Shown here: piece after piece, positions 1 to 29,769 of the stretch | Position numbering within the stretch: the first letter of the stretch is position 1 | Layout: every line of letters starts with the position of its first letter | Virus record (IMG/VR): IMGVR_UViG_3300020557_000020 | Span: 1-29,769 of that record | From: a virus | Lineage: Duplodnaviria > Caudoviricetes | Strand: one strand, 5' to 3' | DNA: 29,769 nt | Translations under genes and position numbers: made by a program | The notes under the pieces: model-generated | The model's database searches: none | Seen by the model: the letters and a program-made list of their open reading frames with translations, nothing else | Told to the model about the DNA's origin: nothing

Positions 1-74
1 CACCCCCATTAACTGCCCCCCGCCAGCTTATGCGGTCAACGCCCCCACCCCATTTCTAACTTACCTCCCCTATA

Positions 75-103
75 TTGCGCCTGTCATTTTTTTAATGTAC
101 AGT
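75..103 (+). promoter_or_regulatory. candidate sigma70 promoter for the packaging operon
   Basis: TTGCGC(75-80)-N17-TACAGT(98-103) in an AT-rich patch upstream of terS. Confidence 0.4.
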
Positions 104-126
104 CGTCGCCAACTCGGACCTACCCC

Positions 127-687
127 GTGCAAATGACTGAAATTGTTCCGCCTTTGGAACGCGTGCCGATTGAGCCGCTTCCGCATATATCTGAGCGCGA
201 GCGCATCCACGCTGCCGCGCAGACGGCGGTTTCGCTCATGCAATTAGGCGACGATTTCGAGATTACGCCCTATGACGAGGATATAGCGCGGTCTATATTC
301 ACCAGCGGACGTGCGGTCACCCGCACTGAGATGCAAATGCCGGGCGTTGTGGTCAAATTAAACGCGCTACTAGACGAGTATGACTACGCTCTGATAAAAG
401 ACGCAGACCGCATCCGCAACTACGTTATAAACCGGCTTCTCGAAGAGTCTACGGACCCGAAAAAGTCGTTGCGCGCCCTTGAGTTGCTAGGAAAAGTGGC
501 CGCCGTTGACGTGTTTGTCGAGCGGAAAGAGGTTATGCTGACCCATCAGACGACGCAAGACATCGAAAACAGGCTGAAAGACTCCCTTGCGATCCTGCTG
601 AACGCCGAAGATGCGAGTTTTGAGCCTGCCCCGCCCCGCCAACCAGCGGTTAACGTGTCCGACATCGACTTGGACGACGTTTTATGA
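127..687 (+). CDS. probable terminase small subunit
   Basis: 186 aa ORF overlapping the terL start (ATGA). The helical 'LRALELLGK...DVFVERKEV' segment is typical of TerS-like proteins. The start could be ATG 133. Confidence 0.65.
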   Translation: MQMTEIVPPLERVPIEPLPHISERERIHAAAQTAVSLMQLGDDFEITPYDEDIARSIFTSGRAVTRTEMQMPGVVVKLNALLDEYDYALIKDADRIRNYVINRLLEESTDPKKSLRALELLGKVAAVDVFVERKEVMLTHQTTQDIENRLKDSLAILLNAEDASFEPAPPRQPAVNVSDIDLDDVL

Positions 688-3230
688 CCCTTGGGCTGGA
701 CCTGACCCCCGAACAGGTGCGCAAAATCCTGACAAACCTGCATAAACTGCCAGAATCCCAGCAGGCGCAGGTATTACGCGACATAGACGAGCTTACAGAG
801 CGTAAACGCGCCAAGAAACGCCGTGAATCGTTGCTAGACTTCGTTATGCATGTTGATAAAAACTACAAGATTGGTGCCCATCATCGCCATTTGGCGAGCT
901 TGTTAGAAGACATGGCGTTTGGCCGCAAAGACCGCGTCACTGTATCTATGCCGCCGCGCTTTGGTAAGTCGCAACTGACGTCTGTTTACTTCCCTGCGTG
1001 GTACATAGGCAATTTCCCCGATCGCCAGATCATGATGGTGACGCACACGGCTGATTTATCCGTCGATTTCGGTCGTAAAGTGAGAAATATAGTCGACTCC
1101 GATGCGTTTAGGTCTGTTTTTCCTGACGTCACGCTCGCATCAGACTCCAAAAGCGCGGGCAGATGGAATACGAGTCAGGGAGGTGTGTACTACGCTGCGG
1201 GTGTTGGTGGCGCCATTGCAGGTCGCGGTGCGCACTTTCTCTGTATCGATAAAGATGCCCTGGTAATTACGCGGGAGCGCGGGCGGGTGCCTGCGGGTAC
1301 CGTCCAGCCCGGCGAACACGTGTGGGCGTTTAGCGGGTTTAGCGTGGTGCAACGCAGGTTTGTCAACTACGCGGATGCCTTGGTACATGTTGACGGAGTT
1401 GTCATGACGTCTAACCATCCGGTGTGGACGTTCGACGCTGGATGGGTCGAAAGTGGGGCATTGACGACTCGTTCATTATTACATACAATTACGGTATGGT
1501 CGTACACTCGGCTGTATTCGGAGATTTTGTATGGACAAGCGCGTAAAGCATGGGGCGAGTCGTTCTCGGGTTTACAACGTGTGGGCTCTGATGCGCCAGC
1601 GGTGCAACAACCCGAACGCGGCGAACTATCGGTGGTACGGCGAGCGTGGCGTAAAGTGTTGCGACGCGTGGAAAAGCTTTGCGGTATTTTTGGACGATAT
1701 GGGGTATCCCCCGTTCGAGAAAGCCAAGCTGGACCGCGTGGATTCCGATGGGGACTATTGCAAGTCAAACTGTCGTTGGGTGGACGACGTCGCGCAAGCA
1801 CGGAACCGGCGCAACAACGTGATGCTGACAGCGTTCGGGAAAACGCAGTGCATGTCAGCCTGGGCCGAGGAAACGGGAATGACGGTGGACCAAGTGCGCC
1901 ACCGAGTTCTACGGCTGGGGATGCCTCCGGAAGCGGCGTTTACGGCGGCACGGATGAGTTGGGTGCAGCGCCACGTTCGACGGACGAATTTGGATGGCTC
2001 CAACGCGCGGGCGTTTTCTTCATTAGCCGATGCCGCAAAAGGCTCGGGGGTGGTGAAGGGGTCGTTATGGGCGGCTTTGAAGCGCTCATCGCCAGTAGAG
2101 TTTTCGGGTTACTTGTGGGAGTACGCCGAGTAAAGACACTGGACCTGGCACCTGTGTCGTCAACTGAAGTAGTTAACTTCCAAGTAGCTGATAGTAATAC
2201 GTATTATGTGGGTGGATTGATAACCCATAATTGTATCGACGATGCCGTCAACGAGCAAGATATACTTAACAGTAACATGGACGTGCTGGATAAAGCTTAC
2301 GATTGGTATGCTTATGGCGCGCGTACTCGTTTGATGCCCAACGGCTGCGTAGCTATTGTAGGTACGCGCTGGGCGCAGAACGATCTGATCGGGCGCGTTG
2401 TGCAAGACATGGTGCGTAACCCCGACTCGGATCAGTGGGAAGTAGTTGAGTTTCCGGCAGTGTTTGAAAAAACGGAAGCTGACGGCACCCGGACGACGTC
2501 GTCGTTATGGCCGGAGCAGTGGAGTGTTGAGTCGCTATTGCGAACGAAGGCGTCGATGCCGCCGTTCCAGTGGAGCGCCCAGTACATGCAGTTGCCGACC
2601 TCGGCGGAAGCGGCGATCATCAAGCGGGAGTGGTGGCAGCCTTGGGAAGCGGATGAGCCCCCGACGTGCGACTACATTATCATGTCGTTGGATGCTGCCG
2701 CAGAGAAAACAACACGGTCAGACTTTACGGCGCTGACTACGTGGGGGGTGTTTACGCGCGATGGCGAGGACGGGTACCCTGTAAATCACATTATCTTGCT
2801 CAATTCGATCAAGGAGCGCTGGGAATTTCCGACGCTCAAGCGGCGGGCCTACGAGGAATACAACGAGTGGAAGCCAGACTGGTTCGTAGTTGAGAAGAAG
2901 TCTGCGGGTACGCAGTTGTACCAAGAGATGCGGGCAGCAGGTGTCCCTGTGCAAGAATTCACTCCACATCGCGGTTCAGGTGACAAGACGGCCCGTCTCA
3001 ACTCTGTGTCTGATATATTTGCATCCGGTATGGTATGGTATCCTGCCGGTAGACGGTGGGCTGAAGAGGTTGTCGATGAGGTGTGCGGGTTCCCCGCGAT
3101 GCCGAATGATGACCTGTGTGACTCTACCGTCATGGCGCTAATGCGGTTCCGCAACGGCGGGTTTATCCAACTACCGGGCGACCGCTGGGACGACGCTCCC
3201 TATAAGGCGCGGCGCGCTGCATACTACTGA
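684..3230 (+). CDS. terL: terminase large subunit, intein-containing (848 aa precursor, about 518 aa after splicing)
   Basis: Walker A 'MPPRFGKS'; 'GRGAHFL|CIDD' Walker B after intein removal; 'IVGTRW' coupling motif; RNase H-like nuclease acidic motifs 'SLDAA', 'VVEKK', 'DDLCDS'. Confidence 0.95.
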   Translation: MTLGLDLTPEQVRKILTNLHKLPESQQAQVLRDIDELTERKRAKKRRESLLDFVMHVDKNYKIGAHHRHLASLLEDMAFGRKDRVTVSMPPRFGKSQLTSVYFPAWYIGNFPDRQIMMVTHTADLSVDFGRKVRNIVDSDAFRSVFPDVTLASDSKSAGRWNTSQGGVYYAAGVGGAIAGRGAHFLCIDKDALVITRERGRVPAGTVQPGEHVWAFSGFSVVQRRFVNYADALVHVDGVVMTSNHPVWTFDAGWVESGALTTRSLLHTITVWSYTRLYSEILYGQARKAWGESFSGLQRVGSDAPAVQQPERGELSVVRRAWRKVLRRVEKLCGIFGRYGVSPVRESQAGPRGFRWGLLQVKLSLGGRRRASTEPAQQRDADSVRENAVHVSLGRGNGNDGGPSAPPSSTAGDASGSGVYGGTDELGAAPRSTDEFGWLQRAGVFFISRCRKRLGGGEGVVMGGFEALIASRVFGLLVGVRRVKTLDLAPVSSTEVVNFQVADSNTYYVGGLITHNCIDDAVNEQDILNSNMDVLDKAYDWYAYGARTRLMPNGCVAIVGTRWAQNDLIGRVVQDMVRNPDSDQWEVVEFPAVFEKTEADGTRTTSSLWPEQWSVESLLRTKASMPPFQWSAQYMQLPTSAEAAIIKREWWQPWEADEPPTCDYIIMSLDAAAEKTTRSDFTALTTWGVFTRDGEDGYPVNHIILLNSIKERWEFPTLKRRAYEEYNEWKPDWFVVEKKSAGTQLYQEMRAAGVPVQEFTPHRGSGDKTARLNSVSDIFASGMVWYPAGRRWAEEVVDEVCGFPAMPNDDLCDSTVMALMRFRNGGFIQLPGDRWDDAPYKARRAAYY
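1461..1489 (+). promoter_or_regulatory. sigma70-like promoter inside the intein coding sequence, upstream of the nested endonuclease
   Basis: TTGACG(1461-1466)-N17-TACAAT(1484-1489); SD GGAG at 1520-1523, 7 nt before ATG 1531. Confidence 0.75.
1531..2133 (+). CDS. HNH-like homing endonuclease with a C-terminal NUMOD1-like DNA-binding domain, nested in the +1 frame of the intein
   Basis: 'VYNVWALMRQRCNNPN..NYRWYGERGVKCCDAW' and 'LDRVDSDGDYCKSNCRW...QARNRR' match a common phage HNH-like family; 'FSSLADAAKGSGV...FSGYLWEY' is NUMOD1-like; has its own SD and promoter. Confidence 0.88.
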   Translation: MDKRVKHGASRSRVYNVWALMRQRCNNPNAANYRWYGERGVKCCDAWKSFAVFLDDMGYPPFEKAKLDRVDSDGDYCKSNCRWVDDVAQARNRRNNVMLTAFGKTQCMSAWAEETGMTVDQVRHRVLRLGMPPEAAFTAARMSWVQRHVRRTNLDGSNARAFSSLADAAKGSGVVKGSLWAALKRSSPVEFSGYLWEYAE

Positions 3231-3240
3231 GGAATAAACT

Positions 3241-5709
3241 ATGGCGATGGAAAAAGGTCTTTACCAAGCCCCTATGGGCCTAGAAAACGCAGCGATGATG
3301 GGCGAGCCGCCGATCGAGATTGAGATCGAAGATCCGGAGTCCGTGCGCATCCAAGCGGGCGGGATGGAGCTTGAGTTAACCCCGGACGACGAGACGGGCG
3401 AGGATTTCGACGCTAACCTGGCGGAGTATCTGGACGAGAACGTTCTTGGCCGCATCAGCGAAGAGCTTCAGGAGTATTACAGCACGGACATCGGCTCCCG
3501 CAAGGAGTGGGAAGACACGTATCAGGAAGGCATTGACCTGCTCGGTCTCAAGATCGAGGAGCGTACGGAGCCGTGGGACGGAGCGTGTGGTGTTAGCCAT
3601 CCGATCCTGGCAGAGGCGGTAGTCAAGTTCCAGTCCGAGACGATCATGGAGACGTTCCCGGCGAGTGGCCCTGTGAAGTGCAAAATCGTAGGCCGGGTGA
3701 CCCGTGAGAAGGAAGAAGCGGCGGAGCGCGTTCGTGACGATATGAACTATTACCTGACGGAGAAGATGACCGACTACCGTCCGGAGCATGAGCGACTGCT
3801 GTGGAACCTGCCGATCGCGGGTTGCGCGTTGAAGAAGGTGTATCAGGACCCGTTCTTGAAGCGCCCTGTGGCGTTGTTTGTACCTGCTGAAGACTTCATC
3901 GTCCCCTACGGCGCTACGGACTTGTTGTCCGCGCCGCGTTACGCCCACCGCATGAAGAAGCCCAAGAACGAGATGCGCAAGCTGATGGTGGCCGGGTTCT
4001 ACCGCGACGTGGAGCTGGGTGAGCCGACACAGGATACGGACGAGATCCGTAAGCGCAAAGATGACTATGCGGGCATGGATGCGGCTAAAGATGACCGTTT
4101 CACGCTGCTGGAGTACCACGTAGACCTCGATATTGAAGGCTACGAAGACACAGATAAGGATGGGGAGTACACGGGCATCGCGCTGCCCTACGTCGTACAT
4201 ATGGAGAAAGGCACCGGTAAGGTTCTGGCCGTTTACCGTAACTGGAAAGAGGACGACGACACCAAACAGAAGCGCATCCACTTCAGTAAGTACGGCTACA
4301 TCCCCGGGTTCGGGTTTTACGACTTTGGTCTGATCCACCTCGTTGGTGGGTTCGCCAAGGGCGCTACTTCGTTGCTCCGCCAACTGGTGGACGCAGGCAC
4401 ATTGAGCAACCTCCCAGGGGGTTTGAAATCGCGGGGCCTACGCATTAAGGGCGACGATACGCCGATTGCTCCGGGTGAGTTCCGTGACGTCGATGTGCCG
4501 AGCGGAGCGATCAAGGAAAACATCATGACGCTGCCGTATAAAGAGCCGTCGATGGTGTTGTACCAGTTGCTTGAGAACATCGTGGCCGAAGGCCGTCGGT
4601 TCGCCGCTGTGGCTGACGTTAACGTAGCGGATATGCAGCCCAACGCTCCGGTAGGCTCTACGCTTGCTGTGCTCGAGCGCACGCTGAAGACTATGAGCGC
4701 GATCCAAGCGCGCGTCCATGCAGCGATGAAGCAGGAATTCAAAATCATCAAGACGATGGTGCAGGAGTACGCTCCGGCTGAGTACAGCTACGATGTGGAT
4801 GCTCCGGAAGGCGCTAAGGCGAAGCAGTCGGACTACGACATTGTCGACATTATCCCGGTGTCAGACCCCAATGCGTCGACTATGTCGCAGCGTATCGCGC
4901 AGTATCAAGCGGTACTGCAACTGGCTCAGACCGCTCCGCAGTTGTATGACTTGCCGGTACTGCATCGTCAGATGGTGGAAGCCCTTGGGGTGCGCAACGC
5001 GGACAAACTGGTGCCCAACCAAGATGATATTAAGCCGATGGACCCGGTGTCCGAGAACATGGCGGTGATTAAGGGCGATCCGATCAAGGCGTTTATGTAC
5101 CAAGACCACGAGGCGCATATCGCTACGCACATGGCGTTCGCGCAAGACCCGAAGATCCAGCAGATCATGCAGAACGATCCGGGGGCGCAAACCAAGATGG
5201 CGGCTGGATCGGCTCACATCGCGGAGCATGTGGCGTTCGCTTACCGGGCTGAGATCGAGAAGCAGCTTGGTGTGGCGCTGCCTCCGCCTGACGAGAAGCT
5301 GCCGGAGGATGTTGAGGTTGACCTGTCGCGTCTGACCGCGCAGGCTGCACAGCGCCTGTTGCAGAAGAATCAGGCCGAGGCTCAGCAACAGCAGGCGCAA
5401 CAACAGATGCAAGATCCGATAGTCCAGATGCAGATGCAAGAGCTTCAGATCAAGCAGGGCGAGCTTCAGCGCAAGACGCAGAAAGACCAGATGGACCACG
5501 AGATCGAGAAACAACGGTTGATAATCGAGCTGGAGCGCATCGCGTCGTCTGAGAAAACTCAGGGCGCGCAGTTGGGAGCCCGGGTTGTTGACAGCGCGAA
5601 CAAAGCGGTCTTGCAGCAAGAGAAACTGAGTGACGCCAAGAAGCTTGAAGGCTTCCGGGCTGGGATGACGGCCAGTAGGCCGCCGAAACCGACTCCGAAC
5701 GTGGAGTAA
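3241..5709 (+). CDS. portal protein
   Basis: 822 aa ORF after terL with SD GAGGA; 'EPWDGACGVSHPILAEAVVKFQ' and 'GFYDFGLIHLVGG' segments; Q-rich coiled-coil C-terminus as in podovirus portals. Confidence 0.85.
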   Translation: MAMEKGLYQAPMGLENAAMMGEPPIEIEIEDPESVRIQAGGMELELTPDDETGEDFDANLAEYLDENVLGRISEELQEYYSTDIGSRKEWEDTYQEGIDLLGLKIEERTEPWDGACGVSHPILAEAVVKFQSETIMETFPASGPVKCKIVGRVTREKEEAAERVRDDMNYYLTEKMTDYRPEHERLLWNLPIAGCALKKVYQDPFLKRPVALFVPAEDFIVPYGATDLLSAPRYAHRMKKPKNEMRKLMVAGFYRDVELGEPTQDTDEIRKRKDDYAGMDAAKDDRFTLLEYHVDLDIEGYEDTDKDGEYTGIALPYVVHMEKGTGKVLAVYRNWKEDDDTKQKRIHFSKYGYIPGFGFYDFGLIHLVGGFAKGATSLLRQLVDAGTLSNLPGGLKSRGLRIKGDDTPIAPGEFRDVDVPSGAIKENIMTLPYKEPSMVLYQLLENIVAEGRRFAAVADVNVADMQPNAPVGSTLAVLERTLKTMSAIQARVHAAMKQEFKIIKTMVQEYAPAEYSYDVDAPEGAKAKQSDYDIVDIIPVSDPNASTMSQRIAQYQAVLQLAQTAPQLYDLPVLHRQMVEALGVRNADKLVPNQDDIKPMDPVSENMAVIKGDPIKAFMYQDHEAHIATHMAFAQDPKIQQIMQNDPGAQTKMAAGSAHIAEHVAFAYRAEIEKQLGVALPPPDEKLPEDVEVDLSRLTAQAAQRLLQKNQAEAQQQQAQQQMQDPIVQMQMQELQIKQGELQRKTQKDQMDHEIEKQRLIIELERIASSEKTQGAQLGARVVDSANKAVLQQEKLSDAKKLEGFRAGMTASRPPKPTPNVE

Positions 5710-5712
5710 CGC

Positions 5713-5901
5713 ATGATCGACCCATTCGTAGAGCACCTACGCAAAAGAATCAGGGAAGAAGCCGCATCTGTGTCAGACGTATTGACTACGGGCGGGGCTA
5801 AAACCTTTGATGAGTACCGTCATCTGACGGGCATCCTTCACGGGCTGGCTATCGTCGAACGTGAAATTAACGACCTTATGGACGCACTTAACAAGGAGTA
5901 A
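5713..5901 (+). CDS. hypothetical protein (small helical, head module)
   Basis: 62 aa ORF tightly packed between portal and GroES; GGAG upstream. Confidence 0.7.
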   Translation: MIDPFVEHLRKRIREEAASVSDVLTTGGAKTFDEYRHLTGILHGLAIVEREINDLMDALNKE

Positions 5902-5903
5902 TC

Positions 5904-6275
5904 ATGTCTACAGTCGAGCAGACTGCAACTGACGAGCAGATGGACGCAGGGCTACCTAAACCCATCGGCTACAAGATCTTGATCGCATTACCCGAGATCG
6001 AAGAGACGTACGAGAGCGGCATTATTAAAGCCGATATGACGCGCAAACACGAGGAAGTATCTACCGTAATTGGCGCTGTGTTGGAGCTAGGCCCAGATGC
6101 CTACAAAGACGCGTCCAAGTTCCCGAATGGTCCGTGGTGTAAGGAAGGTGATTTTGTCATCATCCGAGCGTACTCGGGCACTCGGTTCAAGCTGTACGGT
6201 AAAGAGTTCCGTTTGATTAACGATGACACCGTGGAAGGCATTGTTGCTGACCCCCGTGGCTATTCTCGTGTATGA
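5904..6275 (+). CDS. groES: co-chaperonin GroES-like protein
   Basis: 'PKPIGYKILI', mobile loop 'ETYESGII', 'GAVLELGPDAY', 'KEGDFVII..YSGT', 'RLINDDTVEGIV'; SD AAGGAG. Confidence 0.88.
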   Translation: MSTVEQTATDEQMDAGLPKPIGYKILIALPEIEETYESGIIKADMTRKHEEVSTVIGAVLELGPDAYKDASKFPNGPWCKEGDFVIIRAYSGTRFKLYGKEFRLINDDTVEGIVADPRGYSRV

Positions 6276-6283
6276 GGTGAATC

Positions 6284-7240
6284 ATGGCAAACGAAGAAAT
6301 CATGGCCCCGCTTGATTTGAGCGGTAACGACGTAGACGCGCAGTACGACGAGGACAATGAAGCCCCTGAATCCGCGCCGGGCGTTGATGTAGAGGTCGTC
6401 GACGACACTCCCGCTTCCGACCGGGGCCGCGCTCCGCTACCGGATGATGTTAAGCAGCGTCTCGACGATGACGATGAAACCGAAGAGTATTCCCATAAGG
6501 TCAAGCAGCGCATCGACCAGATGAAAAAGGCGTGGCACGACGAGCGCCGTGCTAAGGAAGCGGCACTCCGTGAGCGCGAAGAGGCTATTCGTGTGGCGCA
6601 GACCGCGTACCAAGAGCGCGTGGCATACCAGCAGCGGCTTCAGGAAGGCGAGACGTGGGCTATTGAGCAGGCGAAGCAACGCGCAGCGCTTCAGCTGGAA
6701 CAAGCCAAGCGGGCGTATCGGGAGGCATACGAGGCAGGCGACTCAGAGCGGCTAGTGGACGCGCAGCAGGCGATGAGTACGACTACGCTGGAAGTAGACC
6801 GATTAAATCAATACCGTCCACAATATGCTTTACAATCAGCACAAAACGCGGTATACACGCAACAACAGACCGAACCGGAGCGTTACGTTCCACCCGAACC
6901 GGACTCCCGCACTCAGGAGTGGGGTGAGCGAAACAAATGGTTTGGCGCTGATGATGAGATGACCAGCTTTGCGTTGGGCGTCCACAAACGGTTGGTTGAT
7001 GAGGGCGTTTCGCCTAACACCGACGAGTATTACGAGCGTATTGACGCTCGCATGAGAACTGTGTTCCCGGACAAGTTCGGGAGCAAAAAGCGGCAATCCT
7101 CTACTGTTGTCGCGCCGGTAGGTCGTTCTCCTAAAGGCAAGAAGGTAGTGCTGACTCAAACGCAGGTCTCTCTCGCTAAGCGACTGGGGATTACCCCCGA
7201 AGCGTATGCCCGCGAACTTGTTAAACAACAGGAGATGTAA
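6284..7240 (+). CDS. probable capsid scaffolding protein
   Basis: Acidic N-terminus, long coiled-coil, 'WGERNKWFG' segment and C-terminal 'LAKRLGITPEAYA'; located between portal and capsid genes. Confidence 0.7.
   Translation: MANEEIMAPLDLSGNDVDAQYDEDNEAPESAPGVDVEVVDDTPASDRGRAPLPDDVKQRLDDDDETEEYSHKVKQRIDQMKKAWHDERRAKEAALREREEAIRVAQTAYQERVAYQQRLQEGETWAIEQAKQRAALQLEQAKRAYREAYEAGDSERLVDAQQAMSTTTLEVDRLNQYRPQYALQSAQNAVYTQQQTEPERYVPPEPDSRTQEWGERNKWFGADDEMTSFALGVHKRLVDEGVSPNTDEYYERIDARMRTVFPDKFGSKKRQSSTVVAPVGRSPKGKKVVLTQTQVSLAKRLGITPEAYARELVKQQEM
6829..6857 (+). promoter_or_regulatory. candidate internal promoter within the scaffold gene
   Basis: TTTACA(6829-6834)-N17-TATACA(6852-6857) in a local AT-rich patch. 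Confidence 0.45.
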
Positions 7241-7242
7241 AA

Positions 7243-7686
7243 ATGGCTCGTGAGAATCGTGATCTGCAAACCCGCGAATCAATGTCGCGCAAGAAGCTGT
7301 GGCAACCGGCTGATCTGTTGCCTTCGCCTACCCCGCTAGAGGGGTATGAGTTTCGTTGGATTCGTAAGTCCATGATGGGACAATCCGACCCGACGAACAC
7401 TTCGCGTAGCTTCCGCGAAGGTTGGGAACCATGCCGTCTCGAAGACCACTCGGAACTGGCGCTGTCCGTTGACAGCGATGCCAAGAACTCCGGACTGGTT
7501 GAAGTGGGAGGGTTGATTCTTTGTAAAATGCCGACGGAAATGGTGCTGGCACGCAACGCGTACTACCAGCAACACACGCAGGCACAAATTGAATCGGTGG
7601 AACACAGCCTGATGCGTGAGAACGACCCTCGGATGCCGCTGTTTAAGGACAGCAAGTCCTCGGTCACTTTTGGTCGTGGCTCGTAA
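7243..7686 (+). CDS. hypothetical head-module protein
   Basis: 147 aa ORF with SD GGAG; 'GYEFRWIR...REGWEP...EVGGLILCKMP' segment. Confidence 0.75.
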   Translation: MARENRDLQTRESMSRKKLWQPADLLPSPTPLEGYEFRWIRKSMMGQSDPTNTSRSFREGWEPCRLEDHSELALSVDSDAKNSGLVEVGGLILCKMPTEMVLARNAYYQQHTQAQIESVEHSLMRENDPRMPLFKDSKSSVTFGRGS

Positions 7687-7719
7687 GAGTCGTAAACTTT
7701 TTTAATTTAGGAGATCAAC

Positions 7720-8331
7720 ATGGCAACTACTGCTGCTCCGTACGGGCTCAAACCCGTCAATCGTGTTGATGGTATGCCGTATGCTGGCGCGACTCAGGCT
7801 TGCCTGATCGACCCGGCTGGTGAAGCCACCAACTTGTTCTATGGCCAAGTCGTCATCATCGGCGCTGATGGTTATATCGCTCTTGCTACGGGTACGGGTG
7901 CAGACCTGACCACCAATAGCATCAGTGGCACCACTGGCGTTGGCGCTATCGGCGTGTTCGTAGGCTGTTCTTATGTCAACACACAGGGTCAACAAGTGTG
8001 GTCGCAGTACTATCCGTCTGCCACCGCTAACGGCGGCGCCATTACGGCTTACGTCGTGACCGACCCGAACGTTGTATTCCAAGGTCAGCTGGATGGTTCC
8101 GGTGCACAAGCTGTTTTGGGCGCTAACACCTTCTTCGCCGCTGCTCAGTCCACCAGCACGGGTTCTACCCAAACTGGTAACTCGACCTCGGCTCTGGACG
8201 CTACTGTTCAAACCGCTGCCGCTGCGTTCCGTATTGTGGGCTTTGCGTCCACTCCGGGTGATGCTTACACCGACGTGTTGGTTAAGTTCAACCCCGGTGC
8301 GCATCAGTACACCAACAACGTCGGCCTGTAA
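7720..8331 (+). CDS. putative capsid decoration / minor structural protein
   Basis: A/T/G-rich 203 aa ORF with strong SD AGGAG and strongly biased codons; upstream of the major capsid gene. Confidence 0.6.
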   Translation: MATTAAPYGLKPVNRVDGMPYAGATQACLIDPAGEATNLFYGQVVIIGADGYIALATGTGADLTTNSISGTTGVGAIGVFVGCSYVNTQGQQVWSQYYPSATANGGAITAYVVTDPNVVFQGQLDGSGAQAVLGANTFFAAAQSTSTGSTQTGNSTSALDATVQTAAAAFRIVGFASTPGDAYTDVLVKFNPGAHQYTNNVGL

Positions 8332-8339
8332 GGTTTTAA

Positions 8340-9050
8340 GTGAACAAGGTCTGTACCGTGTGTTGTGTAGAGAAGCCGATAATGGCTTTCTATGCACGCA
8401 AGCAAATGCTTGACGGGCACAGGTCCGAGTGCAAAGAGTGCACCTTGGCCAGAAGTGGCAAGTGGCGCGATGCGAATCCGGACGCATACAAATCGTCCGT
8501 GGAAAAACATCGAGCTGCCAATAAGGATCGTATTCTGGATGCAGATAGGTTGTACCGCGAACGTAATCGAGCTGAAATTCGCGCTCGTGCACGTGAACGT
8601 TACGCTGCCGATCCGAATCCGCACAAGGATAGTGTCAAGCAGTCTGCCGCAAAATATCCAGACCGGATTGCTGCGGCCCTTAAGCGTTTTTATGCGAATA
8701 ACCCGGAGTATCGGGCTAAATACAACACACAGTATTACAAGGCAAATCGCGCAAAGTGCATTGCCTTGGCCAAGAAGCGTGAAGAGCGCATGAAGCATCA
8801 ATCAAAAATTGTTGCGGGATTGACTCAAGCGTACAAGGCTGAGGTAGACGCTATGTACCACTTTTGTCAGGTGTTTGCTGGGTACGAGGTAGACCACATC
8901 GTGCCAGTTCAAGGCAAGTGCGTGACTGGGCTGGACGTGCCTTGGAATATGCAGATTTTGACAATCACGGAAAACCGGCGCAAAAGCAACAAGTTCGACC
9001 CTGCGCTGTGGCAAAGCATCAATAAACCATCAGTGTTAAATTTTTTATAG
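8340..9050 (+). CDS. free-standing HNH homing endonuclease
   Basis: N-terminal CxxC...CxxC, basic helical linker, and 'YEVDHIVPVQGKCVTGLDVPWNMQILTITENRRKSNKF'. Confidence 0.88.
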   Translation: MNKVCTVCCVEKPIMAFYARKQMLDGHRSECKECTLARSGKWRDANPDAYKSSVEKHRAANKDRILDADRLYRERNRAEIRARARERYAADPNPHKDSVKQSAAKYPDRIAAALKRFYANNPEYRAKYNTQYYKANRAKCIALAKKREERMKHQSKIVAGLTQAYKAEVDAMYHFCQVFAGYEVDHIVPVQGKCVTGLDVPWNMQILTITENRRKSNKFDPALWQSINKPSVLNFL

Positions 9051-9059
9051 GAGGCTATT

Positions 9060-9977
9060 ATGGCCATCAGTAGAAGTCAATTACTCAAAGAGTTGCTCCC
9101 GGGCCTGAACGCTTTGTTCGGTATGGAGTACAAACGCTACGGCGAAGAGCACAAAGAGATCTTCGAAACCGAATCCTCGGATCGTTCCTTTGAAGAAGAA
9201 ACCAAGCTGGCTGGTTTCGGTGCTGCTCCGGTTAAGAGTGAAGGCGCTGCTATCGCTTACGATAACGCGCAAGAAGCTTGGACCGCTCGCTACACCCACG
9301 AAACTATCGCTATGGGCTTCTCGATCACTGAGGAAGCGGTGGAAGACAACCTGTACGACTCGCTGTCCGCCCGTTACACCAAGGCGCTTGCCCGCGCTAT
9401 GGCGTACACCAAGCAAGTTAAGGCCGCTGCCATCCTGAACCAAGGCTTCACCGGTTCTGGCAACCCGACCTACGGTGACGGCAAGGTGCTGTTCGCTACT
9501 GACCACCCGTTGGTCTCTGGCGGCACTAACTCCAACCGTCCGACCACTGGCGCTGACCTGAACGAGACTTCCTTGGAAGCCGCCGTCATTCAGATCGCTG
9601 GCTGGACTGATGAGCGTGGCTTGCTGATTGCAGCTAAGCCGAAGAAACTCATCATCCCGCCGTCCTTGCAGTTCGTTGCTACCCGTATTCTGGAAACGGA
9701 AAACCGCGTGGCTACGGCTGACAACGACATCAACGCGCTGAAGAACAACGGTTCCATCCCGGAAGGCTACACTGTTAACCACTGGTTGACCGATTCGAAC
9801 GCTTGGTTCTTGACCACGGATGTTCCCAATGGCCTGAAGCACTTTGTCCGTACTCCGCTGAGCACTGGTATGGACGGAGACTTTGACACTGGCAATGTGC
9901 GTTACAAGAGCCGTGAGCGCTATTCTTTTGGCGTGAGCGACTCCCTGGGCGTTTACGGATCTCCGGGCGCGTCCTAA
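9060..9977 (+). CDS. major capsid protein
   Basis: 305 aa with SD AGGAGG and strongly biased codons; 'ARYTHETIAMGFSITEEAVEDNLY', 'GDGKVLFATDHP' and 'RERYSFG' segments; followed by a terminator. Confidence 0.88.
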   Translation: MAISRSQLLKELLPGLNALFGMEYKRYGEEHKEIFETESSDRSFEEETKLAGFGAAPVKSEGAAIAYDNAQEAWTARYTHETIAMGFSITEEAVEDNLYDSLSARYTKALARAMAYTKQVKAAAILNQGFTGSGNPTYGDGKVLFATDHPLVSGGTNSNRPTTGADLNETSLEAAVIQIAGWTDERGLLIAAKPKKLIIPPSLQFVATRILETENRVATADNDINALKNNGSIPEGYTVNHWLTDSNAWFLTTDVPNGLKHFVRTPLSTGMDGDFDTGNVRYKSRERYSFGVSDSLGVYGSPGAS

Positions 9978-10008
9978 GCTGTAAAATCAAGCACTTAGGT
10001 GTGTTTGG

Positions 10009-10031
10009 AACCCCGCTTCGGCGGGGTTTTT
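10009..10031 (+). terminator. rho-independent terminator after the major capsid gene
   Basis: AACCCCGC-TTCG-GCGGGGTT stem with a cUUCGg loop, followed by a T run. Confidence 0.9.
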
Positions 10032-10054
10032 ATTGGGGTGCAGCATAGCGGGGG

Positions 10055-10083
10055 TTGCTTTCGCTTTTGGGGTAGGGTATGAT
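10055..10083 (+). promoter_or_regulatory. candidate promoter of the Hef-like endonuclease
   Basis: TTGCTT(10055-10060)-N17-TATGAT(10078-10083), just downstream of the terminator; SD TAGGAG at about 10121. Confidence 0.55.
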
Positions 10084-10133
10084 GCCAACTATGGTAATCG
10101 CGTTAATGCCATCGAAATCTTAGGAGCAACTCA

Positions 10134-11798
10134 ATGGGTAGAAAACTGACACTGCAAGACTTCGTTACCGCCGCAGCGCAGACGCACGGGGGTAAGTACG
10201 ACTACTCGCGGGTGGTATACGAGGGGGGCCGTAGGCCGGTTGAGATAATATGCCCTCAGCACGGGGGCTTTAATCAAGCCCCGGGTAAACACCTAAGTGG
10301 GCAGGGGTGCCCTAAATGCGCAGGTAGGGGGGCAGATTGGATTCAGCGTTTCCGTGATGTGCACGGGGGTAAGTATGGCTACTCATTGTTTGAGTACACT
10401 GGGAGTCAAGCCAAATCAAAGATAATCTGCCCCCAACATGGGGTGTTCGAGCAAACGCCCCGCAATCATTATCAAGGGAAGAACGGTTGCCCTAAGTGCA
10501 CAGGTAAGGGGGTGGATTGGGTTGAGCGGTTTCAGTCAGTACATGGTGATGCATATGACTACTCATTGGTGGCATATGTAGGATACCAAACCAAAGTAAA
10601 GATTGTGTGCCGACAACATGGGGTATTCGAGCAGACACCAGATAATCATTACCACGGGAAACAGGGTTGCCCTAAGTGCGCAGGGGCTAGAATCCGTAAT
10701 GCAAAGCAGATGTGTATTGATGAGTTCGTGGCGAGGGCAGACAAGGTGCATGGCGGTAAGTTTCTGTACACTGACAAGCAGTTCGACAACGTTTTGACCA
10801 GTAAAATTAACGTGTTCTGCCGCCAGCATTCGCAGTGGTTTACCCAAACGCCCGTAAACCACCTCTCAGGTAAAACAGGGTGCCCCAAATGCAACAACAT
10901 GAAGTCCGCCCCAGAAGACGCCATCGCCACTATGCTTTCCAGGTTTACCCCGATTGAGCGCCGCAACCGTGCGCTGCTGGCCCCCCGTGAGCTGGACATA
11001 TTTATGCCGGAAAAGGCGTTGGCGGTTGAATACTGCGGGGAGTACTGGCACTCCCACGGTGATGAGGAGCATGAAGCCCGGTACTCTATGAACCATTTCC
11101 GTAAATACCAAGATTGCAAGGCCCGTGGCATCCGGCTCTTGACGATTTTCGAGTCCGAGTGGAAAGAACACAATTACGCGATCCGACGACTGCTGCGCAA
11201 CGCGGTTGGGGCGTCTCGTGGGAAACTGATGGCGCGAAAGTGCGAGCTACGTATGGTTGAGCATAAGGAAGCTGCGGCGTTTTACGACCGGTATCACCCG
11301 CAGGGCGGTTCTGGTACAGGCGCCCATTACGGTTTGTATTGGGGCGACAAACTGGTGGCCTGTATGCGGTTCACAGAAGGCGCGAACGATAGGGGCGTCA
11401 ATAAAAAACGGGAGTGGACGCTCACGAGGTATGCCACGCGTATTACGGTATCCGGTGGGGCTTCTCGGTTGTTTAGCGCGTTTCTGAAGGACAAGAACCC
11501 AAGGACGGTAAAGTCCTTCTCGGACAACCGGTATTTTGATGGGGGTATGTACAGCGCGTTGGGGTTCGATTTGTTTGAGGAAACGAAACCGGATTACATG
11601 GTGTGGCACCCTAAGCTGGGGCTGCTTAATAAGCCCGCGTGGCAACGACGAAGTATAGTTACGCGCGCCCGTGAGATTGGACGTGACATTGAGTTTGACC
11701 ACGAAGCGGACCCTAGAACTGAGCGGGATATGACGTTCTTGCTAGGCGGACGGCGCATATATGACTGCGGTAAGAAAAAATGGGTATGGAGCCGTTGA
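10134..11798 (+). CDS. Hef-like homing endonuclease (DUF723-type Cys repeats plus nuclease domain)
   Basis: Four repeats of 'HG.KY.YS...IICPQHG.F.Q.P..H..G..GCPKC', then 'ELDIFMPEKALAVEYCGEYWHS' (Vsr/PD-(D/E)xK-like), and a C-terminal 'SFSDNRYFDGGMY..LGF...RIYDCGKKKWVW' domain. Confidence 0.8.
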   Translation: MGRKLTLQDFVTAAAQTHGGKYDYSRVVYEGGRRPVEIICPQHGGFNQAPGKHLSGQGCPKCAGRGADWIQRFRDVHGGKYGYSLFEYTGSQAKSKIICPQHGVFEQTPRNHYQGKNGCPKCTGKGVDWVERFQSVHGDAYDYSLVAYVGYQTKVKIVCRQHGVFEQTPDNHYHGKQGCPKCAGARIRNAKQMCIDEFVARADKVHGGKFLYTDKQFDNVLTSKINVFCRQHSQWFTQTPVNHLSGKTGCPKCNNMKSAPEDAIATMLSRFTPIERRNRALLAPRELDIFMPEKALAVEYCGEYWHSHGDEEHEARYSMNHFRKYQDCKARGIRLLTIFESEWKEHNYAIRRLLRNAVGASRGKLMARKCELRMVEHKEAAAFYDRYHPQGGSGTGAHYGLYWGDKLVACMRFTEGANDRGVNKKREWTLTRYATRITVSGGASRLFSAFLKDKNPRTVKSFSDNRYFDGGMYSALGFDLFEETKPDYMVWHPKLGLLNKPAWQRRSIVTRAREIGRDIEFDHEADPRTERDMTFLLGGRRIYDCGKKKWVWSR

Positions 11799-11823
11799 CA
11801 TCCAGTATTTGTGGTGCTATAAA
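11795..11823 (+). promoter_or_regulatory. consensus sigma70 promoter with extended -10
   Basis: TTGACA(11795-11800)-N17-TATAAA(11818-11823) with TGn immediately upstream of the -10. Confidence 0.8.
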
Positions 11824-11829
11824 GCCCTC

Positions 11830-11910
11830 AGTTCCGGGAACTTTCTTTAGCCCAGCAGACCGGCCCGGCGGACGATGCACAGACTGATGGGCGACTCGTG
11901 CATGAGGAAA
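11830..11910 (+). ncRNA. candidate structured (pseudoknotted) leader RNA
   Basis: Three interleaved complementary pairs between the promoter and the SD: CCGGG/CCCGG, GCCCAGCAG/CTGATGGGC, ATGCAC/GTGCAT. Confidence 0.45.
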
Positions 11911-11914
11911 CATC

Positions 11915-12100
11915 ATGGCTCAAACTTCGTTCTCCGGTCCGGTAAACCTTGGCGCCTATACGGTCGCCACTGCCCCGTCTGCCACCACTGGCTCTGTCGC
12001 TTATTTCTCCAACGGCGCGGCGGGTAGCCCTGTCTTGGCTTTCTACGACGGCACCGACTGGCTGCGCTGCGACACGCTCGCCGCTATCTCCGCTTCTTAA
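11915..12100 (+). CDS. small structural protein
   Basis: 61 aa with SD GAGGA, starting 'MAQTSFSGPV'; codon bias similar to the capsid gene. Confidence 0.7.
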   Translation: MAQTSFSGPVNLGAYTVATAPSATTGSVAYFSNGAAGSPVLAFYDGTDWLRCDTLAAISAS

Positions 12101-12113
12101 TTAGGAGCCTGTC

Positions 12114-12395
12114 ATGGGTATGCAGACCGACGTTTTAAGCGCGGTTGCTACCGCAAGTGGCTCGATGATTAGTGGGCGCACCCGCCTTAAGGGTTTTGTG
12201 CTCACGTCGTCCGCCTCTGCGGGCAGTGTTGTTTTTCGAGACGGCGGTGTTTCTGGTACCGTTCGCTTGACGCTCAACACTCCGGCATCCGCTGGGTTTC
12301 ATGACATCGTAATTCCCGGTGAGGGTGTTTTGTTCAGCTCCGACATCTATGTCGCGCTGACGAACGTTACGTCCGTCACTATTTTCTACGGTTGA
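12114..12395 (+). CDS. hypothetical virion protein
   Basis: 93 aa beta-rich ORF with SD AGGAG; ends 'IPGEGVLF...VTIFYG'. Confidence 0.7.
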   Translation: MGMQTDVLSAVATASGSMISGRTRLKGFVLTSSASAGSVVFRDGGVSGTVRLTLNTPASAGFHDIVIPGEGVLFSSDIYVALTNVTSVTIFYG

Positions 12396-12403
12396 GGTGA
12401 GAG

Positions 12404-12676
12404 ATGGGTAATAAAGTTGATCCCAAAGCTAAGGCACAGCCACGGTTTATTCCCGGGTTTCGCTCCGGCATGACCTTAAAAGAGCTCGACGAGCTTCGTT
12501 ATCCGTCTACTGGCAAAGCGCTCACACCAGCGCAGATGGAAAACGACGTAACTCCTCCCGCCAGCGTGCTGAAGAAGTTCGGTTGCGGTGGCAAGGTCAA
12601 GATGGCCAAAGGCGGCTCTGTCTGTCGTGGCGGTGGCGCGGCGACGCGCGGCATTAAATTCCGTGGGGTGAAATGA
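12404..12676 (+). CDS. small basic protein with C-terminal GG-tag
   Basis: SD GAGGTG; ends 'MAKGGSVCRGGGAATRGIKFRGVK'. Confidence 0.65.
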   Translation: MGNKVDPKAKAQPRFIPGFRSGMTLKELDELRYPSTGKALTPAQMENDVTPPASVLKKFGCGGKVKMAKGGSVCRGGGAATRGIKFRGVK

Positions 12677-12903
12677 TGGGGATCAAGCTCGGTGATATTT
12701 CTCCTGCCGCTGCTCTTATGGGCAGCAAGGGCGTGCTTAACGATACGTTTCGGCAGATGCCCATGTTGAAGGGAATTACGAAGACGCCCGAAGAAGAAGC
12801 GGAAGAAGAGCGCGCGCCAATCGGTGTGGCGTATAAAAAAGGCGGATCTGTTCGCGGTTGTGGGTGTGCTAAACGCGGCGTGAAGAAATGTAAGGTGTGC
12901 TGA
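12673..12903 (+). CDS. small basic protein with C-terminal GG-tag
   Basis: Overlaps the upstream stop; ends 'YKKGGSVRGCGCAKRGVKKCKVC'. Confidence 0.65.
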   Translation: MMGIKLGDISPAAALMGSKGVLNDTFRQMPMLKGITKTPEEEAEEERAPIGVAYKKGGSVRGCGCAKRGVKKCKVC

Positions 12904-13069
12904 TGCCTAAATCGCCCGCGTGGACTCGTAAAGAAGGTAAAAACCCGAAAGGGGGGCTCAACGCTAAGGGCCGTGCCTCGTACAACAAGGCGAACCCCGG
13001 TAAGCCGATCCCGAGCTTCTTGAGTTCGCAGCTCAGTATGTGCGCGAGATGAGCGCATTAGGAGACTGA
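12903..13069 (+). pseudogene. truncated basic protein gene fused to an endonuclease VII-like C-terminal remnant
   Basis: 12903-13052 reads MPKSPAWTRKEGKNPKGGLNAKGRASYNKANPGKP and then degenerates; another frame at 13007-13069 reads DPELLEFAAQYVREMSALGD*. Confidence 0.55.
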
Positions 13070-13070
13070 C

Positions 13071-13310
13071 ATGGCTTCTGACAAGATCGCTGCGCTGCGG
13101 AACCTACGCGAGTACTTCAAATCTCCGGAATACACGCCCCCCAAGCTCCGTGACATGACTCCGGATCGCAAGGGTGACGACGCTAAAGCAGAGACGTTCA
13201 GTCTTGATAAGCCGACGTTCCGTTCCGATAAGGCGTTGCGGTACTCTGGCGGCGGTAACGTTCGTGGCTACGGCAAAGCCCGTGGCGGAAAGAAATGTAA
13301 GGTGTATTGA
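13071..13310 (+). CDS. small basic protein with C-terminal GG-tag
   Basis: SD AGGAG; ends 'YSGGGNVRGYGKARGGKKCKVY'. Confidence 0.65.
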   Translation: MASDKIAALRNLREYFKSPEYTPPKLRDMTPDRKGDDAKAETFSLDKPTFRSDKALRYSGGGNVRGYGKARGGKKCKVY

Positions 13311-13990
13311 TGGCCTCGACAGGGACGACCGCGTTTAACCTTGACGTCAATGACATCATCGAAGAGGCTTTCGAGCGCTGTGGTGCTGAAGTGCGGTCAG
13401 GTTATGATTTCCGTACGGCGCGCCGTAGCCTCAACCTCATGCTGTTGGAGTGGGCTAATCGCGGCATCAACATGTGGACCATCGAGGAAGGGACTCAGGT
13501 TCTTACCGCAGGTACCGCGACGTACGCACTGCCCGCTGACACCGTCGATTTGATCGAGCATGTTATCCGTACGGGTACTGGAACTACGCAGGCTGATTTG
13601 AACATCAGCCGTATCTCGGTATCTACGTACGCGTCGATCCCTACCAAGACCAGTACTGGGCGCCCGATCCAGATTTACATCCATCGTGGCACGGATAATC
13701 CGTCGTTCAAAGTCTGGCCCATTCCGGATAGCTCGCAGACATACACGCTTATTTACTGGCGCTTACGCCGCATGGACGATGTCGGTAACGGCACGAACAC
13801 GCAGGATATTCCGTTCCGGTTCCTGCCGGTGATGGTCTCTGGGCTGGCGTACTACCTGTCGATGAAGCTGCCTGATGGCCCGAACCGTATGCCCGCACTG
13901 AAGGCGCAGTACGACGAAGCTTGGGACTTGGCCAGTTCGGAAGATAGAGAAAAGGCCCCGTTAAGGCTCATAGGAAGGGTATACAGATAA
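13307..13990 (+). CDS. putative head-tail adaptor protein
   Basis: 227 aa; 'IIEEAFERCG...ARRSLNLMLLEWANRG', 'GRPIQIY' and 'VWPIPD' segments; likely start ATG 13310. Confidence 0.6.
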   Translation: MMASTGTTAFNLDVNDIIEEAFERCGAEVRSGYDFRTARRSLNLMLLEWANRGINMWTIEEGTQVLTAGTATYALPADTVDLIEHVIRTGTGTTQADLNISRISVSTYASIPTKTSTGRPIQIYIHRGTDNPSFKVWPIPDSSQTYTLIYWRLRRMDDVGNGTNTQDIPFRFLPVMVSGLAYYLSMKLPDGPNRMPALKAQYDEAWDLASSEDREKAPLRLIGRVYR

Positions 13991-13992
13991 CT

Positions 13993-14661
13993 ATGCCATC
14001 CAAAGATCCCGCCGTTAGGCACAAGTGGTATCTGGCGAATAAAGCCAGTGTCATAGCGCGTAGTAAAGCGCGGCGTCTGCGCATCCAACTGGAAAACGCC
14101 CCCGGTAAAGCGCGAATTGCCTCGGAGAAACGGGCTGCGCCAAAGTCCTGCACCTCCTGCGGAGCAGATATTACAGCGATATACCCTAAATATAAAATGC
14201 AGTGCGCAGAGTGCGTGGCGTCCTATATGGCGGCGTATCGCAGAAAGAACGCGGGGCGCATATCAGCGCTAAAAAAAGCGTGGGGCGTCGAAAACAGGGA
14301 GAAAAAAGCTGCGAGCGACGCGCAGTACGCGCGGGATAACCCTGAGCGCCGTAGAAACGCCCGTACCAAGTGGGCGGCTAACAACAAGGCCCAAGACGCG
14401 CAGTGTAAACTAACGAACCGCATGGCCCGTAGCAGGCGCCTTCCGGGATGGCTGACAGTTGACGATCTATGGCTTATAGCGCAAATATATGGCTTGTCGC
14501 AGCTACGCACTAAGGTAACGGGGTTCGCTTGGAATGTGGACCATATACTCCCGTTGAACGGGCGTAAGGTTTCTGGGCTGCACGTGCCAGACAATCTGCG
14601 GGTTATACCGGCGCGGGATAACTTTAGCAAGAATAATCGGTTTGAGGTTGACGGTGGGTAA
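13993..14661 (+). CDS. free-standing HNH homing endonuclease
   Basis: CxxC...CxxC, basic linker, and 'WNVDHILPLNGRKVSGLHVPDNLRVIPARDNFSKNNRF'; same family as 8340..9050. Confidence 0.88.
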   Translation: MPSKDPAVRHKWYLANKASVIARSKARRLRIQLENAPGKARIASEKRAAPKSCTSCGADITAIYPKYKMQCAECVASYMAAYRRKNAGRISALKKAWGVENREKKAASDAQYARDNPERRRNARTKWAANNKAQDAQCKLTNRMARSRRLPGWLTVDDLWLIAQIYGLSQLRTKVTGFAWNVDHILPLNGRKVSGLHVPDNLRVIPARDNFSKNNRFEVDGG

Positions 14662-15007
14662 CCGGTTTGTTCAGGGTAAGAAGGCGTTTGGGTTCTGCGA
14701 TGTGTGCGGCCAGCGCTATGATCTGCCTAAGCTTAAACCGTTGACTATCAAGACAAAGATCACTAATATCCTTGCGTGTCCGGAGTGCTGGAACCCAGAC
14801 CAGCCGCAGTTGCAGTTAGGGATGTATCCGGTTGATGACCCGCAAGCGCTGCGTAACCCACGGCCTGATACTGCGCTGGTTGTTAGTCGGGACATTCAAT
14901 GGGGCTGGAACCCGGTAGGGGGTCCGCGCGCAGATGACGATGGGCTTACGCCGAATCCCTTAGTTGCTGACGGTAGTGTAGGAAGTGTAACGGTGGTGAC
15001 GACATGA
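14654..15007 (+). CDS. hypothetical Zn-binding protein
   Basis: CDVCG...CPECW and 'DPQALRNPRPD'; GTG start at 14654 preceded by SD GAGG. Confidence 0.7.
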   Translation: MGNRFVQGKKAFGFCDVCGQRYDLPKLKPLTIKTKITNILACPECWNPDQPQLQLGMYPVDDPQALRNPRPDTALVVSRDIQWGWNPVGGPRADDDGLTPNPLVADGSVGSVTVVTT

Positions 15008-15642
15008 ATTATTCTCAACTTGTAACCGCGATCGAAGACTACATCGAAGCGAGCGACAGCACGTTCGTGGCTAACATCCCGAACTTTGTCAAAGCTACCG
15101 AGCAAAAGGTCTACAACACCGTCCAACTACCCGCGCTGCGGAAGAACGTCACGGGGGCTACGACTTCGGGTAACAAGTACCTCGGCATCCCGTCTGATTG
15201 GCTGTCCACGTTCTCTTTGGCTGCAGTTGACCCCACCACGGGCGCGTATACGTACCTCCTGAACAAGGATGTGAATTACATCCGCGAGGCGTTTCCGTTC
15301 CCGGCAACTACTGGCGCTCCTACCCACTATGCGGTGTTCGACAATACGTCGTTTATTCTCGGCCCTACACCGGATGCAGCATATGCGATGGAGCTCCATT
15401 ACTTCTATTACCCGGAATCCATCGTCACGGCAGGTACCTCATGGCTTGGTAATAACTTCGATACGGTTCTCTTGTACGGTTCGCTGGTAGAAGCTAATAT
15501 GTTCATCAAAGGCGAAGCGGATATGACCGCGACGTACCAGAAGCAGTTCGATGAGGCGCTGGCTAAGTTGAAAGTTTTGGCTGACGGCAAAGACCGTCAG
15601 GATGCGTACCGCTCCGGTCAGGCGCGGATTCAAGTGATGTAA
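15004..15642 (+). CDS. putative tail adaptor / tubular protein
   Basis: 212 aa; 'MNYSQLVTAIEDY', 'GAPTHYA', 'LGPTPDAAY' and 'LLYGSLVEA' segments. Confidence 0.6.
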   Translation: MNYSQLVTAIEDYIEASDSTFVANIPNFVKATEQKVYNTVQLPALRKNVTGATTSGNKYLGIPSDWLSTFSLAAVDPTTGAYTYLLNKDVNYIREAFPFPATTGAPTHYAVFDNTSFILGPTPDAAYAMELHYFYYPESIVTAGTSWLGNNFDTVLLYGSLVEANMFIKGEADMTATYQKQFDEALAKLKVLADGKDRQDAYRSGQARIQVM

Positions 15643-15657
15643 CTCAAGGAGACCACG

Positions 15658-15945
15658 GTGTTCAAAGCAGAAATTCCAGCGTTGTTTGGTATTCGCGTCG
15701 AAACGACGTCGAACCGGGGCTTCACTCCCGAGGAAATTGCCGAGCGCGCGCTGGACAAGCTCATGTATGTGAGCGAGACTGCGGACCCGATGGTCAAAGC
15801 ACAAGCGATGGTTTTCAAAGACCAGATTCGACAAGTATTGACGCACCACATGCACGAGGCAATTCGGTCTTACAAGACCACTCTGTGTGCGGAGCTCACT
15901 AAGCAGGGGCATGGTGACATAGCCCAACTCATCATCCATATTTAA
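15658..15945 (+). CDS. hypothetical protein
   Basis: 95 aa, GTG start with SD AAGGAG. Confidence 0.7.
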   Translation: MFKAEIPALFGIRVETTSNRGFTPEEIAERALDKLMYVSETADPMVKAQAMVFKDQIRQVLTHHMHEAIRSYKTTLCAELTKQGHGDIAQLIIHI

Positions 15946-15956
15946 GGAGTATCAAC

Positions 15957-16073
15957 ATGGCGGGTTGTGTGTACGTAGCCACTAACAGCGTAAACGGTAA
16001 GCAATCAGTGTTCCGTGTCTGTAACGGTAAGTACCCCTCCGTTAAGGGGTTAAAATTTTCTTATGTGAGGTAA
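15957..16073 (+). pseudogene. internally deleted GIY-YIG/NUMOD1 homing endonuclease remnant (38 aa)
   Basis: SD AAGGAG; reads MAGCVYVATNSVNGKQ|SVFRVCNGKYPSVKGLKFSYVR*, a GIY-like N-terminus joined to a NUMOD1-like C-terminus. Confidence 0.65.
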
Positions 16074-16076
16074 CAC

Positions 16077-16520
16077 ATGATTACTCAAGCACTTTGTACT
16101 TCGGCGAAAGTCGAGTTCCTCAACGGCATTCACGCGTTCGGCACCTCTGTTGTCCGCGCTTCTACCACTGCGGACACTTTCAAGGTCGCTCTGTATACGT
16201 CCTCCGCTACTCTTGGCGCTACGACTACAGAGTACTCGGCAACCAACGAAGTTTCTGGCACTGGATATACGGCGGCGGGTAACACCCTCACCACCGTCGC
16301 GCCGACGTCGTCTGGCACCACTGCGTTCTTGGACTTCAACGACACCACGTGGTCAACCGCTACGATTACCGCAAATGGCGCGTTGATTTACAATAGCACC
16401 CAAGGCAATAAGGCTGTCGCTGTGCTGGCCTTTGGCGGGGACAAAACCTCTACGGCTGGCGATTTCACCATCGTGTTCCCGACCGCCGATAGTAGCAATG
16501 CCATAATTCGGATCAGTTAA
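16077..16520 (+). CDS. putative tail structural protein
   Basis: 147 aa, T/A-rich; 'FKVALYTSSATL', 'GTGYTAAG', 'GALIYNST' and 'GDFTIVFP' segments. Confidence 0.7.
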   Translation: MITQALCTSAKVEFLNGIHAFGTSVVRASTTADTFKVALYTSSATLGATTTEYSATNEVSGTGYTAAGNTLTTVAPTSSGTTAFLDFNDTTWSTATITANGALIYNSTQGNKAVAVLAFGGDKTSTAGDFTIVFPTADSSNAIIRIS

Positions 16521-16577
16521 CGCAATATATTGCGTTAGCCGCATCAGTAGTACCCTACGCCCCTTCCGGGGCGTAGG
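16518..16577. repeat. 20-bp perfect palindrome plus a 10-bp GC hairpin
   Basis: TAACGCAATATATTGCGTTA (16518-16537); CCTACGCCCC-TTCC-GGGGCGTAGG (16554-16577). Confidence 0.85.
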
Positions 16578-16604
16578 AGCTAGTAGTTTATAGGCGGGCA
16601 TTCT

Positions 16605-17516
16605 ATGGGTAGCTGGAGCGAAGGATCGTGGAGCATAGGCGCATGGGGTAACGGCGCTGCGTCTGCTGACGTCTCCGGCGTAGCTGGCACTACAAGTCTT
16701 GGTAACGAGTCTGTAGTAGCTAAAGCTACTATATATCCAACTGGTGTAGTAGGAACGACCGCGATTGGTGACGTGCACATGGCCGTTACGGCCACAGTGT
16801 ATTTAACAGGCGTCGTCGGTACTACGAGCGTTGGTAACGAGAGTGTAACCGCTGGCGCGAAAGCGTATCCGGCAGGCGTAGCTGGTACCACAGGCTTAGG
16901 TAATGAATCTATCGTTGCTAAGGCCAATGTATATCCGTCAGGTGTGGTGGGTACTACAGCGGTCGGCACCGTCAACTATGCAGAAACGTGGACTGGTTGG
17001 GGCTCGGGTCCGTGGAGTCGTGGATCGTGGGGCTCAGATGTTGTTCTCGCGGTGGTGAGCGGTGTATCTGGCTCAGGTGCGGTTGGCGGTGAGAGTGTAA
17101 CCGCTGGCGCGAAAGCGTATCCGGCAGGCGTAGCTAGTACCACAGGCTTAGGTAATGAATCTATCGTTGCTAAGGCTAACGTCACCCCGGTAGGGGTTGT
17201 CGGCACCATAGCCCTTGGCGCAGCGACCGTCGTTGCTAAGGCTAACGTCACCCCGGCAGGCGTAGCTGGTACCTCCGCGCTTGGGGAAGCGACCACGCGT
17301 ACAGATAACCGATTTGGGGTCACGGGGGTTGTTGGTACTACCGCCCTTGGCGCAGCGACCGTCGTTGCTAAGGGCAACGTATGCCTCCTGAGCGTTTATG
17401 GAACAGGTCAGGTGGGGCAGGTGTTAGTTTGGGGCGAGATCGACACATCTCAGACCCCTGTTTGGGGCGAGATCGACACATCTCAGACCCCTAATTGGTT
17501 GAAAATAGCTGCGTAG
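16605..17516 (+). CDS. repetitive G/V/T-rich tail-associated protein
   Basis: About 23-aa repeats 'GVxGTTxLGxxxVxAKAxVxP' and two WG-rich motifs. Confidence 0.7.
   Translation: MGSWSEGSWSIGAWGNGAASADVSGVAGTTSLGNESVVAKATIYPTGVVGTTAIGDVHMAVTATVYLTGVVGTTSVGNESVTAGAKAYPAGVAGTTGLGNESIVAKANVYPSGVVGTTAVGTVNYAETWTGWGSGPWSRGSWGSDVVLAVVSGVSGSGAVGGESVTAGAKAYPAGVASTTGLGNESIVAKANVTPVGVVGTIALGAATVVAKANVTPAGVAGTSALGEATTRTDNRFGVTGVVGTTALGAATVVAKGNVCLLSVYGTGQVGQVLVWGEIDTSQTPVWGEIDTSQTPNWLKIAA
16839..17176 (+). repeat. 86-nt near-identical internal duplication
   Basis: 16839-16924 versus 17091-17176, with one mismatch. Confidence 0.85.
17427..17492 (+). repeat. perfect 33-nt tandem repeat (VWGEIDTSQTP x2)
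   Basis: GTTTGGGGCGAGATCGACACATCTCAGACCCCT occurs twice in tandem. Confidence 0.95.
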
Positions 17517-17524
17517 GAGCGGTA

Positions 17525-17725
17525 ATGATTACTGTAATTGAAGCTACCGATAACGACACCCGGCATGAAGTACAGCTTACATGCGCGGCGTGCGGGTATG
17601 ATCTTGACGAACAAGAGCTTACAACAGATACTTGTGCGGACTGCGGAGCTGCGTTAAACCTAGCGCAGCGTATTAAGATTTACGCAACTTCCGTACCCGC
17701 TGCTAAGGGTGCAGCTACATTTTAA
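17525..17725 (+). CDS. small Zn-ribbon protein
   Basis: CAACG...CADCG; ATG 17525 with SD AGGAG. Confidence 0.65.
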   Translation: MITVIEATDNDTRHEVQLTCAACGYDLDEQELTTDTCADCGAALNLAQRIKIYATSVPAAKGAATF

Positions 17726-17737
17726 CAGGAGTTTTTG

Positions 17738-18475
17738 ATGGCTACTTCATACACTACGATCCTAAAGCTGGCGATGCCAGCTACAGGCGAGCTCTCCGGC
17801 ACGTGGGGCACTGTCGTAAACGACAACGTCACGCAGATGGTTGAGCAGGCCGTTACGGGCCGAGCCGCGATTTCTTCTTGGACGTCTAACTCGCATACCC
17901 TGACTGAAGCAAACGGCACGACCAGCGAGTCACGCTGCGTAATGCTAGACCTGAGCGGTACCCTGACGGCCACGGGCACCGTTGTCGTTCCCGCGAGCTT
18001 TACCAAGATGTACATCGTCCGAAACGGCACAACCGGCGGCTACGCCGTTAACGTGGGCATGGCGACCGGCACTACGGTCACAGTCCCTAACGGAGCTACC
18101 GTCGTTGTCTACGTGGACGGAACCAACGCCAAGTCGGTATCCGCATCTATTACGAGCGGATATGAAGTTAATCTTACAGCTACGGCGGACACGACCGTTA
18201 CGCTTCCTACTACGGGCACGCTGGCTACTCTGGCGGGTACTGAGACGCTGACGAATAAAAACCTAACGTCTGGAACAAATACCTTCCCAACGCTGAACCA
18301 GAATACTACTGGGACCGCAGCTACGGCGGGTGCGCTTGCGAATACAGGGGGTTGGGCTGTTACCCCCAGTGGCACGACGCTGTACTTCGCATACAATGGA
18401 ACCAACGTAGGGTCATTGACTTCCGCTGGTGTATTTACTGTTATTGGCAATGTTGTTGCCAATGGTACTGTTTAA
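17738..18475 (+). CDS. putative tail / tail fibre proximal protein
   Basis: T/G-rich; 'PATGELSGTWG...N.N' segment; SD AGGAG before ATG 17738. Confidence 0.7.
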   Translation: MATSYTTILKLAMPATGELSGTWGTVVNDNVTQMVEQAVTGRAAISSWTSNSHTLTEANGTTSESRCVMLDLSGTLTATGTVVVPASFTKMYIVRNGTTGGYAVNVGMATGTTVTVPNGATVVVYVDGTNAKSVSASITSGYEVNLTATADTTVTLPTTGTLATLAGTETLTNKNLTSGTNTFPTLNQNTTGTAATAGALANTGGWAVTPSGTTLYFAYNGTNVGSLTSAGVFTVIGNVVANGTV

Positions 18476-18485
18476 GGAGTAAAAA

Positions 18486-19019
18486 ATGGCGACATCGTTA
18501 GTAAGTACCGGAGTAGCTTTTCCAGATGGTACAACACAGACTACGGCGGCTGCGGCTTCTTTTGCCTCTGGCACTGTCATGCTGTTTTCGCAGACCTCTG
18601 CGCCTACTGGCTGGACAAAAGACACCACAAACTATAACAACTATGCTTTGCGTGTGGTTACGGGTACGGTTTCAAGTGGTGGTTCTGTTGGTTTCACTAC
18701 TGCGTTTGCTAGTCAAACTCCATCGGGTTCGGTGAGTGTAAATACAAGCGGACTGAGCGCGGGTGCGACAACACTGACTACGGCGCAGATGCCGAGCCAT
18801 ACTCACTCCGCTAGTGTCGGTTGGAACTATAATGGTTCTGGTGGTGGAATTAGGGGCGACTTCCAAACCGGCAGCCCGTTAGCCGGTTATGTATTTGCAA
18901 CAGGCGGTGGTGGCTCTCACTCGCACTCAATGTCTGGTTCAGCATCCGCAACATTCTCTGGTTCCGCGATGAACTTGGCTGTGCAGTATGTCGATATTAT
19001 CCGTGCAACCAAGGATTGA
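18486..19019 (+). CDS. tail fibre protein (collar-like)
   Basis: 'FPDGTTQTTA', 'GTVMLFSQTSAPTGWTK', 'TLTTAQMPSHTH' and 'GGGGSHSH' motifs typical of phage fibres. Confidence 0.8.
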   Translation: MATSLVSTGVAFPDGTTQTTAAAASFASGTVMLFSQTSAPTGWTKDTTNYNNYALRVVTGTVSSGGSVGFTTAFASQTPSGSVSVNTSGLSAGATTLTTAQMPSHTHSASVGWNYNGSGGGIRGDFQTGSPLAGYVFATGGGGSHSHSMSGSASATFSGSAMNLAVQYVDIIRATKD

Positions 19020-19315
19020 TCGTGAAGCTTGAAGCGAAAGCAAACTGCCCACTAAACGGATTCCAGCAGTGTAAACAACTGGATTGCGCGTGGTTTTTGC
19101 AGATTCAAGGCAAGAACCCTAATACTGGTGAAGAAGTTAACGATTGGGGCTGCTCAATGGCGTGGCTACCGATGTTACTTATTGAGAACAGTATGCAGCA
19201 AAGGCAAACAGGCGCGGCTGTTGAGTCATTCCGAAACGAGATGGTGCGATCCAACGAGGAAGCAAGCGCAATGCTGCTTTCTGGTAAGACAATGTTCATA
19301 GGAGAACAAGCATGA
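19016..19315 (+). CDS. Cys-rich hypothetical protein next to the tail fibre
   Basis: 'CPL..FQQCKQLDCAWF...WGCSMAWLP'; the likely start is GTG 19022. Confidence 0.7.
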   Translation: MIVKLEAKANCPLNGFQQCKQLDCAWFLQIQGKNPNTGEEVNDWGCSMAWLPMLLIENSMQQRQTGAAVESFRNEMVRSNEEASAMLLSGKTMFIGEQA

Positions 19316-19614
19316 AATTTACGATTATCCCTGACGACGGATTTGTTAGTGTTGATGGTATTGGGTATTCCGATTTGGCTATTAGTATTGACCCGTCTAT
19401 CCATGCTGTGCAGTGGTATGGAGAGTTTGGTGAGATTGAGTACCGCTCCGTATTTGACGGCAGCATCATTACGAAACCGCAAAACGAGACTATTACTGGT
19501 AGTGCGCGGTTCCAATCGGTGCTGGATGTATGGAGTCTGGCGCACGAAGAAGCAATGCACCCAACGCCTGCCCCCCCTGCCGCTACTGATCCAACCCCAT
19601 TGCCTGTAACCTAA
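19312..19614 (+). CDS. putative tail fibre assembly-like protein
   Basis: 100 aa; 'IHAVQWYGEFGEIEY' segment; SD GGAG; follows the fibre gene. Confidence 0.55.
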   Translation: MKFTIIPDDGFVSVDGIGYSDLAISIDPSIHAVQWYGEFGEIEYRSVFDGSIITKPQNETITGSARFQSVLDVWSLAHEEAMHPTPAPPAATDPTPLPVT

Positions 19615-19625
19615 AGGCTTGCGCC

Positions 19626-20375
19626 ATGAGTATATTGGTGTGTGGCGGCTATGGAGACCAAGGCAAGATTGTAAACTTGCGTGGTGGCACCGTCTTCAAC
19701 ACCAAAGGCGAGGTTTACGTCAAAAAGAACGGGTTGGTGTCTATCCGGCAACCAAGTGTAATTGCCAACGATAGCCATTATGTTAAGTTAGATGCGTCAT
19801 CGGACCCGCACGACATATTTGGAAACAGCATCGTGTCTTCTGGTAACGACGTTGTGTACACCGTTGATCCCGATCTGAAGCTTGTTGAGCATTATGCGTT
19901 TGGAAAAGCCGGGTATAGGCACCATGTCAATGATGTGGTTGAGTATAATGGCGGTTTGATCTATACGCTTTTCAGTATAAATGGGTTGAAGGCTTGTGAT
20001 TTCCATGAGGAAAATTGGCGCGGCGCTGGCGGTGTGTTAAAAAGCGCAAGCGGCAGAATATCACCAAAAGACGACGAAGTTCTAATTCGTGGGTTATCTG
20101 GTCCGCACTCGCCGGTCATGTGGGGCGGCAAACTCTACTACTGTAACTCCATGTTGGGCGAGTTGTGTTGCGACGGCGAGGTTGTGTATAAGCACGATGG
20201 TGTTGACCAATGGACTCGTGGCTTACTCATCACCGAAGACTCAATATACGTTGGTGTCACCAAGTCTCTAACTGGAACAGATGGTTGTGTAGTGGTTGTT
20301 CTTGACCACAACTACGCTGTCAAAGAGAAGATAGTTGTTCAGTTAACCCGTATAAACAGTATTGTGGTTGAGTAG
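19626..20375 (+). CDS. beta-propeller protein, DUF4915-like
   Basis: 'HHVNDV', 'GLSGPHSPVMWGGKLYYCNSMLGEL' and 'WTRGLLITEDSIYVG' segments. Confidence 0.6.
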   Translation: MSILVCGGYGDQGKIVNLRGGTVFNTKGEVYVKKNGLVSIRQPSVIANDSHYVKLDASSDPHDIFGNSIVSSGNDVVYTVDPDLKLVEHYAFGKAGYRHHVNDVVEYNGGLIYTLFSINGLKACDFHEENWRGAGGVLKSASGRISPKDDEVLIRGLSGPHSPVMWGGKLYYCNSMLGELCCDGEVVYKHDGVDQWTRGLLITEDSIYVGVTKSLTGTDGCVVVVLDHNYAVKEKIVVQLTRINSIVVE

Positions 20376-21113
20376 ATGAGCTTTACTGTATCCATTTCGG
20401 CTAGGGGTAAAAATAGCGCCCAAGGCGTTGGGCGATTTCTGAGCCAGCACTACAATAAATACGCAGGCAAAGTTGATTCTGTATTTGGATTTGCCGAACA
20501 TTGTCACTTATATGGTGGCAGGCCGTTTAATGGTAGAGAATTATCAGAAGATGACGTTAGATGGTTGCAGTCTTCCAGCATTGGCTTTCGGATTCCGATG
20601 CAAAACACTGTGGCTGGCAAAGCTGAGTATGAAAAATCTAAACCTTTCCTTGAGAAGTATCATACGGAAGGCAACAGCGTCATTCTTGCGCGAAAACGAT
20701 TTGCAGAATGGATACGTCGAGACTTTCCTCTGTACCACTTAGAGGCGTCTGTTGTCTCGAAAATAGGCAGTGTAGATAGACTACTCGGCAGCCTCGATTA
20801 CTATGACACAGTGGTGCCAGACCCTTATTGGGCAAACGACAATATAGAGTCAATCCCAGAAACAGTTCGTGATAGAGTAAGGCTGTTCATTAACGCTGGG
20901 TGTATGTACAAATGCCCGAATAGGGTGTGCTACACTGAGTTCAGCAAGTCAAACAGTGCTTCTAAACTCGCTCGCGGCCCTTCGTGCAGTTCACAGATCA
21001 GTGACTATAGGCATATTGGAACCATGTATGATTTTGACATCGACAGATTCTTGCAGCTAGGATACAGCAAGTTTAAGGCACTAAGAGAGAATCATTTTGG
21101 GACTGGTTATTAA
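20376..21113 (+). CDS. divergent peptidase U32-like (putative Fe-S) protein
   Basis: 'IRRDFPLYHLEASVV', 'YDTVVPD' and 'VRLFINAGCMYKCPNRVC...C' segments. Confidence 0.5.
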   Translation: MSFTVSISARGKNSAQGVGRFLSQHYNKYAGKVDSVFGFAEHCHLYGGRPFNGRELSEDDVRWLQSSSIGFRIPMQNTVAGKAEYEKSKPFLEKYHTEGNSVILARKRFAEWIRRDFPLYHLEASVVSKIGSVDRLLGSLDYYDTVVPDPYWANDNIESIPETVRDRVRLFINAGCMYKCPNRVCYTEFSKSNSASKLARGPSCSSQISDYRHIGTMYDFDIDRFLQLGYSKFKALRENHFGTGY

Positions 21114-21123
21114 GGACTTGAAT

Positions 21124-21366
21124 ATGGATCAAACTTTACTCAACATCGTTTTTAGTGGTGGTATGGCTGTTCTTGGTTGGTTAGGTAAGACTATCTGGGA
21201 AGCCAACAAGGAACTCCGTGCTGACCTATCAAAACTCCGCGAAGAACTTCCCATCGACTATGTACGCAAAGAGGACATCGAGAAGCGCTTCGACAAGATC
21301 GACATGATCTTGCATCGCATCTACGAGAAACTCGACAACAAGGCAGACAAACATGATGCCCGGTGA
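21124..21366 (+). CDS. small membrane-anchored coiled-coil protein (holin/antiholin-like)
   Basis: N-terminal TM segment 'LLNIVFSGGMAVLGWLG' followed by a charged coiled-coil; ATG 21124. Confidence 0.6.
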   Translation: MDQTLLNIVFSGGMAVLGWLGKTIWEANKELRADLSKLREELPIDYVRKEDIEKRFDKIDMILHRIYEKLDNKADKHDAR

Positions 21367-21439
21367 CATCCTAGCCATCACCCTTATCCTCGCTATTATG
21401 TGGGGTATCTGGCGCGGAGTCTTTGGTGATGACGACTAG
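21353..21439 (+). CDS. 28-aa single-TM peptide (not in the ORF track)
   Basis: MMPGDILAITLILAIMWGIWRGVFGDDD*; fills the gap between two overlapping ORFs. Confidence 0.4.
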   Translation: MMPGDILAITLILAIMWGIWRGVFGDDD

Positions 21440-21608
21440 CGTATCGCTCTGCCAATCCTGCCAGCACTCCGAGGTCGTGGTGGAGGTGCTGAAGCATAAG
21501 GTCGTCGAGTACAAATCCTGCGACTACTGGCATCAGTGGTACAACAAAATTACGAAACCCGCGCAATGCCGCGACTACACTCCATTAGAGGATGGTGAAA
21601 AATCATGA
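21423..21608 (+). CDS. small Cys-containing hypothetical protein
   Basis: CQSC...C...C; start probably ATG 21429. Confidence 0.5.
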   Translation: MVMTTSVSLCQSCQHSEVVVEVLKHKVVEYKSCDYWHQWYNKITKPAQCRDYTPLEDGEKS

Positions 21609-21781
21609 TACCGCTACCAATTTTGGTTATGCTGGCCAATTTTACGGGAAATCCTATTATTGTGACGATCATACCGATGCAGTCCCCCCGCATCGAGATC
21701 CGGTCCCCCTTTCCCGTCCCCGCCGTCCAGAGCGCAGTCGAGCCGGTGGGTAATTGCTACTCCCTCATTTGCAAAGCATAG
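21605..21781 (+). CDS. 58-aa hypothetical protein (not in the ORF track)
   Basis: ATGA overlap with the previous stop; reads MIPLPILVMLANF...CYSLICKA*. Confidence 0.35.
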   Translation: MIPLPILVMLANFTGNPIIVTIIPMQSPRIEIRSPFPVPAVQSAVEPVGNCYSLICKA

Positions 21782-21789
21782 GAGGCGTC

Positions 21790-22254
21790 ATGGTTGAGAG
21801 TTTATTGGGTGGTTTGTTAGGTGGTGTCTTCCGCATTGTCCCCGAGTTCCTGAAAATCTGGGACGCCAAGGATTCCCGCAAGCACGAGCTTGCGATGCTC
21901 GATAAAGAGATGGATTTCGCCAAGCTCCGCGCTGAACAGGCCATGCACACGGTTGATGCTGAGGTAGATAAGGCGCACCTTGAAGCTCTTGGGTCGGCGC
22001 TGGATGGTCAGGCGAAGATGGCTGTGGCTGGTGGAAAAGTGGCGGCCTTCCTGTCGGCGCTGGTGCGGCCCCTCGTGACCTACTGGTTCGTCGTGCTCTA
22101 CTCCTCAGTTAAGATCGCCATGATGATCGTGGCCTATGAGCAGAGTGCAGATTGGAAGGCTGTGCTGATTGAGTCGTGGAACCCGGAGGATATGGGAATC
22201 TTCTCTGGCATCATTACGTTCTGGTTCGTGTCTCGGAGCTTTGATCGCAAATGA
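21790..22254 (+). CDS. holin-like membrane protein
   Basis: SD GGAGG before ATG 21790; hydrophobic segments 'VRPLVTYWFV' and 'IITFWFVSRSFDRK'; directly upstream of the lysozyme. Confidence 0.7.
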   Translation: MVESLLGGLLGGVFRIVPEFLKIWDAKDSRKHELAMLDKEMDFAKLRAEQAMHTVDAEVDKAHLEALGSALDGQAKMAVAGGKVAAFLSALVRPLVTYWFVVLYSSVKIAMMIVAYEQSADWKAVLIESWNPEDMGIFSGIITFWFVSRSFDRK

Positions 22255-22697
22255 CCGCCGTCGAGCACGCTGCCTCCCTGTGCCGTGTTTTTGAGGGCTA
22301 CCGTAGCGCCCCATATTTGTGTCCTGCGGGTGTTCCGACGATTGGCTACGGCTCCACGCACTATCCTTCAGGTAAGTCTGTGAAGCTCTCCGACGCGCCC
22401 GTATCGAAGGAGCAAGCAGAAACGCTGCTCATGTACGAACTCTCAAAAATCGAGCCGTGGGTCGTGGCGCTGTGCCCTACGCTGACGGATGTACATCGCC
22501 GTGCCGCAATTTTAGATTGGGTGTATAATCTAGGTGTTGGGCGTCTTCGTGCTAGTACGATGCGGAAACGGATCAACGAACGAGACTGGGAAGCCACTCG
22601 CAGAGAACTTTTACGATGGGATAAGGCCGGTGGTAAAGTATTGCCGGGCCTCACCAAGCGCCGCGCAGCAGAGGCGCTCCTTCTACGAGGCGAGTGA
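22251..22697 (+). CDS. endolysin, GH24 phage lysozyme
   Basis: 'FEGYRSAPYLCPAGVPTIGYGST', 'YNLG', and 'WDKAGGKVLPGLTKRRAAE'. Confidence 0.93.
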   Translation: MTAVEHAASLCRVFEGYRSAPYLCPAGVPTIGYGSTHYPSGKSVKLSDAPVSKEQAETLLMYELSKIEPWVVALCPTLTDVHRRAAILDWVYNLGVGRLRASTMRKRINERDWEATRRELLRWDKAGGKVLPGLTKRRAAEALLLRGE

Positions 22698-24547
22698 TGT
22701 TACAGAAGCTCCAGTTAAAACCGGGTATCAACCGTGAAGGGACCAACTACTCCAACGAGGGTGGGTACTGGGCCTGCGACAAAGTACGCTTCCGCTCCGG
22801 CTACCCCGAGAAAATCGGGGGTTGGACGCTGTACTCCGCTAATGAGTTTTGGGGTGTTGCGCGCTCGATGCTCCCGTTCCAGTGCCAGTGCGGCGCCACG
22901 CTGACGGGGCTGGGTACTAACCTTAAGTTCTACGTCGAGTTCGGTTCTGCGTTTTACGACATCACGCCTCTCGCGGATACCAACACGCTAGGTGCAAACC
23001 CGTTTACAGGGGATGGGACTGCGACGGTCGTAGTCACGGACGCTGGGCGGACGGTTGGCACGGGGGATTTCGTTACGTTTAGTGGCGTTACTGGCGCCTA
23101 CGCTGGCGTGCTGAACGGCGAGTTTAAGGTCACGTATATCAGCGCGTCAACTTATTCAATCACCGCAAGCTCCGCAGTCGCCGCTGGAGCGACGGGGGGC
23201 TCCGCTGTTTCGGCGGCATACCAAGTGTCTGTGGGCGGTTCGATTTACACGCAGGGCACCGGCTGGGGCGCGGGTACGTGGGCGCGGGGTACTTGGGGAT
23301 CGGCAACATCGGTAGGCATCGACCTTCAGCTCCGACTGTGGTCGATTGATAACTACGGGGACGCGCTCGTTTTCGGGCCTCGTGGTGGGGGTCTGTACTA
23401 CTGGGACTACAACGCGGGCGTTGGCCTTACCACGCGGGGCGAGCTGATATCGGGCATGGTTGGCGCGAACGCGGTTCCTACGTACCAGAATGAGATTCTG
23501 GTATCCGACCAGTCGCGGTTTGTCATCACGTTGGGGTCTAACGATTTCGGTTCAGCGGATGCTAATCCCATGCTGGTGCGCTGGTCTGACCAAGAGAACT
23601 ACCTAGAGTGGGAGCCGATGGCGACGACGCAAGCGGGCAGTCAGATTTTGAGTATCGGGTCCCAGCTTATTACTGCGCGGCAAACGCGGCAGGAAATCGT
23701 GATCTGGTCAGACGCCGCTGTGTTCGCTATGCAGTACTTAGGGCCGCCGTATGTTTTCGGTTTTACGACGCTGGCGGACAACACCTCTATCGCAGGGCCG
23801 AACGCGGCTGTGGTGGTCAACAACATTGCGTACTGGATGGGTACAGACAAGTTCTATTTGTACAGCGGTAAAGTCGATGTGCTAGCGTCTACGCTGCGCT
23901 CCTACGTGTTTAACGACTTTAATGCAGCACAGGCGTGGCAAGTAACGGCGGGCGTCGTTAACCAGTATAGCGAGATATGGTGGTTCTATTGCTCCGCTAA
24001 TTCAAACTATATCGACCGTTACGTGGTGTACAATTACCTGGATAACGTCTGGTACAACGGAAGCATGGATCGGTTCGCGTGGGTAGACTCCGGACTCAAG
24101 CAGTTCCCCCTGTCTACGGTGTACGACGAGGCGACGGAGAAGGGGCAGATTTACGCGCAAGAATATGGGTTCGACGATTTCACAACCGCCCCGGCCACTC
24201 CAATCGAGGCATACATCGACTCTTCCGACTTTGACATCGGCGAAGGTGATAATTTTGGCCTTGTGAACCGTATTATCCCTGACATTGGGTTCGACGGCTC
24301 TACGGGAACCAGCCCTACGGTTAACATGACGCTCTACCCACGTCGGTTTCCGGGTTCGGCTTACGGTGCGGAGGACGAGACCAGTGTCGTACGGAGCCAG
24401 ACGGTGCCAGTTGAGCAGTATACGGAACAGGTATTCGTGCGCGTGCGTGGCCGCCAGATGAGGTTCCGTATTTCATCCAACGGCCTTGGGGTTACATGGC
24501 AGCTTGGTATGCCGCGCATCCAGATGCGGCCAGACGGGCGTAAGTAA
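22694..24547 (+). CDS. tail tube/nozzle (stabilisation) protein
   Basis: 617 aa, beta-rich; 'KPGINRE', 'VRWSDQE', 'YWMG..KFY.Y.G' and terminal 'RPDGRK' segments; start probably ATG 22697. Confidence 0.7.
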   Translation: MMLQKLQLKPGINREGTNYSNEGGYWACDKVRFRSGYPEKIGGWTLYSANEFWGVARSMLPFQCQCGATLTGLGTNLKFYVEFGSAFYDITPLADTNTLGANPFTGDGTATVVVTDAGRTVGTGDFVTFSGVTGAYAGVLNGEFKVTYISASTYSITASSAVAAGATGGSAVSAAYQVSVGGSIYTQGTGWGAGTWARGTWGSATSVGIDLQLRLWSIDNYGDALVFGPRGGGLYYWDYNAGVGLTTRGELISGMVGANAVPTYQNEILVSDQSRFVITLGSNDFGSADANPMLVRWSDQENYLEWEPMATTQAGSQILSIGSQLITARQTRQEIVIWSDAAVFAMQYLGPPYVFGFTTLADNTSIAGPNAAVVVNNIAYWMGTDKFYLYSGKVDVLASTLRSYVFNDFNAAQAWQVTAGVVNQYSEIWWFYCSANSNYIDRYVVYNYLDNVWYNGSMDRFAWVDSGLKQFPLSTVYDEATEKGQIYAQEYGFDDFTTAPATPIEAYIDSSDFDIGEGDNFGLVNRIIPDIGFDGSTGTSPTVNMTLYPRRFPGSAYGAEDETSVVRSQTVPVEQYTEQVFVRVRGRQMRFRISSNGLGVTWQLGMPRIQMRPDGRK

Positions 24548-25185
24548 TGGCGAGCCTTATTCCGCCGTACAACCCAAATCTGCCGCAGGCGCAGGAGTCA
24601 TACTCTCGCCCCGTGCAGGAGCAAACTAACAACGTATTGCGCCTGTATTTTAGTCAACTCAGTAATATCCTGCGGTCTTTAACGGGCACGTACGGGGGGC
24701 AGTACGTAGACTGCCCAAACGGTTTGTTTTTTAGTACGGTAGACCACACACCGGCAGCGGCGAATACTGGGTACCCCATCAATTTCGAGAACACGTATCT
24801 TAGTAACGGGGTTTCCCGCACCGACACGACGCGGATTACGTGCGCTGTCAGCGGCGTCTATAACTTTCAGTTTTCGGGGCAGGTATCCAGCACGAGTTCT
24901 AGCTCGAAAACCGTGTATATCTGGCTTCGTCGTAGCGGCGTCGATATTGGGTACTCCACCCATGCGTACACGATCAGCGGGTCGGGTACCTACTTAGAGG
25001 TTAGCTGGAACTTCAACATTGATATGACGGCGGGGCAGTACATGGAAATCGTGTTTGCCGGGGACAGCACCAACGTGATGTTAGACGCCGTAGCTGCCGC
25101 AACCCCGCATCCGGGTATCCCCTCGGCGGTAATCGCAGTAAACTTCGTCGCGCCGCTTCCGGCGACCCTTCCAACCCCTCCCTAG
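24547..25185 (+). CDS. hypothetical virion protein with a C1q-like C-terminal domain
   Basis: 'VLRLYFSQL' N-terminus; 'SGVYNFQFSGQ' and 'AGQYMEIVF' segments. Confidence 0.6.
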   Translation: MASLIPPYNPNLPQAQESYSRPVQEQTNNVLRLYFSQLSNILRSLTGTYGGQYVDCPNGLFFSTVDHTPAAANTGYPINFENTYLSNGVSRTDTTRITCAVSGVYNFQFSGQVSSTSSSSKTVYIWLRRSGVDIGYSTHAYTISGSGTYLEVSWNFNIDMTAGQYMEIVFAGDSTNVMLDAVAAATPHPGIPSAVIAVNFVAPLPATLPTPP

Positions 25186-25220
25186 TGTATGATTACGCGC
25201 AGATTTAATTGAGGTGCTAT

Positions 25221-26789
25221 ATGAGCGGACTTTCCACCCTTTCCAAACAAATCGCTAAACACGGTCGTTACGGTGATGACGAGATCCTCCACGTTAATAA
25301 GGCTGAGATCGCCGGACTAGATAACCTCGCGCGCCAGATTTACGGGCACCCGCTGACGCGTAATCCGGCTACAGGCCAGAAAGAAGCGTTCTTGTTCCTC
25401 CCGTTCTTGGCTCCCATGTTGGCCAGCGCTGGGGTACTTGGCGCCGGTATGACGGGTCTCGGTGCGTTGGGTACGGGTCTGTTGGCAGGTGGCGCAGGTG
25501 CGTTGGAAGCGTCTGCCCGAGGTATGGACGACCCGCTGAAACAAGGTTTGATGGCGGGCCTCACTGCCGGTGCGGGTTCTGCCTTGTCGAGTGGGATCAT
25601 GGGCGCCGCTGGACAGCCTGGGATAGACGCAACAGCTAACAGCTTGGCAGCGAACATGGGCGGCGGGGCACAAACGGCTGATATGCTAGCTCAGAATATG
25701 GCGGCTGGCGCGACCCCCTCTGGCGCTGCGAATTCGTTAGTCGGGTCTATGGGTAGCACGCCTCTCGTAAACCCCACGGCTATGGCGGATCTCAGTAGCA
25801 CAATGGCTAATTACCCTAACGTGGCAGACAACGGTTTTGCTATCGCCGCCGAGAAGGTCGCGCCCACCATGCAGCCCGCTACTATGCCATCGGCGTTCGA
25901 CATGGCTAAAACTGGCACGACTCAGTTCGGCACGGGTCTAAAGAATCTGGCTACTGATGATAAGGCGCTTGGAGCGTTCTTGTCGGCACCGGCTACCAAA
26001 GGCGCGGCAATCGCGGGAGCAACCGGGTTGGCTGGCATGTCGCAGCTCGATTATGAAGCGAAAACCAAAGCGGAGAATGATGCGCGTGACGCTGAAAAGC
26101 AGCAGAAGTACGACGCGCTTAAAAACCAGATAAAACAGCGATATGCTGACGCTGGGCGCACTGGGTGGTGGGATCAGCCGGGCGTGCTACCGGGTGTTAA
26201 TTTTGCCGATGGCGGTTCGGTTACGCTAAGTGCCCGCAAGAACGACGGGTATGACTCCGTCCGTGACTCGATGGCCGACAACTACGTTGGTGCGGGACGT
26301 GAGATCCCCCCGTGGCTACAAGGCTATGGTAAAGACGCACAGGAAAACCAGTGGGGCAACTTAGCGAAGTTCGGGCCCGTCGGCATCATAGCTGGGCTGA
26401 TGGCGAACCCAAGAGCGATGACGAACGAGGCTGCCTTGCGGAGCATGTTTGGCGGTAGCCCGAACAGACAGTCTAACTACGCGCAAGGTGGCCAAGTGTT
26501 CCCGATGCAGGCAGGGGGCTTCGTAGTTCCCAAGTACGCGGTAGACGCGGTTGGCGGCGGGAATAACGACCGTGGGCTTGTAGCTTTGAAGCGTAAAATC
26601 GGCGCCGAGCCGATCCGTGGTAAAGGGACGGGTACGAGCGATTCTATCCCTGCCAAGATCGACGGTAAGATCCCTGCTAAAGTGTCGAACGGCGAAGCGT
26701 ACATCCCCCCGAAAGGCGTCAAGAAAGCGGGCGGCTCCAAGCAGCTGTACAAGATGATGGCGGCGGCTAAGAACTCCCGGAAAGGGTAA
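25221..26789 (+). CDS. putative internal virion / ejection protein
   Basis: SD GAGGTG before ATG 25221; Gly/Ala-rich zipper; 'GRYGDDEILHVN...NPATGQKEAF' and 'GKGTGTSDSIPA...SNGEAYIP' segments. Confidence 0.65.
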   Translation: MSGLSTLSKQIAKHGRYGDDEILHVNKAEIAGLDNLARQIYGHPLTRNPATGQKEAFLFLPFLAPMLASAGVLGAGMTGLGALGTGLLAGGAGALEASARGMDDPLKQGLMAGLTAGAGSALSSGIMGAAGQPGIDATANSLAANMGGGAQTADMLAQNMAAGATPSGAANSLVGSMGSTPLVNPTAMADLSSTMANYPNVADNGFAIAAEKVAPTMQPATMPSAFDMAKTGTTQFGTGLKNLATDDKALGAFLSAPATKGAAIAGATGLAGMSQLDYEAKTKAENDARDAEKQQKYDALKNQIKQRYADAGRTGWWDQPGVLPGVNFADGGSVTLSARKNDGYDSVRDSMADNYVGAGREIPPWLQGYGKDAQENQWGNLAKFGPVGIIAGLMANPRAMTNEAALRSMFGGSPNRQSNYAQGGQVFPMQAGGFVVPKYAVDAVGGGNNDRGLVALKRKIGAEPIRGKGTGTSDSIPAKIDGKIPAKVSNGEAYIPPKGVKKAGGSKQLYKMMAAAKNSRKG

Positions 26790-26791
26790 TC

Positions 26792-27196
26792 ATGTTTGTA
26801 CGGGTCGTGCCCCCTGAGATGGTGCCTCAGCGGTGGAGCGAAGTAGAACCGTGGATTAAACCCGCGTTAGACTACGCGCAGGGCGACTATGAAATAGAGC
26901 ACGTTGAGGTTTATCTAGCGACTGGGCAGTGGATGCTTATCGTAGGTGAGGATGAGACTGGCGTGCGTGGTGCGGCTGCTATACAATTCTTCAACCGCCC
27001 AACGAGCAGGATTGCGTTCGTGGTGGCAATCGGTGGTAAGCTAGTATCAAACCCTGACACCTTTGCTCAGCTAAAGGCAGTCTGCAAACAATACGGGGCA
27101 ACGCATATCGAAGGCGCGGCCCGCGAATCAATAGCCCGTTTATGGCGTAGGTACGGCTTCGAGGAGAAGTACCGCATTGTTGGAGTCGCACTATGA
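26792..27196 (+). CDS. GNAT-like small protein preceding the ejection genes
   Basis: 134 aa alpha/beta ORF ending 'GATHIEGAARESIARLWRRYGF'. Confidence 0.5.
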   Translation: MFVRVVPPEMVPQRWSEVEPWIKPALDYAQGDYEIEHVEVYLATGQWMLIVGEDETGVRGAAAIQFFNRPTSRIAFVVAIGGKLVSNPDTFAQLKAVCKQYGATHIEGAARESIARLWRRYGFEEKYRIVGVAL

Positions 27197-28308
27197 AACG
27201 ACAGATTGGCATTCTTAAACACCCAGGTTTTAATGGCGGCGGCGGCGGCGGCACAACCACCAGCACGAACTACACGTCTAACCTTCCGGAATATGCGAAG
27301 CCGTACTTCGAGGACATCATGGGGCGCGCTCAAGGAGCCTCGTTAACTCCGTACCAACAATACGGCGGCGAGCGTGTGGCGGGGTTCTCTCCGTATCAAC
27401 AGGCGTCTCAACAAATGACCGGCGAACTTGCGCTAAGCGGCACCCCCGCAGGGATGCAATCCGGTCAGCAAATGACGGCGGACGCTGCGAACCGCATGGC
27501 GGCGTACAACTACAACCCGGCGCAGGCACAGTATATGGGTGTCGCCGCAGGGCAGCTTGGCCCACAGCTTGACGCATCGGATACGGGCACCGTTCAACAG
27601 TTTATGTCGCCATACCAACAGCAGGTCGTCGATGTTGAAAAACAAGCGGCGGCGCGGGAGTACCAGATTGCGGACCAGATGCGTAAATCGCAAGCTACGC
27701 GCGCAGGCGCGTTTGGTGGTGCGCGTCAGGCCGTAGAGTCCGCTGAAGCCCAGCGAGGTCTGATGTCTCAGTTGCAAGGGATACAGGCTAAGGGCTCTCA
27801 AGACGCGTTCACGCAGGCACAGCAGGCGTTGCAAGCCCAGCGCTCCGCGCAGATGCAGGCTGGGACGACAAACATTCAGTCCGCGTTGCAAGCCGCACAG
27901 AGCAACCAGCAGGCGTTCCAAGAGGCGCTTCGTCAGGCTGAAGCGTCCCGCCAGTTCGGAGCTACGTCGGGCTTGCAGGCTGCACAGAGCCTCGGGACGA
28001 TGGGCCAGCAGATGGGCGCGATGGGCGAGACCGAACAGAAGCTGGCGTTGGAGCGTGCCCAAGCGTTGTCGGGTGTGGGTAAAGAACAGCAGGCGATGCA
28101 GCAGCAACAGCTTGACCAAGCCTATTCTGATTTCGCCGCTCAGCGCGACTACGAGCAGAACATGATTAACTGGTATAACAGCATCCTGCGCGGGGTGCCT
28201 GTCTCCATGAACCAGTCTGTATACCAGACGACGCCATCGCCAAGCATGGCGTCGCAACTAGCTGGTGCGGGCATTGCGGGTTTAGGTGCGTATAACGCGT
28301 TGAAATAA
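27193..28308 (+). CDS. putative DNA ejection (pilot) protein
   Basis: N-terminal poly-Gly, Q/A-rich helices, 'FMSPYQQQVVD' and 'AGAFGGARQA' segments, C-terminal Gly zipper. Confidence 0.7.
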   Translation: MKRQIGILKHPGFNGGGGGGTTTSTNYTSNLPEYAKPYFEDIMGRAQGASLTPYQQYGGERVAGFSPYQQASQQMTGELALSGTPAGMQSGQQMTADAANRMAAYNYNPAQAQYMGVAAGQLGPQLDASDTGTVQQFMSPYQQQVVDVEKQAAAREYQIADQMRKSQATRAGAFGGARQAVESAEAQRGLMSQLQGIQAKGSQDAFTQAQQALQAQRSAQMQAGTTNIQSALQAAQSNQQAFQEALRQAEASRQFGATSGLQAAQSLGTMGQQMGAMGETEQKLALERAQALSGVGKEQQAMQQQQLDQAYSDFAAQRDYEQNMINWYNSILRGVPVSMNQSVYQTTPSPSMASQLAGAGIAGLGAYNALK

Positions 28309-28319
28309 TAGGTGATTTT

Positions 28320-29769
28320 ATGCTTAACCTCATCCAGCTCCAAGACCGCCTGAAAGACCTGTCCGACCGCCAACTGGCGGAACAGATGCAGATGGGATCT
28401 ATGCCGCAGTATCTCGTTCTGTCAGAGCTACAGCGCCGCAAGAAAATGCGTCAGGACGCTCAGACGCCGAACCAAGCACCCCAAGAGACTGTCGCGGAAG
28501 AGCTGGGTCGAGACGCTATGCAGAACGCCGCTATGGAACACGGTGTAGCGGCCCTCCCGGTGGAGCCTCCAGCGTTCGCAAGCGGCGGCATCGTCTCGTT
28601 TGGTGAGGGTGGTACTACTACGCCGTCTAAGCGATATAAGACGCCCAAGAAGGGTAAAGCCGCCGCGCCTAAAGGTCCGGTGCGTAACGCTAAAGGCGAG
28701 ACGCTACAGCAGGTCATGAAGCGGCTGGGTATCCCCGAGCACTTCGGCGAGTTTCCGATCACGGCTGACGGTGGCACCCTGGGTTGGGAACTTGGCACGC
28801 GCGGCGATAGCATTGATGGCTCTCGTGTGGACATTACTACGAGAATCCCGACGGACCCTGAGCACTTCGAGGAGCTTCGCCCGTTTGTGGTTACACCGCC
28901 AGCTGACGCTAAGCGGACGTATGGCCGCACGTCGATCGACCCTGCCGCACAACCCGTGGCCGGTGGTGCTCCGTCTGTAACGCAGGTTATCCCGCGTTTT
29001 ATCACCCCCGGTGCCGAAGCGTCTGATCTACCTATCCGCGCGCCCGCTGCGGTGGCCCCCGCCCGTTCTGGCGTTGAGGCTTTGTTAGCGGCTCCGGCTA
29101 GTGGCGCCGTTGCCGGTGGTAGTGGTAGCGGCGGAGCCGAAATGAGCGTACCTGTACGCGCGGAAGCGCGTAGCGCACAAGGCGGATCCCCGGCGATGGG
29201 TCGTATGCCGGTTGCTGCCCCCACTGGGGTACGGGCGCTTGCTGAGGCACAAGGCGCGCACGGCGCAGAGCTTTCGAACGATGTGTACCTCTCAGAAACG
29301 GGCGCCGTCGAAGAGGGTGATGCCACACTACACGCTAGCCAAGGCCGCACCCCGACCATGCTGGCAATCCCCGGCCTGTTACCTCCGGGGTTCTACACCA
29401 ACGAGCAGTTGAAAGCTATTCTGGGGGACTCGTTCAACCCTTCTGACACGCTGCCCTTGGAGTTTAGTGGGGGGGGTAATATCTGGGACAAGACGCTGGG
29501 TTTATTCGGCGTCACCCCGAAGCAATACTTCACTGATGAAGAAAAAGCCGCAGCCATAGAAGAGGCTCGAGAGCTGGCCGCGAAGTTGCCGTGGGGTGAA
29601 AAGGTTGCCGCTTCTAAAGCATACGACACGGCGGGTTCGCAGTTAGGGGCCGCAGATACGCGGTTTTATTCGACACTTGGTAGGGTCATACGTAACCAAC
29701 CGGCAGAAGACACTCCGGTCGGGGCTAAAAATATGGCAGGCTGGTACGCGGGGGGGCACCGCCCTGCCG
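28320..29769 (+). CDS. putative ejection protein, partial (apparently runs off the window)
   Basis: ATG 28320 after AGGTG; reads MLNLIQLQDRLKDLSDRQL...PQYLVLSELQRRKKMR and contains 'FASGGIVSF'. It is absent from the ORF track, consistent with no stop in the window. Confidence 0.7.
   Translation, partial: MLNLIQLQDRLKDLSDRQLAEQMQMGSMPQYLVLSELQRRKKMRQDAQTPNQAPQETVAEELGRDAMQNAAMEHGVAALPVEPPAFASGGIVSFGEGGTTTPSKRYKTPKKGKAAAPKGPVRNAKGETLQQVMKRLGIPEHFGEFPITADGGTLGWELGTRGDSIDGSRVDITTRIPTDPEHFEELRPFVVTPPADAKRTYGRTSIDPAAQPVAGGAPSVTQVIPRFITPGAEASDLPIRAPAAVAPARSGVEALLAAPASGAVAGGSGSGGAEMSVPVRAEARSAQGGSPAMGRMPVAAPTGVRALAEAQGAHGAELSNDVYLSETGAVEEGDATLHASQGRTPTMLAIPGLLPPGFYTNEQLKAILGDSFNPSDTLPLEFSGGGNIWDKTLGLFGVTPKQYFTDEEKAAAIEEARELAAKLPWGEKVAASKAYDTAGSQLGAADTRFYSTLGRVIRNQPAEDTPVGAKNMAGWYAGGHRPA

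Follow-up and report, generated by a model that had tools for sequence, protein, structure and literature searches.

How can one stretch of a phage gene be read in two frames without breaking either? The question is raised by the terminase large-subunit gene (terL) of a freshwater phage, which lies in a 29,769-nucleotide stretch of DNA, referred to here as the window, and which contains a 990-bp insert. We consider it probable that this insert is dual coded, that is, that it combines a self-splicing intein with a separate gene, in the +1 frame, for a 200-amino-acid homing nuclease of the PacI type.

The terL insert as a probable intein

In the list of open reading frames, terL is a single open frame whose product matches phrog_38 (E 1.1e-90). 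The product of the gene directly upstream (Table 1), which gave no match in Pfam and PHROG searches, would from its position be the small terminase subunit. We take PPRFGKS in the N-extein to be the Walker A motif and the GRGAHFL end to be the Walker B strand. The boundaries of the insert are fixed independently, because intein-free relatives (L159/L160 and L162) read GRGAHFL-CIDDAVNE across the insertion point and because a joint in run X13 leads from position 1241 to position 2232, skipping exactly the 990 bases of the insert.

Class 1 inteins start with Cys or Ser, carry TxxH in block B, end in His-Asn and are followed by Cys, Ser or Thr. The terL insert, which is in frame, absent from homologues and located at a conserved motif, has Cys first, T-S-N-H in block B, T-H-N last and then Cys, and the residues Cys1, His59, His329 and Asn330 are invariant in all six members of the family. 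The splicing blocks named in the original prediction are present, block F without its usual Asp and His. The Hint match of the window intein was weak (Pfam Vint, E 0.061, below the cut-off), the best Vint match within the family being E 4.3e-5 in one relative. When the intein model was compared by Foldseek, the top rows were inteins and Hint domains, led by gp41-1 (E 0.029), although the model was poor (mean pLDDT, 38) and no row reached E 0.001. Judged from its sequence, the 848-amino-acid precursor likely splices itself as an intein. It would do so by the class 1 route, through Cys1, the block B His, the terminal His-Asn and Cys+1, discarding an unfolded loop of about 200 amino acids and restoring Walker B.

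As had been predicted, the middle of the intein frame contains no real folded domain: it is without a fold in the model, where residues 65 to 330 have pLDDT values below 50, and Pfam and PHROG searches found no family match for it. It is rich in Arg (13%) and Gly (17%) compared to the ends (5% and 7%); the Ser enrichment that had also been proposed was not seen (9% versus 8%).

Table 1. Positions of terL, its insert and the nested gene in the window
Feature	Position	Strand	Basis
186-aa gene directly 5' of terL, overlapping the terL start	127..687	+	ORF
terL, terminase large-subunit precursor including the intein, 848 aa	684..3230	+	ORF, PHROG
N-extein; PPRFGKS; GRGAHFL end in Walker B strand	684..1241	+	sequence, relatives
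Intein, 330 codons, class-1-type ends (Cys1 ... His-Asn)	1242..2231	+	
N-terminal splicing region, 96 codons; Cys1 1242-1244; TSNH block B 1407-1418	1242..1530	+	
Promoter-like TTGACG-17-TACAAT inside splicing region, weak lead	1461..1489	+	
Shine-Dalgarno-like GGAG, 7 nt 5' of nested ATG	1520..1523	+	
Nested gene of 200 aa in +1 frame; predicted PacI-like His-Me-finger nuclease lacking the His, plus two DNA-binding domains	1531..2133	+	
Nuclease domain, residues 4-96; Asp68, Arg69 (His position), Tyr76, Asn92	1540..1818	+	alignment, fold comparison
Middle helical HTH-like domain, residues 97-142; weak, Z 3.7	1819..1956	+	fold comparison
C-terminal NUMOD1-like domain, residues 142-200, resembling I-HmuI/I-TevI DNA-binding ends	1954..2130	+	Z 7.4, 5.2
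C-terminal splicing region, blocks F and G; His-Asn 2226-2231	2134..2231	+	
C-extein; Cys+1 at 2232-2234	2232..3230	+	
8-bp direct repeat TGTATCGA; copy 1 at intein start	1242..1249, 2232-2239	+	sequence

The nested gene and its predicted product

In a canonical bifunctional intein, the nuclease shares the frame of the splicing domain. Here, an intact nuclease gene lies between the splicing blocks in the +1 frame, which is open from 1465 to 2133 with an ATG at 1531, while the host frame stays open across the whole nested gene, as originally claimed; the +2 frame is closed. Purine-rich equivalents of the upstream GGAG are found in all six members. The TTGAC of the promoter-like sequence is also kept in all six, with a good -10 element in only three; it is retained only as a lead because the promoter scan returned 2 sites against 1.9 expected by chance. 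No conserved hairpin was detected over the nested ribosome-binding site (z values of 0.29, 0.24, -0.28 and 1.91). The RNA runs X16 and X17 contain short fragments of both exteins and of the nested gene at a depth of 2 to 4; they are silent on expression because the contigs show neither strand nor start.

The model of the nested protein was confident (pLDDT, 91.9), with I-HmuI as the best Foldseek match (E 9.8e-4). Residues 4 to 96 superimposed on PacI (Z 6.7; rmsd 2.7; 79 aligned) and residues 142 to 200 on I-HmuI (Z 7.4; rmsd 1.9; 54 aligned), both Z values being below 8, the level that the tool itself gives as comfortable. By sequence, the protein matched phrog_8790, "restriction endonuclease" (E 1.9e-36); Pfam and NCBIfam searches were empty, PDB sequence searches gave no significant match, and PacI was missed by the profile search. 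In the profile alignment, its D-R falls on the D-H of I-HmuI; Arg69, Tyr76 and Asn92 are shared by all 65 aligned sequences, and D-R or E-R occurs in 74 of 87 relatives. Because Arg stands where I-HmuI has its catalytic His, the nested nuclease is His-Me-finger-like and not a canonical HNH enzyme of the I-HmuI type. The missing His, the invariant Tyr76 and the PacI-like fold (measured against 3m7k) would place it with the PacI-like His-Me fingers (group 20, PMC5714182); PacI itself has Tyr instead of His in the consulted parts of two accounts (PMC5714182 and PMC4081073). Of the HNH-like plus NUMOD1 architecture first proposed, the two fold resemblances held, the NUMOD1 likeness by fold only and with no Pfam match, and the canonical catalytic His did not.

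We propose that translation of the nuclease would start at the nested ATG behind a dedicated ribosome-binding site, perhaps with the help of an internal promoter, and that the enzyme would cut with a single metal ion bound by Asp68 and Asn92, Tyr76 replacing the missing His as in PacI, while the two C-terminal DNA-binding domains would guide it. Cleavage of intein-free terL near the Walker B codons, followed by repair that copies the whole insert, would constitute homing.

Selection on two frames and distribution of the insert

The per-frame comparison that had been suggested for the dual-coding claim upheld it. Between the window and its relative L138, dN/dS came to 0.09 for the nested frame, against 1.50 for the intein frame and 0.06 to 0.07 for the exteins, that is, purifying selection in the nested frame and relaxed selection in the intein frame, and 38 of the 54 changes fell at nested third positions. 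Among five intact members, the nested protein was better conserved (56 to 94%) than the intein frame of the same bases (34 to 80%) in 10 of 10 pairs. The proposal that the intein frame is kept free of stops likewise stood: when nested codons were reshuffled synonymously, a stop-free intein frame was obtained in 0 of 4,000 trials under each of two nulls (means of 7.4 and 11.1 stops), and a third-position T that would create an intein-frame stop was used at 0 of 39 sites, compared to 31 of 121 elsewhere (Fisher p 1e-4). Pooled across five lineages, stop avoidance gave p 2e-17; in the second L004 intein it was not significant (P 0.56). At 37 other loci of the nuclease family, the corresponding frame was stop-free in one and had one stop in four. 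The open double frame of the terL insert is more than chance. Fewer synonymous changes were counted in the N-terminal splicing part (9.5/70 versus 122.5/351; p 4e-4), which may reflect patchy recombination, since one extein stretch is equally quiet.

The insert is absent from 79 of the 80 terL loci compared, and intein-free alleles are interspersed among intein-bearing ones in the trees. L005 and P0010 share 89% identity in the intein and 79% in the C-extein, and L005 and P0004 share 52% in the intein and 88 to 93% in the exteins; the N-extein tree, like the intein tree, places the window with L003 and P0003. The distribution is thus patchy, and the intein and extein histories are partly discordant; ordinary phage recombination can account for this discordance and explains the patchiness as well, and a large tree built by a quick method does not force more than one origin. 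Decay is also visible: in L003, two in-frame deletions have removed the ATG and the catalytic core, and the family includes shorter inteins of 281 and 197 amino acids, as expected if members decay through deletions whose length is a multiple of three. Both alleles are present in run X13, with a depth of 223 at the joint, 194 in the intein and 396 to 405 in the flanks; this empty joint was seen in one of eight runs, with 22 letters on the shorter side and 85% likeness. A very efficient homing enzyme would not be expected to leave the allele empty in about half of the population. Exact loss could occur by recombination between the 8-bp end repeats. Mobility, part of the original claim, is thus supported indirectly, by the patchy distribution, the deletion series and the coexisting alleles. 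Its account of the origin, a free-standing nuclease gene entering a mini-intein of about 130 amino acids out of frame, is plausible, but no nuclease-free mini-intein was found in this intein family, whose shortest member (197 amino acids) is an internal deletion.

Insertions occur at five neighbouring sites in the terL Walker B region, within about 22 codons, the other four being known from proteins only. In the cultured Caulobacter phage RW, the same nuclease family is nested, unannotated, in a DNA polymerase intein. No member of the intein family was found in genome_contigs, cultured phages gave no DNA or intein-frame protein match except one 63-bp piece, and DNA pattern scans yielded no new member (of 10 matches in one scan, 5 were known and 5 unrelated; L147, from such a scan, was also unrelated). 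L135 and L136 were rejected as members, being a free-standing nuclease and a chance match, respectively, and the stop-free frame of L024, which adjoins an integrase-like gene, is no intein but a GC-rich shadow frame. Nested nuclease genes are under-counted, because a gene caller reports the terminase or the nuclease but not both.

Alternative explanations and known systems

The strong purifying selection on the nested frame would also be expected if the protein were kept for a non-homing phage function, such as help in DNA packaging or exclusion of co-infecting phages, and the consulted part of the 2015 Brucella phage paper (PMC4422536) raises a terminase-associated role for a nested HNH protein. 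We consider this unlikely, since the insert is missing from nearly all terL loci compared, run X13 is rich in near-identical phages that lack it, some members have had their catalytic core deleted, and the domain layout resembles that of homing endonucleases. The Arg at the His position could instead mark a catalytically dead DNA-binding relic, and the single PacI-like phage nuclease assayed in PMC12724721 had no exclusion activity against the test phages used there; however, the invariance of Arg69, Tyr76 and Asn92, the prevalence of D-R or E-R among relatives and the fold match to PacI, an active enzyme that uses Tyr, make such a relic quite improbable.

There is slightly less still to recommend a nuclease that was once in frame and slipped out through compensating indels, or that is fused to the N-terminal half of TerL by frameshifting. 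The +1 frame is open for 22 codons upstream of the ATG, and in P0103, a single predicted protein, sequence from the intein frame is joined to sequence from the nuclease frame. That upstream stretch is just 3 codons in L005, though, and the ATG and upstream purine-rich site are kept in five of six members, the sixth being the decayed L003; none of 120 longer nuclease relatives matches the splicing-domain profile of the family, and in P0103 the frame switches inside the catalytic motif and the rest of TerL is absent, as in a broken allele or an assembly error. That the insert stays in the protein as a loop that does no harm, like the ShiLan element, or is instead an RNA-spliced intron seems hardly credible, even with weak Hint scores and with the kind of run X13 guessed rather than recorded: the splicing residues are invariant and the insert lies inside the Walker B strand. 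Group I introns have a U before them and a G at their end, and wherever the joint is placed in the 8-bp repeat, this pair does not result.

The preferred reading remains an intein with a separately encoded homing nuclease. An extended version of it is tentative: a Tyr-type homing endonuclease hidden in the intein with its own promoter and ribosome-binding site, in an element that steps codon by codon along the five Walker B sites, carrying its +1 Cys with it, and that is removed precisely through the 8-bp repeats, the cycle of full, decayed and lost states being visible in one lake phage population.

The layout itself cannot be called new. An intein with an out-of-frame nuclease has been in print since 2015 and appears again in preprints from 2025 and 2026. 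In Brucella phage Tb (Perisivirus), the terL intein and its nested HNH gene are annotated in GenBank (JN939331, ORF07/ORF08; PMC4422536, seen in part). Like the window, this phage has a terL host, a Walker B intein with Cys ... His-Asn/Cys, a +1 nested nuclease and an 848-amino-acid precursor; unlike it, the nuclease is a His-type zinc-ribbon HNH protein with no sequence similarity to ours (best E 2.8), and the insertion site lies two codons further upstream (RAD/CVIIDD versus HFL/CIDD). Non-canonical actinobacteriophage inteins, often in terL, carry a homing nuclease in another frame, and they share the unfolded in-frame middle and the proposed invasion by a free-standing nuclease gene; in the consulted parts, the nuclease is either of the endonuclease VII-like kind, in frame 3, or LAGLIDADG/VSR-like and antisense, with no PacI-like type found there (bioRxiv 10.1101/2025.01.02.630785). 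The cyanobacterial dnaX intein (10.64898/2026.09.14.751524) likewise combines an out-of-frame nuclease under purifying selection with raised intein-frame dN/dS, its own Shine-Dalgarno sequence, and empty and full alleles together in lake metagenomes, but it concerns a cellular gene, a LAGLIDADG enzyme and a family with common true mini-inteins, whereas the window has a phage gene and a His-Me-finger nuclease.

The ShiLan element is also an out-of-frame HNH gene inside a host gene with an open frame; in the consulted part of its description, it lacks the splicing domain and detectable ribosome-binding site that the window has, and a related insert, Pacc40, is compared with PacI (PMC11855218). 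PacI (PDB 3m7k/3ldy) shares the nuclease fold and the Tyr for His, as far as the consulted parts of PMC5714182 and PMC4081073 go, but is a restriction enzyme that lacks the C-terminal domains, and I-HmuI (PDB 1u3e) shares the C-terminal DNA-binding domain but is intron encoded and keeps the His that the window nuclease lacks. A literature search that was short on subscription papers and preprint supplements, and is weak evidence, turned up neither a PacI-like nuclease inside an intein nor a description of the phage RW intein. What is apparently new is the nuclease subtype, the five neighbouring sites, the deletion series, the near-identical alleles with and without the intein, and the phage RW case. 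The published out-of-frame intein nucleases compared here are known from sequence only, with expression or homing reported for none in the parts of the sources consulted; the window system offers an exact intein-free target with the same flanks, the decayed L003 as a control, and, in Caulobacter phage RW, a cultured phage whose host is harmless. It would show that a loop of 200 unselected residues can be accommodated by an intein, and it would extend the homing endonucleases by a nuclease type that lacks the His.

The intein and its two reading frames

The terminase frame is open throughout, and its 330-residue insertion starts at a Cys, has TSNH at positions 56 to 59, and ends in THN followed by Cys, as expected from the splicing blocks named in the original prediction. 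The predicted endonuclease-like gene was also found, with 200 open codons in the +1 frame. The ends of the insert are fixed because intein-free relatives read straight across the junction: Cys occurs at this Walker B position in 14 loci, four of which are insert-free members of the same terminase clade, and three of these (L159 and L160, which are near-copies, and L162) read exactly GRGAHFL-CIDDAVNE; the fourth, L168, differs. In sequencing run X13, one contig joins 1241 to 2232, although the shorter side of this joint, flagged as a risk, has just 22 letters, and the joint was seen in one of the eight runs examined. Depths at the joint (223) and in the intein (194) roughly sum to those of the flanks (396 to 405), whose contigs stop at the intein junctions. 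A contig of depth 3 from the RNA run X17 lacks 12 bases of block F, in frame; an error could explain this, as could a rare allele.

Coordinates of the features discussed
Feature	Position	Frame
terL	window 684-3230	
N-extein	window 684-1241	terL
Intein	window 1242-2231	terL
Nested nuclease gene	window 1531-2133	+1
12-base gap, X17 contig	window 2197-2208	
C-extein	window 2232-3230	terL
GroES co-chaperonin gene	window 5904-6275	
Free-standing endonuclease-like genes	window 8340-9050, 10134-11798, 13993-14661	
Second terL intein	L004:2680-3603	
HNH gene in second intein	L004:2961-3566	+2
Intein, Caulobacter phage RW	L172:2092-3009	
Nested nuclease, Ralstonia phage GP4	L173:1980-2534	+1

Profile searches of both frames gave a divided result. 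The nested protein matches PHROG HNH families (phrog_3377, E 3e-48), although no Pfam family was matched, whereas Pfam scores for the intein splicing domain were all below the cut-off. The intein model is poor (mean pLDDT, 38; residues 65 to 330 below 50), and its best structural matches are inteins and Hint domains. The nested protein was modeled with a pLDDT of 91.9; residues 4 to 96 align with PacI (Z 6.7) and residues 142 to 200 with the DNA-binding end of I-HmuI (Z 7.4) and with I-TevI (Z 5.2), all moderate values, and the single Foldseek match with an E value of <0.001 was I-HmuI. Profile alignment places Asp68-Arg69 opposite the Asp-His of I-HmuI; Arg69, Tyr76, and Asn92 are invariant in all 65 sequences. 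PacI has no His and uses a loop Tyr instead (PMC5714182, PMC4081073). Since Arg69 sits at the His position of I-HmuI and the fold matches that of PacI, with its Tyr, the nested enzyme is predicted to be a His-less nuclease, close to but other than the "HNH-like plus NUMOD1" enzyme first proposed.

The nested ATG is preceded by GGAG at a distance of 7 nt and by TTGACG-17-TACAAT at 41 nt. The candidate internal promoter is a lead only, because a good -10 is present in three of six family members, though TTGAC is kept in all six.

Selection, family, and sites

Dual coding is under selection. Between the window and L138 (91% DNA identity over terL), the per-frame comparison called for by the original prediction gave a dN/dS of 0.09 for the nested frame and 1.50 for the intein frame over the identical 200 codons, with 0.07 and 0.06 for the exteins. 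In all 10 pairs among the five intact members, identity was 56 to 94% for the nested protein and 34 to 80% for the intein frame. Synonymous reshuffling of the nested gene is expected to produce 7 to 11 intein-frame stops, and none of 4,000 trials under each of two nulls was stop-free; T occupies 0 of 39 third positions where it would create such a stop, versus 31 of 121 elsewhere. The intein frame is thus kept free of stops, as had been proposed. Stop avoidance was seen in all six members examined and is weaker in the two that are rich in GC, where 1.7% and 3.1% of own-codon shuffles contained no stop. In 37 other nuclease-family loci (L135 and 36 of 48, once ten near-duplicates and both copies of this element had been removed), the corresponding frame was stop-free in one and had one stop in four.

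The DNA-level comparison covers six distinct family members: the window (matched by L001, L137, and L142), L138 (its protein matched by L002), L003, L004 (matched by L139 to L141), L005, and L134. The nested gene is intact in five; in L003, ACG replaces ATG, and one of two in-frame deletions takes out the catalytic motif. Eleven full-length nuclease relatives (54 to 95% identity) are set off from a further 76 that match more weakly and are mostly partial. Searching with a profile of the N-terminal splicing part yielded 990 proteins; 13 of the 149 examined match the intein-frame middle of the family (12 terminases and one other protein), and none of the 149 is a family mini-intein of about 130 aa. 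The shorter inteins (281 and 197 aa) result from internal deletions. Family insertions occupy five sites within about 22 codons: GGEYFA-CG, GRGAxL-CIIDD, GRGAxxL-CIDD (the site in the window), GRGAxLLL-CDD, and CDDL-CSEQ. In protein P0103, the intein frame runs over into the nuclease frame; therefore, another family site carries the same nuclease. L134 and protein P0008 share 99 to 100% identity in the exteins and 96% in the N-terminal splicing part, with just 75% over the whole intein, which suggests that the nested region was exchanged or is drifting fast in the intein frame. Protein P0366 fuses an N-terminal intein half in frame to a family nuclease and an AP2 domain and ends without the C-terminal splicing motif.

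Mobility, possible loss, and proposed mechanism

The most likely mechanism combines a splicing precursor with a separately translated homing nuclease. Whereas the frames, insert boundaries, selection, and folds are shown or modeled, we infer that the TerL precursor would splice, restoring Walker B, that the nested gene would be expressed separately from the precursor, and that its product would cut empty terL alleles during mixed infections, repair then copying the whole insert. A lactococcal phage PacI-like nuclease showed no exclusion activity (PMC12724721).

Empty alleles (L055, L159/L160, L162, and L168) are scattered among intein-bearing ones in the tree. The intein tree groups the window with L003 and P0003 (94), whereas the C-extein tree groups L003 and P0003 with the empty L055 (99). 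Because the N-extein tree agrees with the intein tree, recombination would account for this pattern as well as homing does. The L005 intein is 89% identical to that of P0010 and 52% to that of P0004, yet the P0004 exteins are as close or closer. Of the terL loci compared (the best 80 of 598 confirmed), 79 lacked this insert, and none of these 79 had Cys at +1. If homing were very efficient, an empty allele as abundant as that in X13 would not be expected.

Loss may also have contributed. The first 8 bases of the window's intein equal the first 8 of its C-extein, and this shared prefix is 8, 6, 4, 4, 7, and 2 bases in the six members; exact loss via the end repeat would yield an empty allele that keeps Cys, like those in the clade and in X13. 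However, unrelated terminases account for 10 of the 14 loci with Cys; therefore, Cys at the site also occurs without this intein, which counts against loss through the repeat.

Setting and comparison with known systems

The 29.8-kb virus record, about half complete, carries terL, portal, GroES, capsid, and virion genes. At least half of the terL words were present in 15 of the 24 runs listed, all from fresh water, lake water, or freshwater sediment or labeled aquatic, and nine runs may be where this DNA came from. The nearest cultured terminases (43 to 46% identity) are those of phage DSL-LC04 and Pelagibacter phages. The GroES gene (phrog_3188, E 4.2e-13) follows the portal gene, and three free-standing endonuclease-like genes lie amid structural genes, two of them flanking the major capsid gene.

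Related nucleases are nested elsewhere. The 306-aa intein in the DNA polymerase RW_GP057 of Caulobacter phage RW (MK929790.1) contains, in the +1 frame, a gene of the same family that has been left unannotated (E 3e-30, with 40% identity across 141 aa; 0.3% of host-frame shuffles stop-free), and three related Caulobacter phages gave the same match. Ralstonia phage GP4 (MH638294.1) has a family nuclease nested in a DarB-like gene (2.4% of host-frame shuffles stop-free); no intein motifs were seen around it, and it resembles the ShiLan element, in which HNH genes are nested without an intein (PMC11855218). The terL of L004 is interrupted again, in its nuclease domain, by a second intein that carries a His-type HNH gene (Pfam HNH_3, E 4.5e-18), giving two inteins, two frames, and two nuclease types within one gene; P0003 has a similar second intein at the protein level. 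A canonical intein, in frame and LAGLIDADG-like, sits at Walker A in the related terminases of L080 and L089, the motif being read by eye.

The suspected precedent for alternate-frame endonucleases exists: an out-of-frame, intein-encoded HNH gene in brucellaphage terL was named in 2015 (PMC4422536), and later preprints followed. Like the window, the Brucella phage Tb record has a Walker B intein in terL with a nuclease gene in the +1 frame; unlike the nested nuclease described here, the Tb HNH is His-type and unrelated in sequence. Out-of-frame and antisense nucleases occur in actinophage inteins, for which the origin model in bioRxiv 10.1101/2025.01.02.630785 is the same as that proposed here, in which a free-standing nuclease gene would have invaded an intein out of frame. 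Per-frame dN/dS and coexisting alleles have been described for a dnaX intein (bioRxiv 10.64898/2026.09.14.751524), and splicing and cleavage have been demonstrated for canonical TerL inteins, including one located at Walker B (PMC5050341). No report of a PacI-like nuclease in an intein was found in the main texts of the literature searched. An out-of-frame nuclease in an intein is therefore an already published design, and the nested layout here is real and well supported; the nuclease type, the series of sites, and the fact that target and control alleles already exist bring a direct test of homing by such a nuclease within reach.
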